This document shows, piece after piece, positions 1-64,000 of a stretch of DNA of 64,000 nucleotides (positions are counted from its first letter, which is position 1; each line of letters begins with the position of its first letter). Under the pieces are notes generated by a model. That model did not search any database. It was given only the letters and a program-made list of their open reading frames with translations, and was not told the origin of the DNA. The stretch covers positions 46,893,597 through 46,957,596 of the forward strand of contig CM074512.1 in assembly GCA_037379345.1 (NCBI GenBank), in the 5' to 3' direction. Source of the DNA: Perna viridis (Eukaryota). The position numbers were made by a program, and so were the translations under genes.

Positions 1-19
1 TTATTTGTGATCTTGCATT

Positions 20-222
20 TTCATGGCGTTTATCCACTCCCTCTACCTTACATATCAATTACATTGAGCATATTGAACAAGAATGTAATTTCAATTTCAA
101 GTACCTTAAAGTAACCCAGAATATGACTCATTTTTCAATTGTTTGAATAACATTAATCTTTAATTGTATAAATTCGATAAATGAGAGAGAAAATGACATA
201 ATTCTGATTGTATTAGTATTTA
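20..222. repeat. Diverged copy of the DNPH1 upstream region (5290-5480)
   Basis: Shared blocks TAATTTCAATTT..ACCTTAAA, TATGACTCAT, CATTAATCTTT.ATTGTA.AAATTC.ATAAATG.GAGAGAAAAT. Confidence 0.75.
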
Positions 223-1287
223 TTAGCAGACAAGTATTATCCTTTTTCCGTTAATGTCACATAATCTCTTTACCTGAATGAGCAACATTTTTATATGGCA
301 GCAATATAACTTATATGTTTTATGTATTTAAACTGTGTTAGGAAAGTACTTTACAAAGGTTATTTTCAGAAACAGTGGTACTGTGTTGTTACAAGGTACT
401 GAAGATGACGGTCCTCGATATTTGGTCTGATCCACTATTGTTCAACTTTTGAATATATATTTGCTTACATATTAACTAATTTCTTATTACTTATACATGA
501 TTAGTATTATTTTTGTATTTTTGAACGAATTTCTTTCCCAAATATTTGGATTGACATAGAATTATTCTTTATTTCACTGACTGAGGCTCCGGTTAAGAGA
601 TAACAACAATTACATCATCCAATTTTCATCAGTTGTCGCATTAGAACTTTATATGTCCGGTTTGCCATTATGATGCATGCAACTCACACCGTCCCCTTTA
701 TGGTTTTTATACGAGTGCAGAGTTTTTTTTTATTATTTAGACAATTATGTCTTGCTTTTACCCAGTTTATTTTAGATGATTTGTCCTTGGTGTAAATAGA
801 ACTTTGGTAAACTTGACACTTTTCTTTACTGAACTAATTTCAAAGTCCAAAATGGGTTCAGTTTAGACGGGTTTCACTGCAAATTTCTGTGTTACATAAC
901 TAAAATCTACCACTGCCCATGCCTTTGCTTATTGAGCATAAAATCTGCTTGCAATTTGTCTACACATATATGTGCGCATATGTGCATGTGTTAGTCCCGT
1001 AAATATTTGTCAGCTTTAAAACCCTTTATGGGAATTATTCGAAATTCAGTATGGAGTTCAGCATTATATGCTGTTGTATTGTTGTACCATAAGAATGGCT
1101 ACCATCGTACTTATCCATCAACTTCCTGTTTATCAGAGTGATAACTTATACTTTATACGTTTCAATGCTTGTGATATGACCTTGTTATTTTTTATCTAGT
1201 TTTCAGTCTTCTTATGAAGGGAATAATGGAATTAGTACATAAATCATTATTGTACAGTTTTATTGCTATATGTACTACATATGGATG

Positions 1288-1397
1288 TTATAAAGATGCA
1301 AAGAATGATTTTAAAATGGCTTTGTATTCCTGTCCTTCATAATGTTTCGCAACACTATTTTCTCCTTGAACAAGTCCATCAATCATACATGACAAAG
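1288..1397 (-). CDS. DNPH1: DNPH1-like exon 4 (terminal)
   Basis: ACTTTCAG| then TLSCMIDG...HYEGQEYKAILKSFFASL*, which resembles human VLSAMIRG...DYEEGEVEALLDRYF. Confidence 0.88.
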
Positions 1398-4300
1398 CTG
1401 AAAGTAAAATTGACAAAGGTTTCATAATAATAATAAATATACATTCTTCTGATGACACAAGTCAATGTTGTTCAAATCAACATTACTCAAAAGGTAAACA
1501 ATTTTATTTAACTATGGAATGTAGACCTCAACCATTTTATTGTCTAATAGTTGATATTAGTAACCGATTGATTTCACGATCACATCAATATTTACACAAT
1601 CTAATTAAAATCAAATGATTTTTTCAGAATCCTGGCACTTTTCCTTTGAATGCTTTCACAAACGTGTAAGCTGAAATATGATTGGCTGATAAGGAAGGTG
1701 ATCCGAACAGAAAGTATAATCATGCGTTACTAGATAGATTCATATCAAGATGTGTACCAGATCTGGGTCTGAAAGTGAAAGACATAAGTGGAATGGATTT
1801 GTTTTACATTGATCATGTGCCAAAGCATATTCTACCGAGGTGCTTACCCGCTGACCTACGCATAATTAGTAAGGAAAATCGAATCTTTGAATATTTAATT
1901 AAAAAAGAAACCTTTCCCAAAATATCCTTGATTTGCCTCAAAGTACGCCTATTTCTCCTCTACGTAACTCAATAGTCAGACTTGTCAGATTATATTTATC
2001 AGATTTATCAGTCTGCAGTATTACAAATTTCGGCATTCCAATGTGAACACGTTGTGCTCCTCTGCTTGCTGAACTATTTCTTCACTCGTATGAGGCTGAC
2101 TTGATCCGAAAGAAAGAATATCGTTTAGCTAGATCCTTTAATCTCAATTTCCGCTATATAGATGATGTATTATCTTTAAATAATCCTAATTTGGGGCATT
2201 TGATACATCGCAGCTACCCCCGAAGAACTTGAGATAAAGGATACTACAGACACTGTGAAGTCAACCTCATATCTTGACCTACACTTAGAAATCGATGGTA
2301 AAGGAAAACTATTGACCAAACTTTACGACAAACGTGATGACTTTTCTTTCAGAATTGTCAACTTTCCTTTCATTTGTGGCAACATCCCTTCAGCACCTGC
2401 GAATGGAGTGTTCATATCACAACTCATACATTATGCCAGAGCTTGCCGAAACCACGCAGACTTTGTATCGCACTAGTATTCTGACAAATAGGCCTTTGGA
2501 ACAGGGTTATGTTGCTACAAGATTGAAGTCATCACTACAGAAGTTTTATGGTCGTCATCATGAATTCGTGGATTGTTATGGTGTATCCATCTGCGCCATG
2601 AAAACTGATTTGTTCAACGTGTCATAGTTTTCCCTTCCTCTTTCATCTACCCCGGACTTGACTTTTTATGAGCAACTCGGCGGGTGTTTCTAGAAAAGCA
2701 GAGGACGCTTGCCCTACCGATGCACTTGGTCCATGCTCCCAGTTTTTAGTGGAGTCCGAGTTGCTCATTTGCTTTTGTTACTTTGTATGTATGATTTTAG
2801 TTACTTTATGTTCTTTGTTGTGTATGTCTGTTTTCCATGTCTGGTCTTTGTCCCTGGATTACTGTCGTTTAATTACCGCTATAACCTTGGTTCCCTTAAT
2901 TACTCTTTCAAAACACATAAAACACTGAGGCTTCATTCCTTGTATCGCATATGGTAGAAACTCTCGGTGATGGATTGGGCTTCTTATTTCGATAGAGTTG
3001 GTTTTGAGCACTTCTTTCATACAACTAAGTTTTGAATTATATGATTTTCCCACACATTTGGTTCTAATGCTGTTGATGAGAAGTTGGCATTGAAACACTT
3101 GTACAGCATATTGAAATATTTACAATATATATAGATTGGTATTTTTTTGTATTTCATTAATAAACATTTCTAAATTCAAAACACTCACTTCTACCTGAGC
3201 TAGGTCTGAAAAGACAGAGTATTTTCTTATTCATTGAGGCAGCCCTACCAATTTCATATCCCACGCCTAGTGATGGTTGAGTTACTTCAGCAATCAACAC
3301 TGAAATTACGAAAAACAAGAAGATGGTTAAGTCCAATCACGGGACTCTCTATAAACAATGATTACAATGAAATAATAAAAAATTATACGAGATAAGACCG
3401 ATCAATGAGATAATTTAGGGTACCGAAGATGCAAAACATTGTAATATGAAAATGCATAATTTCAGCTTCAGGGGCGTATTTATAGAAGATAAAATCATGT
3501 TATTTAACAAGATAATTTTATTTTTTACACCACCATTATAATTTACATTTGAGACACGCATACACGAGGCGAAAGTAGTGCATTAACTGTCTATCTAATA
3601 TTTTAAGATCACATTTAAGAAAAACAGAGCAAAATCAATTCCAGCTTAAACCAATGAGTATAGAAACTTTACTGCGATGTATTAATTATTTTTCATGTGT
3701 ATAAATAATACAAATAAATGAATATTAAACATTAATAAAATTTTACGAGTGTTTTGAAAGATAGCATTTCTTACCATCACATGTCTTTAGGTTCTGTAAA
3801 CAGTAATCATGTGACCATCTACTTCCTTGATTTATTTCATCTGAAAGTCAATAAGTATTATTGTACGGAGACTTGAAGATTGGAACATTCATTTCAATGT
3901 ACTCGAATTTCCCCACTTATGTGATTGTGCTCTTGAGTCGACTGTAGACATTCATGTGACCACTATAATATCTGCGTTTAGATACAGGAAATATGAATAT
4001 TATATCCCCACCGATCATAAAACTAGCATATCAGAACTTTCATCAATTTAGATAAATTCAGTTCATGTTTTATATAATGATCATACTGAAAATAATACAG
4101 CTATTCAAAGACCCCCTGAGGTCAATGCTTTCAAATTTCGTGACTGTTGGAAAATTATTGTCATTAAAGAGGACCAAATCATAGTTGAATCATAGTAAAT
4201 CCACGCTATTAGAATAGTTCAAAAATTCACAGTTGACCAAATATACCACTCACGTTGTTTTGAAATAGGCACGATACATGATTGATTCGAAGGTTGTATG

Positions 4301-4461
4301 AAAACAACATTACAGTAGTAACTACCTTGAGCTGCTGATTTAGAACCAACAAACTCCGTGAGAACTTGACCATAATTGGTTTTTAATTCCTCTATTATTT
4401 CAGCATACAGATCAGCGTCATTTCGTCCACCATGTATACTCCCACAGAAGTATATCTTCAT
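1288..4461 (-). CDS. DNPH1: DNPH1/Rcl-like 2'-deoxynucleoside 5'-monophosphate N-hydrolase, 4 exons, 140 aa
   Basis: Exons 4461-4326, 3840-3775, 3299-3189 and 1397-1288, all GT-AG phase-1 introns, 423 nt in frame. Protein: MKIYFCGSIHGGRNDADLYAEIIEELKTNYGQVLTEFVGSKSAAQDEINQGSRWSHDYCLQNLKTCDVLIAEVTQPSLGVGYEIGRAASMNKKILCLFRPSSGRTLSCMIDGLVQGENSVAKHYEGQEYKAILKSFFASL*. It matches DNPH1 motifs YFCGSIxGG, AEVTQPSLGVGYE and LSxMI. Confidence 0.93.
2030..2909 (+). mobile_element. Naiad-type Penelope-like retroelement, 5'-truncated (RT C-terminal half and 3' tail), in DNPH1 intron 3
   Basis: GIPM*TRCAPLLAELFLHSYEAD, FRYIDDVLSLNN, ELEIKDTTDT..SYLDLHL, LYDKRDDFSF.IVNFPF, KFYGRHH; frameshifted; the ORF stops at 2627 with no C-terminal endonuclease. 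Confidence 0.88.
3189..3299 (-). CDS. DNPH1: DNPH1-like exon 3
   Basis: TTTCAG|...AGAA|GTGAGT, 111 nt, LIAEVTQPSLGVGYEIGRAASMNKKILCLFRPSSGR. Confidence 0.93.
3775..3840 (-). CDS. DNPH1: DNPH1-like exon 2
   Basis: TTTCAG|...GATG|GTAAG, 66 nt, DEINQGSRWSHDYCLQNLKTCD aligns to human GDRLIHEQDLEWLQQAD. Confidence 0.85.
4326..4461 (-). CDS. DNPH1: DNPH1-like exon 1
   Basis: MKIYFCGSIHGG...SAAQ, donor CAAG|GTAGTT; the track ORF 4219..4461 reads on into the intron. Confidence 0.92.
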
Positions 4462-7023
4462 CTTTCGACCAAGTACTTTTCTTTAATCTTAACAATAAGG
4501 ATATAAATCGATAAGGTACTTAGTCATGATAAGGAAATAATAGTGAAATACAGAATTCCACGGTTAAAGGTCTTAGATGAAACGTAGGAAAACAACGGAG
4601 TTATCAATATCCATTCAAAAGAAAACATAGTGGACCAGTTGTAAAGGTAGAGTAAGTGGTTTCTAATTTTTGTACGGTATTAATCAAACATATTATGCTA
4701 TATATTTGACATATGATATATAGCCCACAAAAAGAAGAAAACTAAGGACATACCAAATCGGTTGATAAATTTATATCCTCCTTGAAAATGAAACCTGACA
4801 ATCATTACTGGATACAAACACAAGGGCTTATTTATATTCATTGTTGCACTAATGTTTTACTGACGTTTTTCATCTGAAAATGATTAGTTTTTGGTTTCAG
4901 TTATCTATGTTGGTTTGAATTTCACCAAACCTTTACCAATCGTACAATTGAAAGAAATCTTATCAAAATATCAAAATCATAACATATTCATTCCTTAAGT
5001 ATAACATTTACATAAATTACACTTTACAAAGTTAAGACTTAACTTGCGGAATTAAGAAAATGAAATATATGTAACATATTGTTGACAAAAGTATTTAATT
5101 ATCTTCTATGATAAAATATATCTTGGAGGAAATTTCTCATGGGCGGCCTGAAAATGAGTCTAGAATAGACTGTTCAAAGATACACAATGCTATAATTTAC
5201 ACTTAACAAAGAATGAACGATACAAACGTATATAACGACTTTACCAGTTGTTATTTGTGGCATTGAATCTGTCTTTTTAGGGTGTTAATCCATTCCCCTA
5301 TTTTGCATATTAACGTCACTGAACATAGCGAACATGAATATAATTTCAATTTTAATACCTTAAAATTAGCACCGAATGTATGACTCATATTTCAGTCTTT
5401 TGAATATCATTAATCTTTTATTGTACAAATTCAATAAATGGGAGAGAAAATTATGTAATCTTTGCTATATTATAAGTTATTTACGTTTATATCCATAGAT
5501 ATGGAGATTTTTTACACCTGAAGTACTAAAGTACGGCCTGAGGCATTGGTCATACATTTTGTTTGATTTTTATGAAAAAATCATGCAAACTAATTAAACC
5601 ATTCAAGCAAGATATTAAAGGTCTGTATATATTAAATTGAAATTGAAATAAAAAAAAAAGTTTAGATGATATGTCATAGATGTCATAGACTAACAAATAT
5701 GGTCTATTGTGTAACATTTACATTGTACACCAAGAATGAACAAGTGAATTTATCTTTCCTTGATGAAAATTAACTGCTCTCTCTAAATAAGATATATGTC
5801 ATCTGCTTATTTTATCACTGCGTCATTTGGTTCATATGTAGTAGTTTGATATCTTTGCTTTTTCTCTTAATCCCTATTAACGCATGGACAATCTCAAATG
5901 TTGCAAATTATCTTTAACTCAGCTAACTTTTCAAACTATTAGTTTTTTTTATTGTTAATTTGTTGACGGGATAAAGGAGACGTTATTCAAAATCCCAAGA
6001 AGGACAACCGTCACACATCAGCTTTATTTCTCGTTATTCCAGGAATGTTAAAATAAATGCCGGTCATCAGGTGAACATACTGGCATTAATAAAGAGTGTA
6101 TTTTCTATGTTTCTGATAGGAATTTTATTTAAAAATGATCTCTTAAAAACAAGTATCACGTTATTTAGGTGGAAAACTGAAAATTCAACAGGACGACAAG
6201 TATTCCACTTGGCAAAACTTATAATGTATACTAAATCCAAGTAATAAATGCCTTTGTATCCTTATTTAAAATGTTAATAACTACTGCAACTGGGTTTCCA
6301 TGTTAACAAGTATGCATTAAAAATAAACATAATAGTGAAACATAACAAAATATCGAGAGCTGTAGTTTTCTGTGCCTTGTAAAAAACCAATAAAACCATT
6401 TTTGAAATGACCCTTAATGTAACTTTCGAAACAGGTTATCATTGGTTTATTGTAGATTCTCAGAAGCGAGAATTAACCAGCTAAGTTAAGAAAATCTCCA
6501 ATTAAAGGTCACTGGACAATAGTTTTTGTCAGATATCAGTTAAAGTTATCTCAAACGAGCATTTAAATTAAGATATCTTTTGAATACGACACTCGTGTGT
6601 CAAACGTAGGTGATTTCAATGAATCAATAATATGATATCGACGTCAAATGATAACGAAATGTGCCCCATTTTCGTTTCTTTTCTATGTTCCATTTCGCCG
6701 TATATTTCCATTTTTATAATCATATTTAATGTTTTATAATTGTCTTTTGTTCTTATAACGAATGTCTCTTACTTATTACACCCGTCACTATTTGTATCCA
6801 TCTATTGAAGTTTACAAAATATATTGATTTAAGACGATCATTGAAGAAATCCCTCTGTTTGTCTGTCAAGTGGACATGTATAAAGGAGTTAAATAATTTT
6901 GAAAAAAAAATATTCCTAGCAGAAAAATGTCGAAAAGTGTAAATAAACATCGTGTACGAAGTTACAACCCTAGATTAATCCTATGAGGAATGACCCGGTC
7001 AGGGAAAGCTATATTTTCAAATA

Positions 7024-7204
7024 GCCTAGCTGGCCGAGTGGTCTAGGACGCTGGACTTTGTGCAGGCGGTGTTGCCATAAATGTCATAGCGGTACGAGTT
7101 CGAGTCCCGCAGACGAAACGACCAAACAGTTGCTTCGCAAATTAGACAGTTCTAACGTCGTAGGGAATTTCAGACCCTAATATATATATATATATACATA
7201 TACA
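7024..7204 (+). mobile_element. tRNA-derived SINE
   Basis: A-box TGGCCGAGTGG (7031), B-box GAGTTCGAGTCCC (7096), tRNA-unrelated body, (TA)n tail. Confidence 0.75.
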
Positions 7205-8585
7205 CTTATCTGTTATTTGATAACATGTATTGCTTTTGGAATAAATTTATTGTTACCATACACACATTCGTACATTAACGCATTTCGACAATTGCAAATT
7301 ATCCAACATATCCAAAATGGGAGTAAAAATCATTTAAATGGAAATACGTTTGAGTCTCATATCAACTCTCCCTACAAATCACTTTTCCAAGATATTGCTT
7401 TAACTCTTCGATGTAAACTCATGAGGATTGTAGATTATGCTTCAAATATCTAACATATATAAGAAAAATTTGCAAAAATACATTTAAATATATTAAAGAT
7501 ATTATTTCAATATACCACAAGTAATTTGCACATCTGAACTTTTCTAGTTTTCCGTTTCTAAGATAAAAGTATTATCTTACCTGAAATTTTGAAATGACCG
7601 TCTTCTTTGCGTGTTTAAGTCGAGATTGGTATTAACATTGATTTTATTATCAATTGTAAATTACTGTCGCAACTAGAAACAGAAGCAAGAGGATCCTTGC
7701 CGTGAAAATAGTTCTATTCACTGTATAATGAACATTATTCAGGTATACAATTTCTTGGCATCTTCCTGTAAACGAAAGAATGATGCATTTTTAATAGAAA
7801 GAATTGGCTATTATAACCGAAGTCTTATTGATAGAGTAATTTTCTCTCATCCAACAATCATATTCACTGTGATAAAGTAATGCTCTTTCTTAGCATTCTG
7901 ATGTTAATATAAGTAAACATTGGTACATGTATATAACTACTCATCTTAGGAAAACAGGGATATAAATTGATTGACATCTCTTTTTACTTATTAACTGAAT
8001 ACTAAATATCAATTATTTCATTGGCACAATCTCGTTCACAATGAATGGGAATGTCCCATATCAATTATGTATAATATTGAGACAAGACAAAGTGAAAAAA
8101 TACTTTACAAATTATATCAATATTTTTTCTTTTTTAACTATAAAACAAAATGTCAAATAAATGCTGGTGTAATAAGAAATACAGAAGCATTTTTCTGTGG
8201 AAATAGTTGAAAATACAGATGTTACTATTCTAAATATATTCTTTCCATGACATAGGGAATGCTTCTTCGGAATGTATATCATGATGTTATGCATATAATT
8301 CTTGCGTTAATATTTCGAATAAAGCCGTTTAGTATTAATATTGACAAAATACCAGGTTGTATAAAAGCATTTGAATTTGATAAACTGGTTTAACCCACAT
8401 TTCATTTTGTAATGCATGTACCAAGTCGGAACCATTGCGGGGGGTTTCCAACTTTCCGGTTTTTACCCCCGTAAAACGATAACTTTCCTTTTGGTCATAA
8501 ATTTTGACTACTGCTTAGATTTCATTTTGTTATTACCCTTCATTATGCAAAACATGGTATATAATATTGATTTTACAACGAAACC

Positions 8586-8957
8586 TTAAGTGTCAGTCTC
8601 TGTAATAATAGGGCAGTGGGTGAAACATGGTATTAAAAAACCAGCATTTTGAATTTTTGATTTGACTATTTGCATCATCAGAATCAAGGAAAACTGACAA
8701 GATTCTCCATATTTTTTTGGTAAATTGAGTTGTAACTTCATTGAAATGCACTGAAAATGAACATTTCAAGGACAGACAACTATGTCGAAAACCACATTTA
8801 TCTAAATTTCTATTGAAAAATTTCTGAGCAAACCACGCGCATGTGATGCAGAGAGGAAATAATGGTTTTTTTACAAGTATAGTAGGCATCCTTGAGTGAA
8901 ATCGGTGGTGTTTGACATGTTCTCATTTTGCCTCATTCTTACAAAAACTTACACTTA
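8586..8957. mobile_element. MITE of a related TIR family, copy A
   Basis: TTAAGTGTCAGTCTCTG...TTTTGCCTCATTCTTACAAAAACTTACACTTA; colinear with 56215-56569. Confidence 0.7.
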
Positions 8958-10102
8958 CTGTTTACACCTTAAGTCTGAAAGTGGTTCGATTAAATCAGGT
9001 TAACTATACTTTAAAACCGAGAGGACTTAATACATAAGTATCATTAACCCGTTCAACATATCTATTTGCAACATTTTGAAGATAAAGGTACAATGAATAA
9101 GTCGTTTAAATACCAAGTGCAGTGGAAACACAACAGAAATTTTGGAATAATTCAAAAATACCCGGTAGTCTACTCCTGTAATTATATAGTTAAAATGCGC
9201 TATATATAGACAGCCTTAAAAAATCAATTGTCATCATCAATGAATTGTAACCCAAGAAATTTTGTATACTCAAATGAAAACGTATTTTAGACTAAAAAGA
9301 CCAACTTTCTTCGAATTCAAACCTCAGAAATGGGATGACTGTGACTTCCGTAAGCGGAGTAAACCACCATGAAAATCGTACAATGTATAGGGGTCGTCGA
9401 CGTTTGATTTATTTGATATTCTTTATATAAGTTTGACTTATCGTATTTAATCATTAGAACTGCCACACCAAAATATGAACGTATTTATATAGCAAAAAGA
9501 GCATTGTTAGTCAAATTTACCATAAGATAAACTGTAATCACATACATTAAACATATTTAAATTCCTACCTGTTTGCTTTGCCAGTCAGTAGTTATCGCCC
9601 TTTGTCTTTACTTTACACATTAAGAAGAAGAAAATATTTCTTCTTATTTCTGCTTACCATTGATCTTATAATATATTTTCTTATTCATCTGTTTCATCTA
9701 TCCAAAGTGCAAAATGTATAAATGATATCATTATTTGATAGTGAAACTATTTCCTTTGAGGTTATTCAATTAGCTTAGAGGTATTATTTTACAATGAAAG
9801 TTTGTGTTTGATTTGCCCTGAAAGTCAAACATGTAATTGAAATTAAGTTGTTATCATAACAATATCAGATATTGATTTGCATAGTTATTCAAACTATTAA
9901 CAAACATGTGATCCAAGAGAACAACACATGGCATTGCATAAACCTTGATATCATATAAAGTAAAATTGTACTTTTCACTTATTCAAAACAAAGAAAAATA
10001 TCTGAATCAAGATTTAAAACATACGCTACGCAAGAAAGTAAAGCTACAATTAAAAAACGAATATTTTAAACAAATAACATAATGAATAAATATATATATA
10101 TA

Positions 10103-10325
10103 GTCACAAAAACCAGACATGGAAAACAGACATACACATCAAAGTACATAAAAAAAACTAAAATAATACATACAAAGTAATAAAACTAAATGAGCACCTC
10201 GGACTCCACTAAAAAGTGGGAGCATGGACTAGGTGCACCGGTAGGGTAAACGTCATCTGCTTTTCTAGAAACATCCGCCAAGATGCTCCTAAAAAGTCAT
10301 GTCCGTGGTTGACGAAAGAGGAAAG
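10103..10325 (-). repeat. Naiad 3' tail copy
   Basis: Reverse complement of 2630-2850. Confidence 0.8.
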
Positions 10326-10969
10326 AATAAAATATGTTTATCACCAACACGTTTTCTATATACACGGGTTAAAGGTTAAAGCCAAAATGATATCAAGCTT
10401 TTTCATCATGGACACGTGATTTATTGATTGTTTACATTTCTCTGAAATTAACTGTTAAACTGTTAAATAAACCAATTGTGTTTTGTATATATTTCTACTG
10501 CTGTTAAAAGAATGTAAAATGAAAGCAAAAGAAAGCTCGCTATATTTAGTCCAGATGTTTTACATTTATTTCCATTCCACTAAAACTAAAGACGCGAAAA
10601 ATAAAGACCGACAAAAGTTTGATATCCCTACCATTATAGTAAATCGAAAAAACTCACAAAATATAAATTTCTTTGTTCTTTGTTTAAAATTAACTATGAT
10701 AATACAATGATTTTAACTAATTTTTTGTACATATTTGTATTCAAGGGAAGCAAACTGTACCAGTATTTCAAAAAGCGGTTCTCTCGCCAGGTGCTTGCGG
10801 ACTTTTCCGCTTTACATATATCACTAGTTAATCTACGATACGTGATCATCAAGCCATTTATTTGTATAAAAAGTTTGTTTATACATATAAAACATTATAT
10901 CATGTTATTTGCTTTTTGATTTGATCTGTGTTAAGACCATCTATTCCAGTACAAAAATTCTGACTATTT

Positions 10970-12150
10970 GAAAATTATCAAACCATGTTCCATCACTTTC
11001 AATGATATATTTGACTACAACGATGACGAACCCCATTGTACTATATCAAAATGAGGTATTAAAAATTGCAAACATGCAACATTCTTATAACCGACTCTTA
11101 CTTCTCTAGTACCCTTACAAACAAACCCTTCCATACAAGAAGTCACGATGACTTAAGTTGCAAATCAACGAACTTAATACATGGATTAGAATGCAACTTA
11201 TGCGGTTTAATATAGGTCGGTGAAACACAAGAACGATTAAACAAAAGAATGTGCTTTCGGGAATAAATACCACCAAATTCCCGATAGTTTATCAACATTT
11301 TAATCAACAAGATCATTCAATCCTCTCTATAAAAGTTCGTATTTTAGAAAAAAATTACCATCCTACGAACAGCCCCGTTCTAAGTAAAAACTATCGTGGG
11401 GAAAGACAGGAGTACTGGATACGCAGACTAGGTACTGCAATACCTTATGGATGCAATCACAACATCAAAAGTATAGAAAACCTTTCAAGCCAATATAACA
11501 AAAGCTTAAATGTGATGAATTTATTTGACAAAGCTCCAAGACGGGAAAGGAGTCATGGCCATCGCCACTATACGTCACCTAAGTTACATGATGTCTCCAT
11601 AGATGGTCTCCTTCCTTTCATACTAAAACCTCTTGGACTTCATCACATTATAACAAAACTCTATTCTACACCTTTCACTCTACTACACTCCCTTTACAAT
11701 ACACGTCTTGACACTCCTGTTTCTGACCCCACCTCAACATTGTACAGACTTGTTGCCATCATTTTGGATATTGGTTTCCACAGACTCTTTAAACCAGTTT
11801 GTGTGAAAAGTCTAGATGAAGAAAAACGATCATTTCTTCCACTACCGTTTGTCAACAAAGTTATAGATGCAATTAATTTGGCTAAAATCCTCCATCACAA
11901 AAACGTTACCAACAAAATTCCCCCATATTTCAAAGACAAATACATACCAATTATTTCATATTCATCTAGTCCATGCTCCCAGTTTTTAGTGGAGTCCGAG
12001 TTGCTCATTTGCTTTTGTTACTTTGTATGTATGATGTTTTGTTATTCAATGTTCTTTGTTGTGTGAGTCTGTTTTCCATGTCTGGTCTTTGTCACTGGAT
12101 TACATTCTTTTGATTACCGCTCTAACCTTGGTTCCCTTGATTACTCTTTC
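10970..12150 (+). mobile_element. Internally deleted Naiad-type element: N-terminal GIY-YIG endonuclease and linker joined directly to the 3' tail
   Basis: K*GIKNCK(T)C...LSCKSTNLIHGLECNLCGLI*VGETQERLNKRM...VYQHFNQQDH...EYWIRRLGTAIPYGCN...PIISYS, then an abrupt switch at ~11965 to the tail seen at 2725-2909. Confidence 0.85.
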
Positions 12151-12744
12151 AAACAATTTACGAGTTATCTTTTAGAAAAGTGAAGATCTCTATTTTGTGT
12201 TGACATTCTATATTTATGCATTATAAATATATCGTACGATAATGTTTTCATCTCCTAGACAGTATGATTTAAGGAGTTTTCTTTGTCTCATCTATAATTT
12301 CTAACATTTCAAGTTTGTGAGCAAAATATTATGTACTTTCACCACTTCCATTTTATCTGAAGTCGACTTCGTCCATCTCAACTATATAAACAATTTGTTT
12401 TTAATTACTTTTCCTATTCATTTCCTATATTACATCGGACATCACATGGGCAACTCTCCTTAAAGTGGTCAGAAGGAATGATAATTACATCGCCAGACGA
12501 GGGAAAATCCATGATAAAAAAAAAGCCGGGAACACCATCAACTAATTGTTACAGAGACTTACACTTAAAATATTTTAAAACATTTCCCAGAAAAACAAAC
12601 AATGTAAGTCATTATCTATTTCTTCAAACTTATTTTATTTTTTTTTATACCATACTTTTTTGTATGTAAGTCATGCGGTGAGCAGTCACTTTTATAAAAA
12701 GACCGACCGGCAACATTCCTCGGATCAATACTAGGATATTATCT

Positions 12745-12850
12745 CCTATGTATAGTGGAATTCGAGTTGTTCATTTACTTTTGTTACTTTGTATGTTTTA
12801 TGTTCTTTGTTGTGATTGTCTGTTTTCCATGTCTGGTCTTTGTCCCTGGA
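12745..12850 (+). repeat. Naiad 3' tail fragment
   Basis: AGTGGAATTCGAGTTGTTCATTTACTTTTGTTACTTTG...CATGTCTGGTCTTTGTCCCTGGA. Confidence 0.75.
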
Positions 12851-13042
12851 GGTGTAAAACAACTATTAAAAGTCCCTTTAATTTCTATGTTGAATTTTCA
12901 AGGTCCCAATCTTTTTTAATGTTTGTTAAAATGAACTTTAACAGATTTTATCATAGAGGGTTTAATATGTAAGACCATTAATATAGATAATCTCCAATTG
13001 GAGTTCTCTCATTAGTTATTATATTCCTTCATGCACATCTAT

Positions 13043-13178
13043 ATATGATATTCAACCTTCATATAAAGTTTCATGAAAATCATGTTAGACTTTCATGCAC
13101 AGACAGACGGACAGCCAGACGAACAGCTAGACGGAGTGATTCCTATATACCCTCAAACTGTGTTTGCGGGTGTTATAT
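13043..13178 (+). mobile_element. Helentron-associated (HINE/DINE/pearl-like) element 3' end
   Basis: AAGTTTCATGAAA core, (GACA/GACG)n microsatellite, terminal stem-loop; a second example lies at 13905-14086. Confidence 0.55.
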
Positions 13179-13904
13179 TGATGATATATTCACTCTTTCT
13201 AAAACTTTTGAACAGTATTCAATATGTGTATGTGTATGACGTCATAACTCTTTGAGCTATATTTAGTAACCTATTGGAATAATAAAAGATGATAGTAGAT
13301 TGCTGTTACATTATCAACATGAATACTGAAAGAATGTTGGGAGGGTGTCCAATAGTACATAATAGCCTCGCATTATATAGTGTTGGTTCGTAGATATTGT
13401 GCCAAGTAGAATGAATTCTGTACGATCTTGAGAGTGCATTATGCGCTATGGGAGTCACGATTAGTCTTTTATTGTATTGCAAAACCTTTTTTTGTAATGG
13501 GATTGTAATTATATTGATGTCCTAAATCATACCACCCCTTAAAGTGACTTGGTACTTGTCTGAAAAACTCTATTAACAGAATATGACATTGACTACATCA
13601 ATATGAAACAAATACGGCTTATAACATTAAAGTATTTTTTTATTGTTTCTTTGTTATCTTTCTTATGATGCTTTATACTCAGTAGCACTGCTTACAGATT
13701 AAGAAAGTCGGAGTGTAAAATATAATAGTAAAACTAAACTAAGTCGCAAACTTTTGAATCGAACTGCAATTTTCCTTCGTCGTGTAACATTCCTAAAGTT
13801 CTTGAAAGCTTTAAAAAAAGCTCTTTTTGCATCAGCACAACAGTGGAACTCAAGCCCATGAATCGTTTATAGAGAAACGTTCCTCTAACATGCAACATAA
13901 AAGA

Positions 13905-14086
13905 TAATTACTTCTTTCCAGGGAACTCATTTCAGAGTTAATTAAAAACATTGTGTGTTTTACTACATACCAAGTTTCATGAAACGATGTTCCGTAGTTT
14001 GAGAGGAGTTGCGACGACAAAAGGGTACTGACGGACGGACTCGTCGTACATTATGCTATCCGCATCTTTGTTGCAGGTTGTATAAC
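13905..14086 (+). mobile_element. HINE/pearl-like element 3' end
   Basis: CCAAGTTTCATGAAA...AGAGGAGTTGCG...GACGGACGGAC...terminal hairpin. Confidence 0.55.
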
Positions 14087-14571
14087 AAAGAAAATCATGT
14101 TAAGAACTGTATTATGAACCGACTCGGTAGAATTCAAACATAAAAACCCCCCCCAAAAAAAAAACAAACAAACAAACATAAAAACAACCGACTGAAAAAA
14201 ACACCGATAAATGTAAAATAGCAACCAGGATCTCGACAAAAAACTGAGTGTTTAAACACTTTCAGAAACAATCATGGATGTAAGCGAGGTTTAGTACACA
14301 ACAGGAATTAAAAGACATCTAATGGTCAACCTAAATCAACAGGTTAAAAAAGTGATCACAGTTTATTAGATGATAACAAGAATAATGACAATTTTCTATT
14401 AACAATTTATAACAACATTCAATATGGAATGCGCAGGTACATTCGTAACACTGTATACGTTTTTTTTCTATGTTCCTTTAAAAAAGACAATCAGGTTATC
14501 ATAACCTAACCAGTCACAATTAATTGTTTGCTAACTATACATGATATTTTTTTACATTATGTTTAGACATA

Positions 14572-14766
14572 CAGTCTTTGAGACGTTTAAATTTCCCACA
14601 CGCACGATACATGAACATACGTTAAACGCCCACCAAACGCACGATAAACGAATGCTTCTAGCATGCGTTTATCGCGCGTTTAACGAACGCTAAACGATGT
14701 GTAAACCATGCAACGCTAAACGATGTATGAACGCTAAAATGGGAAACGTGAACGTTTCAAGGAGTG
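14572..14766. mobile_element. TA-flanked MITE with internal AAACG repeats
   Basis: TA|CAGTCTTTGAGACGTTTAAATTTCCCA ... TGGGAAACGTGAACGTTTCAAGGAGTG|TA. Confidence 0.7.
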
Positions 14767-15981
14767 TAAATATTCATAAACCAATACCTACTGTTGATAA
14801 ACAAAGTGAGAGATTCATAACTGATTTCATGAACTTCCTTATGCAGTGTACTTGGCATTTATTTCTCGACATCCTTGACAGTGTTTAAAAAGGCGATTGA
14901 ACTAAAACATAAAACTTTACAATGCACGTGGTTACGGTGGTACACGATAAAATGTCCCATGTTAAAGTTCATATCATCGGCGCAAATGTTACGTTACTTA
15001 CCTATTGTTGACATCTGAACCAAACTAATTCACTATTGGTGCACGGAACTTACCAATTTACGCAACATAAAAACTAACATCGGATGAAGATGAAGAAATA
15101 ATTTTTGAATTAATTGCCGGAATTGCAGCGTTCCGTGGATAAATGTTGTTCTATCCACCGAATGGCACTAAATTTTATATCACTATAAATAAAGAACATA
15201 TGTCTCCTCCATATATTTTTGCGCAAAGATAGATGATAAGAAAAAAGTAATGTTAAGACATCAACCGGTTCGACTATAATCTTAGAATCCATTTAGTGCA
15301 TACAAGGTTTTTTTTTCTCTGTGTAACACCAGAGAGTTAGAGTAGTTCTGATTGCCTGAATTTATCAGTATTAACTATTTCCCACCAGTTAGCATGGATA
15401 TACAGGTTAAACGAATTATGATACATGTGCATATATTTTGATTATACAAAGTCACAGAAACATGAACTAGTATTAATGTAAACATTGTTGTACATTGTTG
15501 ATAAAACATAACAATAACACATGAAAGACTAGATTGGTCCACCATGTATACTTCTATTTAGAACTCATAAATGGACTTATTTTAATGCATGGTCACTTTC
15601 AATGCATAGCAAAACGAATGGTAAAAACCATTCCTATCTAAGGTATCTATAAATGAAAGAACGAAAATGGCGAAACGCAACAAAGCATTGAACATCATAT
15701 AACATAGCAATTATCGACAACCATTAATTGCTTAATGAGTAAATTCGTTACTCTAAAGATAACTACTACCCTGTTTACTGTAAATATCATTTATGTTGAT
15801 ATGGACTGCACATATTCAGATTCATTCATTGTTTACACAACGATGACTTAAAGTCATCTTCAACACGTGGTCATACACCAAAGGAAGTCATACAGACGAA
15901 TGTAATGTAAATGTCAGTGACGGAACACAAAGGTATGTCATATCACAGAATTAGATTTATAACTAATATCTATCAATATCA

Positions 15982-16067
15982 TCATACCGGGTGATTCGTC
16001 GTGAGCCTCGTTGTTAAAACTGCCACGATTACTGTAAAAGTTGTAAGTATGGAATCATTTGGGCTGC
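15982..16067 (-). CDS. Terminal exon, GPI-signal-like tail
   Basis: Strong acceptor TTTTTGTCTTTTTAG|, GSPNDSILTTFTVIVAVLTTRLTTNHPV*; preceded by small residues NSGGS. Confidence 0.65.
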
Positions 16068-19000
16068 CTAAAAAGACAAAAAATAAAAATGCTGTATTCA
16101 AAGACACATATAGAGTTACTTGTAATTGTTTGGTTATATTGTGAACTCTGTTTAACACCATAGAAATATTTCATGAAATTATTACAGTGGTTTTAAAGGC
16201 GAAATAATGAAGACTTGAGAGTTCAGTAGTTACAGAAAGGCCAACACGGGTGAAAAAAAAGTAATAAATAGTATACTAGTATATACTGCACTTGACTTTT
16301 TGTCCCCAAATCGACCACAGATGCAGTTCGATGCAACGGTCGACTTGAAAGGCAGCAACGTTTTTTTTTGTTTTGGTTTGTTTTTGTTTTGTTGGTTTTT
16401 TTAAATTTTATCTCGTTGTAGATGTTTCGTAAACTACCAATTTGAATTTCGTGCTTCAACAATGAGATGGAAGTCAAAATGTTGAAGAAAACAATGATAT
16501 ATCAAAATAAATCAGTAAATAAAAAAGACTTAGTTTTAAGTCCAGCTCGTCTTTATTTACCATAAGAAACATCAAATATTTCAACTCTATTTCAGTTGGG
16601 CATATCAAAAAAGTTTTTTTGATAAATAAATCATAAAACCGATCATGACAAAGCCCAAATTATAATACCAATATTTTAGGTTTTCGGATTACAACACATT
16701 TTAATTCATACCTATAGTACTAAAAGCTTGATTTTGTATTATAAAAGAACCTATGTAAGAAAGAGTAACCAAGGGAACCAAGATTCTGGCAGAAATCAAA
16801 AGAATGTAATCCAGGGACAAAGACCAGACATGGAAAACAGACACACACAATAAAGAACATAAAATAACCAAAATAATATATACAAACTAACAAAAGTAAA
16901 TGAACAACTCGAATTCGACTAAAAACTAGCGGCATGGACCAGATGCACCGTTAGAAGAATAAGCGTAAAAAGTATAAAGAAGTGAAATAAGACAACGGCA
17001 TAATACATATAATTCATGTAGTCCGTCGGTTATAACACAATAATGTAACATTTCTGCGGTCCTCACCATCACCTGATTGGGAATGCCTTCTTCGAATATG
17101 ATTTTTGTGTATGTTGACCGTCTTTATTCTTTTATTTTTGTCATGTCTTGGCCATTTTACATGGATTTTGACGTATTTGATTGTCTCATTAGAGACACAC
17201 ACATCGGTATTTTTGTGCCGACATCTACTTCCACATGTCATAGATGTTTTCCCTCTTACACAGACATGACATTCAACGGACTGCACGCTGAGCGTCTTGC
17301 ACGAAGCATGAACTGATCATCATGTGTAGTTTATTGTTACTTTGTGTTTCATGACCTATTCTACAAGATTTTTGTAGTTTTGTTTTGTATTCCAGGCTTT
17401 GTTTTCCTCTTTGAACCCTAAAAACGTTATGTATTTGGATATCTACAATGCGGCTCAATTTAATAATTGAACTTACATTATTATCTAATGTCAAACTTAC
17501 CTCCACTATTTAAATAATTAACCATTCTACACTTATCGGGCATTTCGTCACTTCCGTCATGGCATTGTAACTTTTGATCGCAATGATATTCTTCAGGTAT
17601 GCACTGGCGACCACTTGTGCACATGAATGTCGTTTCGTTGCATAATGACAGATCAAAGTTTCCTGGTAGAGCTACAAAATAGTTTACAGTTGATTAAAAT
17701 GCTTTTGATTATATTTCAACATTTCTTTTCCATGCAATGCGTTTTATCTACACAAGATTATAACAGACAGGAAAGAATTTAACTGCAGCAATACGTGGGA
17801 TATATGATTTATGATTTTTTTTTATTACAGGATAAACATTAATTTCAACTTATGTCATCAAAAATAACGACAAAAATTAGCCCGTGGTACACTAACGATA
17901 AGTTCCGAGTTTGAGGAACAAATTTAACCTGTGAGGTCGGTAAAAATGGATAAACTTATTTATGGCATCAGAAATAAGACCGTCATTTGTCTATGACTTC
18001 GGTCATATGTTTATCACCATTTAACAAAGATTTTCCTCTAAGGACGTCATACATGAATTGTTCCTACTTACAAAGTTATACGCTCTTTGCTATCCGGTAA
18101 AGGTAAACAAAATGTATTTTTAAGGAATCATAATTCAAATCTAATTAGAATATCATATGCTAATAAGATTGGAATTACAATTCCTAAAAAAATACATAAT
18201 GCCTATTTCGTGCACTATGATAAGTTGTTCACCTTTTACGACCTCTTTACAACAGTGTAAATTTCATGTACAAATCGTAAACAACATGGCTACCATCGAG
18301 TTTAGAGGTTTAAAGCGGTATTATATGCTTTATACCATTCATTTTCGGCATTCTTTATTCAAAGCAAAAATTTTGAAAGAATATAGTTACCATTGTTTTT
18401 TCCAGAATTTATGGATGTGTAAAGTCGGACCATTCACGCACAAACCTTCGGACTTTTATTTGTTTTGTGAGTGAATGGTCCGATTTTACACATCAATAAA
18501 TTATGGAAAACAGTGTTTAAACTTATAATAAATGGATTCGACCATTTACCAATAATTTTTCTGTATTTTACAAGTATATTTGTACTATATGCACATACCT
18601 GGACAAACAATATTATTGCATACTTTTTCTTCCCTTCCTAGTCCTTCACATGGTTTGCCATTTTCAGATGGCTCAGGAGCTATACACAGTCTTGTTCTAG
18701 CAGTACTTCCAGAACCACACATTTTACTGCAGTCACTCCATGCCGTCCACATGGTCCAGCCACCGTGAACTGATAAAAAAACAGTAGGTCATTATAACAG
18801 AAGTGTCTTGAAGAAGACAAATATATAAAGATTGTAAAATTATTATCATATTTATATGACGAACGAGACGTCTTTTTTTTTAACTATCTAATTTCAATTC
18901 ATTTGTAGTCTGAGGTTTTGAAACGTTGCATTAATATACATATTTTTTGTAATGAGCTTTAATGTCATTGATAAACGTTTGCACTGAATTATAGATATCC

Positions 19001-21383
19001 AGTCTAAACAAAAGTCGATGTTAATTCAGATGATTCCAAAATCGATACGACGTGTCCATTTTACCTTGAGAAATAAAATATTAACGTGAAATGAGCATTA
19101 AGCGACATGTATCTATGGTTGAATGGGCGCACTTATTCCATGTTCAAAGTGCTTCATGTAAATGAAATTCAAGTTTCTCAATCAGTTTTGAATGTGCCTC
19201 TTTTAGATTCTTTATATTATTTGTTGATTGTCTACTTTGATTTCCTATTCCTCGTTCTGTTTACATTCACTTTTCACACAGGAAAAATTGCAACATATGT
19301 GGTCATATGTTTTAAAACATCTGGAAGCATATGTTTAGGACCGATATAGAAATACATGTTTTTTTTTCCTATAAAATACAATTGTTTTAAAAAAATATCT
19401 GCAAGTAATACATTTTTCATACATTATGCCCTTTAGAAGATACAAACTTACAAAATGATTTTTTTCATGAATTTATTTGTTAGTCCTTAACATTTATTTC
19501 ATATGCTTTTCATGGCGGTCCTAAACATACTAAGACACAAGAGAAACATACGTTTTTCTTGCCTGATGAGTTTATTTTTCTCATTTTTTAAATACTATTT
19601 TAATATTTTTTTATTTTGTCTTGAAAGTAACGTATTTTTATGGGTAATTTCTGGGAGAGTTTGAACTTTAATAACCGATAAAGAGGTTCAAATATATTAT
19701 GTACATACCAAATTCTATAAACTAATATAAGAATTAAATTCGTCAATCTATCAAATCTAAGTTTTGGAGACATCGACTGTAAATTTCAAGACACTTAAAG
19801 ACATACTTGAACGTAGGACCATAAAGTAGCTTTTGTCAAAGTAATATTGAACTATCAGTAAAAGAAACAATCCAAGTTTAAGTGCTAATTGATCCTTTTG
19901 ATCAAACCAGAAGTTCGGTATGATTAGGGTAATAATTAAACCAAATGTTGTTTACATATTTCCTGATGAGAATACAACCATATGTAAGTAGCTAGAATTT
20001 AAATATTGATTCACTCTCAACAGTCTTTTAAGTCGCCCTGAGTATGAAATATTTATTCTACAGATTTGATTTTTTAAAATTTAAACAAGTAATGATTATC
20101 ATTGTTTAAAACTATTTACATTTTTTTTAAAAATTCTCAAACAGCAAAATACCCTTCATAAAAACCAGTAATACATGATTCAAAATAGATTTTGATATTG
20201 AATATAACATTTGACAATATAATTTACCGCAAACACATTGTGTTCTTTCTTTATTTCGTCCATTGTATAAAACGTAAATTTTAGGTCGAGCTGTCTTTAT
20301 TTTAAAGTTACTCTACAGAGAAGTTCATTGATTAAAATAAGTTTCAATTATGGTCAGAAATTTTGGAGAAATCCATATAGCAGTCTGTATCAACACTCGC
20401 CCCAATTCACCCTTAAAATCAGCGGACCTTGAGCTGATATCGGTGTTTCCCGAGGAAACTGTATGCCATACAGATATTGCGAAGTACAAATGTTCGCTTT
20501 GTATCATACGAAAAAATTGCTGTATTATTACAAGTGTATTATAAAGTTACAAATAGTGAAATTTGTATACGTTTACCTGGGCATGGGAGTTTAGTCCAAC
20601 ACTCCGCTATCATACTGTAGGTATAGTTAGAAACTCTACCATTTTTATAAATCCAGTTTTTGTTTCTCTGGATTGAACCATATCCACATGTAACTGAACA
20701 CTTTGACCATTCTCCCCAGCTTCCCCACTCCCCATAGTCACTGCTGGCAAGGTTTGCTAATGTTACTTGAATTTAAAGAAATAAACATAAGCATATTGCA
20801 TTATAAAGATTTAATTAACTTGTATCCAAAGCAAAAGAGACGAAATACTGCATTTAAATAAACGGCATTTTGCAAGTGAGAAAACATCAAATGAGGGAAA
20901 ATTTGTTTTATAATTAAGGCACCATAAATCGGACATCGGTTTAATAGATTGATCAATTTTCGGTTTGGAACATCAAGCGTTAATCTAGAAACATGATCTT
21001 TTAAAAAACAAGAAAATCAATACTTCATAAGATATTTATAAAACAAATGCATGATAAAACATCTTTACCGCAAGACGCGAAGGGTCCATTTTTTCTAACA
21101 CATTTTTAGTTGTCAGAAATTCCTTTAATTGGATGCATTTATCCATTATTCATAAACCATTTTATCATTTCTGGAGATCACATGAAGGTTTAGCGTGTAC
21201 AGCTCCATTCAAATTATATACAGAAATAAAGTGCTTAATGTTATTATGACAATATCAAATAGTAATAGTTGACGATGTCCAAAGAGAGGAGAAACTAGAC
21301 TTAGGGGAGACAACTTATCGCTTTTGCTCGTCTTAATTTCTTGAAATTTTAGTTAGTGTTTTACTTTGACCAAAAACAAAAAC

Positions 21384-21415
<32 letters not shown>

Positions 21416-21898
21416 CAAACAAACAAAAGCAAAAATATATATATTTCTAAAAAATTTAACCACATATTTATTAGAATAATTTCAATGAACATATAGTAGC
21501 TTCATCAACAAAACTTTTGATCACTAAGATGTTTTGAGTTTGATACCAGAATGCCACAAAATAAAACGTTTTACTGATTTTTACAGAGTTATTTCCCTTA
21601 GGTGTTGCGTACCCCTCCTCAAAGGACTTAAAGGATGCTCAAGTCTTGAGAATTTTTAACAGCTTGTGACTAAACACATATAACATTCTCATTATTTGCT
21701 GTTATCAATAAAGAAGTTAATGTCCTGAAGATCAGGCATTTATAATTTATATTATGTCAATATAACCTACAAGGAATAAGAACACTATGCATGTGGCAAT
21801 GTGAATGTGCTAATTTGAAAATGCCTTTGATAATATCAAATGTTGTACTTACCATAGACCTGAAGTATAATCTGAAGTACAAGAATATTCTCAATCAT
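15982..21898 (-). CDS. Secreted, putative GPI-anchored TSP1-TSP1-LDLa protein, 5 coding exons, 220 aa
   Basis: Exons 21898-21853, 20765-20577, 18769-18599, 17671-17501 and 16067-15982, all phase-1 GT-AG introns, 663 nt open. Encodes a signal peptide, two thrombospondin type-1 repeats, an LDL-receptor class A repeat and a hydrophobic C-terminal tail. Confidence 0.85.
16759..16950 (-). repeat. Naiad 3' tail copy
   Basis: Reverse complement of 2716-2909. Confidence 0.8.
17501..17671 (-). CDS. LDL-receptor class A domain exon
   Basis: CNETTFMCTSGRQCIPEEYHCDQKLQCHDGSDEMPDKC: 6 Cys and DGSDE motif; TTGTAG| acceptor and |GTAAGT donor. Confidence 0.92.
18391..18515. repeat. Long imperfect palindrome in an intron
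   Basis: TTTTCCAGAATTTATGGATGTGTAAAGTCGGACCATTCACGCACAAA pairs with TTTGTGAGTGAATGGTCCGATTTTACACATCAATAAATTATGGAAAA. Confidence 0.85.
18599..18769 (-). CDS. TSP1 repeat 2 exon
   Basis: 171-nt phase 1-1 exon, VHGGWTMWTAWSDCSKMCGSGSTARTRLCIAPEPSENGKPCEGLGREEKVCNNIVCP (6 Cys, hemicentin/properdin-type). Confidence 0.93.
20577..20765 (-). CDS. TSP1 repeat 1 exon
   Basis: VTLANLASSDYGEWGSWGEWSKCSVTCGYGSIQRNKNW...ECWTKLPCP; WxxWxxW and CSVTCG motifs. Confidence 0.9.
21853..21898 (-). CDS. Signal-peptide exon of the TSP1-TSP1-LDLa gene
   Basis: MIENILVLQIILQVY, donor TATG|GTAAGT; an acceptor just upstream (exon starts 21916) implies further 5'UTR exon(s). Confidence 0.75.
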
Positions 21899-23280
21899 TC
21901 CTCATTTGTAAACAAACTGAAACAGACAATGTCATTACCTGATTTAAAAAAGATGACTGAAATGACATTTATAGTAATACAACAATAATGAGACATCGAG
22001 TTTTTGCTTTCATGCATATCGTCAATGTATACTTTCAGTTTTTAGAGTAAACCAACCGTATCGCATCTCAAATCTACATATAAAACGATTCAAGTAAACG
22101 CTTGAGATATAAAGATTCCCTTCTTCGAATTTATAAAAATATAATTACAACTCACCACCATAAATCTAAACATATCCTACACGTTGATATATAATGTTTA
22201 CACCTGACTTCAGGACAGTAAACGATTGCTATTATCATAGTCATTTAAACATTTGTTAAGACTATTGCTTACCCCTGAAATATAAGATTTCCTTTTTCCT
22301 ATTTAAAAATGTTTTTCGTAGCGCATGTTAATATTAAATCACAGATGTTATATGGTTATATGTTTAATATCCATTTCTTTTACAAATGCAACAACATTTG
22401 GCTAAACATGTGTATCGCATTATGATGTTTACAAAACTTTAGAATAATGCTATACTTGTATAAGGGAATAAAGTTGTTTTGATGGATTTAAACCAATTAC
22501 TTTTGCCATTACTTTGCTTTGTATTCATTTAATAATATGGATTATAGCTTTAATTTTAAACTCCTGAACAATGGTCAAATTTCATGGTCAATTTTAAGAG
22601 TCAATTGAATAACTTTAGGGGATTGGATTATTTAAAAAGCTTATACATGTATGAGTTATGAAGGATGTTATTGAAATTTGCAGTTATAACCGTACCACGC
22701 TTGACGTTAACCGTGCAGCATATGTTCGCTATCACTTTTTCAACAAACACACAAGAATGATAAATATACGTTTCAATAATTTCGTATATGTTGTTCCATT
22801 AATCAATTTTTGGGATTTGGATGAGAAAATGTAGAGTTATTGTAATAAGAATGGAATAAATTCTGGGCTTCACTTCACTCATAATTAAATTGTGAATTTC
22901 AATATGCTGTACACGTGTATCAATTAACGAGAAACCTTTCATAATCAGCATTAGAATGACATAAATAGGATGATCTAAATCTAAAAATAATATACCAAGT
23001 ACCAAAACCAAATCGATCAAAAAGATGTTTCATCTTATGTTGTTTTATGCTATTTTTTCGGTTTCTCGCAGAATGGAATAGGGACATACTTTTCGCATCA
23101 TACTAATTTATTATTTTAAGATTTCTATTTGTGTGTGTTCGAATTATGATTTTTAAACATATTATATACTATCATAACAATGTTTTTGTTACTATTCACG
23201 TTCTTCGGTATTGCAGTCTGTCATTCATTGTAATTTTATAATAGAAGATTATCCAATTCAATCATATACCATTTAGTATT

Positions 23281-23391
23281 ACCTGCGGGGTAGTCGATTA
23301 GCTTGTGTGATATATACTTCTGCGAGGTAGAACTTAGGGTTTTTTCTCGCAAAAGTGTATATTAAGCACGCTCTTCGACTACCCAGCAGTT
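23281..23391. repeat. Long imperfect palindrome
   Basis: CTGCGGGGTAGTCGA...ATATACTTCTGCGAG pairs with CTCGCAAAAGTGTATAT...TCGACTACCCAGCAG. Confidence 0.8.
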
Positions 23392-26150
23392 AACTCGAAA
23401 GGATCTATCTTTTCCTATGAGTTTACGAAAACATGTAGATACTCAGTTTGCGTAACTGATAGTCAAATTGTTATTGGTTTTCTTGGAGGATTTAAGAGAA
23501 TGTCAATGCAAAACCCAGGCAGTGGGTTGTACATGACAAATTTTGTTCTAAAAAGCATCCTTTCTCAAAGTTGAAAGCTGATTTTTGATTAACTGCAACG
23601 GTTAAAGAGCAAAATTAAAAAAATACATAGAAAACATTGAAATCCATTAAAAAAGGAGATAACTCTTTATTTTTGTGCAAATTTTGGTTGCTGTTTTAGG
23701 GAATTTTAAAATCGTTTTCCGAGCCATCCATTGTCGCTTTAAAAAATCTTTTTTACTATTTGACATACATATGATACAAACATTACATTGGAACAAAAAA
23801 TTCAGTGGGATAAAGTGTACATTTTGCCATCCATATCACAGGAACTGCCTGATTTTTACATGGACAGCCTCTTAAAATATTTCTTGCTTCCTTACAACCA
23901 ATGTATATAAGTAAATAGTAATTTTGTATTATAACTAAACATTTTAAAAGCCTAAATTCATACTCAGTTTTCTGTACTTAGTTATACTGATTTCATAATT
24001 TCTATAGAAACATACTAAAATACGACAACAAATGAACAACCATTCATTGGAATGGTTACCATTTTGATTTCCCTTGAGAAATGTACAGATATCACGGTAA
24101 GGTTGATGACGAAAATCATGACAATAGTTGTTCAAATGTTCAAGAATAATTTATACTTTGGCTTCTACACCTTAATACACCTGATTATATATTAGGTTCT
24201 GCAACTTCTCCACGGAGTGGCTATTAAATTTAAAGAATTAAAATAAATAATATTCACAGTAAACTATGAAAACAGTTCATCCATTTACATATACTTCTAC
24301 ATTTATTTATAAACTACAAACATCAATTCCAGTATTTCTTGGCATCATTGTAGAATCGGGTCTTACTACTTTCTATGTTATATAAGAATAGTTATGAAAC
24401 CAACTTGCCAATTATTACCAGGAGAAATATGTTATATGCAATGTTTGTATCTTTGATAAATAGGTGCACACATATGATTAGATTCCGTAATTAATGAAGT
24501 CGAATTAGTAGGGATGGAAGCGATAAAAAACGTATCTATAGTGTATACACGGAATGGCTAGTACAGTAATGGGGTTGATAATTTGAGTTGTTTGATAGCT
24601 CCAATATTAATTTAAAACATGAAAATATTGAAAGCTTGTTTATTTATATAAATATTTTAATGTAATTTAGAGTATTCAGAGTATGTGTTTATACTACAAA
24701 ATTATTCTAGCTATCATGTAAGCAATATAAATAGGTTTATTAACATTAGCAGTTCGTACATGTCGTTATGAGATAGGAATATTTTAACACGGAATATCAG
24801 ATGAGTTTCCCATATAACAAATTACAAAATCTCCAACACACGAATATAAATCAAAGCGCGCTTGCTCTAGATTTGAAGAGGTGTAAATGAATTTAGTATT
24901 AAAAAATTGCAGAGTCATATAATGTTAATCATATGTTTCAACACCCGATCTAATTTCAGTTTTCATCATTTGACATCGACATTTCCGGTGATATACAGTT
25001 CTGTCCGACCTAGTATATGGACATCAGCCCACCGGCCGTAATGGATGAATAAAGTTCCGTCAAGGTAATTCGAAAATGCAGAAAACACAAATGTTTTCTT
25101 CACAAAAGATGAAAAATCTTATCAAATGTGTAAGAATGCAAAACACAGAAAATGATGTTAGCAGAATACATTCGAACAAAAATTGCAGGACTAATTTCTT
25201 ACCTTCTGACGTTAACTCCATAAGACCAGAATCATTAACTATCAGGCATCACAAGATCACAACGCTTATATCATTCTGTTTCAAAAGAACATGTCAAGCT
25301 TGCTCCCAAGTATTTAGATATATGCTTAGTACTTGACACTTAGCACAGCTAATTAAATATCTCCCATGGTTTATTAGATCAGAATGCTTCAGGATCGATT
25401 GAGCTTGTTCTTTATCTATTTTAATTATTGTTAAGGTTCGAGAATGGATTACATTGATCTGGTTTTATATCAATGTTAAGGTTAATGGAATTTAAATACG
25501 ACTTGATATCATCTATATTGATGAACAGTTGTTGGACTCGGTATTTTTATATTTTGAAGGCAAATACACAAAAGGTTGTCTTAATTTTGTGATAACAAGA
25601 AATATTGTGGTTTCGTGCGATAATAAGTTGATACGATTATTACAGGACTGTATCAGGCCAGTTATATGTTAATTGCTGTGTCTGTTCAATCGTAATGGTA
25701 GCCGTTTTAATTATTTTGGGCATAAACAAAAACAAATCCATGTTCAAAGAATTGATTTTGGTTAAAATCGGCCACACTTAAACCACATGATTGTAACATT
25801 TTTGTAAGCCATCCATAAAATGCCATGTTAAATATTTTTATCATTGATATTGATTGTGTTAAATTTGCTACATTAACACAACACTTTTTCACGTATAGAT
25901 TTTATGCAGACTGTTACAAATGAGAACTATTTATCATTGTCAAACTTCGTCATATTAGTCCCTTATAAAACACTCATTTTAGTATACATTCAGTATTGAT
26001 ACAAAATTAACTAGGTGTAGTATTTTAAAAAACACTTCAAAACAAAACCAAACATGTTGACAGTCAAATGAGACCTCGTGGCTCATAATGTTTCCTAACA
26101 TCTCTCTGCTAATACAATGTTTAAGCAACATTCTTTCTCATCTATCATTA

Positions 26151-26233
26151 TAGCTGCCAAATCGTAGCTCTTGATCTTGATCTAACGTTAAGAAAATACA
26201 AAGAAAAATAGTTAGAGCTACGTTTCGCAGCTA
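26151..26233. mobile_element. 83-bp mini DNA transposon with TAG...CTA termini and a 9-bp TSD (AcademH-like)
   Basis: TIRs TAGCTGCCAAATCGTAGCTCT / AGAGCTACGTTTCGCAGCTA; TSD CTATCATTA on both sides. Confidence 0.75.
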
Positions 26234-26630
26234 CTATCATTAGAACTGTGTTACGTTAGGTCTCCATAGAAATTATTTGATTATCATACGTGTTATTTCT
26301 TGCCACTGTTTCGGATATTTTAGGAAGAAAATTCAATATTGCAATATATTTTTTTATTTAGATTGCAATATACTTTTTGGGTATATATGTATTAATATTG
26401 TGGCAACAATATTGTCTGAAGTAAAGCACTTCTTTCAATCACAATAATATACCTGTAGATACGAATGTGTTAATAAGTGGTCTTGTTACGAGTCTTACCT
26501 TGAGAAGACATACCCTGAATCATACAGGCATCCGCCATGTGTATATTAATGCCATGTTAACCATATCAACACTGAAAATAGAAAATAAGATTGTTGTCAT
26601 CAATTATATCAAATTTATATACACGTGTTT

Positions 26631-26915
26631 AAAGAGTAATCAAGGAAACCAAGGTTATAGTGGTAATCAAAAGAATGTAATCCAGGGACAAAGACCAGAC
26701 ACGGAAAACAGACATACACAACAAAGAACATAAAGTAACTAAAATCATACATACAAAGTAACAAAAGTAAATGAGCAACTTGGACTCCACTAAAAACTGG
26801 GAGCATGGACCAGGTGCACCGGTAGGGTAAGCGTCCTCTGCTTTTCTAGAAAAACCCGCCGAGTTGCTCATAAAAGTCAAGTCCGGGGTAGACAAACGAG
26901 GAAAGGAAAACTATG
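26631..26915 (-). repeat. Naiad 3' tail copy, nearly complete
   Basis: High identity to 2622-2909; the track ORFs here nearly duplicate those at 2668-2957. Confidence 0.88.
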
Positions 26916-27639
26916 ACTAAAGACAGTTTAGAAACAGATGTTATTTACTCAATACAAGTATATAGTAAACTGACAGGTGTTACACATGATTTAATGGTAG
27001 TACTTAAATGGTTTATTGTACAGGAAATATTGATGTGAAGTGGTATTGGCTACTATCAATTAATCTCGCAATATATTGTATTTGTATCAACACACAAAAT
27101 TACTTTATTAACATGCGAATTTATACATGGTATTTTCATGAATTTTGCTATTTAAAAACGTTTATATTTTTCACCATCTGAAATGCATGAGTTCGCTTAT
27201 CACACACGAACTTATAAACGAATGGTTATGAACAAAGGAAATATTGTAATAATGATATCCCTTCCTCGATAGTCATTAACCAAGATGACTTAACATAAGG
27301 GTCTTTCAGAAGTATTTGCACGACCATAATGCATTATGGAAATACTAAACCATGTGTTCCAACGTAATATGAAATTGGTAATAAGCAGAAGCTCTAGTTC
27401 GAATACATAAGTAAACTACTGAACTCATTGTTTTGGCATTCAGTGAAAGCTTTTGAATTAAACTACATCGTTTACCCTATATAGCATATCATTAAAAAGA
27501 TATACCAAATTAATTAAAGCGAAGCATTTTATAGTGTATTCTATGTATTGTTTTTTCCTTAATTTTAAATCCGGAAAAGGGTGGAAATTGTTTCCGTATT
27601 TAACACAGACGTCAGCAAAACACCAACACGTCTGCCATC

Positions 27640-28300
27640 ATTTAATCTGATCACAAATCTATTTGATTTATTTATCGTTTATAATTTACTGGTCACAAAG
27701 AATAGCCAGAACTAGAACTGGGGGTAGTAAGCAGAGGCGCAACTACTTGTTGGTTTAAAAAAAAGGGGTATGTTGTAACAAGGACCAAAAGATATGGCTG
27801 GGTTAAGGAGAAAATTAAAACGGCACAGCTTCCAGATTTATGTTAATTCAGTTGGGTTCAAACGATCGCGGTAAAGGGAAGTTATGTGACCTTATGAGAG
27901 ACACCAAAGAGGCATTCTTAAACGGAGGTTTCTCCTGACCAATATAAAAATAGTTGGAAATTATCTGTAACGCAAAGTTATTGACACTAAGCAAATGACG
28001 GAAAGGTAATTGAACGATTTCGCTCAAGGTTAAACATTCGTACAAAATGTAAAAAGAAAAGGACAGGTGTGGTGAAACGCAATAAATGCACCATCATATA
28101 ATCTTTACAAAAATACTAAATCTTTACAGAGATCACCAAAATGTCTTCACATACTTTCGAGTAAGCTCTATAAGAAGACTTCATCATTCGCCATACAGAC
28201 ACAGGCGAGAGAAAATATTCTATTCAGGTTTGACGGAATACACGTCAGATACTGGCTACACAGTGTATTTATATGATATTTGAGGTGGTCTAGAACTATA
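27640..28300 (+). mobile_element. Degraded SGNH-hydrolase ORF of a DIRS/Ngaro-type tyrosine-recombinase retroelement
   Basis: IIYWSQRIARTRTGG...WF.KRGM, MLIQLGSNDRGKGKLCDL, FRFDGIH..DTGYTVYLYDI*GGLE (GxND and DGxH blocks); multiple frameshifts. Confidence 0.65.
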
Positions 28301-28807
28301 CTTGGCGAACATTTATTATATATTTCCGCAAGAATGAGCTATACGTGGGGGGATGGGTTTCAAATGTTGCACATATTCGCCTGTATATTATTTAATAAAT
28401 GGTATTTCTGTACGTCCTGTCAGGACAGGTAAAATTTGTAAATGTGGTCGTTTTTTTCTTCAGTACACTGACTTGTATTTAAGGTATTCCAAGGAAGTCG
28501 TTGGTCTTCAATTAATGGTTAATGAACATCATTTGCTACAGCATGATACATTATGTTTTATATTAACATTTAGATATTGATGCAAACAAACATAAAAAAA
28601 TAAAACAGAAATAAATTTAGGAAAGTTATTGCATTTACCAGGATGAGAACAATGCTTTAACCCGGTTAACGTTTTAAGTTCCATTCTGTGTAAGAATCAG
28701 GCAATGAGTGGCACATCATTTTTCTCAGTTTCAACACATGTAGTAAACAACGGAAAAGCTATTTAAATTTGTAATGAAACGTCTGTGACACAGACATTTT
28801 TACCTGC

Positions 28808-28814
28808 TTATATA
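28808..28814 (-). promoter_or_regulatory. Candidate TATA box for a minus-strand transcript (possibly the TSP1-LDLa gene)
   Basis: TATATAA on the minus strand, followed by a candidate first exon ending at donor CTG|GTAAAT (28639). Confidence 0.3.
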
Positions 28815-28949
28815 GAGAAATAGTACTGGACAATTTTTCATAGTGCATTTCAGCTGAATTAGACCTATCAATATTTTTAAAAGGTAAAATTATCAAACAC
28901 TTCAATTGACATTTCTGGAGGTCATGAGTTATAAGTTCTTGGATAAAGC

Positions 28950-29441
28950 GCCCCGTGCAGGTCCAGGTGTCAAAAGAATAGGCCTGCAGCAGCGCTAAGC
29001 TTGTCGTAAAAGGCGACTAAATGGTGCTCAGTAACCTAGCCGGGGGCTAGGATGTGTGCCCGAGGTGGTGGAATGGGGTACCCCTGGCATGTTACATGCT
29101 GGGGATGTCAGGCTATAATACGGAAAACCTGACCGCAAACCGTAGTGGTGCACCGTGTTGGGAAAGATGCCACGTTCCTCGCAAGTTAAAGACCCCTGGT
29201 GTGGTATTCGATAGGAGTAGGAACCGTTGCGCTCCGCCACAGGAGGCTAAATTGCCCGACCTTACCCATCCCTTTTTCTAGTGGCAATCAAAATTTGTCG
29301 ACCCTACTGTCCTTGTGTCCCATCCTTTTTTTTATTTCATCATCATTTCATGTTCATTTTATCATCCATTTCATATTCATCGTCTGAATATAGCTGAAAT
29401 ATTGCTGCTCGGACGTTAAACCCCAACAATCAATTAATCAA
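28950..29441 (+). mobile_element. Full-length non-autonomous structured retroposon (SINE-like, Deu/Nin-like core, I/Nimb-like (AATC)n tail), copy 1
   Basis: 13-bp TSD TCTTGGATAAAGC (28937-28949 and 29442-29454); ends GGACGTTAAACCCCAACAATCAATTAATCAA; homologous to the copies at 55302 and 60858. Confidence 0.88.
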
Positions 29442-29645
29442 TCTTGGATAAAGCAAGACAATTTCTGTCTTTTTTTCATCGTGTGCCACACCTTATACAC
29501 ATATTGCCCGATTCTTAGACAAAGAAGTGTATAATGACATTCATATTTAAGAATTTTAAAATTAAGTATTAGTAACACCTGCATAATACTAATAAATACT
29601 TTGTTACAAGCACGCTAAAAAGTCATTACTAGTCTTTTACATGTC

Positions 29646-29653
29646 TATATAAA
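29646..29653 (+). promoter_or_regulatory. TATA box of the C1qDC gene
   Basis: TATATAAA about 45 nt upstream of the signal-peptide ATG. Confidence 0.6.
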
Positions 29654-29695
29654 AAGTACAACTTGAAAAATTTCTTGAACAGTTCAAGAGCAACG

Positions 29696-30899
29696 ATGAG
29701 TTTCGGATCATTCCTTCTATTGAATTTAATTGCCGCTGTGTTCAGTGCTGGGAAAGAAGGGCAATATGTGAAAGACCTTTGTAAATGTAATATGCAGATA
29801 GGTACGTTTCATATTTTCTTTGCTTTACAATTTACCAAGTTATCAACTGACCTATATTTGTTCATGTAAATGTCTTTGCATTGGTGCAAAAGATGAATAT
29901 TTGAATTTCTCATGTGACATATCTGTGACCATTCTTCGTGTGAAACCAAGTTTAGAAATAAGCTTTAACTTATTCGCAGTATCAAGTAGTTCTTTTGACT
30001 TTTAAATATCAAATAATTTTATATTTACTACGTTGCTGATTTTAGAAAGGACCAGTGCCGTGATAGCGACAGTACGACATACTTTAGATCATTTGGAAAA
30101 GTCGCTATCTTCATTCAAAACATGTGGTATGTAATATCATACAATTATCTACATAAACTACCTAAAATTATAACATGTATTATGGTAAAATAAATAAAAT
30201 CACAACAGTGTATCTTGTCTTGTGTATATATATATATTTACAAACCGGAAATTTCATAATTTCACAACAATGAAATAAGCGCTGTTTTATTATATTCACG
30301 AGGAGTAATTAAACAACGTTTTAAGAGAGAGGCGATCAAACAATCCAATCCTGGTTCATATCCGAATCTCAAATTTACTAAAATAGTTCTTTGAAAGTCC
30401 CAACAAATTTACAATATACTATATACTAAGACATTTTCTTTACTTGTGTATATGTTAATATTTTTTAGTGTATTATATGTTGTAGAACGATGTTTGACGA
30501 ATGCACACAAGGAAAGAAGATATATTTTTCAGCTTCACTATCAAATACTCGATCTCTGAGCGGTAGTCAAACAGTCATTTTCGATTATGTGAACGAAAAT
30601 AGCGGGAAATGCTATAATCCAAATACCGGTAAATTTACAGCAACAAAACAGGGGGTGTACTATTTCACATGTTCATTTATATCAAGTAGTGGTTCAAAAA
30701 CATTACATCTTAGACTGGTCAAGAACAAAAGCACTATTGCTAGAGCAACAGGGTATAATGGTTCACACAGCACAGGAGTTTTGAGCGCCGTTGCGTATTT
30801 AAGGTTGGTGACACAATTGAAGTTCAACATTTTCCTGGAGCCAGTACACAGGCGATTTATGGATCCCATTGGTCTCGGTTTGTTGGATATATGCTGTAA
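29696..30899 (+). pseudogene. Secreted C1q-domain-containing (C1qDC) gene with two frameshifts (pseudogene or assembly error)
   Basis: Exons 29696-29801 (signal peptide MSFGSFLLLNLIAAVFSA), 30046-30126 (short helical stalk) and 30486-30899 (gC1q: IYFSASL...VIFDYVNENSGKCYNPNTGKFTATKQGVYYF...GDTIEV...SRFVGYML*). Needs +1 nt near 30510 and near 30802. TATA upstream, AATAAA at 30927. Confidence 0.85.
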
Positions 30900-31181
30900 T
30901 ATATTTATGCCAGTCTTAAAATATACAATAAATTTTGACTTTATGATTGTTTGGTTGTTTTTTTACGGTTCATTTTCTCATACTTCATGAAATTATATCA
31001 CGCATCTTTTAAGGTATATTTCACAATAAAAAAAGTACTATAGGCTTAAAATTCATATAATGCATGTAACCTGGCCTGCTGCAACGTATAGTAATTCCTT
31101 GTATGTGTTTTACTTGAATATATTTATGGCCTGGCTTACTCTGAACATATTTACCTCGAATTTTTCTGCTATTCATTTTGA

Positions 31182-31230
31182 TTGATTGATTGATTGATTA
31201 TTGGGGTTTAACGCCCGAGCAGCAATACTT
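31182..31230 (-). mobile_element. 49-bp 5'-truncated tail stub of the same retroposon (or its partner LINE)
   Basis: (GATT)n plus GGGGTTTAACGCCCGAGCAGCAATA, flanked by the 13-bp TSD CTATTCATTTTGA. Confidence 0.85.
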
Positions 31231-31529
31231 CTATTCATTTTGAAAGTAAGCACAAGAGACTGTGATTAGAATCAGACACATAATATCAATAACCAGGACA
31301 CAACAACTGACAAGAACACCATGAATAACGCAAATTAATTAATAACCCATCCTTCAATAAGGTGTTTGGATTAATATATACGTATTTTGATATACCCTTA
31401 AACTGTACCTCATTAATCGCACTTCAGCAGAAAAGGCCAGACTTAATACACGTTTACCATACACCAATAAAAACAATAACTGGACATATCAAGCTAGGGT
31501 TCATTGAACTCATAAGTCAGAATAAACAT

Positions 31530-31960
31530 TAATGGAATATATGTTATTGCAAGTGAACTTAGTGCTAGATTATAATTAGGTAGGACAGGTCTTACTTGTA
31601 GAACACTGTAGATAGAGAGAAAAGTAGATGTGCATAAGATTAAATACACCCCATGAAAAACATGATCAGAAATATGTTCTAACCAATTCAGAACACATTC
31701 TTTACAGATCCAAACTGCAAAAAACGTACACCTGTCCATACCAGACAAGATAAAAAGTAATGTTACATAGGTGCTTACTTTTGACAGGTTTCATAATAAA
31801 GAACTTACATTTGTGTAAGAACTAATTCATAAGTGTCAACATTGTTTCAGTGCTATATTATTGACATTTTTAAGACATCAAAACATACAAGGCAAAATAT
31901 GTTATGGCCTAACCATGCCAGATCATCCTTATGTTCTGTCAAAACAAAGGCAGCGTGAGG
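31530..31960 (+). mobile_element. Possible very old LINE AP-endonuclease remnant
   Basis: IASELSAR (compare I.GDLNAR), RQDK and PDH motifs in the expected order; heavily decayed. Confidence 0.3.
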
Positions 31961-34079
31961 TCAAGCTAGGCTTAAATCAATACCAGGCCATAATTTAGGG
32001 TATGCAAGAAAAATAGGCATTATTTTAGCTATTTATGAAACATCTTGAAAGCCTTTCGAGCACCCGAATACTTTTAAGTTAGTTTAGTTTAATTAAAATC
32101 TTTGAATCTAGGTGCTTTAATATGGAAGGATATTTTAATCGTATAATCTTGAAATTATCCGATATAACTCAGCAAACCAAACATAAAATGTGCTTCAATT
32201 TCGTTTGCCCAACAATTATCCAATGAAAGTGAAAGTCCATATCCTTTAAACGTATTACCTACAAAAAATATCTTATCCGTCTTCAACATCCACTTTGTCT
32301 GTTTAAAGTGAAAGCTTTCTTTCTTCATATAATTAAACCTGTGTGTTGACATTTGCCGAAGAAGTAGCGTTTACTTTAAACAACATGCACAAAATGCAGT
32401 TTGAAAGAACCTGCTAAGCTTTCGTTTTTCTGAGGTAATTTGAAGAAGAATTACTAAACAGTCATAAAAGATGCACCAAAGCTACATTCGAGAATCGAAA
32501 CTATTGTTTTGAATATGAAATAATGTTTCATCAAAAACAATTAGTAAGGTATGGATAATTTAAATGTACGTGGATTATTAAAATTCGTTGTAATGGTTTG
32601 ATTACTAATCAATCAAACTGCATGACACAATATATTACACATTAAATTATTTTAAAGTACTTTTGAAACACACATGTTTACAACGTAATAAAATTAAAGA
32701 TTAAAGATCAAAACAATGAAAATACATTTGATAAACGCCTTTGGTGCTTAAATATTTTTTCTTACAAAAACATCAGATTAGCTCGGTCAGCTCAATAGAA
32801 CTTACGCAGTGACAAACAGCATCCCCCTGATACAACATGCCTGATGGTTTTTATTTATAAAACAGACTTTGTCCTATTACTTTTATACAGTTTCCTGTGT
32901 ATTTTTCGGGCATTACATTTTCCAATGAATTAAAAACTTAAGTGCTGCTGTCTAATTAGTTTACAACTTTAAAAAAAAACAAACGGTTTTCTATAGTGAA
33001 GAAAACGATGAATATTACCTACCATTTCAACGTTATAGATCCAATCATAACACTCGTTTGTCATGTTAACAGAACATATTTTGGCAGTGTCTACTTATCT
33101 CCTACATCCAGACAATAATCCCAATAATAACATCTAAAGTGCCACTGACAGAATTAGAAAACAAATCAGTAATTACAAAACACCACTCATTATCAACAAA
33201 ACGTAAACAACCTTCCTCCATCAATCGATTTTAAAGACAATGTATTTCTATTTCAATGCATTGGTTTTAACATTGGGAATGATAGGATTGGCAAGCTGTG
33301 TACGTTCATCATAAAAATATCTACACTAATACACAAATATTGGCAACATGTTTAACTACGGTGTTTACTGACTCATCATAAAGATGAACATATGTCAAAG
33401 AATTAATCGAAGTTTAGGGGGTTTCCTCTAATTAACATTCATTAGTTGCAGTAAAATGATATTCATAATCAATATAACCACTGTATGCTGACACAGTTAA
33501 AGCTATTGATTAAAAGATGAAATTTCATAAGATTTGTTTGAGACTAAATAATGTAGTATTAGTTTTTAGAAATTATCGCCATAGTTGAAAATATCGTCGT
33601 TGTCTTTCAGAAAATGCTTCTAAATTTGAAGTCTTGTAAAAAGCAGGATCCGCTGAATATTTCAGCGACATTGTCAGAATTTTCAATTAAGTTCATGATG
33701 CTTAAATGTTAATTTACTTATACGTTTTTATCGTTGTCTCTGTGATCTTCACGCCCGTGTTGTGAGTACAATATTTTGTCTTCTAATTTTAAACCCTGAT
33801 TTACAATTTTTTATCTTTCTAAATGCTTCAATATACTAAAAAAGGACAAATATTAATCATTCAGAATAATGATAACCTGATTTACAACATTTCGACTGAA
33901 AGAGTTACCAAGCTGAATGGGGCGTAAAATTGTATCTCGACCACTGGGAGCGATTATTTGATCTTTCAATGAATGTTAACAAAACGAAATCTTTCTTTTA
34001 TAAAATCAACCATAGACATTTTTAGTATTTTTATTTATGTCGTCGATATGATATCTGTATACAGAACATAGCCGGTCAC

Positions 34080-34260
34080 ACCAAAAAATACAACAAACGA
34101 AATACAAGTCACACGAAAAAAAACCACAAACTTGAGAGCACTAACACACGCAGAGAAACCAAACTACACGAACTCCATTAGAAACCGGACGTAAACTCAG
34201 GTTTTCCGTACGGGTAAGAAGTTTCTGCTTCTTGTAAGATACCAGTCGTGTTGCTCGTTG
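34080..34260 (-). repeat. 3' tail of a second Naiad-like family
   Basis: Minus strand GAGCAACACGACTGGTATCTTACAAGAAGCAGAAACTTCTTACCCGTACGGAAAACCTGAG...GGAGTTCGTGTAG; same layout as 2668-2768. Confidence 0.6.
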
Positions 34261-34739
34261 AAAGCAATACCCGTGAAAGAGGAAATTACCTATAATAGAT
34301 GGAGGTTGTTCGACGTATTTGAAAAAGAGAATTCATATCGGTCTGACGACCTTAAAACTTTTGAAGTGACAGTCTCACATTATCTTTGGGCAAGATAACC
34401 TTATCCAAGTAGAATTGATGTAAACTGCTGAGTCATATCCACACAATATTATGACTGTAGCAACTAGCAAAACATAAAAGGTTTTAGGACAGACGAATTG
34501 TAGCACTGTGAACAATTATAATGAAATTATTGTAATGTGCTACGTTGCAGAACAAACCGTCATGGTAAAAAATATATGGTCAGATCATCAAAAAAATTAA
34601 CAAACAAGAAATTGAAGCCACGATAGTTAAGCTTCTGTCAAAATATCGAGTGGCTGTAATAAGTAGTTATCGAAATCGAACTACAGACCAGTATTGGTAT
34701 TACCTATTGTCAGTAAAATTACAGAGAGGCAAGTATTCA

Positions 34740-36345
34740 ATTTTTTTTATGATTATTTATCCATAAATAAGTTAATCACTAATTGTCAGTCTGGTTTTAG
34801 CACTCATGTGAAACTGTTTAAATAGTCTAATTGATCGTTGGTTAAAACATATAGACCAAGGGAAGTAAACAGGTGTTTTATTTATGGACCTGACTAAGGC
34901 CTTTGACACGGTTAATCGTATTGTATCATTTTATAAACTTAAAATGTTTGATGTTTGTGAAAGTAGTTTAAAATGGTTCAAATCTTATTTCTCATTTAGA
35001 CCACAATGAGTTGGCTGGAATGGTACTTTATCAAAACCAAGGGATAATACTATAGGTGTATATCAAGAATATATCTTGGGGCCCTTATTTTTTATTCTAT
35101 TGCTTAACGATTATCCTGTTTGTTCATTCTCATGCAACTATATATGCTGACGATACCTCTCAAAATGTTGCTGATGAATGTATTGATGCTATTGAAACAA
35201 AAACTCGAAGAACTTGTAAACTCAATTAAATGGATGCAACGTAATAAACTTACAATGAACCTTAAAAAGACTCAATGTATGCTTATTGGTACGCAACAGA
35301 AATTAGCAAAATGGCGCAAATTTATATAAATATAGACAATATTGTCTTAGAAACTGTTGAGCATTCTTTTAGGTATTGATATTGATTGTTATTTGTCTTG
35401 GTCTATCATATTGATTTTTTTTATCAGAAAGACATCTAAGAAAATTGGTGTTTTAAAACGTTTAAAAAGCTTTATGTCACCTGAAACGCTTTTAAAGGTA
35501 TATAACTCTGTATGGTCTAATTCCAAAAATGTGGCAAATATAGATAGGAATTTTTTAAACTGTAGAAAAAAGTTGCACGTACAATTTTGAATGTGCATAA
35601 TATAATGACATCATCTAGTGTATTATTTAACAGATTGGTGTGGATGCCAATGCCTGATTATTTTATATAGAGAAAAGCTATTTTAGTGTTCAAGTCACGT
35701 CATTAGTTAAGTAAATGTCTTTGTAAGAATCATGAAAAATCTGAAAAATGTGATACACCTCAAAAAAGTGTACATATTTTTATTTTTGTAATTAAGTTGT
35801 TTTATGGGTCTACACTAAGAAATGTGTAATTATTCATTCAAATCTGCCTGCTTTTAGGAGATAATCGACATTGAAAATACAGTAGATTCTATTGTATTTG
35901 AGCGCCATTTACAGAGTTATCTCCCTTAATTTTGAAATCTACAGTGCATTCTATATAATTTTTATCTCCTCTTATATGAAAAACCACATGTTTATTTCTA
36001 TTTACTATGACATTTCAAACAAAATATAAAAAATAAAAATATGTAGGCTTTTTACCCATGAATTACATTTTGCATGACTCTTAGCTGGAGTGCTACTTAA
36101 CACCTGAATATCTTTATGTTTTCACATGTGTACATTGGGTGATCTCTAGAAACACCAGACAGAGCGAAAGTAATTTATCATATACACCAAAAGCTCGAAC
36201 AGAATATTTTAAAAGATCCTTTGTTATGTCAGGTAGCTTGTTATGCAATAATTTACATTCGAGTATAAGAAACTGTTCTACAATTATATGTTTTAAAAGG
36301 ACATACTTAGATAATTTCTTTAACATGTCGACCAATAACTAAACA
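34740..36345 (+). mobile_element. Degraded L2/CR1-group LINE ORF2 (RT and 3' end), split by a MITE
   Basis: FMDLTKAFDTVN, KWFKSYF, GVYQEYILGPLFFILLLNDYP, YADDT, WMQRNKLTMNLKKTQCMLIG, PKARTEYFKRSF. Confidence 0.85.
35711..36096. mobile_element. TTAA-flanked MITE inserted in the LINE
   Basis: TTAA duplication (35707-35710 and 36097-36100), imperfect TIRs GTA..TAAGAATCATG / CATGACTCTTA..TAC; excision restores the LINE frame (LTPEYL). Confidence 0.75.
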
Positions 36346-38157
36346 TTATGTAGTTAATTCCTATCATATACATGTAATATTATCTATTTAAAATTGTTAT
36401 TTCATTTAATGTGTAGTTTATACTTAATTTTGTAAAATATGTATATAATGCTGGACCATATTATAAACTAGTCTTCGGATTTTGTAATTACCATACAATC
36501 AAAATATAAACAAATGTACCAACTCTCACGATATGGCAAACCAAACCCCTGAAAACTCTGTTCTGCCTGCATTGCATGTGTTTAAATATTGGCAATACGA
36601 GGTAAATTCGTTTGATTCCAAATGATGACTGCAATTTCTCGGGTGACATGCCAACCCTTAAATCTGACTTTGAACACTGCAAAAGAATTCTTTATCTGAA
36701 ATATAGCTATAACCATGTTAAATAGTTTTGACTGCTTTGGATAAACACCTGTAACTTTAATCACCAAAATCCATACAATCATTTGCCAAAGTAAGAAATG
36801 CATTTCGGCCTTTAGAAAATAACACCAGAAATATACAATAAATAGGGAATATCATTTATAATTCAGGAAACTACTAAACGGACAACATAAACAAGCCCTG
36901 TATAGTTTCATCAAGGCAAGTACAGTATATTAGATTACTGTCAACTGGATAAGCAAATTACATTTTTCAGTTATTGACGAAACTATTTTGCTTATCTTTT
37001 ACGAATTGCTCCATTTCCTCTAATACAAGTGGACATTATGCGCGTTTCTGTAAGTTCGACAAACTATTAAAATGTCTTTAAATGTTTATTTTCGTTGATA
37101 TAAGAAAATATCTTGTAACATTTATCTGTCTAAATCAACACTAATAGAAAAACTGTTTCTCACAACCACATTTGAGACTTTGAAAAAGATAGGGATACAT
37201 AACGACCAATTAATAGTAGGATAACAACACATTCAAACTCTTTGTTTCGTACAACTATGTTCATGGAGGAAAAACACGTATTTGTGGTTAATAAGCCAGG
37301 TTACATTGTTACAAATATCAACTAATACATTGTACGCTTTATCCTTCAATAAATTCCTGCGAACATAACATCAGACAGGAGCAATATATAGTAAATACAG
37401 GTATTAATGGATATATGCTTAAATGGTATTCAATAAAATAGTCATTCGTTCGTCCACAAATTCGCTAAACTGCATGAAATTGTGAGTGAATTGCCAGTGA
37501 CAAATAAAAAGTATCTTTCAGCATGAGTTGTTTATTTCAAAAGACTTTTATAAATCGTCATTAAGCCCTGTTACAAAGCATGCAATAGATTATTCTATAC
37601 ATCATTTCGCATATATTACTGAAAAAGTAATTGAAAGGTGTTTTGAAATATTTCCGTTTGTAGCCATAAATGTGTTACAACCCCTGTAACAGTAATTGTT
37701 CAATATATTTGTTACGTACCACTTATGATACTAAAGACTTTATTATCACGTGATGGTGTTAAGTGTCCGCGTCCGTTTGAATTAAGAAAATATTTTCATT
37801 TCTTTTTAGTTCGTCAAAATACTATTTTATGTGTTTTTCCTGTAATATATATACTTTTTTGTATTTTTATCGCAATAATTTAGGATAAAAAAAAAGTTAT
37901 TTTTAAGTCGCTAATATTGTTAACGACTTCTTGCACTCGTAATTTCAGTACTTTATATTCGCATATGGTTTGCATAATTATATATTACTACATCACGTTA
38001 TGCTGCAGATCTGTGTCGTGTTTACCGCCATAGCATCATAGTTCTAGCTTCATACGAGATAAAAAATTACCTCTTTTACGAAAAGACTCGGTACTAGTTA
38101 TGTCGTTGCAATAGGAAGTTAACGTTTAATCCGCCTCAGTGGATGTATTCCCAAAAA

Positions 38158-38522
38158 TTAAGTAGTAGTCTTTGTAAGAATCATGCAAATTCCGCGGTTT
38201 TTGTTAACAAGTTGCTTTATAGGTCTATATGATGAAATGTATAATTATTCATTCCAATCTCCCTGCTCTTTAGAGATAATCAGTTTTTATTTTTTTTTAT
38301 TTTCAGTATTTTAATGTCATTTACAGAGTTATCTCCCTTAATATTGAATTATACAGAACGTTTCGTATAATTTTTATCTCCTAAGAACAAGGCTTTATGA
38401 AAAACCACATGTTAATTCCTGTTTACTATAATATTTTAAACAATATATCAAAAATAAAAATATGTAGAGTTTCCAACCATGAATCACATTTTGCATAATT
38501 CTTACCTGGAATGCTTTTCAAG
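38158..38522. mobile_element. Second copy of the TTAA MITE (a right-end fragment also lies at 48389-48463)
   Basis: Colinear with 35711-36096, including TTTACAGAGTTATCTCCCTTAAT and AAAAACCACATGTT. Confidence 0.75.
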
Positions 38523-41500
38523 TAATTTTACAAGGATGCCTAACCCTCTGCATTCAAGATATTTCAGCGTATTTAGTTTTAAGCTTTAATGTAATAATAT
38601 ACCGTTCTTATTATATTTGAAGTATTACGTAATGGAAAAACTGAAAAATACTTTATTTTGCGAGTCAGAAATGATTCACATAGTAGTCAAAACAATGATA
38701 CATTCTTACTGGAATAAGAAAAAATATCTTTTAAAAGTTATAGGGGGAAAAGGCTTTTTTCAAGACTATGCCGAAAATTACTTTTCTATCTAGATGTTGT
38801 ATTCATAGCCGCCCCTGGAAACATCTTACTAATTAATATATCACATCTAACTATCTTGACTTCATCGTGACCTCTTAAAATAGCGAAGAAATCAACTTTA
38901 CCAAAGGTTAATCCCCAATGAAGATAAAGAATATTTTCGAACGCATAATAGCGTTATAAATCTAGCTGAAGATGCAATACAAATTCATATTATCCAAGAC
39001 AATGGCTTTTAAAATCCTTTATATTCACAAAACCTGTGTTTAACTGATTCTAAAAACTTCCATTTTAACACGTTCTGGTAATAACCATTCCGTATAAGAT
39101 GCCTTAGTGACACCGCATCCTCAATCCGATTTTTCCACTATTACCTTTTTACAACTTGTAATATTGGTTCAAGATAATTATAATCATGGCAGTAATTAGT
39201 TACACTTTCTTAATCTTATATATTAATGGTTTCATTTTATAATGTAAAATGGTTCCTTTTTGTGTAATTATGCGGTGGAAATGAAAATATACACATTCCA
39301 ACAAATTGTGAAAAAAATCATTATTTGTTATTATAACAAATTCGATATTGTAGACAATATTCATAACATAATAATTTTCCCTAGATTACTCTTCAAACAA
39401 AAAAGGACATAAGTAACATTTATCATGATAATCAACAGTATCAGAGATGAATTATAGTGTCTCTCTACATTCACCCAAAACAAATGAAGAAATCATTGCA
39501 AAATGATTTAAAACAAAAACACAAACAAGCAAATGATATACAGAGGTAAATAATGAGCAAGATAAAAAAAAATAGAAGAAGAAGAAAAACAATGAAAAAT
39601 TTTAAGTTGAACACATAGCTACTTGAATATTTTTTTTTAACGAAAACTTAAAAAAATAATGTTTATATCGTGGATTTCATAAACAAAATATTTCATTTTT
39701 TTCGCATTTACATTTCTGATTTAGAACGTACTATATGCAGTTTTAACAAGGTATCTTATGCATATTATTCATACATTCATGAATTTGTCTAGCAACAATA
39801 TTTTCCAACTAAAGTTTAACTACATTTTTGCTTCAGTGTGTAAACATGTCAACTTGTTATCAGTGTTGGTGGTTTTTTTTGTCGTTCAATTTTTGCGTCA
39901 TTTTAATTGACCAATTAATATGTTATCGATTGTCCTTAACAATCTGTTATCGTGATATACAGCCAAAATGGTAGATCGAGAAAGAAACGATCGTATTGAT
40001 TTTTTCCAGAAGAGTTTGGAATTCCATCAACATGACTTCCGGTTTTATCAATACAATAAATTTGAATACATCTTATATAATGTAACTATGTACAAACTAT
40101 GTTTTTGAAAAGGTGATATTTACAATCAAGCTATTTTTCTTTTCTGTTGACTCAAAACTTTATATTCTAAACATAAATTGTAAAACCATAAATTGCGCAG
40201 AGTGAGTCCATTATTGTTATATTTTAAATATACAACAGTAGTAACAAATTCCTGAAAACGATGTTTGAATTGCACAGTTTATAACGGAAAAGCTTTTGCA
40301 CACAGCTTAAATGTCAACAAATGTTAATCAAATATAAAAGAATAATAAGACTACAAGTATTTAACAATACGAAATCACTGAATTTATTCTTGAACATCCG
40401 AAACATGATTTTATCATTTAAAATCTCTTCAGTATATGTAAGCAGAGGAATTCGTTTTATACACTATGGATGAGTAAACAGAAAATAAAGTTGTAGGGCC
40501 ATTAGGCTATGAATATTGTCTAAAATATCAACTTCGTTATAATAACACATACATTGTTCATAACATGATAATATTAGAAAAAAGAATGTTATGTGGATTA
40601 GTTCATTGTAATGACGTCATAATAGGGTCACAAGCATATATCATTTAACAAAAATGCTGAGAAATGTAAATTTTGTTGTTTTATTGGACATATTTACATC
40701 AAGAAAGTAGGGTATGTCCACTCCAAGAAACAACTTTATATTTTCACATATGATAAACTATGATATAAAGATAGTATTCACTAAAAAAAATGACCATAAT
40801 ACTGACCAAAAAGTGCGAAATTGACAGAAATGGTGAACTTTTCTATTCTATTGTTCTTTGAATGCAAATATTATCTGAAATCTGAAATCATTGAAATCTT
40901 TATGTTTTCCCATTTGTGATGGATTCAAATCTCCAAATTCACAATTAAATCTTTCCAACACATTATGGTTAATTTTAAAAAATTGTATTTTAGGCCAATG
41001 AGATACTTTATTGCCTCTTTCCCTTTTGATAAAAATTAAAAAAACAAAAACAAACCAAAACAAAAAAACAAAAACAAAAACAAAACAAAAAACAAAACAT
41101 TCAACTTTCAAACTGTAAACTAATGAGATGTTATTATAACGATTAAGGCAAGACAATAAGTACTTATCAGGTTATATTTATTTAATTTCATTGAAATGTT
41201 TCCCAAATAAATAACAAAAAGATTTATTTTAATAATTAGTAATAAAGTGATTTTTCACATTTTTTAAATTATAAATTAAAATGAATATTTCAGAAAATTG
41301 GTGTAAATTTATCAATAAATTTAATGCTTAATTACATGTAAGTAAAACCGCATGTAAGATCAGTTTAAAATTTAAAATTGTTGAGTCAAAATCTCCATTT
41401 TCTTATATTAAATGAATAAAAATATTCATAAGTTTTAAGTATAAACACAAATGATTTAAATGAAATAAGTTCGCAAATAAACATTGATAAATTGAATTAT

Positions 41501-41639
41501 GCATTATGATCATATAATAAAAAATGAGTTTGATTATATCTTGTAGCTTGGAAGCTTACTTTGATGAGAAAAAAACTACTTTGATGACATTATCAATTAA
41601 TTTGAGAGCTGTTCAAAATGTCAGAAGTTGCATAAATAG

Positions 41640-42785
41640 CCAAATCCACAGCAAATGACCATCAATTTCCCAAACAATAAAGACAGAACAACAAAGGGCA
41701 CATATGGATGTCATTAAAGTGCATATAACATAACTGCAGAGTTACCATCTGTACAAGAGATGACATACCAAGCAAGATTGGTCAACCACACAGTTAGTCT
41801 ACCCAACCATGCTGTTGAAGAAGAACGTCGCATACTCAGTAACATAACATCCAGAACTAAAGTGGAAGTTGCACCAATGCCTGCTATTTATAGTCAGATA
41901 CGCATCATTTGATGTGCAAACTCATGAGGTATTATCACAGTAACCAAACTGACATAGCCAAGTCATTACTGTATAGACCCAGACACAAGATACTACCACC
42001 CTTACCAACCACAAGACCCGAAATTCAAAGAACAATTAACAAAAAAACCATCATTACTCTTTATTTCAGAAGAAACTGAGTATTTTTTAACCAAGGACTG
42101 ATATCTAAAAAAAAACAGATAAAAAGACCCAACAGATGTCAACCAACTGGTACGTCGATGTGCTGCATTACCCTTGCTACAACTAAATGAAGTTGTAGAT
42201 TTCTGGTTGCACACACATACTAGATAATCCAGAGAGGGGACTATACCAAACTGACAGACTACGTCACAGAAATCTTGATTGATGGAAGATCTCCACAACC
42301 AACATGGAACCATCACCAAACGGAGGGACCAAGGACCAACAACTACTTAGAGTGCTTATACTTGTTACAGACTTTTGTGCTTTTAAATGTGCTTGTTTCT
42401 ACATGTAAATGGTGCTCATGGATGCTTATTTTGATAATTCATATCATGTGAATAAATGTTAAAAATATAATGTTTTGAATTTTGTTTTGCGAGTCACCAA
42501 ATATTGAAAATCATAAAAAAATATAATGAAAATACCAGTTGATATCATTTTTGATACAACAGACATAAAACTAATTTAAAATTTTAAAAAAAATCAAAAA
42601 CAGAAATATACCAAACAACAATAAAAAATCATCATTTTGATTGTTACACAAATAAACCTAACACTTAATTAGATGTTTAAATAAGTTCCCATTTCGCTTT
42701 AATTCACTCCAAAAAATAATAAGGCGAAAAGGGAATAGTTTCATTTAATAAATTGGACAGCTAAGGCGAAATAGGAACAAGCCTA
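41640..42785 (+). mobile_element. Mutator (MULE) transposase remnant with right-end subterminal repeats
   Basis: SLLYRPRHKILPPLPTTRPEI, LVRRCAALPLL, LTDYVTEI, WNHHQTEGPRTNNYLE; AAGGCGAAA repeats at 42690-42780. Confidence 0.7.
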
Positions 42786-43130
42786 ACTACATAAGGGTAA
42801 CAACAAATTCACCGAACACTAATCCGATTCATAATCAAGTCAAGTCTAAAACAAATCTTGCAAAATAGACATTACCCCATCGGAGCAACTGGTGCCGCAA
42901 TGATCCTGACTATGTATAGGCATTTCAGCACTCTAAACCTCCCTCTTTTTTTGCGGTGTGAAAATACCTATGTTGATTAAATAGCATTTGTATGGTATTG
43001 CCTCATAATCGGTTAATCAGTGGTCACATCAGCAAAATGAACAATTTACAAAAAGAACAATCAATACTCATTATTTTAGAAGAAACGAGTATTTTTTCAA
43101 CCAAGGACTGATATCTAAAGAAAAATTGGT
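42785..43130 (-). mobile_element. 5'-truncated Naiad-like end of another family
   Basis: Minus-strand NFFFRYQSLVEK(Y)S resembles the RT C-terminus KFYGRHHELVDRYGVS, followed by a UTR-like tail. Confidence 0.4.
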
Positions 43131-46100
43131 AAGATAAATCTTGAGACGTATTGTTAGATGATGTTGTAAAATGATAGATTGAAAGATTTTTTGCTGCTGT
43201 TCAAAATATCAAAAACTCACTTATATTAGAATAACAACAGTATTTTCACAATTGTGTTCGACTTTGTAGAATGACCACCTTGTTATTCATACAACAAATG
43301 CTAAATGGGACAAACAATTTAATATTCATAATATCTTACCTAAACTTGTTCATTTTTCAAGTATTAACTTTACTTTCGTAACAATAAAAGCTAATGCAAT
43401 TCTGGTATTTATTTTTTAATTTAAAGAGTTTTTAACTGTAACCAGCTATATAGTACTTTTTCGCTGATAATTTTTAATTTACGACTTGATTAGCAAGTAG
43501 TGAAAACAACTTGATTTGGGACAAAAAACGGGGACGCTGCGTATAATATACAAACATTTACTATGTTTTTAATGACTAAAAGTTGAAATACCGATCTGAA
43601 ACACTTGATTAATACTAACGGAATACACGCAAAGTTAATCTGAAACCATTACCATCAGCTAGGTTGCATTAAAAAGACAAAAGCCTTGTATATGTACCTT
43701 AAATTACAATAATGACATCTGTGTAACTACAGATTATCCTTCAGTAATGGATGGTTTAATCAAATTCTCCACTCGAGATGGAAAAATTAAAATTTTCAAC
43801 ATGCGAGCTTTAACGAGCATGATGAAATCCTAATTTTTACCATAGAGAGTGGAAAAATGATTTAAATCCAGAATAGACTGAAAAAGAATTGGTTTCTCCC
43901 ATGAAATCGTTGAAATGTAAAATAGTGGGAAATTCTCGAAGAAATTTTTTCTTCGTCCGGTGCTTAAAAAGTCACGTGCATTTTTAATCATCGGCTTAGA
44001 ATGGGAGAAGAACCAATACCTATTTGGGAGATTTTAAAGAGCTGTTATACGGAAGAAGATGGGAAGGAAAAAAAATATGTTTGATAGAAATATGAAGAAA
44101 AGAACTTTTCAATTTGTAACTCATGTGCGAGATGCTTTAACATCAAGAGATCCAATTCAATTAATTCATGGTACAATCAATATTTAATCTTGTTATACAC
44201 AAAACAAATTAGAACTCTGACGCAACCTTTTAATCAGGAATAGACATGCTTTAAGCTGTCTTATTGTTCTCTCTGAGATTATATTTCATAGAAATCCTGT
44301 CAATTTCCGGGATACAGGTTATTGATCGTATATTATCTTCAAATGTTCACTGAAGTGGTTAAAACAGAGGAACTATTATTTTTAATGATTTGCTGGTATT
44401 TTCGACTTGGAAAATATCGATTAATTTTTTTTAATTAAGAGTGTTAGCAGTCAATTTCACAAACATTCTTAAATGCAGAACAATCCTTTTTTCATATTCC
44501 CGGCTTTGACTTCGTTTTCTAAACATTTTGAGCAAATGAAAGTAACTGTCTTAATAAACAGATTGGTGAATTGTTCCATTAGAGCAATAGAGAGCAACAG
44601 ACTTTAAATTCAAATATTCGATTTATTTGAGCTGCGGTAAGTACTATGATACTTAAAAAAAATTAACCAAAATTATCTACTGTTTCTTATACCACGTTGT
44701 CGTGTGTAGGTGGTTACCTTTCTATTTTTTCTAAAATGTCTTGCAATCCGTAACAGAAAATAATATTGTGACATCATTACATATGGTACACTTTACATTC
44801 ATTTAGTAAAGAGTCTTTATAATATTGTGAAATCTGATTTGATATACGGACCGATAACATCTGGTCCTTAAAGCGAGCATGACTTTGCGTCAACGTCTAG
44901 AAGGTTTACCAAAGACGTATTTCGGTCAGAGCGTTTTCTCAACATTTTTTTTTCTTTACTCTCTATAACGTATTCGAATTGCTTAAACCGACACAACTTT
45001 TTCTCGTCTCAAGTCGTTGTTCCAAATTCTTGCATCTATACACATGAAGTGTGTTCATTGTCTAGTATGAAAAATGCTAAATTCTTATCTTTCAAAAGCA
45101 TGTTATCGTAACATAAGCCAGCAATAGTAAATCATTTGCAATGCATGACATTTTCAAAACACTGTTATTTCGAAATAAGATAAACAACCGTTAAGTATAC
45201 AATTCTTAAAATAAAGAATCACTTGGCCCTACATTTTTAATGTGTACATGCATGTATGTTGCATATCATGCAGTGACTAAATGCATTTCAAATTCTTAAG
45301 TATTTCATATTTCAAATTGTTTTACATTAGCATGTTTATACATAAAATATGCAATAAAAAGTATTGTTCCCCATATCTGACATTACAATGTACTTTTGTA
45401 AATCAATTTAAAGCAGCTTTATCTACTGCTTAATCGATTGTACTTGATGCAGATATTAAATTGTACTTCAATACTTACATTTTATTATTATTGTAAGACA
45501 AGGAAATATAAAATGGATACCATAACTCCACTGACATGTAAAGGAGTCATTGGAAATCTTTGCCTAAAGGAACATTCACTATACATCCATTTAAAATAAT
45601 CAAGGAAAAGAGCTGTTATATACTTTTCAATTTACGTGATTGGTCTGTAAAAAATCAATATTTAATTTTGCCGTTGGATCTGATTTTAACCAATTAAGAA
45701 AGGCCAATAGACATCTTGTATATGTATGAATAGATTTTTAAAAAAAATCGAAAAAAAAAACTTCCGGAATTATCCTCTGCCAATCACAACCAACGAGTAT
45801 GTGTCTACTAGAAGTTTCAAATGTCAGATTTGATTAACATGATACATATATATACATCCCATGTTGAGCTAGATAGATGTATTACTCATTAAAAAGCTGT
45901 CCTAATATGTCAAATCTCTGACAGCATTTACATAATTGAAATAAAACAAGTCTTTATAATCCTTGAAAAAAGTATAGGTATAATATACTTTGTATTTGGT
46001 TCAGATATTGTTATATATTTTTATTATTATGATTTTATGTTTTGTGTAATGATTTGTTATACATTACTTATATGACAATGATCAAGAAGTACATTTGTGC

Positions 46101-46290
46101 CACCTGAAATTGATTATTTCAGTGTTGTCTCAATCATATTTAGGATGCTCAGAAAATAAAAATAGGATTTGGTTCTTGGTACCTTTCCATTCCTAATTTA
46201 TTTGTAAATTATATAGCATAGATTTAACGATCTCCGCTTGGATATAAGTCTCTGTGCTACTTTGTTCAAACAAAATGTTTGACACAAATC

Positions 46291-46490
46291 AAAGAGTAAT
46301 CAAGAGAACCAACGTTCTAGCGGAAATCAAAAGAAAGCAATCCAGGGACAAAAACCAAACATGGAAAAACAGACATACACAACAAAGAGCTTTAAGTAAC
46401 TAAAATAATACATAAAAAGTTACAAAAGCTAATGAGCAACTCGGTCTCCACTGGAAGCATGAACCAGGTGCATCGGTAGGGTAAGCATTC
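46291..46490 (-). repeat. Naiad 3' tail copy
   Basis: AAGAGTAATCAAG...ATGAGCAACTCGG...CATCGGTAGGGTAAGC. Confidence 0.8.
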
Positions 46491-49400
46491 CGACACATTT
46501 TTCAAAATGAACTACAATTTAATTTTTATGAGAGGTGGACTAGGATGATTTTTTTTATTAAAAATTGCAGAACAGGCCTTAAGAAAAAATGCAGGATCAA
46601 GTATTGTCCTAATGTTTTTGTTAAAAAGCGGCTCAGAAGATATCTTCAAAAACTTAACAATTCAATAAAAGTGTAAATTGAATAAAAGTAATGATTTAAA
46701 TAGTAACAAATGATAGCGATATAGAAATTGGCAAACATAATAATGTTCTTGTAAATAACGGCGGAGCTATGAATTTTTCACAGAAAGGTGATCGTGTTAA
46801 ATGCTATCGTACATGACAAGACTATCAAGTAGCCAGAAAAGAATACGGACAAATAAATGTTCATGGAAAAAGATAATTGCGCTTTCCTCGTCAGGAATCA
46901 ATGATAGATTATAACATATTACTTGTCAATCTAGTGGACAGTCCTAACATTCGTAAATCTATCTTAACATCTTTATAGTTAGTCTGGTGGTATCGTTAAT
47001 TCTTTTTCTATAGTTCTAGAATTAAACATTAAATACTGTTAATGCGACAAACGCAAGATAAAGGCTGTACAAGTGTCGTCTAAGACACTTCGAAATCAAT
47101 CGTTAGTTAAATAGGCTGGGTAACACAAGGACATTATAAATCATAGATCCAAACTATGAACTTCTATTAGTAATCATAACCCCTACTGGGCTTGTGAATA
47201 CGCCAGAGGATATGTCCACCAGCAGTGTTAACGGGACCGTGGTTTTAAATACAAAGATACCCATAAAATTTTTAAAAATTAAGGAAACTTGGCATGATAC
47301 TAATTAGTATCTATTCTTGTTTTTATTCACTGATTTTTAATAGAAAAAAAGCCAAAATTTACCCGTAATGATAAACAAAGTAATAAAGTTGTTTTGTTCA
47401 AAAGAATACTCATTATTTGCTCCTTTCAAGATAAGTGTACCATGATGTAGGTCAAGCAAAGAAGATTATTTCATTTAAGTGTACCTAACAGCCATCGATT
47501 TGTGAATTTATTTATTGCTTCTAATGATTGGACCTGAAATCCATTAAAAAATATCGACAATCCTTGACACACTTTCTTATAATTATATATGTCGTATATT
47601 GATAAGATGTTTGTTGACAAGGTTATTCTAATGAAAGCCATATATTCTATTTAAATAATGCGTTTGTTACTCTTAATTGAATAAAGCCAAGGAAATGTAC
47701 AGCTGCCACCACAGCTAATCATAAGTAATGTGTTCTAAAAGTAGTGCATTAGAACAATATAAAAGGCGAGGAAGTGATTTTTAGTGATCATTTGTTTTTC
47801 ATATGATTTGGAAATTGTAAAATTCGTGGCGATAACATTATTCATTTCTCAAAATCAAAATCCACATCAATATAAACAACAAAATATGAATTTGAAAATA
47901 GATGTACTGAGGGCTGTAAGAGTTCTATTCGCGATAATACACAAATCTACATTTAAGTTTTCATTTTTGTTGTGCACATCATTGCTAAAAGAGAATTAAC
48001 ACATATTTTGTCTCAAGTTTATGGACTAATACTTTTACAAGGATAAATAAAGATAAATTTAATAGTTTAACGTTGTGTTCATGTAATAATACTTTTTTCA
48101 ATTTTCTTGCCCTTGTTTGCTATCTATTTCGACGACACCAAATGCAGTCAATCTCCATGAAATATTATTGGTACTTACAGCAAATAAATGACATTTTAGT
48201 TCTATTATTTACGGCTACAACATTAATATTTCATCTTGAAGAGCTATTTCGGACGTTACTAGGAATTTATGTTAGAAATAAAAGCATGCTGAAGAAACAA
48301 TCGAAATTCGTGATGGCAAACTTCAGATTAGTAATGTATGTTCTTAAGATTCCTGTATTTATTTAATTGTCTCCGAGCTGCTATCAAATATCAAAAATAA
48401 AAATATGTAGGCTTTTTACCCATTATCACATTTTGCATGATCCTTAGCTGGAGTGCTACTTAAAAATGCAGTAGTATATGTTTATGCAGACTCTGTCTTG
48501 TTATACACGATTTGGTCCTTACCAAAGTAACAGACGATCATTTTCAACACATCAAATGGAGAGAGATAACTTTCCTTTAATTACAATTAGCGCAATGTAA
48601 TATTTAACGATAGAACTTGTTATTATGTAGATATATGGAGTGAAATCGTTTTGTAAGGTCAAAAATGTATCCAAAATAATTGATAATCCTGAAGATGTAT
48701 AACTTAATAGATGCAAAAGATAAGTATGTATTACTGGGAACACGGTTGTCAATTGTTGTAATGAAACTATGTCCATTTTATAATTTTTACTCCATTCAAT
48801 GCAGGTTACTTTACCCTTAACTTGTATTGTGCTCGTATAGTCTTTCAAATGCACCTTCTACGTGCGTCTTTTGACACTGAATTTTAAGGTTACAGCAAAT
48901 ACTCTACCTAACTAAAACAAGAATATTTACAACGAGTACACGATAAGCAATCTAATAAAAAATTATTTTCTATACGTATTAGTTTGGGAATGAAGTTATT
49001 GGCTTCAGTATCATGGAAAAAATAAAAGTCGAATTAAGTTTATTGATTGAAATTGTGATTGTTAAGGCACGCATGCAATCCACTTCCTGTTCGATCAATA
49101 TTATGACAATGAACTCTAATCTGCGAGAAGTATCTTCTTTTGCATTATAACAATATTCTTCCGTGTAAAAGATGAATACATAAAATACTGATCAACTTAT
49201 CTAAAGAAACTCCAATTTACGATACATTTTTCAAAGGAAGCAATGCATGAAGTAGATACTATTTTATAAAAAAAACAATCATTATGATACGGCTGTAAAA
49301 GTATATACTTTCCATTTCATTCAAAATGGATGTTTAATTAAGAAATATTATATGTTGTTTTAAATTCAACAAAAAGCACAAAAAAATAAGCAACTTTACT

Positions 49401-52400
49401 CATATTGCATATTCAAGTTTTAATTATTATCTTTAGTATCTTAAACTCAATGTAGTTATTGCTGTAATAACTCTATCTATTCTAGATGTCTCATATCACG
49501 TAAACTACATGTTTAATCATTTACAACGTTTATAACATAAGACACATTTCCTATTCATATTAAAACATTTCAAACATTTTTAGCGTCATTTCACAATAAA
49601 ACAATTGTCATTAAATGTTAGCATAATATACATAATACCTTCTTAATATACAGGCTCACAATAAAACGGTCTCGGGATGATAAAAATATTGGTGGCAAGA
49701 AATGTTGTTAATCAAACAGCTTTTTTGTTCTTTTATTTAATAACGTAGGTGTATTTTGGTAACCTTGTATACATGCACGTCTTTGTAAATGACAACGAAC
49801 TGAGAAGCCACGGGATTGAATTAAAGAAAGGAACCGAAACGGAGAAGTTTATTTGACAGTCCAAGATTTATCTATCTGTAGACAGGGCCTTATCTAAATA
49901 ACAATCTAATGAAATTGCTATTGTCGGCACTTAACTTTCAGCAAGAACGATAAAAGGACAAAATGACAAAAAAACTTTAATAAAAAAAGGAAATGACGTA
50001 TCGATTTGTCTAAGGAACATTTCTGTATCCATCAACAATAATTCCGTTGTGATAAATACTACTAATATCAATATGATCAGCCTTAAACAAAAACATATAC
50101 CATTTATTCACGTTCGTTTTATTTCCATTCGCCCGAAAACAAGATGGAAATAGTAGAAAATTGGACTCTAGTTTTAAATTAACTCGTAGAAGATTTCTAT
50201 GATGATTGGAGAACTAAGCATTAAATTACCAATATATATATCGTGTCCAAAAACAGCATACTCGTCTCCATTCACCATCTTAGCGCGGTGATTCGAGCTA
50301 ATATAATAGTTTGTAGAAGTGATCATTAGAATCTTTTTAACTAAATACGCGACGGTACTTCTTACACTTGAATAGACCCAATTACTTTATTGCTAAAAAC
50401 AATCAATATTTAATCCAGTTCTACACGAAAACACGTCATTGTTATCAAAAATATCTGACGTAACCTTTCCATCTTTCTTATCATGACATGCTAAAAGCTT
50501 TATGTTTGACAGGTTGGTCTTTCATATAATCCATTTTAATTTCCGCAAAGAAAAGTCAACATAATTATTGCATGTAAAATTGCATAATTATGTGAGAAAC
50601 GAAATTAATGCTTATAATACGAACATGCGTTCAAGGAAGATGAAACTTGAAAAGTAATTGAGAACAAAACAAAATCGGCGGCAAACAATACAAATTCCAT
50701 AATCTCCTGCTTAGACCTAATTCCTACATCGATTCATTTCACATTTTTTGTATAGTTTCTGCAAGGCATGATTATAATAATTCTAATGATTCAAACTTTT
50801 AATACTTATCTTATTTGACATCGTTATATGATTATTTAAGGATTGTTCTTAACTTTTGATAAGGTTATGCGAAATAACCAGCTTTTTGGCAGTCTAAGCT
50901 TCATGAACTGCGAAGCATTTTATGAACAACCGTAAACTGCCCTAAAGTTGATTATGTGAGCATAGCTTGATAAAAAATTAAAAAATCGTTATTACTTAAT
51001 TTCTAATTCATTAAAACAACGCTAAGATTTGTAACTTCATCAAAAAGCCTTATTTAGTTAGGAATTATTTTAATTGCAGACTGTGTACCGATCGACGTTA
51101 ATGACGTCACAGTACCAAGTTAGTTTATGGAAAATAACCTATCTTGCCAAGATGAGAAAAAAAAACAACCAAATTAAATTAATGATTGTACAGAATTTCA
51201 ATTCATAATATAGTATATATAAATATTTTAAATTCGCTATGTCTGGTTCTCCAAATTTAGCATAAAAATACTTTTACAACGGCCTAATAAATCATTGTTG
51301 ACACTAATTCAATATACAAATTTTCATAAGGGAAAGAATTTTTTTCATACAATATCGATGCACAATATTATTTTGAATTTGTTCAGATTTGTCGCTTGGT
51401 GTGAATCCTTTATACGATATCTAACAACTGGAGGTTTTCTGTTGACTCCCTTTTTTCGATTAAAAAACAGTAAATTAAAGAAATATTTAATGTTAAATGC
51501 AGAATCATAAACATGTATGTGGTGAAAGAACCATTACTTTTCACGTGGCTGGTAGCATAATTGAAATGAGAGGGTACCACCATAATTCATGGGGAACAAA
51601 ATTTAGACAGGAAAATTTGTTTAAAACTTATAAGGGGGACAGCGATGTCAACAAAATAGGTATCACGCAAGTGGTTCTGGTCCCTTTTTCAATGAAAACA
51701 AACGATTATCTTTGTTATAACAAAAGAACTTCTTCTTGTGGGCAAAACTGCAACTACAGGTCAATGGTTTGATAATGGCTTTGTATTTGATTGATTAAGC
51801 ATTACTATGGACCGAAGATTTTATTACACATTGGTAGATGATAGGTTTAAACTAATCTAATACCCTTTAGATGGTCAGATATCATGTGTATGGATAATCA
51901 AACTGATACCAATTTATTTATTATTGTACATAGCCAGACTATTCGTTTGCATGATGTGAGCATATAAAATTATCATACACGTAATAAAGATTTCGAAAAT
52001 TCTTAGTTAACAATTGAAAAATGAAATGTTCCTTAAACCAAAAGATGTTATCAGGGAAACAAATATGATACTATTACTTGAAATTGAGTTTTTAAGGTTG
52101 TTTTCTATATCTGGTATGATAGTGAGTATCACTGTAAAAGTTAAGTATAAACCATTTTATTGCATGGCCGTCATCACTACCTTTGGGCTTTTTTTTCTTA
52201 AAGTCATTCCCATCAATAGCAGCACAAAAGAGAAGGGGTGATAAAAGCTCTCATTGGCCTAAACTGCAACAATAAAAAAAATAGTCAAAAAATGTTGAAA
52301 GATGGAGACTTTAATCCATCAAATATGAGAAAATCCAAAGATTTCTGATAATTCTTGCAATAAAAGGACAAAAAAATTGCTTGAATTTTACCAAAATTCA

Positions 52401-64000: not shown

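Follow-up and report, generated by a model that had tools for sequence, protein, structure and literature searches.

A mussel paralogue of the nucleotide N-hydrolase DNPH1 with conserved nucleophile and hydrolytic-base residues and a largely replaced base pocket

Only recently was the true substrate of DNPH1, a drug target in cancer, identified. The metazoan protein, also called Rcl, is a 5-hydroxymethyl-dUMP N-hydrolase represented by human (8QHQ, 8OS9) and rat (4FYH) structures, and D80 is a member of its catalytic triad and tunes E104 (DNPH1 mechanism papers). The base-reading residues are H56 and R30, the latter in a salt bridge with D73; the R30A and H56A exchanges cost only about 6- and 11-fold, and E55, which is exposed to solvent and has no evident contact within the complex with substrate, makes the second step about 150-fold slower when lost (PMC10603095). 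R30, H56 and D80 assist an anionic leaving group, with a Brønsted slope of -1.0 (PMC12751057), S98, S128', G31 and G100 have roles in the 5'-phosphate pocket (PMC10483697), and the phosphate serines and E104 bind ribonucleotide inhibitors too (PMC3834327). In DmtZ from Z-genome phages Asn takes the place of D80; the enzyme acts as a hydrolase on dAMP at 2.6e5 /M/s, drops about 100-fold when given the Asp, and also catalyses transfer; in transferase sites, a Pro keeps water out (PMC12884076). Among the (hm)CMP N-glycosidases MilB and BcmB, MilB retains Arg23 and Asp78 (PMC4081090).

A further member of this group is encoded on the minus strand of the window, a 64,000-nucleotide stretch of Perna viridis DNA, and is called the odd copy here. 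Its gene has 4 exons with 423 nt of coding sequence (140 amino acids plus stop) and 3 GT-AG introns (Table 1). The initial annotation had described an intact 4-exon DNPH1 homologue, and this structure was reproduced in contigs from 4 sequencing runs, one from each of four studies, which are guessed to be RNA, none being recorded as such. Contig depth in these runs is not informative on expression level or tissue. No differences fell in the coding exons among 40 of the 44 difference rows against the run contigs, and transcript-type contigs extend past 4489 into further upstream sequence. A different exon 2 containing the triad Asp had been named as a finding that would speak against an altered active site. 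Between exons 1 and 3 there are 7 open AG..GT segments, none of which was such an Asp-bearing exon: the H/Y-x-x motif region was present in only 2 of them, the real exon 2 and a 6-nt shorter form, H/Y-x-x-D occurred in 0/7, and the splice joints fit the exon with Cys.

Table 1. Features of the odd DNPH1 copy, in positions of the window; equivalent human DNPH1 residues follow the equals sign, and the runs are guessed to be RNA.
Feature	Position	Strand	Remarks
5' untranslated part of exon 1	4462..4487	-	in-frame TAA ahead of ATG
Coding exon 1	4326..4461	-	residues 1-45 + 1 nt; Y4 (=Y24, codon 4452-4450), H10 (=R30, 4434-4432), E36 (=E55, 4356-4354), F37 (=H56, 4353-4351); one-residue insertion near 28
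Intron 1	3841..4325	-	485 nt, GT-AG, phase 1; joint 3840/4326 in contigs of 4/4 runs
Coding exon 2	3775..3840	-	66 nt; S52 (=D73), S55 (=I76), Y58 (=Q79), C59 (=D80, codon TGT at 3802-3800), N62 (=W83, 3793-3791)
Intron 2	3300..3774	-	475 nt, GT-AG, phase 1; joint 3299/3775 in contigs of 4/4 runs
Coding exon 3	3189..3299	-	111 nt; phosphate-binding S77 (=S98) and G79 (=G100), nucleophile E83 (=E104, 3255-3253); also encodes dimer helix
Intron 3	1398..3188	-	1791 nt, GT-AG, phase 1; joint 1397/3189 in contigs of 3/4 runs
Coding exon 4, through TAA stop	1288..1397	-	S107 (=S128, donated to partner subunit's phosphate site), C108 (=A129), M109 (=M130), D111 (=R132)
AATAAA, likely polyadenylation signal	1259..1264	-	transcript-type contigs stop between 1229 and 1265

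By descent the odd copy belongs to the DNPH1/Rcl gene family within the nucleoside 2-deoxyribosyltransferase superfamily (PF05014). Residues were mapped via the stand-in sequence P0002 (118/140 identical and sharing H10, F37, C59 and N62), which was aligned to PDB chains and matches PF05014 with 54.6 bits (Pfam cut-off 28.8). The odd copy is predicted to have the flavodoxin-like DNPH1 fold: a structure model of P0002 (pLDDT 92) superposes on human DNPH1-hmdUMP (8qhq) with a Foldseek TM of 0.91 and an rmsd of 1.8 Å. With metazoan DNPH1/Rcl it shares the predicted fold, about 47-50% identity and the residues Y24, E55, S98, G100, E104, S128 and M130, and it lacks the triad Asp and both base-reading residues. 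MilB/BcmB and the NDT/PDT transferases have the Pfam family and catalytic Glu in common with the odd copy but are far more distant (E 0.04-0.9 versus 1e-35 for DNPH1). NCBIfam yielded no usable family, and an Atlas search with Mytilus P0056 returned PF05014 clusters only.

Whether a canonical copy coexists had been named as a check, and one does: the same contig carries, at a distance of 12.4 Mb, a DNPH1 gene with intact R30, H56, D80 and W83; the unusual residues are thus not those of a single-copy mollusc orthologue. Both copies have all three intron positions and phases in common (66-nt exon 2, 111-nt exon 3, every intron in phase 1), and both were found in four Mytilus species. The Mytilus orthologues of the odd copy, named "putative 2'-deoxynucleoside 5'-phosphate N-hydrolase 1" (XP_076097177, XP_063430085, XP_071159922, XP_052057562, CAC5387706), are 67-68% identical to it, fall in the same clade and likewise have Cys at D80 and Phe at H56, but carry Q at R30 (H in Perna), K at W83 (N) and S at A129 (C). 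The literature searched yielded no description of a difference between the two Mytilus copies; since databases name both identically, one of the two is probably misannotated. The odd-copy clade comprises 10 sequences from five lineages that are 56-73% identical to one another, all with the open frame kept, and has a support of 99/97 after removal of 35 pocket and loop columns. An insertion of a single residue close to position 28 occurs in 10/10 clade members and in 4/150 other sequences. Identity between the odd copy and its Mytilus orthologue amounts to 95/140 versus 109/138 for the canonical pair, and the odd copy evolves faster than the canonical copy against 6/6 outgroups (p<0.05 in 3). 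From these comparisons of sequence, the odd copy is a long-kept mussel paralogue of DNPH1 that exists alongside the canonical copy. A duplication predating the split from unionid mussels was not upheld, as Potamilus P0061 falls within the clade with all columns (99/96) and outside it without the pocket columns. No further clade members were found among the best 150 of 1371 matches in a search of 50% representatives, and a metagenome scan for orthologous coding DNA yielded just 2 distant loci of 25-31% identity. A PF05014 profile search of the genome gave zero matches, not even the odd copy itself, because the exons are short; more distant copies could escape this search.

According to the mapping, Y24, E104 and the PSLG loop are kept and the exchanges R30H, H56F, D80C and W83N are real, as had been read from the sequence initially; D80 falls on C59, as given by the D80A and D80N mutant chains 8rpt and 8rps. 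The exchanges relative to human DNPH1 also include A129C as well as D73S, I76S and Q79Y, the last three being additions to the initial annotation, as is the retention of E55 as E36 in 10/10 clade members. The nucleophile and its partner are present, E83 and Y4 aligning with E104 and Y24, and the 5'-phosphate pocket is complete (S98, S128', G31 and G100 correspond to S77, S107, G11 and G79). The dimer interface residues are conserved. With Cys in place of D80 the triad Y24-D80-E104 is incomplete, and H10, S52 and F37 occupy the sites of R30, its salt-bridge partner D73, and H56.

To what extent the exchanges are clustered is evident from 63 family-conserved columns scored against 150 unfiltered relatives. 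Every clade member keeps 49/63 of these columns, among them Y24, E55, S98, E104 and S128, and all sugar, phosphate and catalytic columns that pass the conservation cut are kept (7/7: Y24, G27, E55, S98, G100, E104, S128), Y24 in 9/9 clade members covering the site. Eight of the 63 columns are lost in every member, and six of these are base-side residues of the literature (R30, H56, I76, D80, W83, A129); the resulting 6/8 base-side columns lost versus 2/55 others (Fisher p 1.1e-5, with non-independent rows) agrees with the proposed clustering in the base pocket. Q79 is one of the two others, and its rat equivalent, Q68, also contacts base substituents (PMC3834327). At the D80 site, Cys, two base changes from Asp, is found in 9/10 clade members and Asp in 140/150 other sequences. 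To our knowledge, no active family member with Cys at this site has been described. The replacement residues vary by lineage (H/Q at 30, F/Y at 56, S/A/T/V/L at 76, N/K/F at 83, C/S at 129), a pattern equally in keeping with a loosened pocket and with a fixed new specificity. The change of SAMIRG to SCMIDG had been counted as part of the rewiring; its A129C component stands, and R132D is ruled out as part of it, the site being variable, with R132 missing in 26/124 pocket-intact sequences and Pinctada P0088 having SCMIDG together with an intact pocket. Similar pocket changes occur in 20/150 other sequences, mainly from invertebrates.

Based on these patterns, cleavage between base and sugar in a 2'-deoxynucleoside 5'-monophosphate has probably been retained by the odd copy, likely for a base other than 5-hydroxymethyluracil. 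By analogy with human DNPH1, S98, S128' and the glycine loop, all kept, would hold the phosphate, Y24 would position E104 and favour 2'-deoxy sugars, E104 would attack C1' with formation of a covalent intermediate, and E55 would activate the water that releases it. The replaced residues are those that, according to the mechanism papers on the human enzyme, stabilise the pyrimidine anion as it departs and supply its proton (R30, H56, D80) and those that shape the base pocket (I76, W83, A129), besides D73. The charge of R30 and the acid of D80 are gone, an aromatic residue is gained at position 56 and the residue at 76 is smaller or equal, so the likeliest substrate base would be one that departs readily or in neutral form. 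In place of D80, the Cys would supply a hydrogen bond or a weak acid. As E55 is the base for the second half-reaction, its retention favours an active enzyme, and since it makes no obvious binding contact and its loss slows the second step, this retention fits selection for turnover. Only 2/33 highly variable and 14/77 non-conserved columns are invariant in the clade. Chance would nevertheless keep a non-conserved column invariant in 6-18% of cases, and E55 by itself is therefore no proof. The more specific reading that the odd copy is a 2'-deoxynucleotide N-glycosidase for a base that departs in non-anionic form, for instance a purine or an alkylated base, is the one we favour, with an about even chance of being right. 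A purine or an N-alkylated cationic base, of the 7-methyl-dGMP type or dAMP-like as in DmtZ, is our guess for the substrate. DmtZ resembles the odd copy in its DNPH1-like fold, the kept triad Tyr and Glu, the replaced Asp and the monophosphate pocket; in contrast, it has Asn and not Cys, is a phage enzyme of separate origin and has a demonstrated activity, the odd copy being known from sequence.

With a canonical copy in the same genome the ancestral job would be covered, and the odd copy might, as a guess, rid the pool of a further class of non-canonical nucleotides, with 5hmdUMP left to the canonical copy. Taken further, it could be the second nucleotide-pool sanitiser of filter-feeding mussels, a Tyr-Cys-Glu N-glycosidase that acts on an alkylated deoxynucleotide or a modified purine, recovered perhaps from modified DNA in the algae, bacteria and phages of the diet, and one of several independent DNPH1 pocket rebuilds in marine invertebrates, the others being those of unionid and venerid bivalves, sea hare, tubeworm, acorn worm, sea urchins and horseshoe crabs; we regard this proposal as doubtful. 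If true, these rebuilds would together expose non-canonical nucleotides that animals must clear. A natural paralogue with the nucleophile and the hydrolytic base but without leaving-group machinery offers a direct test of the specificity residues in the DNPH1 fold, and its substrate would point to a modified nucleotide of animal cells that has gone unrecognised, or else provide nucleotide chemistry with a new biocatalyst. As a single domain of 140 residues, the protein lends itself to assays beside the canonical copy from the same genome.

The strongest competing explanation, somewhat unlikely but deserving real weight, is that the odd copy binds nucleotides with little or no catalysis, perhaps as a regulatory subunit that joins canonical DNPH1 by the dimer helix and lends S128'; if inactive, the odd copy would be an ordinary pseudoenzyme. 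The joint loss of all three leaving-group residues, their lineage-dependent replacements and the conservation of the dimer helix with the S128-M130 extension are compatible with it, and a binder would retain E104 and the phosphate serines because these also bind nucleotides, as in the ribonucleotide inhibitor complexes. It accounts less well for the retention of E55, with no obvious binding role, in all ten members and of Y24 wherever covered, and for a Cys two base changes from Asp in nine of ten; moreover, DmtZ indicates that the Asp is dispensable in the same fold. An improbable reading is that of a back-up copy, a slow hydrolase of wide range whose pocket is under relaxed selection and which has no specific new substrate, as the faster evolution, the variable pocket residues and the recurrence of pocket changes in mostly invertebrate relatives might suggest. 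Relaxation, however, would strike conserved columns broadly, whereas the losses cluster on the base side, and the open frame has been kept across five divergent lineages.

Still more improbable than such a back-up copy is a deoxyribose-5-phosphate transferase, and not a hydrolase, exchanging one base for another in salvage or in the synthesis of modified nucleotides. E104 and Y24 would permit its covalent intermediate and DmtZ performs both reactions, but the water-activating E55 is retained and an incoming base requires polar contacts, which are the ones lost. An immune effector draining canonical dNMPs during infection is very improbable: apart from a C1q-domain exon 26 kb away, it has in its favour an analogy with TIR and Thoeris proteins, which have a similar Tyr-Glu site (PMC11204291), and against it stand two copies per genome with no tandem expansion and nearest neighbours that are a FAM69-type kinase and an LDLa/TSP1 gene; for the antiviral role raised initially, nothing was found pointing to one. 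A pseudogene, an assembly error or an ordinary single-copy mollusc orthologue can be dismissed almost entirely, given the agreement of the spliced contigs of four studies with the coding exons, the intact orthologues in five lineages and the canonical copy in the same genome.

A metal site or disulphide formed from C6, H10, C59 and C108 was also considered and was dropped because H10 and C108 are not conserved in Mytilus. Within intron 3, at about 2030-2916, is a retroelement-like sequence that is broken and highly repeated.

The minus-strand DNPH1 homologue of the window (hereafter the paralogue) has three introns, all GT-AG and all in phase 1. Splicing was followed in Logan contigs from 4 of the 23 listed runs, belonging to four studies, whose RNA nature is only guessed; all 4 runs contain two of the predicted joints, and 3 of them also contain the third. 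Exons, introns and contig joints agree with the complete four-exon ORF described in the initial annotation. The coding exons are free of differences among the 40 rows shown (of 44), and a stop codon lies in frame upstream of the ATG, so that the paralogue has no N-terminal extension. A different exon 2 bearing the Asp had been named as a refutation of the altered pocket; none of the 7 open exon candidates lying in the stretch from exon 1 to exon 3 has the H/Y-x-x-D motif, and the altered pocket of this DNPH1 homologue is a real observation.

Whole-protein analyses were performed with the Logan protein P0002, which is identical to the paralogue product at 118 of 140 positions and shares with it H10, F37, C59 and N62 (paralogue numbering). 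P0002 matches Pfam PF05014 with 54.6 bits (cut-off 28.8) and aligns with the human and rat DNPH1 chains (E about 1e-35); C59 is fixed as the D80 position by the mutant chains D80A and D80N. The AlphaFold model of P0002, obtained with a 50-row input alignment, has a pLDDT of 92.2 and a pTM of 0.89, and in a fold-level comparison it matches human DNPH1-hmdUMP with TM 0.91 and rmsd 1.8 Å. By descent, the paralogue is a DNPH1-family protein, and the named proteins closest to it are from Mytilus, in keeping with a mytilid mussel as host.

Searches of the same genome with exon 1 and with exon 3 each returned two loci, the paralogue and, at a distance of about 12.4 Mb, G000:C2:34.50 Mb, where a canonical copy with the motifs GSIRAG, TEHV, HDRDMAW and LSAMIRG coexists. 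It has four exons, the inner ones (66 and 111 nt) and the intron phases being as in the paralogue. Its splicing is predicted and its exon 2 was chosen by motif, from 6 AG..GT candidates filtered for H/Y/F-x-x-D, a choice backed by the identity of the whole predicted protein to Mytilus trossulus P0340 at 109 of 138 positions. The two copies within the host genome are identical at 70 of 138. Both copy types are present in each of M. galloprovincialis, M. trossulus, M. edulis and M. californianus, equal lengths of the contigs that carry them suggesting that they lie on one chromosome, and M. coruscus has the paralogue type. The Mytilus isoform X2 of the paralogue-type copy (P0003, P0058, P0173, P0176), in which exon 3 begins four residues late, is probably a defective splice form.

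In a tree from the full alignment of 59 rows and 141 columns, whose bootstrap had not fully converged, nine sequences form a group at 99/96, as do eleven once P0060 and Potamilus P0061 join. When 35 pocket and loop columns were taken out (54 rows, 105 columns), ten sequences including the paralogue formed a clade at 99/97 with Potamilus P0061 outside, and the canonical copy grouped separately with Mytilus P0340 and P0106 at 100/98, the deep nodes being without resolution. The ten rows represent five lineages (the window sequence with P0002; P0055; P0184/P0185; four Mytilus sequences; P0060) with 56-73% identity between them, and a profile search with the clade brought up no additional member in its 120 best of 7952 matches. 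The presence of Mytilus among these lineages indicates that the duplication is at least older than the split of the Perna viridis host from Mytilus.

The alignment comprised 162 sequences, namely the 10 clade members, 150 unfiltered others and two near-duplicates (P0057, P0058) counted in neither group. Across the others, 63 columns reach a conservation of 85% or more; 49 are kept in every clade row, 6 partly, and 8 are lost throughout (R30, H56, I76, Q/R79, D80, W83 and A129, in human numbering, and position 113). Loss affects 6 of 8 base-side columns versus 2 of the remaining 55 (Fisher p 1.1e-5, a descriptive value, the base-side list having been taken from papers, partly prompted by the finding, and the rows sharing ancestry). 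Asp or Glu at D73, the salt-bridge partner of R30, occurs in 137 of 150 others versus 0 of 10 clade rows. The clade keeps Y24, G27, E55, S98, G100, E104, S128 and M130 (P0185 has no N-terminus). Its D80 site holds Cys in 9 of 10 rows and Thr in P0060, and the other new residues vary by lineage. Among the substitutions listed initially, the losses of R30, H56, D80 and W83 are borne out, whereas the change at R132 is not diagnostic, Arg being found in only 98 of 124 pocket-intact proteins. Judged by its residues, the paralogue lacks two defining features of a 5hmdUMP hydrolase, the complete triad Y24-D80-E104 and the base-reading R30 (with D73) and H56, and is not to be classed as such an enzyme.

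According to the published work, D80 of human DNPH1 is the proton donor to the leaving base, R30A and H56A mutants show losses of about 6-fold and 11-fold, and E55, exposed to solvent and without obvious ligand contact, drives release of the covalent intermediate by about 150-fold (PMC10603095). The base departs as an anion (Bronsted slope -1.0), which R30 and H56 stabilise, and D80-H56-R30 form a proton relay (PMC12751057); I76, W83 and M130 surround D80, phosphate contacts also being described (PMC10483697). Purine N6 substituents are touched by rat I18, R19, F64, I65 and Q68 (PMC3834327), 2'-deoxy specificity accompanies the Tyr-Glu pair (PMC11204291), residue contacts are described for MilB (PMC4081090), and 5hmU occurs in DNA of dinoflagellates and phages (PMC8565368). 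Phage DmtZ, with Tyr-Asn-Glu, is specific for dAMP (2.6e5 /M/s), an activity reduced about 100-fold by N77D (PMC12884076).

In the paralogue, the sugar-phosphate residues and those for both chemical steps are retained and those serving an anionic pyrimidine gone, a combination that points to a glycosidase for an easily or neutrally leaving base; we give about even chances to an active 2'-deoxynucleotide N-glycosidase, the base being most probably a purine or an alkylated one. An alkylated base that is cationic can leave without a general acid. A non-catalytic binder or regulatory subunit is a weaker possibility, favoured by a rebuilt pocket that is not uniform across the clade and by faster evolution of the paralogue than of the canonical copy. 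That the gene is a relaxed back-up seems unlikely, and a transferase is more doubtful still. An immune effector is very improbable: no evidence was found for the antiviral role raised in the initial annotation, the copies numbering two and forming no array, and the genes nearby being unrelated. An artefact is hardly credible.

Altered pockets, defined as absence of D80 or of at least two of R30, H56, D80 and W83, occur in 20 of the 150 others (P0061, P0066, P0075, P0085, P0097, P0129, P0143, P0153, P0335, P0339, P0347, P0353, P0356, P0360, P0371 and others). Among the named sources are Potamilus, Mercenaria, Dreissena, Aplysia, Lamellibrachia, Saccoglossus, Priapulus, two sea urchins, two horseshoe crabs and one fish record, whose gene model may be wrong; in Potamilus, Mercenaria and Dreissena a further copy has the pocket intact. 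Pocket rebuilding is thus recurrent in invertebrates, which makes the mussel case less unique and the family more interesting. In the literature searched, mostly outside subscription papers, nothing relevant on a DNPH1 paralogue in mussels, bivalves, molluscs or invertebrates was listed, the hits for mussels and other molluscs being on killifish and sea cucumber. Cys likewise occupies the D80 site of P0356, which is close to a Porites protein. In Patiria miniata (P0187/P0334), two DNPH1 domains lie in a single chain, perhaps through fusion or through the merging of gene models; the first is canonical, and in the second R30 is replaced by Thr and H56 by Asn, with the one-residue insertion of the mussel clade.

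Features of the window and related loci
Feature	Position	Strand	Remarks
Paralogue, coding exons	4461-4326, 3840-3775, 3299-3189, 1397-1288	-	423 nt, 140 aa
Canonical DNPH1 gene, same genome	G000:C2:34502202-34508323	+	R30, H56, D80, W83 intact
FAM69-type kinase domain (PF12260), two exons	L005:4053-5137	+	about 5 kb before window start
Repeat in paralogue intron 3	2030-2916		
Related copies	near 10100-10340, 11960-12155, 12750-12850, 16760-16950, 26625-26917, 46290-46490, 62030-62330, 63900-64000		
Stop-free frame, 280 codons	11224-12063	+	ends inside a repeat copy
LDL-receptor class A and two thrombospondin type 1 domains, exons	17484-20772	-	domain matches
C1q domain exon	30469-30987	+	E 4.7e-15
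Neurotransmitter-gated ion-channel transmembrane region	40851-41171	-	weak match, under Pfam cut-off
Tandem repeat, period near 70 bases	55720-56180		self-comparison

Intron 3 of the paralogue contains a broken and highly repeated sequence of retroelement-like character, which has a YIDD-type motif and resembles a Penelope-type element; it had no match in Pfam and in NCBIfam only a reverse transcriptase at E 0.097. The 280-codon frame, with no match in Pfam or NCBIfam, may belong to this mobile element. The intron 3 repeat is very deep in RNA-type contigs. The FAM69-type kinase exons and the paralogue are oriented tail to tail.

Follow-up and report, generated by a model that had tools for sequence, protein, structure and literature searches.

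Comparison of copies from distinct families established a conserved, covarying RNA structure in the 3′ untranslated region (3′ UTR) of Naiads, a group of Penelope-like elements (PLEs), behind the stop codon of the reverse transcriptase (RT). One copy lies near the start of the window, by which we mean the whole 64,000-nt stretch of the Perna viridis genome that was analysed. Judged by this comparison, the structure comprises a covarying 5-bp helix, S2, and two palindromes, Pa and Pb, which vary in sequence and stay self-complementary at their centres. From the sequences and by analogy with the ribozymes of related elements, we predict, with slightly better than even confidence, that the motif is a dimer-dependent self-cleaving ribozyme of a new fold. 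A fuller proposal, to which we give an even chance, is that of a putative new natural class of self-cleaving ribozyme: an obligate dimer, joined through two palindromic helices that have no loops, carried by cnidarian, bivalve, hemichordate and fish Naiads in thousands of copies per genome, and interchangeable in its slot with rearranged forms of the hammerhead and twister.

The window copy belongs to a decayed, 5′-truncated element (2030–2908, plus strand) that consists of a C-terminal coding remnant of the RT and a 3′ UTR/pseudo-LTR. Positions 2030–2907 align with 90% identity to positions 2518–3409 of a 3409-bp tandem unit, which is a member of a head-to-tail array on contig 3. Another tandem, of 3153 bp on contig 9, is a duplicated host segment and was rejected as an element array. 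In the 3409-bp unit, the endonuclease precedes the RT, and the motifs run in the order Zn-finger (nt 404), endonuclease end (789), CxC (1415), KGPKY (1517), DKA replacing DKG (1793), RT4 (2520) and YIDD (2652). An endonuclease N-terminal to the RT, CxC and DKA instead of DKG are the marks of Naiads given in section 6 of PMC8557442, and on this order of motifs the host element is a Naiad, as had been proposed from the letters of the window. Two further Naiad traits were found, namely 132 head-to-tail junctions, which give partial tandems (pseudo-LTRs) with variable upstream pseudo-LTRs, and frequent 5′ truncation with scattered 5′ ends. No GIY-YIG words were found in the decayed 3409-bp unit by the patterns used, Pfam returned no significant match for it, and the decayed protein pieces of the host element were not recognised by Pfam. 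The stop codon of the RT remnant is TAG at 2625–2627. The motif begins 40 nt past it, and insertions end at a constant 3′ position (~2907 in most copies), ~140 nt downstream of the motif end.

The motif is ~100 nt long and its parts follow one another in the order outer stem P1, CGGGTG, palindrome Pa, RRCAG, five variable bases, GCTYACYC, palindrome Pb, CACCYG, five variable bases, a purine, hairpin P5 and the second strand of P1. In the plus-strand copy at 2668, the two strands of P1, read directly, are 2668–2680 and 2756–2768. They are followed inwards by CGGGTG at 2681–2686, the 5′ strand of helix S1, and by the 10-nt Pa at 2687–2696, a perfect palindrome for which pairing between copies is predicted. 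Both the 13-bp stem and this palindrome had been reported in the sequence-only reading and are correct to the letter. The conserved linker RRCAG (2697–2701) leads to the 5′ strand of the pseudoknot helix S2 (2702–2706), which pairs with 2729–2733, and then to the second conserved linker, GCTYACYC (2707–2714), a candidate catalytic or triple-forming strand. Pb (2716–2721) is 6–8 nt long across families, too short for a hairpin, and reads ACCGGT in intact copies. A continuous 3′ strand (2723–2733) follows, in which CACCYG of S1 (2723–2728) runs directly into the 3′ strand of S2 (2729–2733). P5 (2735–2754) is variable in length and sequence; it is seen in the fold and, by eye, in most families, and it was left out of the covariation count because the MAFFT alignment missed it. 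The second palindrome at 2716–2721 and the 5-bp pseudoknot helix are features that the sequence-only reading did not contain.

The copy at 2668 is damaged at three conserved sites (A>G at 2711, G>A at 2720 and C>T at 2726) and is a decayed copy on account of these changes; the one at 2720 breaks Pb. The word CTTACCC, previously read here, is in fact CTTGCCC. The letters of AAGC (2696–2699) with GCTT (2707–2710) and of CTCC (2736–2739) with GGAG (2751–2754) were as reported, and the copy at 26.8 kb contains ACCGG-TGCAC-CTGGT. The motif region folds better than its shuffles (z −3.8; 0/200 as good). Perfect 13-bp inverted repeats arose by chance 0–6 times per simulated 64 kb (20 simulations), so that the repeat alone is not rare and the case for the motif rests on comparison. 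Minimum-free-energy folds were dropped as evidence of the fold; they vary between copies and miss the pseudoknot.

Copies in the window were located with a covariance model, R1, which was built from 24 loci outside the window, one of them of the same family as the copies at 26805, 2678 and 10224. The model found these three and further copies at 34192 and 46461, with E-values from 2e-16 to 7e-6. The best-preserved core in the window (26805–26861, minus strand; 60 bits) and a decayed core (10224–10280, minus strand; 46 bits) are of the same family as the 2668 copy. A second, decayed family, previously placed at 34165–34258, is real and carries the outer-stem swap reported for it; it lies on the minus strand, with its core at 34192–34248 (41 bits, E ~1e-10), and its S2 is AAACT/AGTTT in place of AGGAC/GTCCA. 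The copy at 46461–46490 (minus strand; 25 bits) is cut off inside the motif. A very decayed copy at 62104–62162 (plus strand; R1 E 0.15), covered by a blastn match at 62026–62322, lies upstream of a broken Naiad ORF, which extends beyond the end of the window (ORF remnants 62843–63999).

Beyond the window, an exact 30-letter piece of the motif occurs at least 8,382 times in this genome (reversed control 0), and a looser pattern gave 276 matches from several families (control 0). A spaced pattern matched at least 122 metagenome stretches, 2 viral sequences and 42 GTDB sequences. Of these, both viral and 41/42 GTDB matches were rejected as real motifs, being GC-rich and without the structure, and were used as controls; the single AT-rich GTDB match, a 407-bp contig with a Naiad RT end, is probably contamination. 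The motif was also found by text searches in at least 12 of the 54 Naiad consensi in the consensus file of PMC8557442, a lower bound because line breaks in that file can hide matches. These are Clytia 1 and 2, three oysters, Tegillarca, Pinctada, Saccoglossus 1 and 2, Ptychodera 1 and 2, and the fish Chatrabus, giving a range of cnidarian, bivalves, hemichordates and fish. Four of the 12 were found free of any pattern, by reading 3′ ends. No full motif was present in the Chlamys consensi among the places listed, and there were no RNA records among the indexed motif-bearing sequences.

For the covariation analysis, pattern matches from the metagenome, viral and GTDB collections and from this genome were divided by locus GC content, which gave, among the matches listed, 109 AT-rich loci (<48% GC) and 69 GC-richer loci that served as chance matches; the two sets are unlike in base composition. 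The alignment comprised 24 representatives of distinct families, hand-picked from the 109 with preference for intact copies, and its statistics do not take in the relatedness of families. A Naiad RT C-terminus lies 41–383 nt upstream on the same strand in 15 representatives; no Naiad protein was found near the remaining nine, eight of which were rechecked with the same outcome.

On this alignment, S1, Pa and S2 together had 96% of cells paired and a covariation of 0.636, which 0/500 shuffles reached, and slid controls had 35–43% of cells paired. The earlier claim of a conserved, covarying RNA structure in the Naiad 3′ tail was thus borne out. None of the positions of Pa, Pb and S2 was set by the search pattern. 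In S2, 92% of cells are paired and all five pairs show two-sided changes, as do all five pairs of Pa. At least four of the five S2 pairs form in 22/24 representatives and in 91/109 AT-rich matches listed, versus 0/69 chance matches. The corresponding counts for a Pa palindrome of at least 8 nt are 22/24, 68/109 and 2/69, and for a Pb palindrome of at least 6 nt 19/24, 57/109 and 5/69. The P1 closing stem reaches at least 6 bp in 20/24 representatives versus 19/69 chance matches, and at least 8 bp in 12/24 versus 1/69. In an unsupervised ranking by mutual information on anchored columns, from which the 3′ half of Pa was left out, the top six pairs were four of S2 and two of Pb; the middle three pairs of S2 took ranks 1–3 and the Pb pairs ranks 4 and 6. 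All 12 published consensi with the motif retain both palindromes and S2. The linker GCTYACYC, partly set by the pattern, was also recognised in them by eye, and in RRCAG, where CAG was set by the pattern, the purine two places before CAG was free yet present in 24/24 representatives.

The S2 strands cross the S1 helix, which makes a pseudoknot with fixed spacings of 6 and 8–10 nt; S2 covaries over 23–27 nt. S1 (CGGGTG/CACCYG) is paired in all cells of the 24 representatives. It is the less secure helix, because it shows no covariation, its invariance was set by the search pattern, and GGUG pairs equally with YACY (2710–2713) as with CACC. The possible GGTG/CACC pseudoknot of the sequence-only reading survives as a pairing within this invariant 6-bp helix, and the pseudoknot that covaries is the other, 5-bp helix (2702–2706/2729–2733). 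The multi-hairpin fold proposed there was not supported: its two inner hairpins had 70% of cells paired across the 24 families and a covariation of 0.133, which 40/500 shuffles reached. Departures from Watson–Crick pairing in the 12 motif-bearing consensi, counted by eye, were six G-U, one C-A and one A-A, a pattern in favour of an RNA of the sense strand over DNA.

The palindromes suggest why two copies would pair. The central 4-mer of Pa (letters 4–7) is palindromic in 21/24 representatives, in nine different forms, and two of the remaining three Pa are 8-nt palindromes read out of register. As hairpins, the palindromes would gain 0 to −2.6 kcal/mol, and as duplexes a median of −13.2 and −10.7 kcal/mol, compared with −7.0 and −6.6 in controls. 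Because they have no stable hairpin form, because a palindromic loop is of no use to a hairpin and because six bases cannot close one, we infer from these energy models that two motif copies pair via their palindromes. Pairing would join each palindrome to its counterpart in a second motif copy, which would lie either in the other pseudo-LTR of a tandem transcript or on another RNA. In the strand-swapped pair, two cores would thereby be completed, made up of S1, S2 and the invariant linkers CAG and GCUYAC.

What such a pair may do is suggested by the slot it occupies. At the same 3′ UTR position, hammerhead cores were recognised by eye in the Naiads of Beroe, Acropora, Pomphorhynchus and nematodes and in Clytia Naiad-3, several of them in the order site-GAAA-CUGAUGA. 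In mussel and clam Naiads, the slot holds, by eye, a twister-like core with a palindrome, a core that gave 119 pattern matches in this genome. The statement that Naiads lack hammerheads stands for canonical ones only. The present motif was absent from 20/20 twister-like loci. Hammerheads have CUGANGA, GAAA and NUH blocks; the words CUGANGA and GAAA occurred together at 0/24 motif loci (−150/+250 nt), and none was found in the 3′ UTR of the 3409-bp unit. Since the motif is a conserved, covarying structure without an Rfam match and takes the slot that ribozyme-like cores hold in sister Naiads, the earlier suggestion of a hammerhead substitute has become the leading, still predicted, reading.

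Precedent exists in PLE hammerheads with a palindromic stem III, which, in the passages on them in PMC4209133 and PMC6765202, cleave weakly and as dimers. The size, fixed spacings, pseudoknot and invariant linkers of the motif also fit the profile of ribozyme candidates in section 17 of PMC10085705. The ten non-hammerhead candidates tested there did not cleave, which tempers the odds for a ribozyme. In the mechanism we propose, paired motifs would cut the RNA, so that tandem and read-through transcripts would yield templates that are of unit length or can be circularised, the role proposed for the palindromic hammerheads of other PLEs. As a motif would act only with a partner, the thousands of single copies carried in host transcripts would stay silent.

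Insertion ends and RNA reads were inspected for traces of a cut. In 100 + 100 young copies (overlapping samples), 5′ ends did not pile up at any site; they were scattered at ~0.2–0.5% per base across the motif, with at most three per position. At 36 tandem-junction loci, among them three apparent duplicates, the upstream pseudo-LTR spanned the whole motif in 24, started inside it in five and downstream of it in seven. A targeted search, prompted by a post hoc look at 2673–2675, showed an excess of truncations at 2675, inside helix P1, with ~9 of ~35 truncations by eye among 100 matches listed and 3/16 in 30 loci checked by script. This two- to threefold excess is weak and borderline after correction. 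In the 19% of one RNA run that was read, no pile-up of read starts or ends was found. The reads came from both strands and 68% continued into unlike sequence, which is consistent with passenger transcription. Two apparent signals were artefacts: a read-end pile beside GCTTAC was gone when a reference without a private mismatch was used, and a pile of 5′ ends at 2479–2482 marked the end of the reference copy.

These results bear on the main alternative, a non-catalytic dimerisation signal, which we regard as a tentative, minority explanation. Here two Naiad RNAs, or both pseudo-LTRs of a single RNA, would be held together by the palindromes in the manner of a retroviral dimer-initiation site. 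With the element protein bound to the invariant core, two templates would share one complex, and jumps between them would yield tandem and inverted insertions. Such a signal accounts for both palindromes as well as for the missing cut-site signature and the intact upstream motif in 24/36 junction loci, and it agrees with PMC11167929, in which a PLE protein is predicted to be a dimer and its hammerhead was dispensable for insertion in vitro. However, it leaves the alternation of the motif with hammerhead-like and twister-like cores in one slot unexplained, and it needs no covarying pseudoknot with fixed 6- and 8–10-nt spacings. The negatives favour it little, because the proven PAc hammerhead likewise left no read ends in the account of PMC11167929. 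They are compatible with cleavage for the same reason, and also because the motif would be regenerated by rolling on a religated circle.

The remaining explanations are unlikely even when taken together. A monomeric element for RT recognition, priming or RNA stability, with the palindromes as small hairpins, would suit the 3′ UTR position, and the protein of a retroelement can bind pseudoknots in its UTRs, as noted for R2 in PMC6765202. Yet hairpins need no self-complementary centre, which Pa has in 21/24 representatives, and six-nucleotide palindromes cannot form them, so that we hold this reading to be quite improbable. Its priming version, offered by the sequence-only reading, is further weakened by the fixed insertion end ~140 nt downstream, which argues against priming at the motif. 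More doubtful still is the idea that the motif belongs to a known ribozyme class (pistol-, HDV- or twister-sister-like) in a strongly permuted form that covariance models miss. Naiads do carry rearranged known classes, one of which Rfam missed, and there are loose likenesses to pistol, in an AG-pseudoknot-GC arrangement, and to HDV, in a conserved G-U pair. Against it stand the missing hammerhead core words, a layout other than the pistol architecture in the relevant part of PMC4604425, and three scans in which no Rfam ribozyme matched at E≤10. Least probable of all is that the sequence acts at the DNA level, as a promoter or protein site of the pseudo-LTR, or was inherited neutrally: the Pa of the family at 2668 resembles a heat-shock element and pseudo-LTRs contain promoters (PMC6765202, in part), but the palindromes have no common sequence across families, S2 covaries over 23–27 nt and G-U pairs are tolerated.

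The leading reading, a dimer-dependent ribozyme, was compared with known RNA classes. As an Rfam search had been suggested, Rfam models were run on the window at gathering thresholds and returned no match; in three short scans, no Rfam ribozyme matched at E≤10. Rfam also missed the twister-like motif, so that its silence is weak evidence of novelty. Twisters have a conserved L4 loop word, a UAA cleavage strand and two pseudoknots; an L4-like word was found near 1/24 loci and none in the aligned core, and there was no Rfam match. HDV-like ribozymes have P1-P2-P3-P1.1-P4 arranged as a nested double pseudoknot, and their catalytic C lies in J4/2. By eye, the motif has neither P4 nor J4/2 between the 3′ strands of S1 and S2 and no conserved P3/L3 hairpin, and again Rfam gave no match. 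Twister-sister, hatchet, hairpin, VS and glmS had no Rfam match at E≤10, in a search that can miss permuted forms. SECIS elements have an AUGA/GA quartet with an AA loop and lie in the 3′ UTRs of selenoproteins. The ATGA at 2668 is variable across families, Rfam gave no match, and the four selenoprotein Naiads are all absent from the 12 motif-bearing consensi. Likenesses to a telomerase template, flavivirus xrRNA, SECIS and a heat-shock element were set aside, as the covariation points in another direction.

No description of the motif was found in the literature searched, a coverage with few subscription papers and without the supplement of PMC10085705; a 2026 retrozyme preprint, in the part available, names Naiads just as a clade. 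The RNA fold is apparently undescribed. Its novelty would lie in the fold, the proposed job being that of the known PLE hammerhead dimers. To our knowledge, only about ten natural classes of self-cleaving ribozyme are known, and a new ribozyme fold in animal genomes, if true, would be notable. It would answer the question left open by Craig et al. 2021 of how Naiads manage without canonical hammerheads, and would suggest that PLEs repeatedly recruit different ribozymes and add palindromes so that only paired copies act. If the motif does not cut, it would still be an undescribed two-palindrome RNA dimer module, relevant to the origin of tandem and inverted insertions.

Among known systems, a retroviral dimer-initiation site is a variable short palindrome in a hairpin loop near the 5′ end that mediates RNA–RNA pairing, whereas the motif has two loop-less palindromes that flank a pseudoknot in the 3′ UTR. 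With pistol (Harris et al. 2015, PMC4604425), it shares, from what part of that paper describes, a small pseudoknotted RNA and about ten invariant bases. Pistol differs in its helix order, its bacterial and phage hosts and its monomeric state; its pseudoknot joins the P1 loop to the P2/P3 junction and a fixed 2-nt junction lies at the cut, whereas in the motif, by eye, the downstream pseudoknot strand directly follows S1, the gap between Pb and S1 is 0–1 nt and an analogous 2-nt cleavage junction is absent. The non-circularly permuted type SGC hammerheads (Eckert et al. 2023, PMC10085705) illustrate, in the sections consulted, that rearranged ribozymes evade standard searches. In their order they resemble, by eye, the cores of sister Naiads, not the present motif, and the 26 motifs of that study were, in its accessible text, not found in any known organism's genome, with the exception of one bacterial candidate. 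For the Naiad clade, SECIS elements and the core words of hammerheads are described in the available part of Craig et al. 2021 (PMC8557442), and no such structure. The minimal dimeric hammerheads of PLEs (Cervera and de la Pena 2014, PMC4209133; Lunse et al. 2017, cited via PMC6765202) share with the motif the pseudo-LTR site and a palindrome that pairs copies, and weak or no activity is expected of the monomer in both. Unlike them, the motif is without the CUGANGA or GAAA core, has two palindromes instead of one and a covarying 5-bp pseudoknot, and carries another invariant set. It would work like a dimeric PLE hammerhead in place and design, yet it is no hammerhead.

Naiad copies in this genome include a head-to-tail array of about 16 units with a period of 3409 bp (contig 3 of the same assembly, positions 46,030,381–46,081,544), in which the broken ORF pieces were the same among the units examined. 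Within the window, an internally deleted copy lies at 11224–12153 (+ strand), where a remnant of the Naiad endonuclease-region ORF abuts the motif's 3′ half with nothing in between. A 38-base step back at the 3′ end of the element (positions 1719–1756 of locus L002) was found in 380 RNA reads and several contigs, and represents repeated tails. A separate open frame of 173 aa at window positions 30469–30990 (+ strand) was judged by eye to resemble a C1q-domain host exon.

At the 5′ end of the Naiad element, a second conserved stem-loop was observed around CTGCTGGTGG...CCCCGAG, within the first 60 nt of the L418 unit and also present at loci L024 and L132, with compensatory changes recognised by eye. 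This stem-loop is a candidate RT-initiation or promoter structure.

A bivalve-type Naiad 3′ end was present in L201, a 407-bp contig from a GTDB bacterial assembly, where it is probably contamination. In a motif subtype (loci L043, L050, L067, L105, L111 and L135), both palindromes and S2 were retained but the downstream arm differed, and these six loci showed no Naiad protein near the motif.

Other Naiad families (sequences L422–L441) carry a twister-like motif with a palindromic arm in their 3′ UTR, as do the published Mytilus, Gigantidas and Sinonovacula Naiad consensi. Rfam returned no match for it. Pattern searching yielded 119 matches in the Perna viridis genome, and a pattern scan placed a decayed copy at window positions 8330–8450 (+ strand).

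In the supplement of Craig et al. 2021 (PMC8557442), the 3′ ends of Beroe, Acropora, Pomphorhynchus and Clytia Naiad-3 displayed, by eye, hammerhead cores ordered site-GAAA-CUGAUGA, with stem complementarity. Two Chlamys consensi from the same material (near parts 29 and 31) contain GACGGGTG closing a hairpin, which echoes S1; the remainder of the motif was absent among the matches listed.

Follow-up and report, generated by a model that had tools for sequence, protein, structure and literature searches.

A conserved predicted RNA fold at the 5' end of an LP-SINE family of Perna viridis, also present on a LINE and on RNA-virus-like contigs

LP-SINEs were described from molluscs in 2016 (Matetovici et al., PMC4758252). 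They have a head of ~70 nt that corresponds to the 5' ends of Nimb-17_LMi, I-3_DR and RTE-9_CPB. For this head a promoter function was proposed, the Pr77 promoter/ribozyme was named as a precedent, and experiments were called for. The available parts of that paper treat the head as a putative promoter and carry no mention of RNA structure or of occurrence in viruses.

Three other known systems come close. HDV-like ribozymes at LINE 5' ends and Pr77 of L1Tc/ingi are described in the accessible parts of the sources as a short module spread across unrelated LINE clades, which defines the 5' end without upstream sequence (PMC5786205, PMC6765202, PMC4758252). Exonuclease-resistant RNAs (xrRNAs) are found in 3' UTRs and in tandem arrangement (PMC8374639, PMC12397905). 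In those of plant viruses, Xrn1 is reported to stop where the first stem begins (PMC12397905), and class 3 xrRNAs use a T-loop (PMC12397905, PMC8374639). Finally, bivalves carry the tRNA-headed SINEs Meta, V and Deu, with tails attributed to Nimb or CR1-Zenon partners (PMC4824008, PMC11481361).

We analysed a 64,000-nt stretch of the Perna viridis genome, here called the window (Table 1). Judged by its sequence, the element at 28950 is an LP-SINE, a new family of a known type. Its head is homologous to the 5' ends of Nimb/RTE LINEs and also begins a full-length LINE (L323). It lies at the extreme 5' end without a tRNA head or Pol III boxes, and the copies have variable target-site duplications (TSDs) and short tandem repeats at the 3' end. 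By eye, the head matches the Chlamys “Nimb-17 homology” block along its length, and also Pan_3, in the supplement of PMC4758252. In common with the LP-SINEs described there, the ~70-nt head is abutted by the TSDs, the tail is a short tandem repeat, homology is limited to the head, and the body is partly Nin-like, as in Sgl_LP. The family and its body differ from those published. The original prediction is partly supported. The element type is not undescribed: LP-SINEs were already known, and promoter and ribozyme roles had been raised for their heads in PMC4758252. The description of a non-autonomous retroposon with a LINE 5' UTR-derived head, a structured leader and a LINE-type tail is supported, but the bipartite layout originally proposed has to accommodate a Nin-like block in the body.

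The element resembles the tRNA-headed Meta, V and Deu SINEs (PMC4824008, PMC11481361) in its tail and terminal repeats. Unlike these, as far as the accessible parts of the sources describe them, it has no tRNA head and no B box, and no Meta domain was seen. Membership in the MetaSINEs was rejected, the motif being absent from the Meta alignments searched.

Table 1. Coordinates of the LP-SINE copies, the predicted parts of the head, and other repeats (window positions unless a locus is named).
Feature	Position	Strand	Remarks
LP-SINE copy 1	28950..29441	+	full length, 492 nt; ends in (CAAT)n
Left TSD, 13 nt	28937..28949	+	
Right TSD, 13 nt	29442..29454	+	
Head domain 1, predicted H-type pseudoknot	28952..28987	+	cross-family covariation
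Pseudoknot stem S1	28952-28955 with 28964-28967	+	one pair broken at 28965 in copy 1
Pseudoknot 1-nt U loop	28956	+	
Pseudoknot stem S2	28957-28963 with 28981-28987	+	
Conserved AGAAUA linker	28975-28980	+	
Head domain 2, stem P3	28991..29028	+	28991-28996 with 29023-29028; encloses internal loop and hairpin
Near-invariant hairpin	29003-29017	+	inside P3; 4 bp, 7-nt loop, then UAAA
Family-specific body	29029..29180	+	could form several hairpins; neither homology nor covariation across families
Block resembling Nin central domain	29181..29261	+	by-eye, unscored comparison with Lottia_Nin (part of the supplement of PMC4758252)
LINE-type tail ending in (CAAT)n	29386..29441	+	by-eye likeness to bivalve V and Meta-Deu SINE tails
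LP-SINE copy 2	55302..55728	+	3'-truncated
LP-SINE copy 3	60858..61362	-	older; 11-nt TSD at 61363-61373 and 60847-60857
Second dispersed repeat family	2628-2914, 10102-10330, 11960-12155, 16754-17004, 26625-26917, 46291-46452, 62048-62219	both	
Resident LINE, young Nimb/I-type	L317, L318, L319, e.g. G000:C8:23537700-23543770		TSDs; ORF1 (491 aa) and ORF2 (1247 aa) intact

The three copies in the window have a common start (28950, 55302 and 61362), and two of them lie directly against a TSD (13 and 11 nt), as had been noticed from the sequence; the 13-nt pair of copy 1 is perfect. Relative to a typical family copy, copy 1 has a 24-nt internal deletion near 29050. The family is abundant: an 18-nt hairpin motif of the element has 8,241 exact matches in the 723-Mb genome and a 20-mer from its body has 9,171, with no match for the reversed control of either. 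Identity among the best full-length copies is 88-94%. The 3' end of copy 2 runs into a 33-nt tandem array (55717-56194), and the flank preceding this copy resembles the unit of the same array. Elsewhere, several copies are found in or beside copies of a resident LINE (L315, L320).

The position of the 5' edge was followed in two sets of copies. To avoid selecting intact heads, 30 loci were anchored on the body, of which 5 were flagged as duplicates, leaving 25 distinct. The start falls within the first three element bases in 19 of the 25, one of these probably being a tandem duplicate; 4 are truncated at scattered sites and 2 have no assignable start. The head-anchored set comprises 85 distinct loci, and in 73 of them the 5' anchor is intact. 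Here the edge is ragged over 1-2 nt, with G1 in 52/73, C2 in 58/73 and C3 in 70/73. It lies 0-2 nt 5' of the first stem, and the fraying spans these bases. The precise 5' end originally predicted is supported. The first base differs by family, being G in 18/20 copies of one and A in 18/25 of another. A cap-derived G at +1 was discarded as a general explanation because A is the first base elsewhere. Of 98 copies whose 5' anchor is intact, 61 have a TSD of 8-15 nt, and 33 of these TSDs abut GCC directly.

In agreement with the original prediction, no tRNA was reported by ARAGORN in 7/7 loci, and the box scan of two copies gave no B box in either and one A-like string with one mismatch. By these two results, the element lacks the tRNA head with A and B boxes of a tRNA-derived SINE. 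The covariance models of Rfam 15, curated ribozymes included, gave 0 matches at the gathering threshold in the window, and an Rfam search of 11 loci gave one match (E 4.1), located outside the motif.

By comparison between families, the head is a conserved RNA fold comprising about the first 80 nt. Homologues with other bodies came from pattern scans and include 120 metagenome loci, 9 of 25 prokaryote-assembly matches and 7 of 9 viral matches; the motif that the original prediction had placed in other invertebrate retroelement leaders does occur in such heads. Most homologues have a stem of 3-5 bp at the 5' edge, then one U and a crossing 7-bp stem. A linker of variable length (1 to >60 nt) with AGAAUA at its end follows, and after it a stem that encloses the conserved hairpin. 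Many single repeat copies are degenerate or unparsed in this comparison. What had earlier been read as the first hairpin is part of the pseudoknot, and the 5'-terminal stem had been missed. The apical loop of the head, 8-9 nt long, is entirely taken by S2.

We measured the support for this fold in 27 representatives, which were hand-picked as the best preserved, are phylogenetically not independent, and have registers set by sequence anchors (a MAFFT alignment was used for the hairpin only). Pairing in S2 is 0.88, against 0.59 with swapped partners, and 0 of 5,000 permutations are as high; in the 16 unbulged representatives the values are 0.90 and 0.60. P3 has a mean of 4.27 pairs against 3.42 (1 of 3,000 permutations, n=27). 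In 14 representatives selected for an unbulged S2, 96% of pseudoknot cells are paired, compared to 39-49% with slid partners, and 8 of the 10 pairs have two-sided changes. Support for S1 is weaker than for S2, with two-sided changes in 1 of 3 counted pairs. A per-record shuffle test is significant in 15/27 representatives, including 6/6 viral records; the 12 that fail include the window copy with its S1 lesion, the LINE copy, and bulged or long-linker heads. The lesion of copy 1 is a G-to-A change at 28965, where 631 of 694 RNA reads have G. The search pattern itself fixed the hairpin core, so that its invariance is built in; relaxed scans of the viral contigs found one loop variant of it and no stem variant. 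Its 7-nt loop has U at position 1 and A at position 5, and may resemble a T-loop. The covariation of the pseudoknot shows selection on RNA shape.

The picture is different downstream. Of the serial stems that the original prediction drew over the 5' 200 nt, those re-read are present in the sequence, but their significance was overstated, with folding z-scores of only -1.38 for the first 101 nt and -0.36 for the second, and conserved structure ends near nt 80. Differences between copies had been taken to preserve pairing through G-U. Among 119 family copies, a change disrupts a pair far more often than it restores one, and the downstream stems have at most one compensation per pair in a count that leaves out the GGGGT and GCATG stems, so that argument fails. 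Stems beyond nt 80 are family-specific, decay neutrally and have no comparative support. In one copy (L065), nt ~80-125 of the SINE, a region part-deleted in copy 1 near 29050, scores 15 on a permissive HDV descriptor with a flank-derived P1. This score, reached by 2/500 shuffles of another sequence, may be due to chance.

The LP head is also carried by a LINE. L323 is a full-length APE-RT-RNase H LINE that begins with it, and was found inside a bacterial assembly. Its relative in Perna viridis is the resident LINE, 51% identical in ORF2, with intact ORFs and a head that has 137 matches in the genome. It has the next 5' UTR block in common with L323 but begins with a longer segment. The first 65 nt of the resident LINE fit an HDV descriptor, in our own permissive version, with 16/17 pairs, a value reached by 0/500 shuffles; Rfam gave no support for this HDV-like head. 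The resident LINE starts on the same base in 23/25 copies. On LP heads the descriptor scores 0 in 13/14 and 11, which is chance level, in one, in line with the earlier view that the leader is not HDV-like. Two related LINEs thus differ by an LP head versus an HDV-like head, which suggests that both modules likely do the same job at the 5' end. LP heads are similar to the HDV-like ribozymes and Pr77 in being a short module common to unrelated LINE clades, in defining a 5' end without upstream sequence, and in this exchangeability. Unlike these ribozymes, as described in the accessible parts of the sources, the head has no nested double pseudoknot (P1-P2-P3-L3-P1.1-J4/2). Within this genome the LP head was found on the SINE only in the loci examined, and none of them is a LINE with this head; 144 further matches of similar score lie outside those loci. 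The tails of the resident LINE and of the SINE match only over the last ~25 nt.

In viral sequences, the head fold is found in sense on six distinct RNA-virus-like contigs (L250, L251/L255, L253, L254, L256 and L372), with an RdRp in 4/6 and capsid domains in 4/6. They are viral by gene content, a measure that does not distinguish RNA origin from endogenised or chimeric sequence. In all six, the head follows the last stop codon at a distance of 6-199 nt, and 81-184 nt separate it from the contig end. With so variable a distance to the stop and no ORF behind it, the head was rejected as a readthrough or frameshift signal. On two contigs (L250 and L372) there is a second head copy in tandem, partial or degenerate. 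Two heads in direct tandem were also seen in a host repeat (L148:1370-1510). Among variant viral patterns, the looser one gave 23 matches, none of them new, the free-loop one gave 28, of which 7 were known, 1 was new and 20 showed no such fold by eye, and the free-stem one returned the 7 known matches only. Phages had no match to the head pattern.

A solitary head without SINE body is located on a 212-kb DNA-virus contig (L252:9984-10046), ~220 nt upstream of a 1056-codon open frame. Its coordinates differ from those of the planthopper SINE reported in IIV-6, which was rejected as its identity. As for the 25 matches in prokaryote assemblies, 16 lack the fold by eye and 9 are like eukaryote repeats inside the assemblies. 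Such eukaryote-type repeats, including a whole LINE, were seen in L282, L284, L287-L290 and L297-L299, and are probably contamination.

What appears to be new is the fold itself, along with its presence in viral sequences and its interchange with an HDV-like head, none of which was found in Rfam or in the open literature searched; subscription papers, supplements or Repbase/Dfam annotations could hold earlier descriptions. On balance, we think it rather probable that the LP head represents an undescribed class of autonomous RNA that defines a 5' end. It would be either an exonuclease-resistant RNA, the first in the service of cellular retrotransposons, or a new class of self-cleaving ribozyme, as a module that moves among Nimb/RTE LINEs, SINEs, the 3' UTRs of RNA viruses and a large DNA virus, and that is swappable with HDV-like ribozymes.

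Compensatory stems kept in RNA-virus 3' UTRs are not explained by a DNA promoter, so the head would work at least partly as RNA. This bears directly on the proposal, contained in the name LP, that it is mainly an internal RNA polymerase II promoter, with a secondary RNA fold exploited separately by viruses. Such a promoter fits the 5'-terminal position on LINEs and SINEs, the purine start of most families, a core without covariation (invariant by construction of the search) and the thousands of full-length copies; given the compensatory changes, we regard it as unlikely. Binding of a protein, such as a translation factor (as a cap-independent enhancer), a polymerase or LINE proteins, with the precise 5' end as a by-product, is clearly the least probable of the readings considered. 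Translation control fits the sites in LINE 5' UTRs, in virus 3' UTRs and ~220 nt before a DNA-virus ORF, and the available parts of the literature report a translation-promoting effect of HDV-like heads, but many non-coding SINE families, for which translation is irrelevant, keep the whole fold at their exact 5' end. A precise 5' end that requires no upstream sequence leaves two RNA functions, cleavage or exonuclease stalling. For cleavage, the head would be a ribozyme of an undescribed class, in which domain 2 docks on the pseudoknot and a cut just 5' of the first stem frees the element from a read-through transcript. PMC4758252 names Pr77 as a precedent, and ribozymes are known in the UTRs of linear RNA viruses according to the accessible part of PMC13725137. 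The LP head occupies the site that an HDV-like fold takes in a related LINE, does not depend on conserved sequence upstream and has a near-invariant 17-nt core like those of catalytic RNAs. Against this, cutting where a viral 3' UTR begins would presumably sever the 3' end of the genome, the edge frays more than in the HDV-headed LINE, families differ in their first base, Rfam and the HDV descriptor give the results reported above, and RNA reads spanning the junction are common, with strand not distinguished. We therefore hold a self-cleaving head to be possible but doubtful.

Exonuclease stalling is the reading that we tentatively prefer, at a confidence that stays short of even: the predicted fold of the LP head may be an exonuclease-resistant RNA that sets the 5' end of the element. 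The position on viral contigs and the tandem copies are as in xrRNAs, Xrn1 halts at the base of a first stem, and cleavage would cut off the viral 3' end, which together favour stalling over a ribozyme; the 3' UTR position also appears to fit exonuclease resistance better than a DNA promoter. A host read-through transcript or intron containing an element copy would be degraded from its 5' side until the predicted head fold stalls the 5'-to-3' exonuclease, leaving a precise and protected element RNA. We infer that a Nimb/I-type LINE enzyme likely copies this RNA, priming at the tail repeats, and an internal promoter may in addition supply capped transcripts alongside this trimming route. Several observations speak against stalling. 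In its secondary structure the head fits neither class 3 nor the three-way-junction classes of flaviviruses, and an H-type pseudoknot of this simple kind does not have to pass its 5' end through a ring. That it exchanges with an HDV-like fold is equally an argument for cleavage, and purine starts fit transcription initiation.

The closest xrRNAs are those of class 3 from Tombusviridae and Solemoviridae (PMC12397905, PMC8374639). As described in the available parts of these sources, they are similar to the head in a 5'-terminal stem whose loop pairs downstream, a UTR site behind the stop codon (6/6 contigs for the head), a T-loop-like element and a 5' edge lying where the first stem begins. Unlike them, the head has no P1-internal loop-P2 hairpin with an L2B T-loop in its apical loop, and its conserved hairpin is a separate downstream domain. 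We found no report of class 3 xrRNAs in retroelements in the literature searched. Unlike the flavivirus xrRNAs of classes 1 and 2, the covarying structure of the head has no three-way junction with two pseudoknots. We would class it as xrRNA-like in its presumed working, and not as a member of xrRNA classes 1-3 or of the HDV-like ribozymes.

Evidence from RNA comes from one run, of which 19% was read, and from a fragmented library pooled over thousands of copies. The family is transcribed on both strands, largely with run-on into the flanks. In this fragmented library there is no place where many molecules start, and 271 reads cross into the flank at 28950.

For the head function left open in 2016, the fold provides a structure model and natural compensatory variants. 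This function is testable on RNAs of ~80 nt, with the HDV-like LINE head of the same genome as a built-in positive control. Exonuclease resistance, if true, would mean that xrRNAs are not confined to viruses but occur in cellular mobile elements too, adding a structural class and a promoter-free route to full-length SINE RNA, while cleavage would mean a new ribozyme class. Either outcome would document the exchange of RNA modules between retroelements and RNA viruses.

Lastly, in terms of its surroundings, copy 1 may lie in the 5' region of a C1q-domain gene. Within 29696-30990 (+ strand) there is a probable signal-peptide exon, ~250 nt downstream of the element, and a C1q-domain exon (30469-30990) on the same strand. 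The window also contains at least 7 copies of a second dispersed repeat family, found on both strands.
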